Notes under the pieces: generated by a model | Database searches by the model: none | Told to the model about the DNA's origin: nothing | What the model saw: only the letters and a program-made list of their open reading frames with translations | Part shown: positions 1-64,000 of the stretch, piece by piece | How the letters are laid out: every line of letters begins with the position of its first letter | How positions within the stretch are numbered: the first letter of the stretch is position 1 | Made by a program: the position numbers and the translations under genes | Assembly: GCA_964016885.1 (NCBI GenBank) | Contig: OZ024742.1 | Location: 52,514,001-52,578,000 of the forward strand | From: Eledone cirrhosa | Lineage: Eukaryota | DNA: 64,000 nucleotides | Direction of reading: 5' to 3'

Positions 1-3000
1 ACCGGAGACGGTGAACCCACAGGTGGTTATGTAACCATACATTCGCCAATCCTCGATAAGAGTGTTTAAATGTCGAACATAAACAGTTCGAATAACGGTG
101 AAATGGAGACTAGAACGTCATGTGACAGACTCTCACCCAACAGGTGCTCCCTGGCTCAGCAGCAGGGGCCTGGCTGTCAACCAAATACTGCTGGTGTCGG
201 AGGAAGAAGAAGAAGGAAACGGACCAGAACCAACTGGACGAAAGAATTGAATAGAACTGTTATGCAATGTTACCTGAAAAGTAACCCCAAGGAGAGGGGC
301 TATAGGAGACGGATGCATAACATCTGGAATGAGATTGGTCTATTTAAATTAGATGAACAAAAATTGGCCGGGCAGGCTCGGGTAATAAGAACTAATGGGT
401 GGATAAGCGAGCTGGAACTGGAGGAACTGAGCAGAGAGATTAGCTTGGAGATGGAGGGTGGAGTATGCCAGGCAAACGAGCCAGTGGGAAATGAAGGTGA
501 AGAGGTCGAGAGAACGGAGGAACCACCCGAAGCAGACAATGATCTGAATACTGAGATAAATAATACCTGGAACAGAGATACGGCCACTGAGGAGATGAAT
601 GCTGACGGGCTAGGACAAGATTTGGTTGACATCCTAAATTTAGTGGTAGATGAATTGAACAATGATAGTGGGAGACCTATGAACCTAAGATTTGTAGACA
701 GGAAAAAGTTAAAAGAAACAACAGCTAAGGTAAACAAAGTCATTCCATACCTTGAGGCGAGGAGCCTTCACCAGTGCAACAATATCCTCAAAGCAACAGC
801 AAATACGGTGAGGAAACTACTTGGTATAAAAGCGAGAGGAAACAACAGACAAGAAAGAGCAGCGCCTTGGTGGAAGAAACGACTGAGTGGTCAAATCAGG
901 GAAATGAGAAATGACATTGGAAAGCTTGAGTCCCTACTGAATGGGACAATAAAAAACATAGACACTAAAAATAGACTGGAAATAAAGTACAAAACTAGGA
1001 GGAAAAAGCTAAATATTATCATAGAGGAACTGAAGCAACGCATTGTAGCAAAGAGTGCAAAAATCAGGCGATACGAGAACAGAGTGAGTCAGTATAGACA
1101 GAACCGCATGTTCGACAACAACCAGAAGATGCCCTTTGGACAGCTGGAAGGGAAAGAAAGAGGCAACGACTTGATCCCTGGGGCGGAACAAACTAAAACC
1201 TTCTGGAGAGGAATATGGGAGCAGGATGTTAAACATAATGACCAGGCAGTGTGGATTAAGACAGTACAGAAGGAGATTAGTGAACAGGCACACGAAAAAA
1301 CTGATTTGAGTATCACAGTTGAAACTCTTAAGGGGCAGGCCAAAAAACGAACCAACTGGAAATCACCAGGCCCAGATGGTGTGCAGGGGTATTGGATTAA
1401 AAATATAACATCCCTCCACCCGAAACTGACAACCATGTTCAATGACTGTTTGATGTCAGGTGAGGTACCAGAGTGGTTGACAAAAGGTACCACAGTTCTG
1501 ATAATGAAAGACCGAATCAGGGGTAATGATGTTACCAACTATAGACCTATCACATGTCTGTCCGTAATGTGGAAACAGTTGACGAGCATTGTATCTGAGG
1601 AAATCTACCATCACCTCCACACAAACAACTTGTTACCGGAAGAACAGAAAGGATGCCGAAAGAAGTCACGTGGTACAAAGGACCAGTTACTTATTGATAA
1701 GCTGGTAATGGGGAATTGCAGGAGGAGACACACTGATCTTGCCATGGGATGGATAGACTACAAAAAGGCATTTGACATGGTGCCTCATTCTTGGATCACC
1801 AAAAGCCTGGAGATCTTCAAGGTGGCAGATAACATCAGACAGTTGTTGGGCAAAAGTATGAGGTCCTGGGAAACAAAGTTGACATCAACTGGAGAATCCT
1901 TGGGAAGCGTGAAGATCAAGAGAGGTATCTTCCAAGGAGATAGCCTGTCCCCTCTGCTGTTTGTCCTTGGCCTGATGCCCCTGACCAGTGTACTGCGAAA
2001 AGTGAGAGCAGGATACAAGTTGGGAAAGGGAGGGCTTAACATCAATCACCTCCTCTTCATGGACGATCTTAATCTCTTCGGGAAGAGTGAGAAGGAGTTG
2101 GATGTGCTTGTTGACACTGTCCGTACTTTCAGCAGTGATATATGTATGCAGTTTGGTATTAGTAAGTGTGGAGTCATTGTGATGAGGAGGGGTAGGTTGA
2201 GCAGAAGTAACGGAATCCAGATACCAACAGGTGAGATGATAAAGGAAATTGATTCTGAGGAAGGATACAAGTATTTGGGCGTTCTGGAGGCTGATGGCAT
2301 AAAGAACAAAAAAAATGAAGGGATTGTTAAGAACTGAATACATTCGGAGAGTAAGGAGCGTATTGAAGTCACATCTAAACAGCAGAAATGCCATAAGCGC
2401 AGTAAATTCCCGAGCTGTGTCTATTATTAGGTACAGTGCGGGAATCCTGAGATGGAATGTTGCTGAACAAAAACAAATGGATAGGAAGACTAGGAAGCTA
2501 TTGACTATCTACAACATGTTCCACAAGAGGAGGGATGTCGATAGACTCTACTTAAGGAGATCTGAGGGTGGAACAGGTCTTATCAGCATAGAAGACTGTG
2601 TTTAGATGGAGAAAAACAACCTACACAAAAACGTGACTGATAGTAGGGAGCCAATGCTCAGAACTGTACAGAAGGAGGGGACAATAGGCCAGGGGATGTC
2701 CAAGGAGGAAATAACATCAAGGAGAAAGAGCAGCCTTCAGGAAAAATCCCTTCATAGTACCTTCTTTGAGAAAACTGAATTTAGAGATCCACAGACATGG
2801 AACTGGTTGAGAAGAGGAGACCTTAAAAAGGCTACAGAAGGAATGTTAATGGCTGCGCAGGAGCAGGCCCTCAAAACGAAGTGGTTGAAACACCATATTT
2901 ACAAGGAGGAGGCTAGCCCACTGTGCAGGATCTGTGGAGAGAGAGAGAGGAGACTGTGGCTCACATTGTATCCGAGTGTAAACACCTAGCCCAGACCCAC

Positions 3001-3570
3001 TATAAGGGCTGGAGACATGATGTGATGGGCAGGGTGATCCACTGGCACCTATGCAAAGTAAACAATTAACACATTCTGAGAAATGGTATGAGCATAAGCC
3101 AGAGGCGGTGATAGAGAACGATCAGGTGAAGGTGCTGTGGGATTTTAGGATACAGACGGACAAGAAACTGGAACACAATAGACCTGACCTGGTGGTTGTG
3201 GACAAAGAAAAAAGATCGTGTCTGATTGTGGATGTGGCCTGCCCATTCGACACGAGAGTGCAAGAGAAGGAGAGGGAGAAAATTAACCGATACCAGGACT
3301 TAAAGTGGGAGGTAAAAAGGATTTGGAACTGCCATGAAGTCAAAGTGATCCCGATTGTCATAGGCGCACTGGGGACTACTCCAAAAGTTTCCAGGGATGG
3401 TTAAAGAAAATCGGTCCCTTCACGCTTTTTGGAACGCTTCAAAAGGCATGCTTGCTGGGAACAGCAAGAACCCTCCGATACGTCCTGAATATCTGAGGCT
3501 GCAGGTATTAGCTTGATATTCATTCTAACGGACTTTCCTGTTAACTAACATCAATGACTGAGACTCAAGG
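1..3570 (+). mobile_element. R4/Dong-clade non-LTR retrotransposon, family A copy 1 (ORF 70-3496 disrupted; 5' UTR cut by window edge)
   Basis: Myb-like N-terminus, RT motifs (KSPGPDG, YRPI, DYKKAFD, QGDSLSP, LFMDD), CRIC..H..C zinc knuckle, RPDL..D..EK restriction-like endonuclease. Frameshifts near 2310, 2945 and 3385, stop at 2603-2605. Ends in (TAA)n. Confidence 0.95.
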
Positions 3571-3593
3571 AATAATAATAATAATAATAATAA

Positions 3594-3624
<31 letters not shown>

Positions 3625-3632
3625 AAGAAGAA

Positions 3633-3704
<72 letters not shown>
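3571..3704 (+). repeat. (TAA)n-(GAA)n-(TAA)n microsatellite between tandem Dong copies
   Basis: Direct read. Confidence 0.98.
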
Positions 3705-6700
3705 GGGAAGAAGACGCACGAGGTGACGGAGGTCATGAAATCGCTCCCGTAAGTTTTGAATTTTTAACATATTTAAATCATTTGTGAAATAACAACTCTT
3801 AGTACAAATGCTACGTAAAGCACCCGGCTTGAGCCCCAAAAAAAACGGACCCCAAATATATTGGTATAAGGCTCAAATATTCAAATATTCAACTTTGTAT
3901 TGTACACTGTATATCCAAAAAAAAAAATGGCTATAAATGGAAGAAGAAGAAACCCCCCCCCCCTCCTCTCCTCTGGCTACACTATATAGGACAGCTAAAC
4001 TCACCAACACCAGAAACTAGATACACCACCCACCCCATCATCTGTGTACACTAAACACAACAGCATTTTCACCTTCACCGCCACCGCTCACTACGGCCAT
4101 CATTACCACCACTATCCCATCACCGCCGCCACCACCCCTTGACTCCTTCACTGCTGCTGCCACCGCTACAGCACCATCACTACAGTAATACGGTCGCATC
4201 ACCGCCACCACTGCCTCGGTATCGACATCACCACCACCACTGTCTCAGTATCGCCAGCGCCGCCAGCCTCCCACTTCTCCCTGCTGGCTGCTACTACTTC
4301 CACATTATAGAATCCCTACTACTAACAAAGAGGAAGGCATCAAAATATATAGATAGACTCAAAAGAAAAAAGAAAAAACAAACAACAAAACCAAAGCAGC
4401 ACAGCAACAACAGCAAAAAACGAGAAAAACAAACAGAGAAAAACAAAAACAAAAAAAGAAACCCCAAAAACGTAAAGAAAATAAGAATGAAGAGAGAAGC
4501 AGGCGGACGGACAGAGAAGAGGGGGGAAAAAGTAAAACTTAAAAAACAAAAACTAAGTCAGACATTCGAATACTACATTACAATGAAACTTATGCTTATT
4601 CATTTTTGGGGCCCTTTCTGCCCGTGTGTTTGTTTGTTTATGTGTGTTCGTATACAGCGTGGTGATAATGCCACACAAGGGCCAAGTGGGATGGCGGATC
4701 CACAGATGGCTATGTAAACATACATTCGCCAATCCTCGATAAGAGTGTTTAAATATCGAACATAAACAGTTCGAATAACGGTGAAATGGAGACTAGATCG
4801 TCATGTGACAGACTCTCACCCAACAGGTGCCCCCTGGCTCAGCAGCAGGAACCTGACTGTCAACCAAATACTGCTGATGTTGGAGGAAGAAGAAGAAGGA
4901 AAGGGGCCAGAACCAACTGGACGAAAGAATTGAATAGAACTGTTATGCAATGCTACCTGAAAAGTAACCCCAAGGAGAGGGGCTACAGGAGACGGATGCA
5001 TAACATCTGGAACGAGATTGGTTTATTTAAATTAGATGAACAAAAATTGGCCGGGCAGGCTCGGGTAATAAGAACTAATGGGTGGATAAGCGAGCTGGAA
5101 CTGGAGGAACTGAGCAGAGAGAATGGCTTGGAGATGGCGGGTGTAGTATGCCAGCCAAGCGAGCCGGTGGGAAATGAAGGTGAGGAGGTCCTGAGAACGG
5201 AGGAACCACCCGAAGCAGACAACGATCTGAATACTGAGATAAATAATACCTGGAACAGAGATACGGCCACTGAGGAGATGAATGCTGACGGGCTAGGACA
5301 AGATTCGGTTGACATCCTAAATCTAGTGGTAGATGAATTGAACAATGATAGTGGGAGACCTATGAACCTAAGATTTGTAGACAGGAAAAAGTTAAAAGAA
5401 ACAACAGCTAAGGTAAACAAAGTCATCCCATACCTTGAGGCGAGGAGTCTGCACCAGTGCAACAATATCCTCAAAGCAACAGCAAATACGGTGAGGAAAC
5501 TACTTGGTATAAAAGCGAGAGGAAACAACAGACAAGAAAGAGCAGAGCCGTGGTGGAAGAAGCGACTGAGTGGGCAAATCGGGGAAATGAGAGATGACAT
5601 AGGAAAGCTTGAGTCACTACTGAATGGGACACTAAAAAACATAGGCACTAAAAATAGACTGGAAATAAAATACAAAACTAGGAGTAAAAAGCTAAATATT
5701 ATCATAGAGGAATTGAAGCAACGCATTGTAGCAAAGAGTGCCAAAATCAGGCGATACGAGAACAGAGTCAGTCAGTATAAACAGAACCGCATGTTCGACA
5801 ACAACCAGAAGATGCTGTTTGGACAGCTTGAGGGGAAAGAAAGAAGCAACGACTTGATCCCTGGGGCGGAACAAGCTAAAACATTCTGGAGAGGAATATG
5901 GGAGCAGGATGTTAGACACAATGCCCAGGCAGGGTGGATTGAGACAGTACAGAGGGAGATCGGTGAGAAGGCACAACAACAGACTGATTTGAGTATCACA
6001 GTTGAAACTCTTAAGGGGCAAGCCAAAAAACTAACCAACTGGAAATCACCAGGCCCAGATGGTGTGCAGGGGTATTGGATTAAACATTTAACATCCCTCC
6101 ACCCGAAGCTGACGGCCATGTTCAATGACTGCTTGGTGTCGGGTGAGGTGCCAGAGTGGTTGACAAAAGGTACCACAGTTCTGATAATGAAAGACCGAAT
6201 CAAGGGTAATGATGTTACCAACTATAGACCTATCACATGTCTGCCCGTAATGTGGAAACTGTTGACGAGCATTGTGTCTGAGGAAATCTACCATCACCTC
6301 CACACAAACAACTTGTTACCGGACGAACAGAAAGGATGCCGAAAGAAGTCACGTGGTACAAAGGACCAGTTGCTTATTGATAAGATGGTAATGGGGAATT
6401 GCAGGAGGAGACACACTGATCTTGCCATGGGATGGATAGACTACAGAAAGGCATTTGACATGGTGCCTCATTCCTGGATCACCAAAAGCCTGGAGGTCTT
6501 CAGGGTGGCAGATAACATCAGACAGTTGTTGGGCAGGAGTATGGGGTCCTGGGAGACAGAGTTGACATCAACTGGAGTATCCTTGGGAAGCGTGAAGATC
6601 AAGAGAGGTATCTTCCAGGGAGATAGCCTGTCCCCTCTGTTGTTTGTCCTTGCCCTGATGCCCTTGACCATTATGCTGCGAAAAGTGAGAGCAGGATACA

Positions 6701-8252
6701 AGTTGGGAAGGGGAGAGCTTACCATCAATCACCTCCTCTTCATGGACGATCTTAAGCTCTTCGGGAAAAGTGAGAAGGAGTTGGATGTGCTTGTTGACAC
6801 TGTCCGTATTTTCAGCAGTGATATATGTATGCAGTTTGGTATTGGTAAATGTGGAGTCATTGTGATGAAGAGGGGTAGGTTGAGCAGAAGTAACGGGATC
6901 CAGATACCAACAGGTGAGATGATAAGGGAAATTGACTCTGAGGAAGGATACAAGTATTTGGGCGTTCTGGAGGCTGATGGCATAAAGAACAAAAAAATGA
7001 AGGAATTGTTAAGAACTGAATACATTCGGAGAGTAAGGAGCGTATTGAAGTCACATCTGAACAGCAGAAATGCCATAAGCGCAGTAAATTCCCGAGCTGT
7101 GTCTATTATTAGGTACAGTGCGGGAATTCTGAGATGGAATGTTGCTGAACAAAAAGAAATGGATAGGAAGACTAGGAAGCTATTGACTATCTACAACATG
7201 TTCCACAAGAGGAGTGATGTCGATAGACTCTACCTAAGGAGATCTGAGGGTGGAAGAGGTCTTATCAGCATAGAGGACTGTGTTCAGATGGAGAAAAACA
7301 ACTTATACAAATACGTGACCTATAGTAAGGAGCCAATGCTCAGAACTGTACTGAAGGAGGGGACAGTAGGCCAGGGGATGTCCAAGGAGGAAATAACATC
7401 AAGGAGGAAGAGCAGCCTTAAGGGAAAATCCCTTCATAGTACCTTCTTTGAGAAAACTGAATTTAGAGATCCACAGACATGGAACTGGTTGAGAAGAGGA
7501 GACCTCAAAAAGGCTACAGAAGGAATGCTAATGGCTGCGCAGGAGCAGGCCCTCAAAACGAAGTGGTTGAAGCACCATATCTACAAGGAGGAGGCTAGCC
7601 CACTGTGCAGGATCTGTGGAGAGAGAGAGGAGACTGTGGCTCACATTGTGTCCGAGTGTAAACACCTAGCCCAGACCCACTATAAGGGCTGGAGACACGA
7701 TGTGATGGGCAGGGTGATCCACTGGCACCTGTGCAAAGTAAGCAATCTACCACATTCTGAGAAATGGTATGAGCATAGGCCAGAGGCGGTGATGGAGAAC
7801 AGTCAGGTGAAGGTGCTGTGGGATTTTAGGATACAGACGGACAAAAAACTGGAACACAATAGACCTGACCTGGTGGTTATGGACAAAGAAAAAAGATCGT
7901 GCCTGATTGTGGATGTGGCCTGCCCGTTCGACACGAGAGTGCAAGAGAAGGAGAGGGAGAAAATTAACCGATACCAGGACCTAAAGTGGGAGGTGAAAAG
8001 GATATGGAACTGCCATGAAGTCAAAGTGATCCCGATTGTCATAGGCGCACTGGGGACTATCTCCAAAGGTTTCCAGGGATGATTAAAGAAAATCGGCCCC
8101 TTCACGCTTTTTGGAACGCTTCAAAAGGCATGCTTGCTTGGAACAGCAAGAACCCTCCGATACGTCCTGAATATCTGAGGCTGCAGGTAGTGGCTTGATA
8201 TTCAATCCAACGGACTTTCCAGTTAACCAACATCAATGACTGAGATTCAAGG
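3705..8252 (+). mobile_element. R4/Dong family A copy 2, full length with ~1.08-kb 5' UTR
   Basis: The 5' head GGGAAGAAGACGCAC..ATCGCTCCCGTAAG recurs at 8283 (+) and 43658 (-), each time next to a TAA tract. 3' UTR matches the other copies. TAA tail. Confidence 0.95.
4786..8178 (+). pseudogene. Dong RT-RLE polyprotein, 1098 aa open then premature TGA at 8080-8082 (TGG in other copies); natural stop 8176-8178
   Basis: ORF track, and comparison with the C-terminus of the 32606-35512 copy (..GWLKKIGPF..RYVLNI). Confidence 0.9.
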
Positions 8253-8282
8253 AATAACAATAACAATAATAATAATAATAAT

Positions 8283-9075
8283 GGAAGAAGACGCACGTGG
8301 TGGAAAGAAGGTCATGAAATCGCTCCCGTAAGTTTTTGATTTTTAACATATTTAAATCAATTGTGAAATAACAATTCTTAGTACAAATGATGCATAAACA
8401 CCAGACTCAAGACTCAGGAAAATTCGGATCCATAATATATTGTTATATCGCTCAAATATTCAATTTTGTAATATACATTTTACATTCAAAAAAGAAAATG
8501 GTTATAAATGGAAGAAAACCCCCTCTGTCTACACTATATAGAACAGCCAAATAACAGCAATTTCACCAACACCACAAACTAGATACACCACCTACCGCAT
8601 CACTCCTCTGTGTACACTAAATAAAACAGCCAGATAACGGCAATTTCACCACCACCACCGCCAATCCCAGCATAATAATTATAATTACTATTATTATTGT
8701 CTCAAATTTTCACAAAATGTTTAATTCCAATATTAAGAAAAATATGTCAACACATATACGCGACTAACCACATAAATTCACCGATAAAACAAAAATACAG
8801 TCTATTCAACAAAACTCAGTAACGACAACGCTATCACTACAGTCACCGCCGCCACCACCCATCCATCATTGCTACCACTATACCATCGCCGCCGCTACTC
8901 CCCCATTACCTTCTGTTAACTTACGAAAGGGGAAGGTGGCGGTATCACTAGACAATGTTAATAAACAATATTAATATTTAATTTTGGATCAGGAATGTTA
9001 GAGTCGAAAAGGAGAAAAATGGCAAAATGACTAAATAGCTAAATAGCTAAAAATAATCTGAGGCTGCAGGTAGTG
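8283..9075 (+). mobile_element. Dong family A 5' UTR fragment (rearranged) ending in ~22 nt of family A 3' end/UTR sequence
   Basis: Homologous to 3705-4150 and to 43420-43658 (-). ATCTGAGGCTGCAGGTAGTGG at ~9056-9076 matches 8173-8193. Confidence 0.8.
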
Positions 9076-9088
9076 GATAGACAGACAA

Positions 9089-11431
9089 ATGAAAGAAACA
9101 GCTCACCTTGAAGAACAAACATGGGAAAATATAACAGTTGAACAGCTGCGCTTGGCTCTAAGAAAAACCAGCAAATGGAAATCCCCAGGAAAAGACAAAA
9201 TACAAAACTTTTGGATAAATGCCTTCACAGAGTCTCATGAGCTGTTAGCCCAACTTTACAATGAAATAGTTAAGGAGCCAGAAAAGATACCATCATGGCT
9301 AGTTAACGGCATTACATTCCTGCTACCGAAGAATGATGAGACAAACAATCCCAAAAATTACAGACCGATAACCTGCTTGACCACAATGTATAAAATGTTA
9401 ACATCAGTCCTAACTGAATACACATATGACCACCTGATAACAAATGACCTATTTCCCATTGAGCAGAAAGGGTGTAAACGAGGCTCATATGGCTGTAAGG
9501 ATCAGCTTCTGGTTAACAAAATGATACTGGAAGATTGTCATAATAGACACAAAAATCTATCGATTGCTTGGATAGATTATAAAAAAGCATTCGATAGTTT
9601 GCCACACAGTTGGATTGAAAAATGTTTAGAGATTTTCAAAATATCCCCCGTTGTCAGGAGGTTTTTGTCATTCAGTATGAGGACATGGAGAACGACACTC
9701 CTTTTGAATAGTGAAACAAAACCACTGGAAGCTGGAGAAGTTAACATTAATTGTGGAAGTTTTCAGGGTGACTCTTTATCACCGCTTTTATTCTGCATCG
9801 CACTTATACCATTAAGTAAAATGCTCAATGAAACAAAACATGGATATAGAGTCTATGACAAAACCATTAATCACTTGTTCTACATGGATGACCTGAAACT
9901 ATTTGTAAAAGATGATGAACAATTGCAAGGGCTATTATCCACTGTGAAGCAGTTCAGTGATGACATTAAAATGGAGTTTGGACTGGATAAATGCGCCAAA
10001 GCAACGTTCACCAGAGGAAAGCTGCTGAAGAGTTCAGACATTAATCTTGATCGGGGGAACGTGATAAGAGAGCTTGATCAAGAAAAAACTTACAAATATC
10101 TAGGTGTTTGTGAAGGAGACGGAATCAAGCACTCGACAATGAGGGAAAGGATAAGGAAGGAATGTTACCGCAGAGTCAGAGCAATCTTAAGAACGGAATT
10201 GAATGCAAGGAATAGGATCGATGCCATAAACACGCTTGCCATACCAGTAGTAACCTACAGTTACAATGTCATCAACTGGTCAAGCACAGAGATCCGTAGG
10301 CTCGATACAAAAATCCGAAAATTCTTAACCATGCACAGAATGCATCACCCTAAGGCAGACATAGATAGAATATATCTCCCTAGGAAAGAAGGAGGACGTG
10401 GGTTAATCCAGTTAGACATTGCGTTGAAAACTGCAACAATTGGATTATCCACATATCTAAGGGAATCACATGATTGGATGATCAAACTCGTTTTGAAACA
10501 CGAAAGCACCAAAAGATCATATTCCATTACAAAAGATGCACAAAGATACAGTAATGGACTACAAATTTCAGAAGTCCCATTTACTGCTGAAATGGAAAAC
10601 ACAGAAAAAGCAAAGCAGGTAAAAGTAACTGCAAAGAAAGAACTGCTACAGAAACTGGCTAAGAAATGGCAAGAAAAGCCTCTGTATGGAAAATACCCAG
10701 AGCGAGCTAACAATCCTGATGTTGACAAAACTTTAACCCATCAGTGGTTGGCATCCTCTGGACTGAAATCGGAGACTGAAGGACTGATTATATCGGCACA
10801 AGATCAGTGTCTGCCAACAAAAAATTACCAAGCCAACATAATAAAAAATGGGTGCAGCCCATTATGCCGTGTATGCAAAAAACAACCAGAGACCATTGAC
10901 CATATAATTTCAATGTGCAGTCCTATAGCTCCAACCGAATACCTAAACAGGCATGACAAAGCTGCACAATACATACATTGGATAATGTGTAAGCATTTTG
11001 ACCTGCCCCATCAAAAGAATTGGTGGGAGCATCAACCACCTCCCATACTTGAAAAAGATCACATCTCAATCTTGTGGAACTTTAGCATCCAAACAGACCG
11101 AAAAATAGATGCAAATAGACCTGATATAATATTGAAGGACTTTCAAAGGAGGGTATGCCTGCTAATTGATATGTCTGTTCCAATAGACAAGAATGTATCT
11201 ATAAAAACATTTGAAAAATTGAGCAAGTATAAGGACCTGGAGATAGAAATTGGAAAAATGTGGAAATTGAGAACTAAAACAATACCAGTGGTTGTAGGCG
11301 CTCTGGGAATGATACCTAAGGGGTCTAACGACTACTTATCGCAAATCCCAGGAAACCCGCGTATAGGAGAAATACAAAAGATAGTACTAATGGGAACTGC
11401 CCATATACTAAGGAAGATCCTGTCAATATAA
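9089..11431 (+). CDS. R4/Dong family B RT-RLE ORF (780 aa, 5'-truncated but uninterrupted); element runs to ~11571
   Basis: KSPGKD, YRPI, DYKKAFD, QGDSLSP, FYMDD, CRVC..H..C, NRHD, RPDII..D..EK. Ends LMGTAHILRKILSI, then TAA tail. Confidence 0.93.
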   Translation: MKETAHLEEQTWENITVEQLRLALRKTSKWKSPGKDKIQNFWINAFTESHELLAQLYNEIVKEPEKIPSWLVNGITFLLPKNDETNNPKNYRPITCLTTMYKMLTSVLTEYTYDHLITNDLFPIEQKGCKRGSYGCKDQLLVNKMILEDCHNRHKNLSIAWIDYKKAFDSLPHSWIEKCLEIFKISPVVRRFLSFSMRTWRTTLLLNSETKPLEAGEVNINCGSFQGDSLSPLLFCIALIPLSKMLNETKHGYRVYDKTINHLFYMDDLKLFVKDDEQLQGLLSTVKQFSDDIKMEFGLDKCAKATFTRGKLLKSSDINLDRGNVIRELDQEKTYKYLGVCEGDGIKHSTMRERIRKECYRRVRAILRTELNARNRIDAINTLAIPVVTYSYNVINWSSTEIRRLDTKIRKFLTMHRMHHPKADIDRIYLPRKEGGRGLIQLDIALKTATIGLSTYLRESHDWMIKLVLKHESTKRSYSITKDAQRYSNGLQISEVPFTAEMENTEKAKQVKVTAKKELLQKLAKKWQEKPLYGKYPERANNPDVDKTLTHQWLASSGLKSETEGLIISAQDQCLPTKNYQANIIKNGCSPLCRVCKKQPETIDHIISMCSPIAPTEYLNRHDKAAQYIHWIMCKHFDLPHQKNWWEHQPPPILEKDHISILWNFSIQTDRKIDANRPDIILKDFQRRVCLLIDMSVPIDKNVSIKTFEKLSKYKDLEIEIGKMWKLRTKTIPVVVGALGMIPKGSNDYLSQIPGNPRIGEIQKIVLMGTAHILRKILSI

Positions 11432-11571
11432 GTACATCACAAGTCTAAACACTAAGGATGCATGTGTGAATATGTATGTTCTTTCTTGAACATGGCGGAC
11501 CTTGTTGTCTCTTGAGGTCACTGGTTGTGACTTGGTGATAACTCGTATAAACATAAAGCAAGATAAATGCA

Positions 11572-11638
<67 letters not shown>

Positions 11639-11652
11639 GTAATAATAATAAT
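11572..11652 (+). repeat. (TAA)n microsatellite shared by tail-to-tail Dong and Tx1 3' ends
   Basis: Direct read. Confidence 0.98.
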
Positions 11653-12420
11653 GATTTCTTTATTAACCACAAGGGTTTACATAAAGTAGACATTAAGGAC
11701 AGTGCAGGACAATGCAGGACGGTACAAATGGGCATTTCTGCGTGTAAAAAAACAAAAACAGAGGATGTAACAAAAATAACAATGAAAATAACAATGAAAA
11801 ATTCCCCAATAGGGGGGAGACTTCGGAGGGACATTTGTGGAGAAAGCCCAGTAAAAAGCCACAATGACCCTGACCACCAAGGCAAGTGCCCTCTCCCAGT
11901 TTTCCACCTTTAGTTTACAGATATATACTCAGAGTCGGCCCATTCACTCGGGCCATTCTTGCTTCTCTCACCCATCTTTCAACAAAATGCTGGGAAGAGA
12001 GCACTTCCTTCTCTACTCTGATTTTCCTTTTCAAATGAAATTTGAAAAAGTCAATCAGAGCATCACCGAAGAGGTAAGTGCTCGTCTTCAGCCCTTTCAA
12101 ACGTGTCCACCATACTATCTCTTTCGCCATGGCCACCAGGCAGATAAAAACTGCCTGCCCTTCCCGGCTAAAGGAGGAGGGCGGGGCAATCCTCACGATG
12201 GACTCAGATGATAGCCGGATCCGTCCTAAACGCGACAGCAGGTGTTCGACATAAACCCACAAGTCAGCAATTTTCGGACACTGGACGAGTGCGTGCAGGA
12301 CGGTTTCGTCGCCCTGCGCGCATCTCGGACATGCCCGGCTGACGGCACCTCCATGCCTGTAGAGTTTATCCCGAACTGGCAAGGCTCCTCGGTAGCACTG
12401 CCAGGCCAGAGATTTCTGGA
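11653..12420 (-). mobile_element. Tx1/L1-clade element, 3' fragment (family 2)
   Basis: zf-RVT motif CPRC..ETVLHALVQC. 3' UTR nearly identical to 23570-23822. Ends AATAAGAAATCA+(TTA)n on its sense strand. Confidence 0.92.
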
Positions 12421-12434
12421 GTAATAATAATAAT

Positions 12435-15400
12435 GATTTCTTTATTGGCCACAAGGGCTGACATCAAGAAAAACATCACAGACGGAACAGGATGGTACGG
12501 TGTGGGTTTTGTGCGTGTTAATATTTTTATTATTTATATAAGAAAAGAAAAAAGACATAAAACATATATATATATATAAACAATAAAATGAAAACTGAAA
12601 GAATGAAAAATTCCCCAATAGGGGGGAAACCTCCGAGGGTTACACGTGGCGAAAACCACACAAAAGACCACGGCCTCCCTGACTACCAGGGCAAGCGCCC
12701 TTTCTCAATTTTTCCATCTCTCAAACTACAGACGTATATTCACTCGGACCATTCTCGCTACATTCACCCACCTTTCAACAAACTTGCTAGAAAGCAGCAC
12801 TTGCCTCTCCACCCTGATTTTCCTCTTCAAGTGAAACTTGAAAAAGTTAATCAGGGATTCGCCGAAGAGGAAAGTGTTTGTCTTTAATCCTTTTAACCTT
12901 GTCCACCACACAATCTCTTTCGCCATGGCCACCAGGCAGATGAAAACCGCCTGCCCTTCCTCCTCAAAGGAAGACGGCGAGACCATCTGCACAATGGACT
13001 CAGTCGACAACCTTATCAGTCCCACACGTGACAGCAACTGTTCGACATAGCTCCACAAGTCAGCAATGCTCGGGCACTGAACGAGTGCGTGCACAACGGT
13101 TTCGTCGCTATGCGCGCATCTCGGACAGGCTCGGCTGACGGCACTTCCGTGCCTATAGAGCTTATCTCGAACCGGCAATGCTCCCCGGTAGCACTGCCAG
13201 GCCAGGGATTTTTGGAAATTATCCATAGGCCCCGGGCTGAAAGTTCTCCGGAAGAGAGCAAGCAGCTGATCTTCTTCGACGCCCAGGATCTCTCCGAGAA
13301 CTTCGTTGCTCTTCCCCTCCACTAGTCCTCTATAGAACGCCGAGGTGGATGTTCCACCGATACTGGTGCCAAACTGGGAGAGGGCAGTGAGCGCCTGGAG
13401 ACATTCCAGTTTCCAAGCGCTATCCCTCGGTCTTTTTCTGACCCAGGACTGCAGCTCCATCAAGGAGACGAGCTGTGGGAAAACGTGCCTGGCGAACGGC
13501 GACCACACCCGTTCACCATCAAGGAAGCACCAGAGATGTCGCAGCCTCAGCGCTTGTTTGCGCATCACCAGTCATGGCATGCCCAGTCCTCCACGCAACG
13601 GGTGTTGACAGCAGATGGATCGTCTGACCATGGGAGCGAGTCCCTTCCACAAAAAGCGGAAGAGGAGGCACTCCATTTTGGTGAGAGTTGGGCTGGAGCA
13701 AGGGACGACGGTAGCAGATGACGGATGCGATGTACGCATTCGCCACTTCCGCCCTGCCTTTCAGGGATAGCTTCCTCTCAGCCCATTTCTGGGTGAGGGA
13801 GGCCACCTTGCTCGTCACCTAGTTCCAGTTTTTCTCCATCTGGGGGTCCGGTCCGTCCGTCCAACGCCCGACGACGCTGTCGGACGGCATGGACTTGCCT
13901 CTCCAGGTGCCTAGCTGCAAGCCCACCGACTTTTCCTGGTTTAACTTTGCTCCTGTCATCGTTTCGTATTCCTTGAGAGCGGTGCCGAGCATCTGGACGT
14001 GTCCGGGATGGCACATGTCTGCGCCTCTCCCACCAGACGCTTGACGACAAGCACCAACCTCGTTGCTAACACCTTGGCCAAAATCTTGAACTCTGCGTTT
14101 AGCAGAGTTATGGGCCTGAAATTATCAATAACATCCCCCTTGTTCGGGTCTTTTCTCAGCAGCGCCACTGTTCCCCGGCTCACAAAACTGGGAATGCTGC
14201 CATTCTGCTGCCAGTTGCAGTAGACGTCTGCCAAGAGGTCACCGAATAAGTCTGGCATAAATGCATAAAGCTCGTAGGGCAGACCATTTAAACCTGGCGA
14301 TTTACCTCTTGTGCAGTAAGCCATCGCTTCCCGTATTTCACCGGCTGTTATTGGCTTTTCGCAACACTGTGCTGCGGTCGTCGATAGCCGAGGCAGTCCG
14401 TCGAGGTATGAACTGAGGTCCATGTCCCGATCCGGGCCGCTGCCGCTCCCTAACAGTTCAGCAAAGTGCTGCTGAAAAGCTTCACACATCCGCTCGGGTT
14501 CGAGCATCACGCACCCGTTTTGGTCAGACAGAGACCGAATTGTGGCTTTATTGCCACATCGCGCCTCTGCCACCCGGGCCCATTGGACGGCTTTTGTCCC
14601 CTCGTGTTTCAGAGCACGCGCTCTAGCTCTGACAACGCAGCCTTCGTGTTTTGCGTTGAGGAATTGTTCGAGTGCCAATCTCGCCGCAAGCACGTCGGTT
14701 GCGATGCCTGTCCTAAACGCCTCTTCTAGCTTTCTGACTAGCTCTCCCTCTACTCTATTTTCCTCTATCACTACTCCTTTGCTAAACCTAATCGACTCTA
14801 CTTTAATTGCCCTTTTCAGGGCGAACCACCACCTGTTGTTGACGACCGCTCCCGTCAACGCCCGCTTAACTAATACGCTAATCCGGTCTCTGTAGGCCTT
14901 GCGCGCCAGGAAAGACGCGTTCAGCTTCCAGTAACCAGGCCCTTGTCTATGAAATCTGTCTATGTCGATCTCACAGATCACAAATTTGTGGTCTGTGTAG
15001 TCGACTATTTTAAATTGTGGACAACTTATACTAGCCTTATCTAGTTCCCTGCAGAATACCCTATCTAGATACGATCTGGATGACCCGATGAGGTTTGTCC
15101 ATGTCCACATTGGCACATTCGGGTGATCCAGTCGATACCTGTCAGACAGTTCAAAACGTCTGAGCAGGTTGGTGAGGCTCTTGCACCCTCCTCCCCTATC
15201 CACTAGCCCCACACGATCCCAGCGTGCATCCAAGATACCGTTCCAGTCGCCTACTAACACTAAAGAACGGGACATTCCAAGAAAGGTCTCTAGACGTCTG
15301 AAGAAATCTGGCCGTCCTGCCACTGTCGGGGCGTAGACGGCTACTAGCCTGAAAGCATTGCTTTCGCTGCCGGTCACGTCCAGCACCACCGATTTACCTT

Positions 15401-17911
15401 CTGGGTCCAGGAAGATGGCCCGTATCGCGAGATCCAAGCCTCTCCGAAAAAGGACGGCAACCCCCCCCCCCCCAAATCCTGGACGGCTGGGAGATGCGTA
15501 TACATCGTAGCCGCCGAAGATCGGTGCGAAGGCCCGTGCCTCGGAGATTCTGGTTTCACTGATGGCCACCACATCTATGTTTAGTGACCTGAGGTCATTG
15601 AGTAGGTGACCCTGCTTCCAAGATGACCCCAGGCCACGTGCATTTATACTGCCTATTCTGAGTACAGCCATGTTGGATGAGAAACGGGGCAAATGAGAAA
15701 GGGTCACTTACCTTGTTCGTGTGGTGAAGGGACAGTAGAACCGTCCCTTTCGCTGGTGATGGGTGTTTCCAAGAGGATGTCAGTATATATCCTCTTGGTA
15801 ACCGTCCCTCTGAAGTCTCCAACTGCATTGGGGAATTTTTGTTTTAAAGGTTTGTATTGTTCTAATGAGATTTCGATGATGCTTATGTTTGTCGGAAGAG
15901 TTCTTGGTGTTGGTGGGGTGCAGTAATTTTTTTCCGTGATGTCTGTGTGCTGCTTTATATATTTTATGAGTTCTTTTTTTGCTATGTTTATGGCTGTGTA
16001 CTTTTTGGTGGGAGGGGTGATTTTGTTGCCGTTTTATTCTTGTTGCTGTTTGGTGTGTGTGTCTTGTTGTGTTTGCGTTGTTGGTGTTTGTGGTGGTGTT
16101 GCTGCAAGTTTCCTTGCTGCCTTTACCCCTCTTTGTATGCCTTCGCTTTTGGAGGGTGAATCTAAGGGTTTTTTACTTTTTTCTTTTTTGTGGCAGACTG
16201 TTTGCCACGTCACTCCCGCCTCAACTCCATGTCGGATTCTGTGGCGTCTGGGAGGGGTATGTGCTCCACGGCTGTTGGTGGTGGTAGTGGAGCCCTCTTC
16301 GGCAATGCTGTTGCTGGTGTAGCTATTTCAAATGTAGCTATTGGTGTTGCCGCTACTGATGATGCTGCTTTAGTTATCCGTGGCCTTGGTACGGGTGCTA
16401 CGGACGTTGCCCTCCTACTCACCGTGGAAGGGGCTTCTTCGTTTTGTTTCCTGTCCTGCTCTTGGTAGCAGCGGACCAGGTATTGGAAGGAGAGGGGCCC
16501 TATTCGGTGTCTTCTGCGGGCAAAAGGCCCTGAGGTGACCTTTCGACCCACAGAGATAACATTTTGGCCGTCTTCCTTCTACACTTATAGGGATTTGGAG
16601 TCCTTCCTCGATACATTCCTGGTCAGTTTGTATAATCATTTGCATGCCTATACCTGACCAGTTCTCTCTCCCTATTTTTTCTACTTGCAGCATGGTCGCC
16701 CTGTTCTCAATTCCAGCAAGGACAGATGCGGCCAGCCAAGGTATGGGCACGTCGGGTGGGACCTGGGTCACTTTGACACAATTTTCTGCCCGCAGTAGGA
16801 GGGCACCAAAACTAACTCCTCACTCTTTAGGGTTTCCAAAGAACGAGACTTTGCTTCCTGGGGGGTGGCGAAAAGTACGTCTACTGTGGCGTACTTTCTG
16901 CCTCGGGTGATGTGGGTTTTGCGTGCCCAGACGCACCCCAAGGCCTTTTGGATTTGAGTCTCCGTGGCTCTCTGCACTCGATGTGAGATTTTGCTTACGG
17001 TGCGGTAAGTCACCGTTCGTAGCTGCTGGTCCTTGAAAAAATCGGGTGGAGGTTTCAGGGAAACTCTATTTGCGCTTCTTGTCACCATGGCCCTTGCGAC
17101 TGCCATCTCCTCATCTGTGACTAACACTGTCTCGAAATTTCGGGCGAGACCTGCAAAAGAAGTGGTCCCTTTTTCAGCAGCACCACTATTTCTGCCGCTA
17201 CTGGTCTTACTGGTGGTGCTGAGGTCGCTATTACAGGTATCGGTGTCATTGTTGTTCTTTTCGCTGGTACAGTTGTTGGTGTTGTTTTCGTTGATACTGT
17301 TGCTGCTGTTACTGTTATTGTGGATGTTGTTATTATTGTTGTTTTTGTTGATACTGTTCCTACTATTATTGTTGTTGTGGCTGTTGTTATTGTTATTGTC
17401 ATTGTCGTTCTCGACCTTACCGCTGTTATTTTTGTTATTGTCGTTCTCGACTTTACCGCTGTTATTTTTGTTATTGTCGTTCTCGACTTTACCGCTGTGA
17501 TTTTTGGTGTTGTTGTTGGTGATGTGGTTGGTGTTATTGTTGGTGTTGTTTGTGTTAGAAATATTTGTTAATTTTAAATCTGTAACAATCTTTTTTTTCC
17601 TTTGTAATATTTTCGTTTATATTTACCTCCGCTGGAACGCTGTCTTGTTGACATGCTGATAAAGTCTCCCTCTCTCTGTGTTGTCTGACAGCGCTCTCTC
17701 TCTTTTTTGTGTTATCCATGTTGAAATTTTTCAAAAAATATTTTTACACAAATACGAATACGACACCCCGTAAAGGGGTGCCGTATTATTTACTAGTGAA
17801 CCCCTGTATTAAGTGGGTCACTTCTTCTAAACTTTTATCAAATTTAAAACTTGAATAAAAAGGTTTAGAACGGTTGAAAAAGAGGTAAAACGTTGAAAAA
17901 GTCTGGAGGCG
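12435..17911 (-). mobile_element. Tx1/L1-clade element, full-length ends (family 1), ORF1 and ORF2 disrupted
   Basis: ORF1 pieces (Thr-rich N-terminus, CYLCGSKGHLRAFC knuckle). ORF2 from ATG 15671: APE (SINARGL, ISET, GDWN, YLDRV, TDH), RT N-part, zf-RVT. RT core deleted at ~14000. (TTA)n on both sense flanks. Confidence 0.93.
17401..17507. repeat. 36-bp in-frame tandem repeat (x3) in Tx1 ORF1
   Basis: Unit ATTGTCGTTCTCGACTTTACCGCTGTTATTTTTGTT. Confidence 0.9.
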
Positions 17912-17933
17912 ATAATAATAATAATAATAATAA

Positions 17934-17978
<45 letters not shown>

Positions 17979-18015
17979 GAAGAAGAAGAAGAAGAAGAAG
18001 AAGACGAAGAAGAAG

Positions 18016-18077
<62 letters not shown>

Positions 18078-18078
18078 A

Positions 18079-18107
<29 letters not shown>
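17912..18107 (+). repeat. Compound microsatellite (TAA)n-(GAA)n-(GTA)n-(GCA)n
   Basis: Direct read. Confidence 0.97.
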
Positions 18108-18109
<2 letters not shown>

Positions 18110-18905
18110 GATACTACCGGAGCTGGTATGGTCATCATGAAAGATGGTGAGGTCGTCCACGAGTGGCGTACAGCAACAGGCGCTAGAAGTAGCTCCTTTC
18201 ACTCAGAAAAAGCTGCACTTAGAGAAGCGATCTACTGGTTACAAACCAATAACGCAAAATGGACTTCGGTGACCATCATATACGACTATAAATCTCTAGT
18301 TCAGGCAATCGACAACTCTGCTCCCAAATATATAACAGATATCCAGGCAGCAGTTAATAACCTTGGAGAAGACTAAAACTTAACTGTTGTATGGGTCCCT
18401 GGTCACTGTAATCTACAAGGGAATGAACTAGCAGACAAACTCGCAAAGCAGGGCTCCTCACTTCCACAACCTAACACCCCTGCTGACTATGCCACGATAC
18501 AAGCTCTCATCAAAAGGCAGTGTAGACCAGCACACTTCACCTACGAGAGAACTATCCAAACCTTCAGCAAACCGCCGGACGAGAGAGTCGAAAACGCTAT
18601 CAACACGGCTGATCTCACCCACCTTATCCGCTGCAGAAGTGGGCACCATCCAGCACTTCGCAGGTGGCAGATACTGACTGACAAATGTGAAGACAGCACT
18701 TGCAGACTCTGCGGTGAAGAGGAGGGGGACTCTGAACACCTCTGGCTACGAGAGATACCATCGAGAGATACCATCACCAACTCGGCACATCCTTAGAGGA
18801 ATTAGTCCGTCTCCCAGTCGCATCTCTAGCGCTTCTGAGGAGGATCCTCAGGTGCCTGAGGTGAATCAACAACAACAACACCAGCAGCAGCAGCAGCAAC
18901 AACAA
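18108..18905 (+). mobile_element. 3' fragment of an RNase H-bearing I/Ingi-group non-LTR element
   Basis: Translation gives GAG..SSFHSEKAAL..DYKSLVQ..WVPGHCNLQGNELADKLAK (RNase H), then RLRSGH..CRLCGEE..EHL zinc finger. (CAA)n/(CAG)n tail. Confidence 0.85.
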
Positions 18906-18996
18906 TTGAAATAGACAGCATCTAATGCAACCTAACTTTAAAATCCAAACATGCTTGTGGTAATAGCTTCCTTATCAAGGAGAAAGAAATATTCAA

Positions 18997-19186
18997 AATA
19001 ATTGTTTCTACTTTTGGCAGAAGGCCAGCAATTATCACAGTGTATTACTGGTACTTTATTTATCGACCCCGTAAGGATGAAAGGCAAAGTTAACCTCGGC
19101 GGTATTTGAACTCAGACCATAAAGGGCCGTATCTCTATGCTGCAAAGCATGGCGTCCGACCCTCTACCAATATGGCCAATCCACCG
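18997..19186 (-). mobile_element. tRNA-derived SINE copy
   Basis: A-box-like head, B box GAGTTCAAATAC, core GCCTTTCATCCTTACGGGGTCGATAAA. Four copies in window. Confidence 0.85.
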
Positions 19187-19311
19187 AAGAAAATTATGCC
19201 AATATGTTATTTCTCTTTCTTATTCGTTTCCATTTTTAAATCATATTTATTCCTCTATATTGTGTTTTCATATTGTACTTTTTCAGTTATCCAAATTATT
19301 ATTATTATTAT

Positions 19312-19518
19312 TTGGCAGTATCGCTAGAGTGTCAGACACCATGTTTTTCAGTATACAGTTATGGCACTTTACGTTCTGAGTTCAAATCCCAGGGAGGTAA
19401 ACTCTCCCTTTTATCCTTATAAGGTCGATAAAATAAAGTACCAGTAATGCACTAGCGTCAATTTAATCGACTTTCCCCTCCCACAAAATTGCTAGCCTTG
19501 TGCCCATTGTAGAAATCA
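19312..19518 (+). mobile_element. tRNA-derived SINE copy with (TTA)n tail
   Basis: A box TGGCAGTATCGC, B box GAGTTCAAATCC, same core. Ends GCCTTGTGCCCATTGTAGAAATCA(TTA)n. Confidence 0.85.
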
Positions 19519-19532
19519 TTATTATTATTATT

Positions 19533-21348
19533 GTTCTTTGAGTCTCAGTCATTGATGATATTTAACTGGAAAGTTTGTTGAGATGAATATCAAGCCACTA
19601 CCTGCAGCCTCATATATTCAGGACGTATCGGAGGGTTATTGCTGTTCCCAGCAAGCATGCCTTTTGAAGAGTTCCAAAAAGCGGGTCGGGACCAATTTTC
19701 TTTAACCATCCTTGGAAATTCTTTGAGATAGTACCTAGTGCGCCTATGACGATCGGGACCACTTTGACCTCTTGGCAGTTGCAAATCCTTTTTACCTCCC
19801 ACTTTAAGTCCTGGTATCGATTAATTTTCTCCCTCTCCTTCTCTTGCACTCTCGTGTCGAATAGGCAGGCTACATCCACAATCAGGTACGATCTTTTTCC
19901 CTTGTCCACAACCACCAGGTCAGCTCTATCGTGTTCCAGTTTCTTGTCCGTCTGTATCCGAAAAATCCCACAGCACCTTCACCTGATCGTTTGCCATCAC
20001 CGACCCTGGCTTATGCTCATACCACTTCTCAGAATGTGGTAAATTGTTTACTTTGCATAGGTGCCAGTGGATCACCCTGCCCATCACATCATGTTTCCAC
20101 CCTTTATAGTGAGACTGGGCTAGGTGTTTACACTCGGATACAATGTGAGCCACAGTCTCCTCTCTCTCTCCACAGATCCTACACAGTGGGCTAGCCTCCT
20201 CCTTGTAAATATGGTGTTTCAGCCATTTTGTTTTGAGGGCCTGCTCTTGCGCAGCCATTAGCATTCTGTCTGTAGCCTTTTTAAGATCTCCTCTTCTCAA
20301 CCAGTTCCATGTCTGTGAATCTATAAATTCAGTTTTCTCAAAGAAGGAACTATGAAGGGATTTTTGATGTACCTAATAATAGACACAGCTCGAGAATGTG
20401 CTGCACGTATGGCATTCCTACTGTTCAGATGTGACTTTAATACGTTCCTTACTTCCGAATGTATTCAGATCTTATCAATTTCTTCATTTTTTTGTTCTTG
20501 ATGTCATCAGCCTCCAGAATACCCAAATACTTGTATCCTTCTTCAGTATCAATTTCTTTTATCATCTCACCTGTTGGTACCTGGATTCCGTTGCTTCTGC
20601 TCAATTTACCCCTCTTCATCACAAGGACTCCACACTTACTAATACCAAATTGCATACATATATCATTGCTGAAAATACGGACAGTGTCAACAAGCACATC
20701 CAACTCCTTCTCACTCTTCCCGAAGAGATTAAGATCGTCCATGAAGAGGAGGTAATTGATGGTAAGCTCTCCCTTTCCCAACTTGTATCCTGCTCTCACT
20801 TTTCGCAGTATAATGGTCAGGGGGATCAGGGCAAGGACAAATAACAGAGGAGACAAACTATCTTCCAGGAAGATACCTTTCTTGATCTTCTCGCCTCCCA
20901 AGGATTATCCGCCCGATGTTAACTCTGTTTTCCAGGACTTCATATTTTGCCACCCTGAAGATCTCTAGCGTATTGGTTATCCAAGAATGAGGTACCATGT
21001 CGAATGCCTTTTTGTAGGTACCATGTCGAATGCCTTTTTATAGGTACCATGTCGAATGCCTTTTTGTAGACCAATGTGTCTCCTCCTCCAATTTCTCATT
21101 ACCATCTTATCAATAAGTAACTGGTCATTTGTACCACGGGACTTCTTTCGGCATCCTTTCTGTTCGTCCGGTAACAAGTTGTCTGTGTGGAGGTGATGGT
21201 AGATTTCCTCAGACACAATGCTCGTCAACAGTTTCCACATTACGGACAGACATGTGGTAGGTCTATAGTTGGTAACATCATTACCCTTGGTTCGGTCTTT
21301 CATTACCAGAACTGTGGTACCTTTTGCCAACCATTCTGGTACCTCACC
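19533..21348 (-). mobile_element. Dong family A, degenerate 5'-truncated copy with internal deletions
   Basis: Fragments homologous to the copy 2 RT and RLE regions. Confidence 0.92.
20991..21068. repeat. 26-bp tandem triplication of the YKKAFDMVP-coding segment
   Basis: Unit GGTACCATGTCGAATGCCTTTTTGTA x3. Confidence 0.9.
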
Positions 21349-21359
21349 ATTATTATTAT

Positions 21360-23821
21360 CATTAGGTTTAGTAAGGCATGAGCACTAGAGAAAAATAGAG
21401 CAGAGGGAGATCTAGTTAGAAAATTAGACGAGGTGCTTAGCAAAGGCATCGCGACCGGCTTACCTGCAGCGAAATTGGCCCTTGACCAATTCTTCAATGC
21501 AAAGCACGAAGGCTGCGTTGTCAGAGCTAGGGTGCGTGCTCTCAGACACGAGGGGACGAAAGCCGTTCAATGGGCTCGAGTGGCGGAGGCGTGTCGTGGC
21601 AACAAAGCCACGATCCGGTCTTTGGTGGACCACGACGGGCGCATGCTACTCGATCCCGGGCAAATGTGTGAAGCTTTCCAGCGACACTTCGCCCAGCTGT
21701 TCGGGGGCAGTGGCGGGCCGGATCGAGGGATGGACTTTAGTGTCTACCTCGACGGACCGCCGCGGCTCTCAGCCACTGAGGCGGAGTGTTGCGAACCGAC
21801 GATAACATGCGCCATTCCCGACAGATCCATCCACGACAACCTCCACCTCATGCGATACTTCGGAGAGAGGGTAGCTAGGGAAGCTGGCACGGGTGGGTCT
21901 TTGATCAATTTAGATCAGTCGAAAGCTTTCGATAGGGTCGACCATCGTTACCTAGTGGCAGTCCTGAAGGCGGCTGGCTTTGGGCCCGTCTTCAGAGGCT
22001 GGATCGCTGCCATGTACAGCGACATCTGCTCTGTGGTGAGAGTGAACGGTCACCTTTCGCAACCGTTCAACATCATGCGCTCGGTCCGCCAAAGATGTCC
22101 CCTCTCGTCCCTCTTGTACGTATTGACTCTCGAGCCATTATTGCACAAACTGGAGGCGTTGAGGGGCGTCCCGCGCGAACTAGGATGCGGAATATCCGTG
22201 TCAGCATATGCGGACAATGTCACCGTAGTGGTGTCGAACGCCAAACACATCGAGGCGATCGGCACTACACTAAGAGAATACGAAGCGGTAACAGGATCAA
22301 TGATCAACCAGGAAAAGTCAGTGGGCCTGCAGCTCGGCACCTGGAGAGGCAGGTCCATGCCGTTCAACAGCGTAGTTGGGGGCGGGACGGACGGACCGGT
22401 TAAATTGCTAGAGGTCTGGTTCGGTCCGGACCTCCAGCCGGACAAAAACTGGGACGAGGTGACGAGCAGGGTGGCTTCTCTCACCCAGAAATGGGCTGCG
22501 AGGAAGCTATCCCTGAAAGGTCGAGCAGCGGTGGCTAACGCGTACATCGCGTCCGTCATCTGCTACCGCCTGACCGTCGCACCTTGTCCTAAACCCCGCC
22601 TGACTGCGCTGGAGCGTTTGCTCATTCGCTTTTTGTGGAAGGGACGCGCTCCGATGGTCAGGCGGTTCATCTGTTGTCAACACCCGCTACGTGGAGGGCT
22701 GGGCATGCCGTGGCTGATGATGCGCATACATGCGCTCAGGCTGCGTCATCTCCACCTCTTCCTCGACGGTGATCAGGTGTGGTCGCCTTTTGCTAGACGC
22801 GTCTTTCCCCAGCTCGTTTCTTTGACGGAGCTGCAGTCCTGCGTCAAGCGAAGACCGAGAGGGAGCGCTTGGAGACTGGAATGTCTTCAGGCGTTCACAA
22901 CCTCGACAATTCGGGCAATGTGATCGGTGGAAACTCCAACTCGGCGTTCTATAGAGGATTAGTGGAGGGGAAGAGGGACGATGTACTTGGGAAAACTCTA
23001 GGCCTCGACGAAAATCAACTAGCCAATCTCTTCGGAAGAAGTTTTGGGCCGGGGCCTATGGACAATTTCCAGAAATCTCTGGCCTGGCAGTGCTACCGAG
23101 GAGCCTTGCCAGTTCGAGATAAACTCTACAGGCATGGAGGTGCCGTCAGCCGGGCATGTCCGAGATGCGCGCAGGGCGACGAACCGTCCTGCACGCACTC
23201 GTCCAGTGTCCGAAAATTGCTGACTTGTGGGTTTATGTCGAACACCTGCTGTCGTGTGTAGGACGGATCCGGCTATCATCTGAGTCCATCGTGAGGGGTG
23301 CCCCTCCCTCTTCCTTTAGCCGGGAAGGGCAGGCAGCTTTTATCTGTCTGGTGGCCATGGCGAAAGAGATAGTATGGTGGACACGTTTGAAAGGGCTGAA
23401 GACGAGCACTTACCTCTTCGGTGATGCCCTGATTGACTTTTTCAAATTTCATTTGAAAAGGAAAATCAGAGTAGAGGGGGAAGTGCTCTCTTCCCAGCAT
23501 TTTGTTGAAAGATGGCTGAGAGAAGCAAGAATGGCCCGAGTGAATGGGCCTACTCTGAGTATGTATCTGTAAATGAAAGGTGGAAAACTGGGAGAGGGCA
23601 CTTGCCTTGGTGGTCAGGGTCACTGTGGCCTTTTACTGGGCTTTCTCCACAAATGTCCCTCCGAAGTCTCCCCCTTATTGGGGAATTTTTCATTGTTATT
23701 TTTTTGTTACATCCTCTGTTTTTGTTTTTACACGCAGAAATGCCCATTTGTACCGTGCTGTATTGTCCTGCACTGTCCTTAATGTCTACTTTATGTGAAC
23801 CCTTGTGGTTAATAAAGAAAA

Positions 23822-23822
<1 letters not shown>
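21360..23822 (+). mobile_element. Tx1 family 2, 5'-truncated, internally deleted
   Basis: DQSKAFDRV, QRCPLS, AYADN (catalytic D lost), zf-RVT, 3' UTR, AATAAAGAAAACA(TTA)n. Confidence 0.93.
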
Positions 23823-23874
<52 letters not shown>

Positions 23875-23899
23875 TATTATTGCTGTTGTTGTTATCATT

Positions 23900-24670
23900 G
23901 ATGTTTGAAGTGAAAATACGTACTATTGTGAGCCCGTGTAAGCTTGTTCTTCTAACATATTAAATCATTTTCTGTTAGTATATTTTGTTACAAAAGGGCC
24001 ATAAAACTTTAGCCTTTGCCCTCAAGAAGTGACTCCCGTAATATTTAGGCCTTTGGCCCAAATATATGAACTTTAGTTTGTGTTCTTATTTCAAATATGG
24101 AAGGAATACGCCCCCGCGTGTGAAGCCAGCTGTCACTTGAGAGCGGCTCAAACGTATAGCGGAGTAACACCTCCCCTACAACCACTATTATAAAAAATCA
24201 ACACCAATAACAACAACAACAACAACAACACACCAACAACAAAATCAAGACAAATGAGAGGAACATCGGAAATAATGGCAAGAACAGCAACTGTAACATC
24301 GACTACAACATCAACAAAAAGAACAGTGAGAAAACGAGAACAATGACAACACCAAAACAACTGCTATAATGACAACACAAACATTAACAAAAACAAAGAT
24401 AACATCAACAACCTAAACGAAGATAACACCATTAGCAGCAACAATAACGAGAACAACAACTACAACTACAACGAACAACAGCAACACTTTCGCTGCCGTA
24501 GCAGCTAACATAAAGCCATGTTTTCTGATGGACGTAACTCATAAAAGACCAATATTTAGCCCAAGCATGGAGAATCTGGGCCAATTTAACAGTCCTGGGT
24601 GAAGCGATAGAGGCAGGACAGTGAATAAAAATAGTATACAGATACGTTTCAGTGCATTTTGGGCGATGTT
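23900..24670 (+). mobile_element. Probable Tx1 5' UTR/ORF1 relic
   Basis: Follows (TTA)n. CAA-rich tract, then TFAAVAA and LAQAWRIWA, resembling SFAKAA and KALGYVWA in the other ORF1s. Confidence 0.5.
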
Positions 24671-24709
24671 CTCGAAGCCGCAGAATGTGACCCACGAAAT
24701 GGAACCGGT

Positions 24710-25140
24710 CTTCCGTGACGATCTCCTGCCATGTATGCGACTCCGCTCTCCACAGTACTCTTTCGTTCCTAACCCGATCTAACTAGGTGACCTTTAGAGT
24801 CTAACGTAGGCGTCTTTCATGAAAAGTATTTAAATACCTAACCGTCGAGACAGTGCCATGTTTTGCAAACGTAGATGACTGTGGGAAGTGCAATGCTGGC
24901 ATACTATCACAGCTAGATTTACGTGCTGATGACTGCGTTTGACTAAATCGAGTGCAACCGTTGGAACACCGCGGTCAACTTTCCAATTCTGAAGTTGATG
25001 ACCAGCTCGATATCGCCACAGTTACTCAGGATACTGCCAAGGTACATGAAGTGGTCGACCTCGTCCAGCTCCTTTTGGTTCACCTTAACTGCAGCCACTT
25101 GGCCGGGTGTCGGGGCTGCTTTCCACTTTCATAATCTTGG
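24710..25140 (-). mobile_element. RTE-like LINE RT fragment
   Basis: ELDEVDHFMYLGSILS..INFRIGK..AVF. Confidence 0.75.
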
Positions 25141-26022
25141 GGTGTGAGCCTCTATGTATATGTAAATATATATTTTTTCTCCACATACTTCATGTAAACT
25201 TTTCATTATTATATGTATGTACGTATGTATGTGTCTATCGATAAATATAAATTAGCGAGAATCGTATTTCGGCTATTGGAAATTAGCGAAAAACAACTTC
25301 CGAGATGTATGGCAAGCGCTCCATAGAAGCTAATTAACTAGAGCTACAACATAAGTTAAAAGGCCAAACACACTGAGACGATGGTTAAACCATTATACGG
25401 ACAGCCATAAAAACGACCAAGTAATTCGGGTCAAACAAATAAAATATATATATATATACTATAAAGTATGTCCATAGAATCATTTGATAATATATATACA
25501 TAATTTCTTCTCCCAATTAGCATAATTAACCACGCCAAAAATCAATTAGACCAGGCTATAAGATTAAAAGGCACCTATGAAGAAACAGTAAATAAATAAA
25601 CGATAACAGCCTTTTCGCGGCCAACCGCTATAGAAAAATTACCCAACATTTCAACAGCACGTGGAAATCAATTAAATATACGGTCAACCATACACAATTA
25701 GGTATAAAATTAAAGTTAAAAATGCTTATATACATACCAGGATAATGTCCCTACCCTTGGCTTGGGTTCGTTCGCATTTTGAGATATCCTATTAAGGATA
25801 AATCTGGAGCTTCGAACTCGTCAGGAGACAAACTCGCTAGGACAGATTATTTTCTGAAGTGGCCCCTTCCAAACACGAATTCAAAATGGCTAAGAAATGT
25901 GACGTGGCCCTGGTCAAGTCAGACAGAGTGTGATTGGTTGCTTACGGCGAATAAGTTGGTTGCTAGAAAGCGCAGCCCAATATTGCCCAAATTGCATCTC
26001 AACCTTATGGGAGATTATTAAA

Positions 26023-26135
26023 TATAAAGATTTACATATACACCAATTAAACAAAGTCATAGATATACATGTGTTTTGGCAACCACATATATATCTATGA
26101 CTTTGTTTAATTGGTGTATATGTAAATCTTTATAT
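26023..26135. repeat. Near-perfect ~110-bp palindrome
   Basis: TATAAAGATTTACATATACACCAATTAAACAAAGTCATAGATATA and its reverse complement around a short spacer. Confidence 0.92.
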
Positions 26136-26159
26136 ATATATATATGCCTTTTATAGATA

Positions 26160-26343
26160 AATGTTTCTACTTTAGGCACAAGGCCAGTAATTACCCAGTG
26201 CATTACTGGTACTTTATTTTATCGACCCCGTAAGGATGAAAGGCAAAGTCAACCTCGGCGGGATTTGAACTCAGATCGTAAAGGGACGTAACTATGCTTG
26301 AAAGAATGGTGTCCGACCCTCTACCGATACTGCCAATCCACCC
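26160..26343 (-). mobile_element. tRNA-derived SINE copy
   Basis: Near-identical to 43681-43860. Confidence 0.88.
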
Positions 26344-26361
26344 ACTGCCTTTTATAGATAA

Positions 26362-26398
<37 letters not shown>

Positions 26399-26923
26399 AA
26401 TTTTAGTACAGCATCAAGGAAGCTTTTGATAGCAGCCAAGCTAACGAATGCAGTTTCGGTGTGCAGCTAAGCACTCAATGGAGAATATTACCCCAGAGTT
26501 ATAACATTACGTTTAGACAGCTTTGCAAATTAAATACAGCGACCGATAGACGGGCCGCAGTGACCATAGCGACGAAAAAAACTGAACTCAGCAAAAATGT
26601 TTGACTGGTCCATCGCTTAGACATTACATGCAACACATAATGTATACCATACAATATACATCACATACAACATACAACATCTCCGCTAGGTTTCTGTAAA
26701 TCCGAATATAAATCCGAATATATATATATATATATATATATAAAGGTTAACATATACATAAAGTTATAGATAACTACTAAGCTACGTTCGGTTATTTGTC
26801 GAAGATTTCTCCATAAGAGCCTTTCTTCTTATAGCTTGATCTAATTGATTTTTTATATGGTTAATTATGCTAATTAGAAGAAATAGTATATATTTTATCT
26901 GATGATTCTAAAGACATGATTTA

Positions 26924-26969
<46 letters not shown>

Positions 26970-28304
26970 CTATTGCAGCAGAATAGAACAATCCAATCTA
27001 ATGCATGTCGAAACTATTAAGTGTACATTTCTATTAAGGTTTTGATGATAATGGCCATGCTTTGCCTGTCTGTAATAGCTGTGGATAGTTCTCTTTAAAT
27101 TCATCAAAGTATTTCTATTGACCAAATTGGAATCATAAGAGGAAGGAAATAGTGATGGGTAGCGTAAGTAAATGATGAGGCCTGAATGTCAACTAATTAA
27201 AATAGCAAATGTTATTACGCAATTAATGAGATATTCAGACACAGAGATATGCGAGTACTTGAAAGAAAATTTCTCAATAATTTTCTCTCGCATGGAATGT
27301 CAATTATAGAAGTTTCATAACTTAGTTATTGACTTAATACCGGGGTTTTAATAGCAAAATAGACTTTTGATCTGTGGGTTTATATGTAGAATTTATCTGC
27401 CGGATGTCAGAACACATTCAATGCACATTACTTGGATGACTGTGTTTCGGGATAAACTGTTAAGTTGTTCGTTAATTTTAGTTTTGTTTTAGTTTATTAT
27501 ATCATTGAGCTATAAATATCGTAATGGGAATGAACACCCACTTCCTCAAGAAAATCACATTAATTCCTACTTTTGCTTTCTTGACATTTTCAGTATGTTT
27601 CTTTCTTGTTCATTTAAAATCCACATATACAGACAGAAAACTATTCTGTTATATTATATTCCGTTATAAATATGTTATTTTCTATTTAACGGGTTGTTGT
27701 TTTGATACATATTTGTTTTAACATGCTGATATATATTTGTGTACTTTAGGGGTGTACGTATAAGGCAATTGACTTGGTATAAAGACCATTTTCTAGACAT
27801 TATATCGGGGAAGACTCCTTTCAACCATTCAAAAAACAAAACACGCAGAAAGTTACTGCTAAATTCAATATCATTTATTTCCTGGTGCCAAGAAATAAAT
27901 GATGAATTACTATGAATATCTTAAATAGCTCTTCCACAACGTAATTGCTTTTACTGTATAATTTAGTAAACTAGTTAATTAAATTAAGCTTACAAAAACA
28001 TAGTGTCCATTCAAGATATACTTGTTACATTCTACATATTGATTTAAAATGGTTGATACAAAGCTTTCCTCTGTATTCTCGCCAAGTTGAATATATGTGA
28101 TTTGCCATAGTATGAAATTAAGTATCATTTTATAAATACTTATATTGACAAATGGATGTCGTATGTTTACGTTGGTCTCCCCATAATTTAGATGAGATGG
28201 CATTCCCGTCAAACTGAAGACAGATTGCTGAAGAATTCACGTCCGAAACGCATCTCTCTCTCTCTCTCTCTCTCTTTCACCACCACCACCGCCTTCTCCC
28301 ACTT

Positions 28305-28356
<52 letters not shown>

Positions 28357-28359
<3 letters not shown>

Positions 28360-29560
28360 GAGGAGCATTCAATAAATTGGTGAAAAATCTTTTATACGAA
28401 CACGATGCAACTATGTTTCTAGCTGTTTGCAGCAATTTGAACGTGTACATAAATGTTCTATTATGAATGATCCGGAAATAATTGAAGCAGTAAATTGAAA
28501 TTTATACTATTTTAAAGACAAACACCCTTAAAATAACATGTGTTCTGTGAAAACTGAAACAAGAACCAGCATCAAATTCATGGTAAACTTGTTTGGAATA
28601 AAGAGGACGATAATGAAGCTTTAAGAAATAAGTATAGAGATATTTCTCTTTAAAAATCTGCAATTTACAAATGGGTAACGCGTTTCAAAGGACCAGGCGG
28701 GGTTGAATATGATGAACGGACCGGAATACCATCAACATCAGTATGTAAAGAAAGAATTGATGATGTTCGAGATTTAATAGATGGAACCCGACGAGTAACA
28801 GCAGAAAAAATAGCTCACACCCAAGTCATTTCGGTTGGTTCATTTGACAAAATTTTAATTGATAAATTAAAACTGAGCAAACTTTCACCCATTGGGTGCT
28901 AAGACAGCTGTGCCTGAATCAGCAACAAAAAAGAGCAGAGCTTTCTTAAGAAATTTTAAACAAATGAGATCAAAATCCAAAAAGCTTTCTGGAGCAGATT
29001 GTCACTGAAGATGCAACGTCCTTGCCAGTACGACCCTGCAAACAAAACTCAATCAAAGCAATGTTTACCCAAAGGTGGAAAGGATCTGTTCAAAACAAGA
29101 ATGAACCGTTCAAGAAGAAATGTTATGGCGACTGTATTTTGGAATGTTGGGGGTATTTTGTTAGTTATCATCTTAGATGGTGGTAAAACAGTAACATCTG
29201 TATATTATGAAAACGTTTTCAGAAAATTAACCAGAAGTTTAGCAGTAAAGCACCCTGGAAAACTTCACCAGAGAGTTTTCTTTTCCACCATGACAATGCT
29301 CCTGCCCATTTCTCTCGTTAAACAGGGGGTAACTTGAGGGAATTTCAATGGAAAATTATTAGCCATCCCCACTACCGTCCTAATTTAGCACCTTCTGATT
29401 TTTTTCTTATTTCCTAAATTTAAAAATTTAAGGTACCCAATTTGAGACCATTAATGATGTATAAACAGTTAGTTTTACATGGTTAAATTTTCAGAAACCT
29501 CCTCAATATCAGGACGTTATAAACGGCCGGTATCATTGTTTACAAATTATATTGATATAG
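28357..29560 (+). mobile_element. Degenerate mariner transposon (irritans/Hsmar2-like)
   Basis: Left end TA|CGAGGAGCATTCAATAAA. HTH region, IVTED, YDP, MATVFWN, HHDNAPAH, HPHYRPNLAPSDF, with stops and frameshifts. No right TIR seen. Confidence 0.88.
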
Positions 29561-29709
29561 AAAATATTCGACTTGCTGACTTAACCCCTCCATGTAAATT
29601 TGGCAATAAAATTCTAAAACCAGATGGCATTCATACAGATCATTTTATGGATACATTATTAATATCTTACACAAAAACACATAGAATGAAGTAGAAGATT
29701 ATATTAGCA

Positions 29710-29747
<38 letters not shown>

Positions 29748-29749
29748 AT

Positions 29750-30284
29750 ATACAAAATTACAAGAAACGAAGCGAGCTGTGTGGTTACTGTAAACAAAGT
29801 TTAAGATGGTAATATGGACGAAACAACAGAAGAAACCCTTCATCAGCTGTTAACCGCAGATCATAGATGTTTCGGCACTTAAAACAGGACATCAAAAGCG
29901 ATCAGCGGCGCGCCCAAGGCTTTTTATCTATCAAAAGGCCCTGAGGGAAAGAAAAGCAAAAAATGAAAAGTAGTGAGCAGAGAGGATGAAAGAGAAAAAA
30001 ACAAAGTAAACAGTCCGAATGGAGGGGCGGGGACACATAATAAAATGTGATAAGTTACAACGAACCGATTAGACTTAAGTCTGGTGGTGCAATAACTGGG
30101 AGCGAGGTAGTTCCATACGATCTCAACAATAGTGAGGGTAGAGAGAGAGAGGGGGGAAGCAACCGCAAAAGAGTTTTATGACATGTGTAAACGTGTCGTA
30201 AACGATCGAAACCAGAGGAGTTTTACGAGATGGGTGAAACATGTCGTAAACGATCGAAGGCAAGCAGATGGCTAGAGAGAGAGA

Positions 30285-30315
<31 letters not shown>

Positions 30316-30785
30316 GGGGGAGAGAGAGAACGAGAAAGAGAACGAGAGAGAGAAAAATGGAAGAGAGAGAAGGAGAGAGTCGATATGAAAGCGTGGTGGG
30401 ACCACAAATCGAGCAAAACAGGTAGAGGGGGGGGGGGGGGTCACAGCGGTAAATACAAAATTACAAGAAACGAAGCGAGCTGTGTGGTTACTGTAAACAA
30501 AGTTTAAGATGGATGAAACAAGAGAAGAAGCCCTTCATCTGCTGTTAACCGCAGATCATAGATGTTTCGGTGCTTAAAACAGGACATCAAAAGCAATCAA
30601 CGGCGCGCCCAAGGCCTTTTATCGATCAAAAGGCCATGAGGTTACTCACTTGCCTGTTCCATTGTCCTGTCTCCCCCCTTAATTCGGTCTGTTTACTTCG
30701 CTTTTTTCTCTTTCCTCCTCTCTCCTCACTACTTTTCCTTTTTTTCTTTTCTTTCCCCCATGGCCTTTTTATCGATAAAATATTG
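29750..30785. repeat. Non-coding element with ~190-bp direct repeats (29750-29945, 30453-30640) and an inverted segment (30640-30785 vs 29920-30040)
   Basis: Direct comparison. Geometry resembles Penelope pseudo-LTR arrangements. Confidence 0.75.
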
Positions 30786-30789
30786 TACT

Positions 30790-31520
30790 GTCGCCTCTCT
30801 TGTTCATTATTTACATGAACAGGATTGACATTGCAGCCGGGTTGGAAATGGTATCTTGACTGGTGGATGTAAGATCAGTCGTCTAGAATTTGCAGACGAC
30901 ATGGTGTTACTTAGCTCAACAGAAGGTGATCACCGTCTTGCACTCGATAGGTTTGATGCCGAGTGCTGCCTGGCTGGAATAAAAATCAGAGCTACGAAAA
31001 CTGAGACGCTCGTCTTCTCAAGGAAGCTTGCTCAGTGCACACTACATGTAAATGGAGTTCCACTGGAGCAGGAAGAGAAGTTTAATTATCTCGGAGGCAG
31101 GAAGCTGAATTAAGTGCAAGAATTGCAGGTGCTGGTGCAGTAATGCGCCACCTTCAGCTTTCGGTAATCAGAAAAAGGGAGGTAGGTGTAATACCCAAAC
31201 ACGCTATCTTCAATTCGATATTCGTTTAACCCTTACTTATGGTCATGAATCTTGGGTATTGACCGAAAGTATACGATCGCAATGCAAACGGTCGAAATGG
31301 GGTCCCTCCGAAATCATTTTGGAGTAACGTTACTTCATAGGGTGCGTAGTTCGGAGATCAGAGTCATTCCAGGTAGACTCGCTACCTCTCCGAATTGAGA
31401 CATCACAGCTCGGATACTATTGGTATGTGATTAGAATGTCTCAGGAAAGAATCGTTGGACAGATTTTATGGGCAATACCAACCGGCAGGAGACCCTGGGG
31501 TTGACCCCGAAGAAGATGGA
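30790..31520 (+). mobile_element. RTE-group LINE 3' fragment
   Basis: LEFADDMVLL, FNYLG, LTYGHESWVL, GRRP.G.PRRRW. Confidence 0.85.
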
Positions 31521-31524
31521 AGAA

Positions 31525-32480
31525 GAAAAAGTATATAGTGTAATTCTTTTCTGTTGTATTTTGTCTCTTTAAACATGTTTGTTATGTTGTTAACTAAATT
31601 TGTTTCAACAAAGTTTGTTTCTTTTTTCTACTTAATAGTTTCCAGCGTATTTATGCATATTATCTTATTTCTAGCATCGATTTCAGTTTTTAATATTAAT
31701 CCGATCCTTCTATAATATCCGTTCCTAATTTTCTCTCATTTTTTCATGTCATATTTTCGCTGATTCATCTAATGCTCTGTATACATGATTGGAATCCAAT
31801 TCTCTAATTTCTGTATCTCAGTCTAATGTAATATTCTCAGTACTGGGTAATCTCCTTTTCTTAGAGTGGTTTTTGGTGCATTTCCCTAATCTCATAGTCA
31901 TCTTTATGTTTTTGCTAAAACTATTGTCAATTTAAAGAGTTTTTCTAATACTCTGGGAATGTCTGTAAATATTTTTATGTCATCCATATACAGGAGATAA
32001 TATATATTTTGTGTATAATATTTGTATTTCATTAATTATATTATTATAATCATTATATTTTTTATTGCACATCATTACTGCTTTATCGAGCACAGCTCCG
32101 TGCACCTTGGGTCGGAGCAGTGTAGTTTTTGTTGGTATTGTATCGATACTACTTTTCGTAACATGTGTGCTGTGCCTAGTAGTGTTATTTTTGTGTGCTG
32201 TATATATTTGTAAGTCCTGGAGTTTGGGTTATGTGCTGTATATATTTGTAAGTCCTGGAGTTTGGGTTATGTGCTGTATATATTTGTAAGTCCTGGAGTT
32301 TGAGTATTTGTCTGTGTGTTTTTTCCCAGAGCACCTATTATTATGGGTACTGTTTCAGATTTCATTTCGAGTTATATCTATCTATAGATCTTTATACTTG
32401 GACAGTTTCCCCATTTCCTTGGAAGATATATTGTCGTCTGTGGGGTTTGATACATCCATTAGAAGGCAATCTTTTTCTTT
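31525..32480 (-). mobile_element. Old R4/Dong-like fragments (other family or families)
   Basis: Minus strand YLLYMDD at ~31980-32000 and C-terminal KITLLGTAHMLRKVVSI at ~32140-32192. Confidence 0.7.
32194..32302. repeat. 38-bp tandem repeat (~2.9 copies)
   Basis: Unit TGTGCTGTATATATTTGTAAGTCCTGGAGTTTGGGTTA. Confidence 0.9.
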
Positions 32481-32605
32481 ATAGTCTTTGACAATATTAT
32501 TATTATTATTATTATTATTGTTGTTGTTATTCCTTGAATCTCAGTCATTGATGTTGGTTAACTGGAAAGTCCGTTGGATTGAATATCAAGCCACTACCTG
32601 CAGCC

Positions 32606-35509
32606 TCAGATATTCAGGACGTATCGGAGGGTTCTTGCTGTTCCAAGCAAGCATGCCTTTTGAAGCGTTCCAAAAAGCGTGAAGGGGCCGATTTTCTTTA
32701 ACCATCCCTGGAAACTTTTGGAGATAGTCCCCAGTGCGCCTATGACAATCGGGATCACTTTGACTTCATGGCAGTTCCAAATCCTTTTCACCTCCCACTT
32801 TAGGTCCTGGTATCGGTTAATTTTCTCCCTCTCTTTCTCTTGCACTCTCGTGTCGAACGGGCAGGCCACATCCACAATCAGGCACGATCTTTTTTCTTTG
32901 TCCACAACCACCAGGTCAGGTCTATTGTGTTCCAGTTTTTTGTCCGTCTGTATCCTAAAATCCCACAGCACCTTCACCTGATTGTTCTCCATCACCGCCT
33001 CTGGCCTATGCTCATACCATTTCTCAGAATGTGGTAAATTGTTTACTTTGCACAGGTGCCAGTGGATCACCCTGCCCATCACATCGTGTCTCCAGCCCTT
33101 ATAGTGGGTCTGGGCTAGGTGTTTACACTCGGACACAATGTGAGCCACAGTCTCCTCTCTCTCTCCACAGATCCTGCACAGTGGGCTAGCCTCCTCCTTG
33201 TAGATATGGTGCTTCAACCACTTCGTTTTGAGGGCCTGCTCCTGCGCAGCCATTAGCATTCCTTCTGTAGCCTTTTTGAGGTCTCCTCTTCTCAACCAGT
33301 TCCATGTCTGTGGATCTCTAAATTCAGTTTTCTCAAAGAAGGTACTATGAAGGGATTTTCCCTTAAGGCTGCTCTTCCTCCTTGATGTTATTTCCTCCTT
33401 GGACATCCCCTGGCCTACTGTCCCCTCCTTCAGTACAGTTCTGAGCATTGGCTCCTTACTATAGGTCACGTATTTGTATAGGTTGTTTTTCTCCATCTGA
33501 ACACAGTCCTCTATGCTGATAAGACCTCTTCCACCCTCAGATCTCCTTAGGTAGAGTCTATCGACATCACTCCTCTTGTGGAACATGTTGTAGATAGTCA
33601 ATAGCTTCCTAGTCTTCCCATCCATTTCTTTTTGTTCAGCAACATTCCATCTCAGAATTCCCGCACTGTACCTAATAATAGACACAGCTCGGGAATTTAC
33701 TGCGCTTATGGCATTTCTGCTGTTCAGATGTGACTTCAATACGCTCCTTACTCTCCGAATGTATTCAGTTCTTAACAATTCCTTAATTTTTTTGTTCTTT
33801 ATGCCATCAGCCTCCAGAACGCCCAAATACTTGTATCCTTCCTCAGAGTCAATTTCCTTTATCATCTCACCTGTTGGTATCTGGATCCCGTTACTTCTGC
33901 TCAACCTACCCCTCTTCATCACAATGACTCCACATTTACCAATACCAAACTGCATACATATATCACTGCTGAAAATACGGACAGTGTCAACAAGCACATC
34001 CAACTCCTTCTCACTTTTCCCGAAGAGCTTAAGATCGTCCATGAAGAGGAGGTGATTGATGGTAAGCTCTCCCTTTCCCAACTTGTATCCTGCTCTCACT
34101 TTTCGCAGCATAATGGTCAAGGGCATCAGGGCAAGGACAAACAACAGAGGGGACAGGCTATCTCCCTGGAAGATACCTCTCTTGATCTTCACGCTTCCCA
34201 AGGATACTCCAGTTGATGTCAACTCTGTCTCCCAGGACCCCATACTCCTGCCTAGCAACTGTCTGATGTTATCTGCCACCCTGAAGATCTCCAGGCTTTT
34301 GGTGATCCAGGAATGAGGCAACATGTCAAATGCCTTTCTGTAGTCAATCCATCCCATGGCAAGATCAGTGTGTCTCCTCCTGCAATTCCCCATTACCATC
34401 TTATCAATAAGTAACTGGTCCTTTGTACCACGTGACTTCTTTCGGCATCCTTTCTGTTCGTCCGGTAACAAGTTGTTTGTGTGGAGGTGATGGTAGATTT
34501 CCTCAGACACAATGCTCGTCAACAGTTTCCACATTACGGACAGACATGTGATAGGTCTATAGTTGGTAACATCATTACCCTTGATTCGGTCTTTCATTAT
34601 CAGAACTGTGGTACCTTTTGTCAACCACTCTGGCACCTCACCCGACACCAAGCAGTCATTGAACATGGCCGTCAGCTTCGGGTGGAGGGATGTTAAATGT
34701 TTAATCCAATACCCCTGCACACCATCTGGGCCTGGTGATTTCCAGTTGGTTAGTTTTTTGGCCTGCCCCTTAAGGGTTTCAACTGTGATACTCAAATCAG
34801 TTTGTTGTTGTGCCTGCTCACCGATCTCCCTCTGTACTGTCTCAATCCACCCTGCCTGGGCATTGTGTCTAACATCCTGCTCCCATATTCCTCTCCAGAA
34901 TGTTTTTGTTTGTTCCGCCCCAGGGATCAAGTCGTTGCCTCTTTCTTTCCCCTCAAGCTGTCCAAACAGCATCTTCTGGTTGTTGTCGAACATGCGGTTC
35001 TGTTTATACTGACTGACTCTGTTCTCGTATCGCCTGATTTTTGCACTCTTTGCTACAATGCGTTGCTTCAATTCCTCTATGATAATATTTAGCTTTTTAC
35101 TCCTAGTTTTGTATTTTATTTCCAGTCTATTTTTAGTGCCTATGTTTTTTAGTGTCCCATTCAGTAGTGACTCAAGCTTTCCTATGTCATTTCTCATCTC
35201 CCCGATTTGCCCACTCAGTCGCTTCTTCCACCACAGCTCTGCTCTTCCTTGTCTGTTGTTTCCTCTCGCTTTTATACCAAGTAGTTTCCTCACCGTATTT
35301 GCTGTTGCTTTGAGGATATTGTTGCACTGGTGAAGGCTCCTCGCCTCAAGGTATGGGATGACTTTGTTTACCTTAGCTGTTGTTTCTTTTAACTTTTTCC
35401 TGTCTACAAATCTTCGGTTCATAGGTCTCCCACTATCATTGTTCAATTCATCTACCACTAAATTTAGGATGTCAACCGAATCTTGTCCTAGCCCGTCAGC
35501 ATTCGTCAG

Positions 35510-35512
<3 letters not shown>
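32606..35512 (-). CDS. Dong family A RT-RLE ORF, 968 aa, uninterrupted but 5'-truncated (element 32530-35512)
   Basis: All RT, zinc-knuckle and RLE motifs intact. Lacks the N-terminal Myb-like region. Confidence 0.93.

Positions 35513-35600
<88 letters not shown>
35511..35600 (+). repeat. (TTA)30 microsatellite between head-to-head Dong and Tx1
   Basis: Direct read. Confidence 0.98.
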
Positions 35601-38600
35601 GGCGACCTACGTAGGAAATCGTATTATCGTAAGCTCTGCAAAGGTTTGTTGTTTTCAGTTGTTCCAAATTGCCATCTATGGAACATTTTTGTTGTTAAGT
35701 GTTTATAAGTTCACATATATTGATTTCTGAAAAGAACACTCAAAAGGATTGGGGCTTTGAGCCCAAAATTTAAACTTTTATAATTATCAAACAAAAAATT
35801 ACTTTGAAAAAATCATGGACGACTCACAGCCACACCAAGCTGACAGCCTTCCTCACGAACTAACACCTCACACCAACACAACCATTGTAAATATTACTAC
35901 GTTTGCCAACACTAAAAATATAAGAAGTAGCAATAATTTAAATTTGTCTCATGCAGACATTCATTTCCCGCTATTACCAAAAACTGCGGGTGTTATAGTC
36001 GCCAGCCCAACCACCACCACAGCGACAACAGAAACAAAAGTAAAAAAATAAATTATTATCTCGTGACACCGAAATGGATTCACCCAGAATCGATTCTTCC
36101 ACACCGAACACCACTGACGCCACCACCACAACTGAAACTAAAAATAACAATAACAAAAATACAATAACAACAGCAACAACAACAATGAGAATAACAACAA
36201 AAACATCAACACCACCGCAAATGTGTCATTTGCCAAAGCAGCCAAGAAATGCGAAACAATCGAGGTAACTCAGGAGGAATTAACTGAAGCCAAGAGAATG
36301 GTAAAGAAAGATGGGTACAGGGTCAGTCTCATCCCCTCCCAACTAATAAAATGAAGCATAGGCGCCTATGCACCGTGTCTTATCGGACGATTAACACGAA
36401 ATCGCGCCGAGTGGAACGGGCATCCGCGTCCCAGATCCAAAAAGCTTTGGGATATGTGTGGGCGGAAAAAACCCACATCAGAAGTGGGCAGAAAGATGGA
36501 ACAGTGGACGTGTTCTTTGGAAAACCACAGGAGGCCAGAGAACACTCCATGGCCTCATTAAGAAGTGACGACTTCACACTCGTCTGAAGCTATTGTGGCC
36601 AGAGACTCGTGAAGATCAGGGTGACCCACGTTCCACCGGCCATCGAAATTGCCTGGCTAATGGCTGCCGTCCTCGCCAGCAGCGAGGCCAACAACAAAAT
36701 AATTGAAATATCAAAAGACAAGCAGGAGAACTGGTCCGGATCTGGGATGGAGCTCCTGATCCAAGCGGACCAAAAAAGCATTGAGGAAATCACAGAGGTA
36801 ATAGACATCACTGACGGCAAACACCTCACCGTAATCGTCGAGGGTAGAAGGCCTAGGTGTGTCGTTTGTGGTGAAGGAACCCACCTAATGACTTTCTGCC
36901 CTCAGGCTAAAAAGATGAGGCCACCTCTCTTACCCACCCCAGTGACTCAACCATCAACACCACCAGCAGCAGAAATGGCAGCAACAACTGTAGCAGCAAC
37001 AGAAGCAACTGTAGCAGCAACAACCCCAGCAACAGTAGCAAAACCAACACCACCACCACCCACCGCGCCAGAACTAGCACCAGCGCCTACAACATCCACC
37101 ACGCCACAACCAAAACTAACGCCTGTGGAGGATTTTCCACTCCCGACCTATCGCAATTGGAGACAGATTCTGACGACGAGGAGTGGGAAACTGTATCAGG
37201 AAAAAAGAAAAAAAGAAAAAGAAACCAGAATAGAAAAAATCCACTTCCTTCCATCTCTAAAAACAAAATACAGGGGGAAACAAATAAACTATCAAACAAA
37301 AAGGTAGGGACAGCTATGCCACCATCCAGACCAGCATCACCAACCCCATCACCACAAACACCAACACCATCACCATCATTAACCCCAACACCACCATCAC
37401 CAACACCACAAAAGTCAGCAAAAAGCGAAACAGAAACAAACCCACAACAAACGCAAACAAAACAAGACAACAAAAACGATACACACTACACAGCATTAAA
37501 TTTGAACAACAACCAATGATTACACTACATCCAACATAACACCAGCATCACAGAAAAAGACTACACAACACACCAAAAGTTCACACCACCTCCACACATA
37601 CAAATCACTCGCATAACACAGAAAACATACACGATACTAAAACAAAAATTCCCCAGAGACATCGGAGACTTCCGACAAACACTCTCCGGGAGGATTCATA
37701 GGGACATCCTTCCGGGGGAGGTCACAAGCAGTGAAAAGGATGGAGAAACCATCCTTCCTCTACGAGAAGTAAAGTAAGTGGTCTTTGCCATCTTTTCCAC
37801 TCCTTTTCAACATGACCTCACTCAGAATAGGCAGCATAAATGCGCGTGGCTTGGGGTCGTCATGGAAGCAGGGCCACCTGCTCAACGACCTCAGGTCACG
37901 AACCATAGATGTAGTGGCCATCAGTGAGACCAGATCTTCGCAACGATCTTCGGTTGCTACGATATGTACGCATCTCCCAGCCGTCCTGGATTGGGGGGGT
38001 GAATTTGCTGTGCTTTTTCGGAGAGGTTTGGATCTCGCCATACGGGCCATCTTCCTGGTCCCAGAAGGTAAGTTGGTGGTGCTGGACGTGACCAGCGGAG
38101 ACGGGCAAGCTTTCAGGCTAGTGGCCGTCTATGTTCCGACAGGAGCAGGGCGGCCTGATTTCTTCCGGCGTCTGCGTCTGGATACCTTTCTTGGAACATC
38201 CCGCACTTTAGTGTTAGTGAGCGGCTAGAACAGGATCTTAGATGCACGCTGTGACTGTGTGGGATTAGCGGTAGAGGAGAAGCGTGCAAGAGCCTCACCA
38301 ACCTGCTCAGGCGTTTTGAACTGTCTGACAGGTGCCGATTGGATTTCCCGAATGTGCCAATGTGGACTTGGACATACCGCATCTGGTCATCCAGATCATA
38401 TCTAGATAGAGTATTTTGTAGGGAAATAGATAGGTCTAGCATAGGCTGTCCACAATTCAAGATAGTCAGCTACACGGACCACAAATTCGTGATCTGTGTG
38501 GTTGATTTAGATAGGCTTCATAGACAAGGAGCCGGCTACTGGAAGCTAAATGCGTCCTTACCAGCGCGCAAGGCCTACAGAGACCGGATTAGCGAACTAG

Positions 38601-41391
38601 TTAAGCGGGCGTTAACGGGGTCCATCGTCAACAACAAGTGGTGGTTTGCTCTTAAAAGACCGATTAGAATAGAGTCCATTAGGTTTAGTAAGGCTTTAGC
38701 TATAGCGGAAAATAGAGCAGAGGGAGAACTAGTTAGAGAATGAGACCAGGCGCTTAGCAAAGGCATCGCGACCGACGTACTTGCGGCGAAATTGGCCCTT
38801 GACCAATTCTTCAATGCAAAGCACGAAGGCTGCGTTGTCAGAACTAGGGTGCGTGCTCTCAGACACGAGGGGACGAAAGCCGTTCAATGGGCCCGAGTGG
38901 CGGAGGCGTGTCGTGGCAACAAAGCCACGATCCGGTCTTTGGTGGACCACGACGGGCGCATGCTACTAGATCCCGGGCAAATGTGTGAAGCTTTTCAGCG
39001 ACACTTCGCACAGCTGTTCGGGGGCAGCGGCGAGCCGGTTCGTGGGATGGACTTTAGTGTCTACTTCGACGGACTGCTGCGGCTCTCGGCCACTGAGGTG
39101 GAGTGTTGCGAAAAGCCGATAGCAGCCGCTGAAGTACGGGATGCAATGACTGGCTGCACAAGGGGTAAATCACCTGGTTTGGATGGTCTGCTCTATGAAC
39201 TTTACGTACAGATGCCAGACTTGTTCGGATGCCGCTTGACGGACGTCTCCTGCAACTGGAAACAGAACGGCAGAATTGCCAGCTCTGTGAGCCGAGGAGC
39301 GCTGGTGAGAAAGGAACAGAACACGGGGCATAACATAGATAATTTCAGGCCCATAACTCTGCTAAATACAAAGTTCAATATTTTGGCCAAGGTGCTAGCA
39401 AAGAGGTTGGCGCTTGTCGTTGGTAGTCTGGTGAGAGAGGCGCAGACATGCGCCATTCCCGACAGATCCATCAACAATTTAGATCAATTGAAAGCTTTCG
39501 ATAGGGTCGACCATCGTTACCTGGCGGCAGTCCTGAGGGCGGCTGGCTTTGGGCCCATCTTCAGAGGCTGGATCGCTGCCATGCACAGCGACATCTGCTC
39601 TGTGGTGAGAGTGAACGGTCACCTTTCGGAACCGTTCAACATCATGCGCTCGGTCCGCCAAGGATGTCCCCACTCGTCCCTCTTGTACGTATTGACTCTC
39701 GAGCCATTACTGCACAAACTGGAGACGTTGAGGAGGGTCCCGCGCGAACTAGGATGCGGAGGATCCGTGTCAGCATATGTGAATGATGTCACCGTAGTGG
39801 TGTCGAACGCCAAACACATCGAGGCGATCGGCACTACACTAAGAGAATACGAAGCGGTAACAGGAGCAATGATCAACCAGGAAAAGTCAGTGGGCCTGAA
39901 GCTCGGCACCTGCAGAGGCAGGTGATTGCCGTCCAAATGTCGTCGGGCGCTGGACGGAGGGACCGATTAAATTGCTAGGGGTCTGGTTCGGTCCGTACCT
40001 CCAGATGGACAAAAACTGGGACGAGATGACGAGCAGGGTGGCTTCTCTCACCCAGAAATGGGCAGAGAGGAGGTTATCCCTGAAAGATCGAGCGGAGTTG
40101 GCTAACGCGTACATCGCGTCTGTCATCTGCTACCGCCTGACCGTCGTACCTTGCCCTAAGCCCCGCCTGACTGCGCTGGAGCGTTTGCTCTTTCGCTTTT
40201 TGTGGAAGGGATGCGCTCTGATTTTCAGGGGGTCCGTCTGATGTCAACACCCGCTACGTGGAGGGCTGGGCATGCCGTAGCTGATGATGCGCAGACACGC
40301 GCTCAGGCTACGACATCTCCACCTCTTCCTCGACGGTGATCAGGTGTGGTCGCCGTTTGCTAGACGCGTCTTTCCCCCAGCTCGTCTCCTTGACGGAGAT
40401 GCAGTCCTGGGTCAAGCGAAGACCGAGAGGGAGCGCTTGGAGACTGGAATGTCTTCAGGCGCTCACAGCCCTCGACCAATCGGGAAATGTCATCGATGGA
40501 GACTCCACCTTGGCGTTCTATAGAGTATTAGTGGAGGGGAAGAGCGACAACGTACTTGTGGAAACTCTAGGCGTCGACGAAAATCAACTAGCCAATCTCT
40601 TCGGAAGAACTTTCGGGTCGGTGCCTATGGACAACTTCCAGTGCTTATGGACAACTGGCAGTGCTACCGAGGAGCTTTGCCAGTTCGGAATAAACTCTAC
40701 AGGCGTGGAGGTGACGTCAGCCGGGCATGTCCGAGATGCGCGCAGGACGATGAAACTGTCCTGCACGCACTCGTCCAGTGTCCGACCATTGCTGACTTGT
40801 GTGTTTATGTCGAACACCTGCTGTCGCGTGTAGGACGGATCCAGCTATCAGCTGATACCATCGTGAGGATGGCCCCGCCCTCTTCCTTTAGCCGGGAAGG
40901 GAGGCAGTTTTTATCTGTCTGGTGGCCATGGCAAAAGAGATAGTATGGTGGAGACGTTTGAAAGGGCTGAAGACGAGCACTTACCTCTTCAGTGATGCCC
41001 TGATTAACTTTTTCAAATTTCATTTGAAAATGAAAATCAGGGTAGAGAGGGAAGGGTTCTCTTCCCAGCATTTTGTTGAAAGATGGTTGAGAGAGGCAAG
41101 AATGGCCCGAGTGAATGGGCCTACTCTGAATGTGTCTGTAAATTATAGGTGGAAAACTGGGAGAGGGCACTTGCCCTTGTGGTCAGGGTCACTGTGGCTT
41201 TTTAAAGGGCTTTCTCCACGACTGTCACTTGGAAGTCTCCCCCGTATTGGGGAATTTTTCATTGTTATTTTTTGTTACATATTCTGTTTTTGTTTTTTAC
41301 AGGCAGAAATGCCTATTTGTAACCTCCTGTATTGTCCTGTACTGTCCTTAATGTCTACTTTATGTAAACCCTTATGGTTAATAAAGAAATC
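35601..41391 (+). mobile_element. Tx1 family 2, full-length degenerate (ORF1 ~35815-37777, ORF2 37812-~41140)
   Basis: CVVCGEGTHLMTFC knuckle, APE (SINARGL, YLDRV, TDH), RT, zf-RVT, with many stops and frameshifts. 3' end AATAAAGAAATCA. Confidence 0.93.
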
Positions 41392-41401
41392 ATTACTATT
41401 A

Positions 41402-43658
41402 TTCTTTGAGTTTCAGTCATTGATGTTAGTTAACTGGAAAGTTTGTTGAAATGAATATCAAGCCAGTACTTGCAGCCTCAGATATTCAGGACGTATCGGA
41501 GGGTTCTTGCTGTTCACAGCAAGCATGATTTTGAAGTGTTCCAAAAAGTGGGGCGGGGCCAATTTTCTTTAACCATCCCTGGAAACTTTTGAGATAGTAC
41601 TTAGTGCGCTTATGACTTCATGGCAGTTCCAAATCCTTTTACATCCCACTTTAAGTCCTGGTATCGGTAAATTTTCTCCTTCTCTTGCTCTCTCGTGTCG
41701 AATGGGCAGGCCACATCCACAATCAGACATGATCTTTTTTCCTTGTCCAAAACCACCAGGTCAGGTCTATTGTGTTCCAGTTTCTTGTCCGTCTGTATCT
41801 TAATATCCCATAGCACCTTCACCTGATCGTTTTCTGTCACCGACTCTGGCTTATGCTCATACCACTTCTCAGAATGCATAAGTGCCAGTGGTCACCCTCC
41901 CCATCACATCATGTCTTCAGCCTTTATAGTGAGCCTGGCCTAGGTGTTTACACTCGGATACAATGTGAGCCACAGTCTCCTCTCTCTCTCCACAGATCCT
42001 GCACAGTGGGCTAGCCTCCTCCTTGTAAATATGGTGTTTCAGCCACTTCGTTTAGACGGCCTGCTCTTGCGCAGCCATTAGCATTCCTTCTGTAGCCTTT
42101 TTAAGGTCTCCACTTCAGTTCCATGTCTGTGGATCTCTGAATTCCGTTTTCTCAAAGAAGGTACTATGAAGGGATTTTTCATGAAGGTTGCACTTTCTCC
42201 TTGTTATTTCCTCCTTGGACATCCCCTGGTCTATTGTCCTCTCCTTTCTCTAAGTTTAGGATATCAACCAAATCTTGTCCTAGCCCGTCAGGATCCATCT
42301 CCTCAATGGCCGTATCTTTGTTCCAGGTATTATTTATTTCAGCATTCAGATCAACCTCTTCACCTCATTTCCCACTGGCTCGTTTGCCTGGCATACTCCA
42401 CTCTCCATTTCCAAGCTAATCTCTCTGTCAGCTCCTCCAGATCCATCTCGCTTATCCACCCATCTACCCGCTTATCTACCCGAGCCTGCCGGGCCAATTT
42501 CTGTTCATCTAATTTAAATATACCAATCTCGTTCCAGATGTTATGCATCCGTTTCCTATAGCCTTTTTCCTTGGGGTTACTCTTCAGGTAACATTGCATA
42601 ACAGTTCTATTCAATTCTTTCATCCAGTTGGTTCTGGTCCCTTTCCTTCTTCTTCCTCCGACACCAGCAGTATATGGTTGACAGCCAGGTCCCTGCTGCT
42701 GAGCCAGGAGCATCTGCTGGGTGAGAGTCTGTCACATGACATTCAAGTCTCCACTTCACCGTTATTCGAACTGTTTAGGTTCGACATTGAAACACTCTTA
42801 TCAAGAATTGGTGAATGTATGATTACATAACCACCGGTGATTTTAGCGTGGCACTATCACGCTGTAGACGAACATAAATAAACAAACAAACAAATAGGTA
42901 AAAAAAAAACAAAAATAAGCATAAGTTTCATTGTAATGTAATGTTTGAATGTCTGACTTAGTTTTTTTGCTTGTCTGTCTGTCTGTTTGTTTTTCTTTTC
43001 TTTTTTCTTTTCTTTATGTTTTTTCGTTGCTGCTGTGCTGTTTTGATTTTGATTTTTGATTTTTTGATTTTTTGACCGGGTCATCAAATCAGTCTATTTA
43101 TATTCCTTGATACCTTCCTCATTTAGTGGGATTACTATGATGCCTGTCTTAGTGGGAGAGAATGGCGGCGGTAGTGATAATGAGGCAGTGGTGATGGTGG
43201 TGATGTTTTACTAGTACTTAGCAGGAGGTAGTGGGTGAGAATAGCGGCAGTAGCGATAATGAGGCAGTGGTGGTGGTGATGTGATCGTAGTACTGTAGTG
43301 ATGGTGTTGAAGTTGAAGTAGAAATAAAAGCTGAGGTAACTTGACTGGAGTTTTTGGCGTGGTGGTAGTGGTGATGGTGGCGGTGGTGGTGTTGGTGGGG
43401 AAATGATTTGCCTGTCTGTCCACTTAGCCATTTTTCTCTGTTTCGACTATAACATTTCTGATCCAAAATTAAATATTAAATATTGGGGCCATATGCCGTA
43501 ATGTGATGCGTTGTCGCCTGCTGAGGGTCAAAACTGTAATCTTATATTTCATTTGTAATAAGAATTATTCTATCACAGTTGTTTTAAATAAGTAAAAATC
43601 AAAAACTTACGGGAGCGATTCCATAACGATATATATCCACCATGTGCGTTTTCTTCCC
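41402..43658 (-). mobile_element. Dong family A with both ends but most of RT deleted
   Basis: 5' head at 43658, N-terminal ORF piece, junction near 42250, RLE and 3' UTR. Confidence 0.9.
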
Positions 43659-43680
43659 TATAATAATAATTATTATTATT

Positions 43681-43860
43681 GTGGATTGGCAGTATCGGTA
43701 GAGGGTCGGACGCCATGCTTTCCAGCATAGTTTCGTCCCTTTACGATCTGAGTTCAAATCCCGCCGAGGTTGACTTTGCCTTTCATCCTTACGGGGTCGA
43801 TAAAATAAAGTACCAGTAATGCACTGGGTAATTGCGGGCCTTGGGCCTGAAGTAGAAACA
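43681..43860 (+). mobile_element. tRNA-derived SINE copy with (TTA)n tail
   Basis: A box TGGCAGTATCGG, B box GAGTTCAAATCC. Confidence 0.9.
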
Positions 43861-43879
43861 ATTATTATTATTATTATTA

Positions 43880-46487
43880 GAGGCGCAGCGTTGTAATAAA
43901 ACCACAATTCGGTCTTTGGCGGAACGAGACGGACACGAGATAAGCGATTCCAAGTGGATGTGTGAGGCCTTTCGCCAGCACTTTGCTCGGTTGTTCGGGG
44001 AGAGTGGCGAGTCAGAGAGAGTATCGGATTTCAGTCCCTACCTTGACGGCCTGCCGCGCATCTCGACGGTCGACGCTGAGCGCTGCGAAAGGCCGATTAC
44101 TTCAGCCGAAATTCAGGACGCCCTTGTCGGCTGCATGAGGCGCAAGTCACCCGGTTTGGATGGCCTGCCCTACGAGATATACGTAAATATGCCAGACTTG
44201 TTCTCCGATCTCCTCGAAGCACTCGACTGCAACTGGCAGCAGAATGGGAGTATTCCCAGTTCTGTGAGCAGGGGAGTGGTGACGCTGATAAGGAAAGACG
44301 AGAACAAGAGGGATACATTAGACAACTTCAGGCCCATAACTCTACTCAAGACAGAGTTTAAGATTTTGGCCGAGGTGTTAGCAAAGAGATTGGCGCTTGT
44401 CGTCGAGGATTTGGTTGGGGAGACGCAAACTTGCGCAATCCCAGCCAGGTCCATACACGACAATCTCCACCTCATGCGATACATCATAGAGAGGGTAGGG
44501 TGTAAACCTGGCTTCGGTGGGGCACTGATCAATTTAGATCAATCGAAAGCATCCGATAGGGTCGACCATCGGTATCTGAAGTTTGTCCTCAAAGCAGCTG
44601 GCTGTGGCCCTTTCTTTAGAAGCTGGATCGCTGCAATGCACAGCGGCACACGCTCGGTGGTCAAGGTTAATGGCCACCTCTCGGAACCATTTCGGCTCTC
44701 CCGATCGGTCCGTCAAGGGTGCCCTCTCTCTTCCCTTCTGTACGTATTGACTCTCGAGCCTTTACTGCGGAAGCTGGAGCTGTTGCAGGGCATCCCGCTC
44801 GAACCGGGACGTGGAAAGGCGGTGTCGGCTTATGCGGACGACATCACCGTGATGGTGTCGAACACCTCAGAAATCGAGGTGGTCGGCACCTTATTTAAGG
44901 AATATGAAAGGTTGACAGGAGCCAAACTTAACCCGGAAAAGTCGGTGGGCTTGCAGCTCGGAACCTGGAGAGGCAAGCCCATGCCGTCCAACAGCGTTGC
45001 GGGGCGCTGGACGGTCGGACCAGTAAAGTTGCTCGGGGTTTGGTTCGGACCAGACCTCCAGGTGGAAAAGAATTAGGACGAGGTAACGAGCAGAGTCGCC
45101 AGTCTCACCCAAAAATGGGCTGGGAGGAAGCTATCACTGAAAGGTCGCGCGGAGGTGGCGAATGCGTACATCGCGTCCGTCATCTACTAACGCCTGACCG
45201 TCGTGCCTTTCCCCCGTCCGCGCCTCGTCAAGTTGGAACGCCTCCTCTTCAAATTCTTGCGGAGGGGATAAGTTCCATTGGTGAGGCGGTCCATCTGCTG
45301 ACAGCACCCTCTACGCGGAGGGCTGGGCATGCCGTGGCTAATCATGCGCAACATGCGTTGAGGCTGCGACATCTCCAGATATTCTGCCTCAACGGTGAAC
45401 AGGTGTGGTCGCCGTTTATCAGACGGGCCTTTCCGCAGCTCATTTCTTTGACTGAGCTGCAGTCCTGTGTCAAGAAGAGACCGAGACTGGGTGACTGGCA
45501 CCTTGAATGTTGCCAGGCACTCACTGCTCTCTACCAAGCGGGCAATGCGATCAGTGGAACTTCCACTCTCGAGTTCTATAGAGGATTAGTGGTGGGCAAG
45601 TGCGATGACGCACTCGGCGAAGCTTTGGGCCTCGACGAAGTCGAACTGACCAGTCTGTACCGGAGGACTTTCGAGCCGGGGACGATGGACAATTTCCAGA
45701 AATCCCTCGCTTGGCAGTGCTACCGGGGGGCACTGGCGGTTCGGGATAAACTCTACAGGCACGGAAGTGCTGTCAGACGGACCTGCCCAAGATGCGCACA
45801 GAACGACGAAACCCTTCTGCACGCACTTGTCCAATGTCCGTGCATTACTGACTTGTGGAGTTATGTCGAACAGCTACTGTTGCGTGTGTAACGAATCCGG
45901 CTATCGGCCGAGTCCATAGTGAAGATCGATCCACCGCCTTCTCTAGGTCAGGAAGAGCAGGAAATGTTCCTCTGTCTGGTGGCAGTTGCGAAAGAGGCTA
46001 TATGGTGGACCAGGTTAAAAGGACTGAAGACAGACATTTTTCTCTTCGGCCAATCCCTCATCAACTTCTTCAAGTTTCACCTGGAAGGGAAGGTGGGGGT
46101 GGAGAGAGAAGTGCTGCCCCCCCCCCCCCCCAGTACATTTGCTAAAAGGTGGGTGAATGTGGCGAGAATGGCCCATGTGAATGGGCCTACTCTGACCATG
46201 CGCCTATAAGCTAGCTAACTTGAGGAGAGGGGTGCTCTCCCTGGGTGCCCTAGAAGCGCAGGGTGGTTCAGGATTGGTGGAGTACCCGAGTCACCCCAGA
46301 GTCGTCCACCCCCTATCGGGGAATTTATTTTGTTATATTTATGCATAGTTTTTTTTATATTTTTATATTTTCATTGTTAAATTAGTCTTGCCATTGTGCA
46401 CTTTTACTCGACCTTATTGTAAACCCCCACTGTCCCTGTCTTTGTATTGTCGCCTACATGTCGGCCCTTGTGGCTAATAAATGAAAC
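43880..46487 (+). mobile_element. Tx1 family 3, 5'-truncated
   Basis: KSPGLDG, FRPI, QGCPLS, AYADD, zf-RVT, stops downstream. CCCTTGTGGCTAATAAATGAAAC(TAT)n end. Confidence 0.93.
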
Positions 46488-46524
<37 letters not shown>

Positions 46525-46619
46525 GCTGTTGTTATTTTTGTTGCTATTGTTGTTATTTACCCAGAAAAATTATTATTGCTGTTGTTATTTTTGTTGCTAT
46601 TGTTGTTATTTACCCAGAA

Positions 46620-47145
46620 AAATTCCCATAATGAACATCAAGCGATCACTCGCAGCCTCAAGTATTAGGACATAGGCAGGCTTTTTGAAGTGTTCCAAAA
46701 AGGTTGGCTGGGCTGATGATCTTTGACCTGCCTTAGAAACTCTTTGAGACAGTATCTAGTGTCCCTATGAAGATGAGGAAGACTTTTCCAGTTCCAACGT
46801 TAGATCCCGGAACTAGGTAATTTTTCCCTCTTCGTATTTTGCAGTCTTATGTCAATGGGGCAAGCTACATCTATAATCAAGTATAATCTTTTTTCCTTGT
46901 CAAGAACGACCTAGTCAGGCCTATTGTATTCTAATTCCTTATCTGTTTGTGCCCTGGCATCCCATAACACCTCCACCCTATCATTTTTATCACCAACTCT
47001 GGCTTATGCTAATATCACTTTTCAGTGTGGGGTAAATCATTCAGTTTGTATAAATGCCTGTAGTATCATGCCTCCATCCTTTATAATGTGTCTGTGCAAT
47101 GTGTTTACACTTGGATACGATATGAGACACAATTTCTCCGACCCC

Positions 47146-47189
<44 letters not shown>

Positions 47190-47210
47190 CAATCTCTCAG
47201 TGTATATATT

Positions 47211-47241
<31 letters not shown>

Positions 47242-47305
47242 CTATCAATCAATCTCTCTATATATATATATATTTCTCTCGCTTTCTCTCTTTCTCTCTC
47301 TCTCT

Positions 47306-47384
<79 letters not shown>

Positions 47385-48050
47385 CAGAGCAAACAGAGCG
47401 GGCTAATTTCTTCCTTGTCAGCATGTTGTTTCATCCTCTTCGTTCTAAGGGCTTGCTCTGTTATAGTCTCCTGGGAGCAAATAGTTTTTTTCTTCGGGTG
47501 TTTGGCTAGATCCGTGATACTATTACAGTTAAAGTTTTATATTTAGTAGAATGGCAGGTTATGGGCCTGTAGTTCTGGTGATTTGTTGTACCATTATTCT
47601 TGAGGATCAGGATAGTTTTCCTCTTAGTGAGCCAATGGGGTGTGTGTTCTTGGCTCTGTCAGCATCTCATTTTTTTTTAAAGTACACCATGTGTCTCTGT
47701 TATATATTTCAACCAAAAGTTTTGGAACTTGTCATATCATGGTGCCTTCCAGTTGCTTGTATTTTTCAGTGTGCTAAACACATCATCTGCTATAATATCA
47801 TCCCTCAGTTGTTCAGGTCCTGTTGCTAGTTCTGTGCATATATTTTCCCTTCTACCTTTACCCATAATCTTCTTCAGAATTCGTCCATTTCTTTTAATTT
47901 CAGAACATTTACTATTTTCTTTCAAATAAGTTCTTGGTAGAGTCGTTATGGCTTGGAATAAAATAGCTGGTTTTTGTGAGAAAAACCTTTTGGCAGTTTT
48001 CATATCTTTGGATTCTTTGTAACTTTGCAAGTAATTGGTGTTTTAGGCAT
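46620..48050 (-). mobile_element. Old degenerate Dong-like copy interrupted by (TC)n/(TA)n
   Basis: Homology to the family A RLE and 3' end (46620-47140) and NWKAP RT N-region (~47740). Confidence 0.7.
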
Positions 48051-48289
48051 TCTTTGGTCTCCGGGATTTCCTTTTCTGATATATTATATTTCTTTAGTGG
48101 TTTCTTTTTTCTTTACTACTTCTAGTTTGGTTGTTTTCTTTCCTATTTCATTAAAGATTGAGAGTTTTTTTTTTCTCTCGTGTTCTATCTTCTTTTTTTT
48201 TTTGTATCTTGTTTTGTTATTCTTATTTGTACTTTTTCTAAGGGAGTAGCCACTTTCCTTTGTAACGACAGTGGCTACACCATATTATA

Positions 48290-48900
48290 TATATACACCA
48301 TATATTATATTCGTGTTTATTAAGTATATGATTGCTATATTAATATTTATATAATTGTTGCTATTTTACAATTATGTTTATAGTTAGGCAGTGTATTCTT
48401 TGGTCCATGTGTAGATCTTGCATTATATTTTGCTTTATCTTAATGTGTTGCTTTTGTTGTGCGTGGTTCCAGTGTTAAAAGAAAACATTTATATGATAGG
48501 GACAATCCATACATAAGATATATTTTCCGTAGGGTCAGTTGGTTCTTGTCTAATATATTCTTCGTTCTCTGGCTATATTTACTATTGTTTTGTCGATGAT
48601 GTTCGATTTATTTCAAATCTTTTAGAGGGCTTCGTCATAGGCGCCCATACTGTAATTCAGCCCAGAGCTGTGTGGTTGGTGTGTGCAGTGTTGTCTTAGG
48701 TATTGTTTAAATATATAGAGAGAGATAGGGAAGAGAATGAAATACGTTGGTGGGGACAAATAGATAAATATGTATTTAAGTTTATATGTGTGTATATATG
48801 TATGTATTAGGATTGTATTTTGGACGACAATACCTTTCATATTCTTTCGTCTATCAAGATAGGATGATTTCTGTTCCTTTTAATATCTAATCTAAATAGA
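48290..48900 (-). mobile_element. Degenerate Penelope-like (Hydra-type) RT relic
   Basis: SMGAYDEA resembles TMGSSDSA of the intact ORF. Further scattered matches (MD..K, LSY, LNK). Confidence 0.45.
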
Positions 48901-49275
48901 GAATTATACATGATGGGTGTTTTTCACTGGACTACTACCAACCCGAGAGTACCATTGGGCCAAGCATTTCAATAGTTCATACCGTGGTCTATATCATCTA
49001 CGAGATCAATTTCTATTTTCCAAAACACCAAATTTTTTATAGTTTCTTTTTCTGGTATTTACCAGTCGAAAGTGTTATCTTAGCTTTACGCTGAAATATG
49101 GGACATTTTTTAAAATGTTTTCCAAAAAGCATTGAATCGGATTTCCAAATGTTATTCCGTATATATTGCTACTAATATCTATATTACTATATATTTATAT
49201 ATTATTTTTACCAAAACAAGTTTACAAATACACACACATACAGACACACACGTACAGACACCCGTACACACGCGT

Positions 49276-49332
<57 letters not shown>

Positions 49333-49669
49333 GAGAGAGAGAGAGAGAGAGAGGGGGGAATATATATACGTATATACGTATATACGTATATATACATATA
49401 TATATATATACATATATATATATGTGCATATACATATGTGTGTGTGTGTGTATAGATATATACATATATATATGCATATATATAAATATATTTATATATA
49501 TATATATATGCATATATATAAATATATTTATAGACATATATATATAAGCATGTGTGTGCTAAAAATATTTGTAAGAAACATATTATCTTGAAACATGTTT
49601 CCCCTACTATCCATCTGAACATTTATATTTTCTTATATTTTTATGAAAGAACCTCGCTGTGTGTATTAA

Positions 49670-49775
49670 TTCTGAAATATATAGACTGAGCCAACCTCCC
49701 TTAGGATACCAAGAATCTACGTTGGATCCATATGCAATATATTATTACTCATGGAAAACCACCATGGAACTTGTT
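49670..49775 (+). mobile_element. Possible GIY-YIG relic
   Basis: EIYRL...(frameshift) IYVGSICN, compared with VIYSC..TYVGSTSN in the intact PLE. Confidence 0.35.
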
Positions 49776-50360
49776 TTAGCTTGTTTTCTAAATATGTGCA
49801 ATTCTTGCTGCTGTTGTTTTCTTTATATTTTTCTTGGTCATTGTGTGTGAGATGTTTATGAGTGTGCAAATACTTCTCACTGTGTTTGTACGAGTTTATT
49901 TTTTGTGCTTGAATATATGAATGTGTGTAAGTAAGTTTGTTTTCCGAACACGTGTTAGCGAATATGTCTGTGATTTTTTGTATTTGGAAAGATTTATGTT
50001 TATGTAGCAACTGGAAGGTTTAGTTTTCCAGGAAATGTTTCGTTACTTATTTTACTTATTTTTTCTTGAATACACACACAGTCTGTGTATACTTGTTTTC
50101 AAAGTTATTCTGCATGGCCGAATGTTTAAGAAGTTCGATCTGCAATTATGGGTTGCCAGATTAAATCACTTACCACTGTAACGTAGGGGTATGTGTTCTG
50201 CAACAGCGTCAGTGCGGCCGAAATATTCTTAGATAGTTGATGGATATGGTGATGAGCGCAGTGACGTTTAATCATACATACATGCAAACATGTAAATATA
50301 CAAAAGTATTAATTCCAAGTTAAATAATATATAATATATATACATATGTATATATATATA

Positions 50361-52450
50361 TGGTGGCTGCCAACTCGTTTCCGAGTACGGCCACTACTTT
50401 ATATCCATGTAGGAGAACCCCTACCGATGCGCTGAAGGAGTGTGGCTTTTTAGTCCAGCCAGCGACTTGAAAACTCTGGTACCAACACGACACTTGTGAC
50501 AATTATTGACACCTAGTGCTGGGCCCATGGCACCATGTGACCCGAGGTGTCGTGTGAGATCACTACTCGATCTGCATACCCTTCAACAAACATCACATGT
50601 CGTCGTCTGATGAACACTTATAGCCCCACAGGTGCCTGCTTCCCTATTCTTGTGCACTCTCAGGTGACTCTTTAGACTTGCCATGCTCAGACAAACCCTA
50701 TTACAGGTCTCACATGTCAGGTCAGGCCGTCTGTCAGTGCCTTCGGGAAGGCCAACATGGATTCCTTTCCGGACATCTCTTTTTAGTGTCGCGTGCCTTC
50801 TTCTTGTTTCCTCAAATAGACTCTTGCCACCAGCCACTGCTTTCCTCCACTGCGATCGGTCGCTAGCGCATGCTTCCCAGTGCTCACAAGGGATGTTACT
50901 TTTCTTGAGCGCCTCCTTGATGCAGTCCTTAAATCGCATCTTGGGTTTGCTCGCGTTCCTTTTTCCCATTTGGAGCTCGCCATAAAGCAGCTGCTTCGGC
51001 ATTCCCTTGTCATTCATCCTTACAAGATGGCCTGTCCAGCGCAGCTGATGTTTCAAAATCAAAGACTCGACACTATCACAGCCACTTCTGTCCAGAACCT
51101 CGACGTCACTGGCAAACATTTGCCAAGTTATGCCGAGGATCCGACGTAAGCAGTACTGGTGGAACCTCTCAAGTCGCTTCATCTGTCTGCGGTAGACCAC
51201 CCACGTCTCACAAGCATAAAGAAGTGCCGCGAGCACACACTTTGAGCTTTGTCTTTACCGAAATTCCGTGTTGATACCAGAGACGCTTGTTCAGTTTTCC
51301 AAAAGCATCACTGGCTTTCTGTATCCTGTTTGAAATTTCCCCATCAAGATCGCAGGACATACTCAGAGTGCTTCCAAGAAAACTGCCAACGACCCTTAGC
51401 CCTTCACCATAAACCAAGATGTTGGGCTCGCAACATGGCTTCCCAGGGGCTGGTTGGTACATGGCTACTGTCTTTTTCAGGCTTATGGTAAGTCCCAATG
51501 CAGTACATGCATTAGAAAATGCATCCATGAGATGCTGCATATCAATCTCCGTGTGCGCTACCAGGTCAGAGTCATCTGCATAAAGCAAATCCCTGATTAG
51601 TGACAATTGAACCTTTGACTTAGCATTGAACGTCCTGATATTAAACAGCTTTCCGATAGCGAACATATATACCATGATTGCAGTTCCCGAAGACCTGTTC
51701 GAAGACAATGGAGAAGTACAAAGCAAAGAGCGTTGGAGCTGTAATGTCACCCTGTTTGACTCCATTCTCTACCGTCACCGACTCAGAGAGCTTTCTACCG
51801 ACATTTACCCATGCCTTCATGTCATCATGAAACAAACGCAAAATTAAAACAGACTTCTTAGGGCACCCCAGCTTCCTCAAGATATCCCATAAAGCCTTTC
51901 TGTTGACCGTGTCAAACGCCTTTGTCAGATCAACAAACACCTGGTAGAGATCCACATTCTGCTCAACAGACTTTTCCTGCAATTGTCTGGCTGTAGAGAT
52001 CATGTCCACAGTGCCACGCCCAGCCCGAAAACCCGATTGCAACTCTGGTAGAGCTTCATCAGCAATGTAGAGCAATAGACGGTCCAACAGAATTCTACAA
52101 AGAACTTTGCCGACAACAGACAACAGTGATATCCCACGATAGTTTCCGCAGTTATCCCTGTCGCCCTTTCCCTTGTATAAAACAGCATCCTTCCAGTCAT
52201 AGGGAACATGATTGTTGTTCCAGGCATCCAGAACCAAAGAATGAAGTCGGTGCAAGAGATTCTCACCACCGTGCTTCAAAATCTCAGAATACAGTCCATC
52301 CAATCCAGGCGACTTCCCACCATTGAATTTCCTGACAGCACGTTTAAGCTCCTCGATCGTTAGAGGCTCAGCAAGGATTTCCTTTACTGGCTTATCAGGT
52401 ATGGACCTGATAAACTCTTCGTCAAACAAGTTATTGTAAATAAGCCTTCT
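50361..52450 (-). mobile_element. RTE/BovB-like LINE, 5'-truncated and frameshifted, in (TA)n
   Basis: [59 protein letters not shown]-terminal C2H2 fingers. Confidence 0.93.
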
Positions 52451-52566
52451 GTATGTATATGTGTGTATATATGTGTATATATACACATATGTATGTATGT
52501 ATATATACACATATACATGTATATATGCATATATATATATACATGTATATATACATACATATATAA

Positions 52567-52666
<100 letters not shown>

Positions 52667-52869
52667 TCAAAAAGAAACACACACATAGAAACATATATAT
52701 ACTTGTGTGTGTGTGTGCCGTGTGTGTGTGTTTTTCGCGACCTAATCACGTGATCATTATCGACCTTTCAAATTATATGTCTACTCACATGATTGCACTT
52801 CAAACATATAGCAACCTGAGCCACTTTCTTCGCATAAAAACTGAAAGAAATTCGCAACAAAATTTAGAG

Positions 52870-53200
52870 GAAAGTTACAAATCAGCATAGCCACACATCT
52901 CGCCCTCTCCATTAACGTTTGAAAATCGTGAAACTTGTGAATCTGGTAAAGTTATTTTAAATAAGCCAACTTCTTTTTCCTATACGTTTGGACAAATGTG
53001 TCTGTTGAAACCAGCATTCTCCCATGCATACTGGTCTCCAATCTCCATGTCACCGATGTTGTCCAAAGCAAGGGTTGATACAGCTTGCCACCAGTGAATA
53101 TACTGGAGGAACGGGAAATAATGCATCTTGTTCAAGGACACAACAAACTCACAACATTCTAATTACAAGCCCAACTATTTAACCTCTAAGCCACGCGCCA
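52870..53200 (-). mobile_element. Degenerate tRNA-derived SINE of a second family
   Basis: A-box-like TGGCTTAGAGG followed by GTTGTGTCCTTGAACAAGA. Confidence 0.5.
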
Positions 53201-53217
53201 TTATATACATATGTGTA

Positions 53218-53307
<90 letters not shown>

Positions 53308-54838
53308 TATATATACATATATATATATACATATATATATATATACAGATTTCTATGTCCGGCCATTCAGTTATGTGGTTTTTAGTGTTATATTTTAATT
53401 ATCTTTGCCTCACTAGTCATTATATCTGTGTGTAGAGTCCTATTAAAAGTTATAGCTTGAGAGCAGATACTTGATAAGACTCAATTCTTGTATTGCTACA
53501 TTCTTTAAGAACGTGAAGAGTGGAAGGTCAGATTATCATATTTCTGTTGATGCTGTTGTAGAAACTGTTGTTAATTTTCTCATTGCGTCTTGTCTTTTAT
53601 TTTTGTTGTTTTCTTTCTATCAATCTCCATTTATGAGTGGACTTCCTCTCAATTATTATGCCGTTTTCCTCTCCAGAATGTTCATTATCAAGAAAACAAA
53701 AACAAAACGGAAACATGAATATTTCTCACTTTTCAGTCTTAATTTGTTTACTTAATTGTTCTATTCAATTGTGTAGTTATATGAAATATATCGACTTCAT
53801 TAATATGTATAAGTACATTTCTCTCTGTGTGCATCTATACATGTGTAAGTGTTTGTCTCTGCGTGTTTGTCTCTGTGTGTACGAGTAAGTATATGTATGC
53901 GTGTGTATGGAAATATATGTGTCTGTGTGTTTAATTGTGTGCACGTATATGTGTGTGAATTCCCGCATAACTTCATTGTCCATTACATTCCCCCTACCAG
54001 CTTAAATGCCAAATTCATATAGTATGTAAAACTTGAAAATATTATATCATTAAAGAGGATTCAGCTGTATATATTTATATACAAACATTATATACATACA
54101 TAATAAATATTTTTTCTGAAGAAGAACGGAAGTAAACCGCAATTAAATAACGTACTCAATTCAATAGTAGGAAGGTATATATTTATTTTATGTAGAAAAA
54201 AACTTGTCCAGGACAATTATTTCACAAGAGTGAAGCAGTTCTGTCCTGTGGAAGTTATTTCTATATAACAAATATGTTTATCCTATACCAACGTATTGAG
54301 TACGTTATTTAACTGTGGTTATTTGCCGATGCCCTTCGTGAAACTATATATATATATATCGCTCTGTTACGGTCAGAAACATATACTCTTATAGCTGATA
54401 AAAACCAACAAAATACGCACATACCTCTACTTACACCTTCACAATTCTGTACACGTACACATACACTCCCTTATATTAACATACTTTTGCTCACAGCTTC
54501 GTACTTACAAGCACACACACACACTCGTTTACCTACATATACACATATTATCTTAGCTTCGTATGGAAGTATATTAACACACATAAACACTAAACACACA
54601 CACACACGTACAAATATACGCGCTCGCACACGTATAGTTCTATATACAAAACGGTTTTTATTCCCTTTCAGATGTCGCAGTCCATCATCCACTTTTCTAT
54701 AAAAGAATATCATACACAAACCCCCAGCATGAACAGTTTTCCAATACATAGCAACATGAATGGACCTGTTATTTTTCTCGAAAAAATCTTTTCGATCCTG
54801 CCCTGCAAGTCCCCTCAATCTTTCCAATTTCTCTTCTT

Positions 54839-54874
54839 TCTTCTGATGAAGGACTAGCGTCCGAAACGTTAAGA
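54839..54874 (+). ncRNA. Minimal type I hammerhead ribozyme motif
   Basis: TCTT-CTGATGA-A-GGAC(TAGC)GTCC-GAAA-CG-TT-AAGA. Helix III is only the palindrome ACGT. Confidence 0.75.
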
Positions 54875-54960
54875 CCTTCTTCCTGCTATTTCAAGCGTTA
54901 AACTTTGTTATTTCTATTAACCTTTTACATACATATATATATATATATATGTGTGTGTGT

Positions 54961-54993
<33 letters not shown>

Positions 54994-55291
54994 GTTTGTG
55001 TTTGTGTTTGTGTGTTTGTGTTTGTGTGTGTGTGTGTGTGTGTTCGTGTTTGTGTGTTTGTGTGTGTGTAAAAAGTAAAATGAAACAAAAGATCAAACAA
55101 CAGAGTACAATGAATAATGATTTAGTTTAACGCTTGATATAGTACAGAAAGTGTCGTTGCATTTCGAACACTATTCCTTCATCAGAAGATAGAATGAGAA
55201 ATAAAACATGAAATAGAAAGAGAGAGAGTGAGAAGAGGGAGGAACGGAAAAAATATTTTTGAGAAAAAGGACGTGTGTATTCAGTCAGCTA

Positions 55292-55386
<95 letters not shown>

Positions 55387-55587
55387 TTAGTTATACTATT
55401 TATGGTTATGTAAACACAAAACCTTAAGCAGTTGTAAGTATTTTACACACACCCTAAATAGTGGTAGGCAGTAATGTATTACTACCTTATTACCAGTAAG
55501 TTAAGTAGCTCAATGTAAAAACATCAGATGATTTACAGAGCAGTTATATGAAATATAAGAATCAAAGAACTGTTCAAAACATTATTG

Positions 55588-55634
55588 TGCTTACAGCTGT
55601 TTCCTCCAAACCGAGGTTTGGATTCTTCGGAGCA
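55588..55634 (-). ncRNA. Variant hammerhead ribozyme motif of the PLE
   Basis: TGCT-CCGAAGA-A-TCCAAAC(CTCG)GTTTGGA-G-GAAA-CAGCTG-TA-AGCA. Confidence 0.75.
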
Positions 55635-57077
55635 ATTTATTAATGCATGGACAGTTATATGACCTCCTTTTCAGCCGAGAGACATACCAATACATATTCA
55701 AGCATTGATACATATTCAAATATTGTGGGTCAACATTCATTACAGAATTTAGAGTGGCAGTACACACTTCGAGATTACATTTATATTAATAGGTACAATC
55801 AAAAATCAAAGATATAGGTTAAAGTACAACATGAAGATAAGTGGTTATATAGTGCAAATGTTATATGTGTGGCACGCATGTGCGTCTTGTTTATATAGTG
55901 TGGCAGAGAGATATGTGTGGTAGAGGCACTTAGGTAGGTAAATAAGAGTGTTAGGTTGGTAGATCTGGTGGCAAAGTCTTTATATGATTGATATAGTCTG
56001 TGTGTGGAGAAATATTATAAGCGTTAAAGATAGTGCAAGCATTAAAAGTGTTATAAGTATTGGAGATGCACAGCGCAGGGATGTCAAGTAATTCATGTAC
56101 TTCGGCATTTTCATGGTCAAGGGAGTGTATATTTCGATTATATGCCTTTCACATAATCCACGACAATCCAGTTAGAGATCGTAGTCTGGTGTTCTTTAGT
56201 TCGATACAGGAGGTTGTTACGTTTCGAGAGACGCCAATGAATACCGGAAGTGTGTGTGTGGCTAAGGGGAGTTAATGCATGCGGGGAGGTAACTCTGGGG
56301 TTTCTATATCTAGCCATTAAAATGTGTCCCAATATAGACCCTAAATTCTATGGTGAGGTGCACCTTCCAAGAGAGACTTTTAAAGCATAAAGTGTACTAA
56401 CTATAGAGTAGTTTAACTAAATTATGCTGAAGGTGATCATATTATTATTAAGGTGGATTAACCCATCTTAAGGTGCTACAAATGGAAATTATAGATGATG
56501 AGCGAGGATTCTAAATTAATGATCTCTGTGGTTGTAGTCTGCTCATATGACCAGGCGCGGTGATTGCAGGATTGCTTCAGGACCCAATGATCTCTGGTAA
56601 GATCTGGGTCATCGCTTGCTACATTGGATGTCGAAAGATAATCGTCCCCAGGCAGGCCAAAGGTCAATCCGCAGTCCTCGCGACCCCTCTCTGACCGTCA
56701 GATCATCCATATACGTACAACCCGCACGGCAGTTGCATTGCATTCACTCACCGCGCTCAGCAGCCCGGTCCTACTGGTCAACAGTGCTACTCGATTAAAT
56801 CATTTTACATCTGTCTAAGGAAGGTGTTTCCTCTGCCCAACACCATCCAACCGATCAATTCATGCTCAAATTACCCTTAGAGCGGTGTAGTGCCGTCCAG
56901 GTGGGTGGATGTTGTCACACCTGCCGTAGAGGTATAAACGGGTATTTTCCCTGCGAAGGGTTCCAGAGGGATGTCGTTGTTTGTGTTATAATGGATCAGC
57001 TAGTGTTGGGTATGTAGTATAGGGTGTGTCTCTGGTGTTTGATGCTAGATGTGGTGTTAGGTTCCGGTCCGACATTG

Positions 57078-59537
57078 CTATATATAGGGCTTAAAGTTTT
57101 GGAAGGAATGTCTGAGGCGGTGCTGGCAAGTTGCAAACACCTCAGATTTTTTGTTAAGTAGGTTACGGTTGGAGAAGATAATATTGTGTGTCTCTAGTAT
57201 ACAGAGGTTACAGAATTTATTAGGTGGTTTGTACGAGGTCGCGCTGCCTATCACTTCCCATTTGAGTGTGTATGGTTTATTTTTAGATTTTAGATAGTGT
57301 ATGTAGCTAGAAAGTGAGGTGGAGTTGGCTAGGCTGTGCTTTTTGAACGAGTGGATGTGCGAGTTATATCTAATTTTGAAGCAGTTAGAAGTGGAGCCTA
57401 CATAGGTTTCTGAAGAGTTATTAGTCGTGACTGTGCATGAGTATATGACATCCTTGGTTAGGCATTTTTTATCTAAAGGGCAGGTTCTATTAGCTCTACA
57501 GTTACAATTATTCTGTGCGTTAGTCCGCTGGTTATAATGCAATGCGGAAGTCTGTGTGGTGGATATAGGATTTTGGGTGTTCAGGTTGACAACCCTGGTG
57601 TTATTACTTATACTAGTGTTATTTCTATTGTTACTGCCGTTGCTATTGTTGCTTGCTACAGTGGTATTTAGAGGGTTTGCATCCCGTTGTGATTTTGTTT
57701 GTTGGAAGTAAGAACTAATTTTACTATTATTGCTGCTAGCTATGTGGTATGCTAAGTTAGGCGTCGTAGAGTATGAGATTTTAATGGTGTTTTTGTTTAA
57801 GAGGTTGTGGTACTTGTGTCCTAGAGGGAAGTTTTTATCTAGTAGTGAGAAGAAAGCCCTAGGTATGTTGGTGGAGACATTTAGGTTGAAAGGAGGGTTG
57901 AAAAATGTATTATTTCTTCTTCTATTTTTACTTTTAGTGTTTGGTGTGTTGCTTCCTCCTAAGGCCTCACAGTAGTTTCCATGGTAATGGTTACTTCCGG
58001 TGGCACCCTCCGCTTTGGTGTACTTGTGGTTGCTATTCCTATTATTAGATTTCCTCATGGACATGTTGTGCGAGATGATGTTGTAGCTATGTGTTTTCTT
58101 AGGTAGGAACTCAATTTCTATATTATGGCCGGAGCTAGCTAATGCTTGATTGTAATATTGTGAGTTTTTGCTAAATATGTTTGCGTCATAGGACAGACTA
58201 GAGATTCTATTGGACACCCCCTTAGAGATAGAGTTTAATATTGATCTAGGGTGATTAGACTTGGTATCTACGTAAATAAGTTTCTCATTAGGCTTATGGA
58301 AAGGTGTATATATTTTTGAGTCTAGGTATAGTGTGGCGTCTAGGAAGTTAACATTTTTAGTGTTTTTGTCCATGGTGATACTAAGGTTAAAGTTTTTGAA
58401 TGTCTTATGCAGTTGTTTTCTAGTTCTTTCTATATTAAATTTTTTATATTCTATGAGTAGAAGTGCATCATCGCGGTACAAACCACCGTTGAGGTAAGGG
58501 AGGTCTTTATGGATTTCGTTGAGGAGGTATAGGCCGACCAAATCAGTGACCTGCGCCGAGTCACTAGATCCCATGGTTATGTCGAAGTTGTTGTGCGTAT
58601 CCTTGCGTGTCCATAGTTGGTCCTCGAAGGTGATTATGGTTTTACGGGCCGCAAGGATGACATCAACCTGGGCTCTAGTCAGGTCGCTATTGGTCATGGC
58701 CATGATAAGTGCCTTATTTAATAGGATAGGGGAAATAGAGGTGTAGTATGAATTGATATCAAATTGAATAAATTTTTTGTTCTTATTATTCTTGATATCC
58801 TTAAACCATTCAATTACTTCACCCGTATTTCCCCATTGTTTAAGGTGTATCTTGTGTTTAATTTGTGGGATGATTTTATCCAAAATCTTCTTGCTGATAA
58901 TACCAATGTCGGACTTGGAAGGGCAGATAAGTTTTATCGTGGGGTTGCTGATGAAGTTCTCCTTATGGTCCTTCAGAGAGAATCTAGGGGGGTTCGGAGT
59001 GAAAGGTTGTGTATGCCTCTGTAGTCCTAGTTTAGACACTATATTATAACCCTCTACATTAATATCTTCTAAGTTTTTCAAGGTGGTTTTTTTGTAGCTT
59101 TTATGTAGTTCATTATATATAAACTTTCTATAAGTAATATAATCTAGGCTGTATATGTTATTAGTTTTATCTGCGTGTACAATAATTTTATTACTAGTTT
59201 TGAATCCACTAATAGAAGTGTTAAGTTTGTTTAAGAAGGTGTTGCTTCTAATATGGTGCTTATTGTATTTAATGTTCTTAACTAGTTTAACTAGGTCATT
59301 TTCAAAGGAGTTAAGTAGAGTGTTATGAGGGGGGCTTTTAAAGGTTTTAAAGCCGAAGGAGTCAAAATTGTTAGTATTATTCAAGTTGTTAGATTTGTTT
59401 CTATCATAATGGAATGTCCTCCATCTCACTCTATTGATAAATGAATTTACACTGTTGATCAGCAATTTCTCATATGTATTCCTGGATGGTATTGGTATGT
59501 TCTTGGTTGACATGGGGAGTTGGTCTTTGATTAGCAT
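57078..59537 (-). CDS. PLE RT-GIY-YIG protein, 819 aa, intact
   Basis: KNIPIP, ADKTNN, QFDINSYY, FDITMGS, GLYRDD, VNFLD, FNPPF, CNCRANRTC (CxCx5C), VIY..YVG..R...H, KW, CNLC..E. Confidence 0.93.
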   Translation of the reverse strand: MLIKDQLPMSTKNIPIPSRNTYEKLLINSVNSFINRVRWRTFHYDRNKSNNLNNTNNFDSFGFKTFKSPPHNTLLNSFENDLVKLVKNIKYNKHHIRSNTFLNKLNTSISGFKTSNKIIVHADKTNNIYSLDYITYRKFIYNELHKSYKKTTLKNLEDINVEGYNIVSKLGLQRHTQPFTPNPPRFSLKDHKENFISNPTIKLICPSKSDIGIISKKILDKIIPQIKHKIHLKQWGNTGEVIEWFKDIKNNKNKKFIQFDINSYYTSISPILLNKALIMAMTNSDLTRAQVDVILAARKTIITFEDQLWTRKDTHNNFDITMGSSDSAQVTDLVGLYLLNEIHKDLPYLNGGLYRDDALLLIEYKKFNIERTRKQLHKTFKNFNLSITMDKNTKNVNFLDATLYLDSKIYTPFHKPNEKLIYVDTKSNHPRSILNSISKGVSNRISSLSYDANIFSKNSQYYNQALASSGHNIEIEFLPKKTHSYNIISHNMSMRKSNNRNSNHKYTKAEGATGSNHYHGNYCEALGGSNTPNTKSKNRRRNNTFFNPPFNLNVSTNIPRAFFSLLDKNFPLGHKYHNLLNKNTIKISYSTTPNLAYHIASSNNSKISSYFQQTKSQRDANPLNTTVASNNSNGSNNRNNTSISNNTRVVNLNTQNPISTTQTSALHYNQRTNAQNNCNCRANRTCPLDKKCLTKDVIYSCTVTTNNSSETYVGSTSNCFKIRYNSHIHSFKKHSLANSTSLSSYIHYLKSKNKPYTLKWEVIGSATSYKPPNKFCNLCILETHNIIFSNRNLLNKKSEVFATCQHRLRHSFQNFKPYI

Positions 59538-59790
59538 ATTGGCAATATTATATGTCAGCTCAACGATATGGAGCAGTTAATAGTATTAGTTATACTATTT
59601 ATGGTTATGTAAACACAAAACCTTAAGCAGTTGTAAGTATTTTACACACACCCTAAATAGTGGTAGGCAGTAATGTATTACTACCTTATTACCAGTAAGT
59701 TAAGTAGCTCAATGTAAAAACATCAGATGATTTACAGAGCAGTTATATGAAATATAAGAATCAAAGAACTGTTCAAAACATTATTGTGCT

Positions 59791-61983
59791 TACCACATAG
59801 CTAGCAGCAATAATAGTAAAATTAGTTCTTACTTCCAACAAACAAAATCACAACGGGATGCAAACCCTCTAAATACCACTGTAGCAAGCAACAATAGCAA
59901 CGGCAGTAACAATAGAAATAACACTAGTATAAGTAATAACACCAGGGTTGTCAACCTGAACACCCAAAATCCTATATCCACCACACAGACTTCCGCATTG
60001 CATTATAACCAGCGGACTAACGCACAGAATAATTGTAACTGTAGAGCTAATAGAACCTGCCCTTTAGATAAAAAATGCCTAACCAAGGATGTCATATACT
60101 CATGCACAGTCACGACTAATAACTCTTCAGAAACCTATGTAGGCTCCACTTCTAACTGCTTCAAAATTAGATATAACTCGCACATCCACTCGTTCAAAAA
60201 GCACAGCCTAGCCAACTCCACCTCACTTTCTAGCTACATACACTATCTAAAATCTAAAAATAAACCATACACACTCAAATGGGAAGTGATAGGCAGCGCG
60301 ACCTCGTACAAACCACCTAATAAATTCTGTAACCTCTGTATACTAGAGACACACAATATTATCTTCTCCAACCGTAACCTACTTAACAAAAAATCTGAGG
60401 TGTTTGCAACTTGCCAGCACCGCCTCAGACATTCCTTCCAAAACTTTAAGCCCTATATATAGCAATGTCGGACCGGAACCTAACACCACATCTAGCATCA
60501 AACACCAGAGACACACCCTATACTACATACCCAACACTAGCTGATCCATTATAACACAAACAACGACATCCCTCTGGAACCCTTCGCAGGGAAAATACCC
60601 GTTTATACCTCTACGGCAGGTGTGACAACATCCACCCACCTGGACGGCACTACACCGCTCTAAGGGTAATTTGAGCATGAATTGATCGGTTGGATGGTGT
60701 TGGGCAGAGGAAACACCTTCCTTAGACAGATGTAAAATGATTTAATCGAGTAGCACTGTTGACCAGTAGGACCGGGCTGCTGAGCGCGGTGAGTGAATGC
60801 AATGCAACTGCCGTGCGGGTTGTACGTATATGGATGATCTGACGGTCAGAGAGGGGTCGCGAGGACTGCGGATTGACCTTTGGCCTGCCTGGGGACGATT
60901 ATCTTTCGACATCCAATGTAGCAAGCGATGACCCAGATCTTACCAGAGATCATTGGGTCCTGAAGCAATCCTGCAATCACCGCGCCTGGTCATATGAGCA
61001 GACTACAACCACAGAGATCATTAATTTAGAATCCTCGCTCATCATCTATAATTTCCATTTGTAGCACCTTAAGATGGGTTAATCCACCTTAATAATAATA
61101 TGATCACCTTCAGCATAATTTAGTTAAACTACTCTATAGTTAGTACACTTTATGCTTTAAAAGTCTCTCTTGGAAGGTGCACCTCACCATAGAATTTAGG
61201 GTCTATATTGGGACACATTTTAATGGCTAGATATAGAAACCCCAGAGTTACCTCCCCGCATGCATTAACTCTCCTTAGCCACACACACACTTCCGGTATT
61301 CAATGGCGTCTCTCGAAACGTAACAACCTCCTGTATCGAACTAAAGAACACCAGACTACGATCTCTAACTGGATTGTCGTGGATTATGTGAAAGGCATAT
61401 AATCGAAATATACACTCCCTTGACCATGAAAATGCCGAAGTACATGAATTACTTGACATCCCTGCGCTGTGCATCTCCAATACTTATAACACTTTTAATG
61501 CTTGCACTATCTTTAACGCTTATAATATTTCTCCACACACAGACTATATCAATCATATAAAGACTTTGCCACCAGATCTACCAACCTAACACTCTTATTT
61601 ACCTACCTAAGTGCCTCTACCACACATATCTCTCTGCCACACTATATAAACAAGACGCACATGCGTGCCACACATATAACATTTGCACTATATAACCACT
61701 TATCTTCATGTTGTACTTTAACCTATATCTTTGATTTTTGATTGTACCTATTAATATAAATGTAATCTCGAAGTGTGTACTGCCACTCTAAATTCTGTAA
61801 TGAATGTTGACCCACAATGTTTGAATATGTATCAATGTTTGAATATGTATTGGTATGTCTCTCGGCTGAAAAGGAGGTCATATAACTGTCCATGCATTAA
61901 TAAATTGCTCCGAAGAATCCAAACCTCGGTTTGGAGGAAACAGCTGTAAGCACAATAATGTTTTGAACAGTTCTTTGATTCTT

Positions 61984-61995
<12 letters not shown>
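59791..61995 (+). mobile_element. Inverted 5'-truncated duplicate of the PLE (GIY-YIG part, 3' UTR, hammerhead)
   Basis: Reverse complement of ~55545-57749 with only a few differences. Ends in (TA)n. Confidence 0.95.
61906..61952 (+). ncRNA. Variant hammerhead ribozyme motif (second copy)
   Basis: Identical to 55588-55634. Confidence 0.75.
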
Positions 61996-62047
<52 letters not shown>

Positions 62048-62050
<3 letters not shown>

Positions 62051-62206
62051 GGACACACTGGAGGGGGAATACCAAGGCTAACGTATGTTGATGCCCTAAG
62101 TACAGACACTGGTCTTTTGGAGACGCAGAACATGGCAGCGATAATGAGGGACAGAGACCGCTGGAGAGAACTCGTCCATGGATCTCGGGAATTTTACCCG
62201 CCCTAG
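62048..62206 (+). mobile_element. RTE-like LINE 3' tip
   Basis: HGHTGGGIPRLTYVD..DTG..MRDRDRWRELV* followed by an A tract. Confidence 0.65.
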
Positions 62207-62228
62207 AAAAAAAAAATATATATATATA

Positions 62229-62804
62229 TATATGAAAGATGTAAAATAAGAAAATTATAGTAATTAACTTACTTACTTAAGTTTCACTCCAACTAATTAG
62301 TTTCTGGAAGGGGATATACATAGTTTTCAAAGCTATGGAGAATCCTTTCTTCATCGGGGAGTCAATTCTCGGCTAAGATTCCTGGCGATAGGCGGACACA
62401 GGGAGCTCAAACAAAAATAATTCAGTGAATGGAAAAAAAGCAAGCGCGGACTAAATTTCAAGGCAATGAAAATTTCACTGCCTTCCTGGTCAGTGGCAAA
62501 TTCAAAAGAATCAATCACGTGACATCTAGGTTAATCAGTGAGGAGTGGGGTGTTAAAAAGACAGTAGCCAAAATGTTACTATGAACCATAGTAACTTTTT
62601 TCCATTCACTGAATAATTTTTGTTTGCGCTCCCTGTGTCCGCCTATCGCCAGGAATCTTAGCCGAGAATTGACTCCCTGATGAAGAAAGGATTCTCCATA
62701 GTTTTGAACACTATGTATATCCCCTTTCAGAAACTAATTAGTTGGAGTGAAACTTAAGTAAGTAAGTTAATTACTATAATTTTCTTATTTTACATCTTTC
62801 ATAT
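62229..62804. mobile_element. Foldback element with ~210-bp inverted arms (62229-62440, 62595-62804), each carrying a hammerhead motif
   Basis: Direct comparison. + strand motif at 62672-62748: ACTCC-CTGATGA..GAAA-CTAATTAG-TT-GGAGT. Confidence 0.85.
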
Positions 62805-63082
62805 AATTGTTCTACATTTTTGTATTGAACCACAAAGTTACTAAGACAAAACCTATATCTTGCTAGCGTAAATATACATCTGTATAAATATGTTGGTAGA
62901 TATACTAATTCTTTATATATATATATATATATATGTATATATTTATTAAAATAACAGATTAAAGTTTAAGCAAAGAATCGCTGCTATTTTAATAAATATT
63001 TGCTCTACGGTTCTTATATATTTGATATATATTTATACTTATCGAGCCCTCTTAGGATTTTAGTCTTCAAATTTATTATTAT

Positions 63083-63151
<69 letters not shown>

Positions 63152-63605
63152 AAAAATGCGAAATTGTTGTAGATGTTAAAGAATCTTTTATTGAGAAGGC
63201 TGTGACACTTATTTCCCGTTTACTTATTATACACATACATGTATATATATATGTGTGTGTGAGTGTGTGTGTGCATGCGTGTATGAGTATGTGTATCTCT
63301 ATATAATAAGTAAACAGTAAGAAGGTACCAATTTAGCATCATATACATGTTTTATTCATTCATGCCGAGCGTTTCGCAATCGATCAGCTCAGGATACGAT
63401 TGCTCATCAGCTGGCCCGTCTCTGAATTTGAAAGCTCATCAAACAAGTGTATTTCAAACGTCAAACAACTTTATATATATATCAGAATGGAGGCGGTAAA
63501 AACCAGTTAGACCATTACTCACCAGAGTACTCGATACTCGCATTTTTTCATATATAGTAATAATAATAAATGTTAAGACTAAAATCCGAAGAGGGCTCGA
63601 TCAGG

Positions 63606-63687
<82 letters not shown>

Positions 63688-63727
63688 AATATATAAAACC
63701 ATAGAGCAAATATTTATTAAAATAACA

Positions 63728-63850
63728 GACAGATTAAAGTTTAAGCAAAGAATCGGTGCTTTCACCCTTCTGAAACTAAAAATCATTTTTAGTTTCAGAA
63801 GATCCCGTTGAGGGTGAAAGCAGCGATTCTTTGCTTAAACTTTAATCTAT
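63728..63850. repeat. Long hairpin in (TA)n; arm sequence also present at 62940-62985
   Basis: AGATTAAAGTTTAAGCAAAGAATCG(G/C)TGCTTTCACCCT and its reverse complement, with an inner hairpin CTGAAACTAAAAAT/ATTTTTAGTTTCAG. Confidence 0.85.
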
Positions 63851-63854
63851 TATT

Positions 63855-63991
<137 letters not shown>

Positions 63992-64000
63992 TAACATCCA

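Follow-up and report, generated by a model that had tools for sequence, protein, structure and literature searches.

A Penelope-like element insertion in Eledone cirrhosa starts at its predicted hammerhead cut, a position that does not set the transposition unit of its family

Within the 64-kb stretch of Eledone cirrhosa DNA analysed here (the window), the full-length arm of a two-armed insertion (locus L066) of a Penelope-like element (PLE) starts at 59790-59793, a position compatible with the predicted cut of a hammerhead. The coincidence is correct, but the strong reading of it, in which the ribozyme cut sets the transposition unit of this family, is refuted because the 5' ends of the copies are scattered, the outcome that the earlier note on this DNA had itself named as its refutation. 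A weaker version, in which a minority of transcripts is cleaved, survives.

Whether, and why, PLE hammerheads cut in living cells is an open question, addressed here at genome scale. Their function is described as still unclear in the available part of Craig et al. (2021, PMC8557442), and no RNA ends were found at the PLE hammerhead cut according to the available part of Frangieh et al. (2024, PMC11167929). A literature search in an incomplete collection found no paper in which the 5' junctions of genomic copies had been placed relative to the cut of a PLE hammerhead. One version of the question is answered by the young family described below, of approximately 2000 arms: its unit is not set by the cut. 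The family further provides a footprint that can be counted (ends at 0 and symmetric junctions at 0..+10, relative to the cut) and, separately, a strict pairing of +47 and +211 ends from one donor. With footprint and pairing, both a minor role of the ribozyme and the source of inverted repeats in PLEs become directly testable.

Architecture of the insertion

Positions are numbered from 0, the first base 3' of the predicted cut, which is 55591 in the 3' repeat and 59790 in the 5' repeat; negative values lie upstream on the element's minus strand. Outer ends at +46 and +210 are named the +47 end and the +211 end. Region 55381-61995 is a single head-to-head insertion of a young Hydra-type PLE inside a (TA)n tract, with an element unit of 4.2 kb and the following features.

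55306..55380, no strand: left-flank (TA)n target tract, from sequence reading
55381..55591, minus strand: 3' pseudo-LTR beyond the cut, stopping at the family-wide +211 end, then (TA)n
55579..55646, minus strand: predicted type I hammerhead, from folds and conservation; predicted cut after GUA at 55592/55591
55647..57077, minus strand: 3' UTR of approximately 1.4 kb, from sequence reading
57078..59576, minus strand: uninterrupted ORF for a PLE reverse transcriptase with C-terminal GIY-YIG endonuclease; 832 codons between stops, with the first ATG as codon 14
59580..59790, minus strand: 5' pseudo-LTR remnant extending 211 nt, cut position through +210, without the ribozyme core and 100% identical to the 3' repeat
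59791..59793, no strand: GTA microhomology between the head-to-head arms; junction ambiguous over -3..0 (boundary of this locus -3, overlap 3)
59791..61995, plus strand: inverted 5'-truncated arm, equivalent to 57749-55545, stopping at the family-wide +47 end
61894..61961, plus strand: another intact hammerhead, carried by the inverted arm, which crosses its predicted cut (61948/61949)
61996..62047, no strand: right-flank (TA)n target tract, from sequence reading

The direct repeat comprises 214 nt, 59580-59793 being 100% identical to 55381-55594. The minus-strand sequence of the 3' copy is CAGCTGTA up to the predicted cut between 55592 and 55591 and AGCACAAT after it, while the 5' copy reads ctatgtg GTA and then AGCACAAT. 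It was thus confirmed that the upstream pseudo-LTR begins at the predicted cut, with AGCACAAT at 59790 and the GTA common to the inverted arm, and the proposed joining to an inverted copy by short microhomology was borne out by the 3-nt overlap. The inverted copy had previously been taken for a piece of the ORF; the copy is present but is larger, since its 2205 nt, with 4 differences from 57749-55545, traverse the 3' UTR as well as the second intact hammerhead before stopping at +47 in (TA)n. No target duplication was discernible within the (TA)n repeat flanking the insertion.

The encoded protein and its clade

The reverse transcriptase motifs FDINSYY, TMGS and YRDD and the endonuclease motif VIY..YVG were read by eye in the ORF protein. 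Homologs numbered 816 at E<=1e-20 among 7999 scored, and two of the best 120 of these carried PF01541, which we take to be GIY-YIG. The ORF protein itself gave no match in Pfam, NCBIfam or PDB sequence searches. It contains RWR, DKT, CNCRANRTC (CxCX5C), CNLC (CxxC) and CQH (CxH); the motifs of the Hydra clade are given as RWK-like, DKT, CxCX5C, CxxC and CxH in the available part of Craig et al. (2021, PMC8557442). Among the characters of a PLE, a single ORF with PLE reverse transcriptase and C-terminal GIY-YIG was found by motifs and homologs, together with pseudo-LTRs from partial tandems, an inverted 5'-truncated copy and an optional tail. Insertion into (TA)n, a trait of the Hydra clade, was seen in nearly all of 79 arms without the ORF, which run into (TA)n-type repeats. 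Judged by its motifs and (TA)n targeting, the element is placed as a Hydra-type PLE. The family is young, the best 40 matches to the 3' region being 99-100% identical, and numbers approximately 2000 arm copies.

As far as the available part of PMC8557442 describes them, Hydra-clade PLEs share with this element the C-terminal GIY-YIG, the clade motifs, (TA)n targets, the pseudo-LTR hammerhead, and partial tandems next to which lies an inverted 5'-truncated copy. They are generally under 3 kb with tails of 30-40 nt, whereas the present unit is 4.2 kb with a 3' UTR of 1.4 kb and a tail of 164 nt, and its hammerhead core is non-canonical.

The predicted hammerhead

The predicted ribozyme is composed of stem I, a CCGAAGA core (U4C), an 8-bp stem II (55622-55605), GAAA and a palindromic stem III, CAGCUG. 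Its three stems surround the core in type I order and stems I and II appear in folds, with z-scores of -2.98 for the 320-nt region and -1.2 to -1.5 for the motif alone. Core positions C3, G5, A6, G8 and A9, G12, A13, A14 and A15.1, and U16.1 and H17 were all found, as were GAAAC and GUA.

Conservation was assessed in 324 parsed copies of 349 matches, in which loci overlap, so the counts are not independent. CCGAAGA was present in 321 of the 324; U4 was absent, with C4 in nearly all parsed copies, and the G10.1-C11.1 pair was likewise absent, an A standing opposite G at 10.1/11.1 in 312. The stem III palindrome was kept, as CAGCTG in 278 copies, CAGTTG in 12 and CAATTG in 24, and proximal stem I was constant with position +4 variable. 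Subfamilies as divergent as approximately 83-85% identity retain the core, the proximal part of stem I and a palindromic stem III. An Rfam search returned no hammerhead match at E up to 5; despite this miss, the sequence evidence indicates that the fold and its conservation are real. The original description, of a PLE whose type I hammerhead is non-canonical, is supported; its cleavage is a prediction. According to the available part of PMC3088659, U4C lowers activity in vitro, yet is tolerated in a viroid.

In divergent subfamilies (L186-L245, with approximately 83-85% identity in the ribozyme region) the U4C core is retained and stem III is changed from CAGCTG to CAATTG; one copy (L227) has a canonical CUGAAGA.

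In common with the minimal hammerheads of metazoan PLEs, as described in the available part of Cervera and de la Pena (2014, PMC4209133), the motif is of type I with a long stem II of 8 bp, a short stem I, an extra nucleotide after A9 and a palindromic stem III suited to dimers. It differs in that U4C is fixed in the family and the usually conserved G10.1-C11.1 is absent.

Distribution of 5' ends around the predicted cut

An exact 35-mer spanning the cut was found at 1995 places genome-wide. Arms starting at -4..0 gave 25 pattern matches, or 22 after three indel variants were dropped, the pattern having required non-element bases at -5 and -8 and missing perhaps a quarter. The pile-up of family 5' ends that the earlier note anticipated at the cut base is absent: 1995 places cross it against 22 arms at -4..0, the ends are scattered, and about 99% of related copies run through the predicted cut.

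Copies bearing the ORF gave the same picture. The genome holds 132 exact ORF-start copies, two of which (L066 in the window and L080) start at -4..0. A set chosen regardless of 5' end was drawn from most of the first 100 of the 132 and one further locus, giving 96 distinct copies among 107 records with extension by BLAST. Of its 95 rows, which include one duplicate, 80 cross the cut, 14 stop downstream and one (L066) lies at -4..0; ten ORF-bearing rows were ended by the edge of the fetched stretch. Many of the 80 crossing rows extend 0.5-2 kb upstream through an intact ribozyme. Stops occurred at 0.25% per nt at -4..0 versus 0.22% per nt at -100..-5, and at the latter rate over 4-5 nt the chance of a single copy ending at the cut is approximately 1%. 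Two ORF-bearing starts at -4..0 compare with an expectation of 0.3-0.9 (P for two or more, 0.03-0.24), and L066, one of the two, was picked for the coincidence itself.

With one of 95 rows and two of 132 copies at the cut, and 80 of 95 crossing it, the claim that the ribozyme defines the transposition unit fails. In its fullest form, where complete copies would extend from cut to cut with a 3' tail, it is exceedingly improbable: L066 and L080 do have a cut-to-cut shape, but they are the two of 132 ORF-start copies that do, by a filter that misses about a quarter, and 80 of 95 rows extend through the intact ribozyme. In R2 elements the 5' end is fixed by an HDV-like ribozyme, according to the available part of PMC6765202; a corresponding pile-up is not found in this family. 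Nor is the cleave-and-circularise model, as set out in the available part of PMC4209133, what most genomic copies here record.

In genomic DNA reads from four sequencing runs aligned over 55385-56600, neither loose ends nor ends of molecules coincided with the cut among the matches listed, a result given no weight here. No RNA runs with the element sequence were present among the sequencing-run matches listed. Near-identical sequence was encountered in sequencing runs X1-X7 under four different organism codes, with a share of words of 0.48-0.76; the reads aligned over 55385-56600 came from three of these organisms.

The 5' ends of ORF-bearing copies cluster at -97..-59, with 13 of 65 in one 40-nt span (scan P = 0.024, post hoc). 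A second, looser cluster occupies a GC-rich portion of the 3' UTR at -1169..-1109. Both clusters may be transcription starts.

Probable twin priming at two fixed 3' ends

A set of unbiased arms was formed by the first 88 of the 1995 intact places, in 60 regions. Of these arms, 43 end at +45/46, 36 at +209/210 and nine continue into the ORF. The 36 arms at +209/210 support a fixed 3' end approximately 210 nt past an uncleaved 3' ribozyme, which the earlier note had proposed as the start of cDNA synthesis and which would be a priming site. Both outer ends could be resolved in 30 loci, and every one of the 30 combined a single +47 end with a single +211 end; in the other 30 regions the partner was unrecognisable or beyond the fetched stretch. 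Partner arms derive from one donor, because they agree at 212 of 213 polymorphic-site comparisons, as against 19699 of 30851 (64%) for non-partners. The longer arm can be either one, and simple fold-back of a single cDNA is ruled out by the +47 arm often extending further upstream than the +211 arm. Most joins between arms have an overlap of a few bases and some have spacers.

Our inference is twin priming, with one donor supplying the RNA and +47 and +211 serving as the two fixed sites. The endonuclease would cut both strands of the (TA)n target, and from each 3'-OH reverse transcription would begin at one or the other site. The RNA templates would mostly be transcripts of more than unit length with uncleaved hammerheads. 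Each cDNA would halt at a variable point and the two ends would be joined via 0-5 nt of microhomology, the upstream pseudo-LTR being as much of the following tandem unit as had been copied by then. Partner arms could derive from two RNA molecules of one donor, one cut and one uncut.

Between the +47 end and (TA)n there are often short units copied anew (TTTCATATA-like repeats), for example in L063, L077, L086 and L219. This suggests slippage at priming, of the kind known from telomerase-like repeat addition.

In an anole PLE studied in vitro (Anolis Poseidon PAc; Frangieh et al. 2024, PMC11167929), both target strands were extended, two internal start sites were used and ribozyme cleavage was dispensable. 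To the extent that the available part of that paper describes it, the two systems have in common the two internal reverse transcription start sites that define the tail and an AT-rich target with both strands extended; no RNA-seq ends at the cut are reported in that system. In the present family the two ends lie 164 nt apart and occur strictly one per arm across loci, and the ORF starts downstream of both ends, whereas theirs starts inside the ribozyme. Inverted junctions of Adineta Penelope elements, as given in the available part of PMC3846280, resemble those described here in their head-to-head arms, junction palindromes with microhomology and optional tail. Self-priming on an antisense template was proposed there, whereas the ends found here, paired as +47 and +211 and with no fixed rule as to which arm is longer, speak for two cDNAs primed separately.

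Junctions near the predicted cut

Raw pattern matches per span were 113 at -57..-45, 91 at -38..-26, 27 at -20..-8, 25 at -4..0, 110 at -4..+8, 147 at +5..+17 and 44 at +20..+28. In the control spans -57..-45 and -38..-26 these were mostly other subfamilies and indel variants, true ends in the first 30 loci numbering approximately 11 and 12, respectively; after removal of variants from the first 30 loci in each of three spans the background was approximately 2-4 ends per base. For -4..+8 and +5..+17 the first 100 of 110 and the first 100 of 147 were scored and apparent variants dropped by eye. The resulting junction set covers 100 regions including those of -20..-8, positions -7..-5 and +18/+19 lying outside the patterns.

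In this set 11 arms (10 loci) end exactly at 0, versus 0-2 at -2, -1 and +1..+4. Eight arms end at -4, and 31, 11, 19 and 18 at +6, +7, +8 and +9, the count at +8 mixing subfamilies. Seven of the ends at 0 are in symmetric arms, all with an overlap of <=1 nt or an untemplated spacer, and four in asymmetric arms. Around the cut, 40 of 45 near-symmetric loci have both arms at 0 or later, three of the 40 being other-subfamily copies mis-scored at +8, and five have one arm upstream of 0. There are 37 mini-palindromic insertions with both arms starting at 0..+17, and a 0/+7 junction was seen three times, in two subfamilies. No symmetric junctions were found at the perfect 8-bp palindrome at -9..-2, though the search pattern would admit them; its register scores above the +7.5 register, which carries most junctions.

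Upstream of the cut, the stem II hairpin carries 27 symmetric head-to-head junctions, at L276-L287 and 15 further places, whose two arms both cross the cut; they occur in several subfamilies and in either loop orientation. Six further near-symmetric pairs at -83..-486 occur among the 88 unbiased arms. Symmetric joins need no cleavage, because the pairs at stem II and at -83..-486 cross the cut, and a hard wall at the cut, suggested by the cluster at 0..+10, is weakened by the 27 stem II junctions. Amplification of one mini-element as the source of the recurrent junctions was rejected, the +6/+9 junction occurring in both orientations and in more than one subfamily.

The excess of near-symmetric arms at or after 0, with its tight ends at 0, is the trace expected of two cDNAs that run off a cut RNA. 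It is conceivable, if on balance somewhat doubtful, that in vivo a few per cent of transcripts are cleaved by the dimer-type U4C hammerhead. Two cDNAs, started at +47 and +211, would then be made from the 3' cleavage product, and mini-palindromic insertions whose arms both stop at or just past the cut would result. If true, the mini-palindromes would be a genomic record of in vivo PLE hammerhead activity within strict two-site twin priming, and the long arm of L066 may be a rare full-length case of copying from cut RNA.

Origin of the junction at 59790-59793

The L066 insertion probably arose from two cDNAs primed at +47 and +211 on the RNA of one donor, the long arm having stopped at the predicted cut by chance. 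Among asymmetric junctions, to which L066 belongs, the four ends at 0 are no excess over the 3-9 found at several neighbouring positions. The earlier proposal that this junction records cleavage in vivo was not upheld, ends at -3/-4 occurring in four loci (L068, L073, L079 and L081) whose partner arms cross the cut. Counted against a chance stop are the small excess of ends exactly at 0 in the junction set, the end of L080 exactly at 0 or inside its 2-nt overlap, the number of ORF-bearing starts, which is on the high side of expectation, and the possible origin of partner arms from one cut and one uncut RNA.

For L066 such truncation is more likely than run-off from a cut end. The latter, in which the hammerhead would cut a minority of transcripts in vivo and the cDNA would run off the cut 5' end, the upstream ribozyme having been cut and the downstream one left uncut, is rather unlikely for this arm. 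It draws support from the near-symmetric loci with both arms at 0 or later, the seven tight symmetric ends at 0, the recurrent 0/+7 junction, the unused palindrome at -9..-2 and the conservation of the ribozyme parts across subfamilies. This signal, however, sits in the symmetric class, whereas L066 is asymmetric, and the stem II and far-upstream joins form symmetrically across the cut. The peak moreover lies not at 0 but at +6..+9, where it coincides with a quasi-palindrome and with the internal loop of stem I, a possible stall point for the polymerase; stalling at the folded ribozyme and the ACAATAATGT quasi-palindrome fits equally well. The lower in vitro activity of U4C (PMC3088659, available part) and the missing G10.1-C11.1 pair also count against cleavage. 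A boundary set by a transcription start or by a GTAAGC splice donor is very unlikely. GTAAGC does begin at -3, the outer boundary of L066, and PLE pseudo-LTRs carry promoters and introns according to the available part of PMC8557442, but just two arms genome-wide start at -3, the ORF-bearing 5' ends cluster elsewhere (-97..-59), and ORF-bearing copies show no pile-up at the putative acceptor.

Neighbouring sequence in the window

The segment 70-52666 is a LINE-rich stretch with at least eight other ORFs carrying RVT_1, an ORF with an endonuclease/exonuclease/phosphatase domain and another with zf-RVT alone; 70-2337, 4753-8082 and 32606-35623 resemble related copies. Beside (TA)n, a 210-nt inverted repeat (62229-62438 and 62596-62805, 97% identical, 157-nt spacer) ends in TTTCATAT, like the +47 end. 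A hammerhead-like motif is present in each of its arms, with CUGAUGA..GAAAC in canonical form and CUAAUUAG as a palindrome (approximately 62672-62750, plus strand), and the repeat is probably a head-to-head mini-insertion of another PLE family.

Follow-up and report, generated by a model that had tools for sequence, protein, structure and literature searches.

The motif at 61906-61952 of the window (the whole 64-kb stretch of DNA analysed here) is probably a conserved type I hammerhead belonging to a Hydra-clade Penelope-like element (PLE), in which C stands in for U at core position 4 across a whole clade of families of this genome, and which would behave as a slow, conditional self-cutter formed by two copies of the motif. 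The chemistry that this involves is already known, as separate publications already describe the U4-to-C change (U4C) and mismatched bases at the foot of helix II; the fixation of U4C in a retroelement lineage appears, provisionally, to be unreported.

Read from the letters and from covariation, the motif lies on the plus strand and presents three helices around a junction with the end of helix I open, as corresponds to the type I architecture: a 4-bp helix I (TGCT at 61906-61909 with AGCA at 61949-61952), the core CCGAAGA (C3-C4-G5-A6-A7-G8-A9, 61910-61916), a mismatched A10.1 (61917) and G11.1 (61936) at the base of helix II, a 7-bp helix II (61918-61924 with 61929-61935, closed by a CTCG loop), GAA (G12-A13-A14, 61937-61939), a helix III formed by the 8-nt palindrome ACAGCTGT (61940-61947), and A17 (61948), which completes a GUA triplet and places the predicted cleavage between 61948 and 61949. 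The remainder of the hammerhead core is present (C3, G5, A6, G8, A9, G12, A13, A14, A15.1-U16.1 and H17), and both the location in a pseudo-LTR and the short, palindromic helix III are those of the dimeric hammerheads of PLEs. What departs from the canonical form is the U4 of the CUGA turn, replaced by C4, and the purine-pyrimidine pair G10.1-C11.1, replaced by A.G at 61917/61936; since natural exceptions with U4C that cleave have been published, we file the motif as a variant and not as a canonical member. In four sequencing runs, one of which is possibly the source of the window itself, no other letter exceeds 5% at 61911, and helix III variants appear at 61943-61944, a result that is given no weight here. 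The fold of the monomer is by itself unremarkable (z of -1.44, not significant), and the Rfam hammerhead models at gathering score gave no match in the 64-kb window, where they also missed the motifs with a canonical core.

An identical second hammerhead is found at 55588-55634 on the minus strand, within the 3′ pseudo-LTR that the same insertion carries in its full-length arm. The first-pass annotation had described the core, the 7-bp helix II, the palindrome and the GUA triplet correctly, and also the identity of the two copies; however, these are the arms of one inverted repeat of 2,208 nt that is 100% identical, so that their identity does not constitute independent evidence. The full unit of the element measures 4,199 nt (55381-59579, minus strand), comprises the ORF and a 3′ region of about 1.7 kb, and ends at (TA)n. 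Its open frame of 832 codons (57078-59576, minus strand, with the first Met at codon 14) would encode a reverse transcriptase (RT) with a C-terminal endonuclease of GIY-YIG type. Upstream there is a pseudo-LTR (59580-59793, minus strand), a 214-nt duplicate of 55381-55594 that begins at the predicted cleavage site, and the inverted, 5′-truncated arm that carries the reported hammerhead (59788-61995, plus strand) stops at (TA)n, 47 nt beyond that site.

The translation, read by eye, contains the motifs RWR, DKT, CxCX5C, CxxC and CxH and no CCHH, and the marks described for the Hydra clade are an RWK-like motif, DKT, CxCX5C, CxxC and CxH in the absence of CCHH (Craig et al., 2021, PMC8557442, section 11); insertion at (TA)n, the pseudo-LTR and the inverted truncated copy are likewise structural marks of this clade. 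Judged by these motifs and by the structure of the insertion, the host is a young Hydra-clade Penelope-like retrotransposon. A Pfam search of the translation gave no significant match, and 816 ORF homologues were found among 7,999 scored candidates, the best 120 of the 816 being 31-41% identical. A metagenome scan with the single ORF protein returned no relative, and with alignment A1 it returned 78 loci, about 38 of which contain a CUGA hammerhead. Two of these loci show single CCGA hammerhead-like motifs adjoining Hydra elements (L119:2650-2700, and L080 on the minus strand near 2464), which may or may not belong to the adjoining elements; the hammerhead proper to L119 is CUGA.

That C4 is the consensus of the family, and not an accident of one copy, follows from its frequency in the genome (3.0 Gb searched): a 32-nt core containing CCGAAGA is matched exactly 3,880 times, its CTGAAGA form 29 times, and the same core reversed as a control not at all. 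A looser pattern, which does not admit G at 11.1, brings in 11,358 further motifs, with C4 in 4,054 and U4 in 7,304, and a pattern built on the helix II of the clade finds 7,323 motifs with CCG, 346 with CTG and 175 with CCA; all these counts are pattern matches and not insertions, and the two arms of a single insertion are counted twice. The U4-to-C change had been proposed as the mark of a variant class that canonical descriptors would overlook, and on both points the proposal holds: C4 is common to a whole clade of families, according to the tree and the counts on its helix II, and a CUGANGA pattern would miss CCGAAGA.

Trees were built both from the endonuclease and from RT and endonuclease together; they comprise 31 rows, none of them a named reference element. 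Of 60 regions fetched upstream of such pattern matches, few retained coding sequence. The window element groups with L204 (C.A at 10.1/11.1), L205 (C.U), L261 (U-A) and L213 in one C4 clade (ultrafast bootstrap 98 and 99), within which endonuclease identity to the window ORF is 64-87%; L213 itself has U4 but comes from a family that is mostly C4, L119 has its own CUGA hammerhead and was left out of the C4 count, and for L261, L213, L225 and L239 the coding piece is tied to its hammerhead by orientation and distance only. The sister group of the clade consists of three U4 families from the same genome (48-50% endonuclease identity to the window ORF). As the C4 elements form one clade with U4 families as sister group, a single origin of U4C is likely, and the most likely course, as read from these sequences, is that C4 arose once, then persisted and is tolerated. 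Two further features were observed among the loci. Helix III is of 8 nt and self-complementary in the C4 families, and of 7 nt with a central mismatch in the dimer in the U4 sisters (L174-L263). Moreover, a second young Hydra family, with a 4,011-nt unit, many open frames and an RT identity of 45-48%, shows by eye a canonical core and a helix III made up of AT only (L144-L173).

The other part of the proposal, that a purine-purine pair at the base of helix II would define the subclass, does not survive the comparison. Within the 64 distinct rows (55 with C4, the sampling being uneven by design) positions 10.1/11.1 of the C4 rows read U-A in 26, A.G in 11, C.A in 8, C.U in 5, A.A in 4 and U.U in 1, such that C4 and a purine-purine pair coincide in 15 of 55, even with a sampling enriched for the A.G family, while A.A is also carried by a multi-copy family with the canonical U4. 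The position is thus simply relaxed in the C4 clade, and A.G is one of its states. Other hammerheads show a certain freedom here: the Hydra relatives from the metagenome have G-C, G.U and U.U; of the 26 Hydra rows in File S2 of Craig et al. (PMC8557442), all CUGA, 14 have U.U and 1 has U.C; and U10.1-U11.1 occurs in natural hammerheads (Perreault, 2011, PMC3088659). A.G at this position was not met in those parts of the literature that were examined.

The rest of the motif behaves in the manner expected of a conserved dimeric hammerhead, in that helix II and the palindromic helix III covary and the cleavage triplet switches. At positions that the search pattern left free, U16.1 is found in 62 and G16.2 in 58 of the 64 rows; position 17 is other than G in 63 (A in 28, C in 33) and G in only 1, so the triplet alternates between GUA and GUC among the relatives; helix I is conserved and loop 2 is free to vary. 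The helix III palindrome differs from one subfamily to another (ACAGCUGU, ACAAUUGU, ACAGUUGU and ACGAUUGU) around an unchanged core. In 25 rows picked by hand from the 64 to span the families, 95.5% of cells are paired and 12 have double changes, levels reached by none of 500 shuffles in either measure, and alignments slid as controls give 26-42% paired; given that the rows are related and that the search pattern holds the core and three pairs of helix II constant, these figures are inflated and should not be read as probabilities. When two copies are folded together, the double hammerhead is the predicted minimum-energy structure (-35.1 kcal/mol, against -11.7 per monomer), a result obtained in only 20 of the 64 rows, and in some variants the pairing of helix III is weak (-3.4 to -6.4 kcal/mol).

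Two further places had been cited in support of the variant, and neither serves for this purpose. A short insertion of another family occupies 62229-62438 and 62596-62805 as an inverted repeat, and has a hammerhead with a long helix II, the palindrome ACTAATTAGT and a GUU triplet; its two motifs (62.3/62.7 kb) do read CCGATGA and CTGATGA, each with A.A, as claimed, but their relatives at four loci (L053, L215, L251 and L257, 73-78% identical) read CTGA with C.A wherever the core could be read, so the C at 62.3 kb looks specific to that copy. The CCGAAGA at about 63584-63586, put forward as a recurrence, is followed by no GAAA and is not a hammerhead core; in all 7 of the other full copies at the fetched loci the repeat at about 63584 has CCAAAGA (an eighth is incomplete there), and the other copy of the window has CCTAAGA. 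On the minus strand, at about 63360-63422, the window also contains a motif with a canonical CUGAUGA core, G10.1-C11.1 and a long helix II, whose helices III and I look decayed.

The ends of the insertions offer a view of what the motif might do in the life of the element. All 35 loci picked by the core pattern run on beyond the cut site, which indicates that the inserted DNA was copied from RNA intact there, whether uncut or re-ligated; cutting would then not be an obligatory step in forming the ends. Matches that start exactly at the cut site number 13, one of them an internal deletion; a control position located 8 nt downstream gives 11. Out of 132 matches, 90 upstream pseudo-LTRs were examined, and none of the 90 begins within 5 nt of the cut site (32 exceed the 900 nt examined and the other 58 give 5′ ends). 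The start of the window pseudo-LTR at the cut site was entertained as a trace of cleavage in vivo and, in view of these junction counts in other copies, was set aside as coincidence.

Some other regularities were seen at these ends. Seventeen of the 58 uncensored 5′ ends (L031-L060, L277-L336) lie 30-100 nt upstream of the cut site, approximately window 61849-61919, a cluster with a binomial value of about 1e-6 against a uniform distribution (n=57), for an interval picked post hoc; it may reflect the start of transcription or a stalling of the RT just past the hammerhead. The 3′ ends of 78 genomic copies concentrate at two sites counted from the cut site, around +47 (18 at +46/+47) and at +211 (54, including copies that run into a tandem), whose counterparts in the window are 61995 and 55381; the distance between the two is a 164-nt "tail", far in excess of the 30-40 bp described for PLEs. 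Finally, many families, C4 and U4 alike, have a hexamer AATAAA, ATTAAA or AGTAAA a few bases past the cut site (L174-L263), possibly a poly(A) signal.

The sequence of events that we consider most plausible would begin with one transcript spanning two pseudo-LTRs, or with two transcripts, in which the self-complementary 8-nt helix III would pair between copies, forming a double hammerhead able to cut after GUA. The core would be weak by prediction, with no conserved loop contact, an altered base in the U-turn and no G10.1-C11.1. When the imino proton of U4 is lost, the U-turn becomes weaker. A contact of U4 with a phosphate has been described, which is consistent with this weakening (Perreault, 2011, PMC3088659). 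The same source reports that U4C in viroids considerably lowers activity in vitro and yet allows infectivity, and that among mismatches at 10.1/11.1 it is U.U that is tolerated best, from which it follows that the combination of U4C with A.G may be nearly dead. As with the Anolis element, cutting could depend on a protein, here that of the element itself, and new insertions are templated by RNA without a break at the cut site, either uncut or re-ligated.

Against this reading, it could be argued that the hammerhead is positively maintained in its C4 state, tuned down or made dependent on a protein in such a way that full-length RNA survives for translation and reverse transcription, an idea that we regard as unlikely. 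In its favor, C4-G5 is a CpG, one transition away from the canonical form, and no U4 revertant of family size was found among the first 100 of the 346 U4 matches, while changes did occur at positions 7, 10.1, 11.1 and 17, in loop 2 and in helix III; the 35 loci that extend beyond the cut site also agree with it. However, the U4 copies are about twofold more numerous than the 175 copies with G5A, a presumably lethal change at the same CpG, so U4 is not visibly purged; the free positions changed, by informal estimate, approximately one to three times on a small tree, so zero reversions are compatible with neutrality; and the U4 sister families were amplified in the same genome too (7,304 U4 matches). 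A related reading, to which we give a similarly low credence, holds that the CCGA turn, the relaxed 10.1/11.1 and the self-complementary 8-nt helix III would together have been fixed as an evolved throttle, with cutting only as a dimer or in the presence of the element's protein; if true, surveys based on CUGA would be missing whole clades of PLE hammerheads, with some 8,000 copies in this genome alone.

It is less likely still that the motif no longer cuts, and is kept as a structural, dimerization or protein-binding element or through its overlap with a 3′-end signal. The insertion junctions without a footprint and the AATAAA-like hexamer downstream of the cut site in many families would fit such a role, as would the finding that catalytic mutants of the Anolis element left insertion in vitro unaffected (PMC11167929); but a position 17 that toggles between A and C, with G in 1 of 64 rows, together with the retention of U16.1, obeys a rule of cleavage and not one of binding, and thousands of copies match patterns that hold every other base of the core. 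As for the supposition that C4 is only a mutation accumulated by a dead copy whose hammerhead was once canonical, it would account for the side examples at 62.3 kb and 63584, but as an explanation of the reported motif it is refuted by the copy counts (3,880 against 29), and the open frame of 832 codons and the 100% identical arms also speak against it, leaving it a negligible probability.

The descriptors of PLE hammerheads treat U4 as invariant and, since the C4 clade has been amplified to thousands of copies, searches based on U4 under-count, which bears on the claims that some PLE groups lack hammerheads. The C4 families and their U4 sisters, in several states at 10.1/11.1, also constitute a natural series on how much weakness a PLE hammerhead can tolerate, and on whether cutting is of consequence for retrotransposition. 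In the hammerhead and Penelope literature that we covered, of which Lunse 2017, the largest survey of hammerhead variants in PLEs, is not a part, no report of U4C fixed in a retroelement lineage was found; the hammerheads with CCGA or U4C in it are viroid cases, with no PLE case. The supplementary file of PMC4209133 that was searched (file 2) contains no CCGA core.

Among known systems, the closest are the Hydra-clade hammerheads (Craig et al., 2021, PMC8557442, File S2), which are also of type I, located in the 3′ pseudo-LTR, with a short helix I, a palindromic helix III (for example acag..ctgt) and mismatched bases where helix II closes, in elements that share the (TA)n targets and the inverted 5′-truncated copy. 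In contrast, the 26 Hydra rows of that file are without C4 and without a purine-purine mismatch, and the window element, of 4.2 kb, exceeds the usual size of under 3 kb. The motif likewise resembles the minimal metazoan PLE hammerheads (Cervera and De la Pena, 2014, PMC4209133) in its long helix II and short helix I, in the lack of a tertiary contact, in the dimer formed through a palindromic helix III and in its low expected activity, given that those hammerheads act as dimers with low activity in vitro; their consensus, however, reads CUGANGAH, has the pair G10.1-C11.1 and bulges on one side, and the core variants given there concern U3-A8.

The core change itself is that of the U4C hammerheads of viroids (one variant from peach latent mosaic viroid, and CtaHVd-LR1), where self-cleavage is reportedly retained, one source describing it as unaffected (PMC9608096); this statement and that of a considerable loss in vitro (PMC3088659) both cite Ambros and Flores (1998). 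The viroid cases are minor quasispecies variants in hammerheads with loop contacts (PMC3088659, PMC9608096), whereas here thousands of copies have U4C as a fixed feature, in a minimal type I motif that is also without G10.1-C11.1. Lastly, PAc, a hammerhead from the Poseidon element of Anolis (Frangieh et al., 2024, PMC11167929), is similar in leaving no footprint of cleavage in genome or RNA and in insertion from unprocessed RNA, although it belongs to the Poseidon clade and overlaps the start of the ORF, while the motif described here lies 214 nt upstream of the frame. PAc cleaves only in the presence of protein and is dispensable for insertion in vitro, and by analogy with this system a dependence on protein may be contemplated for the window element.
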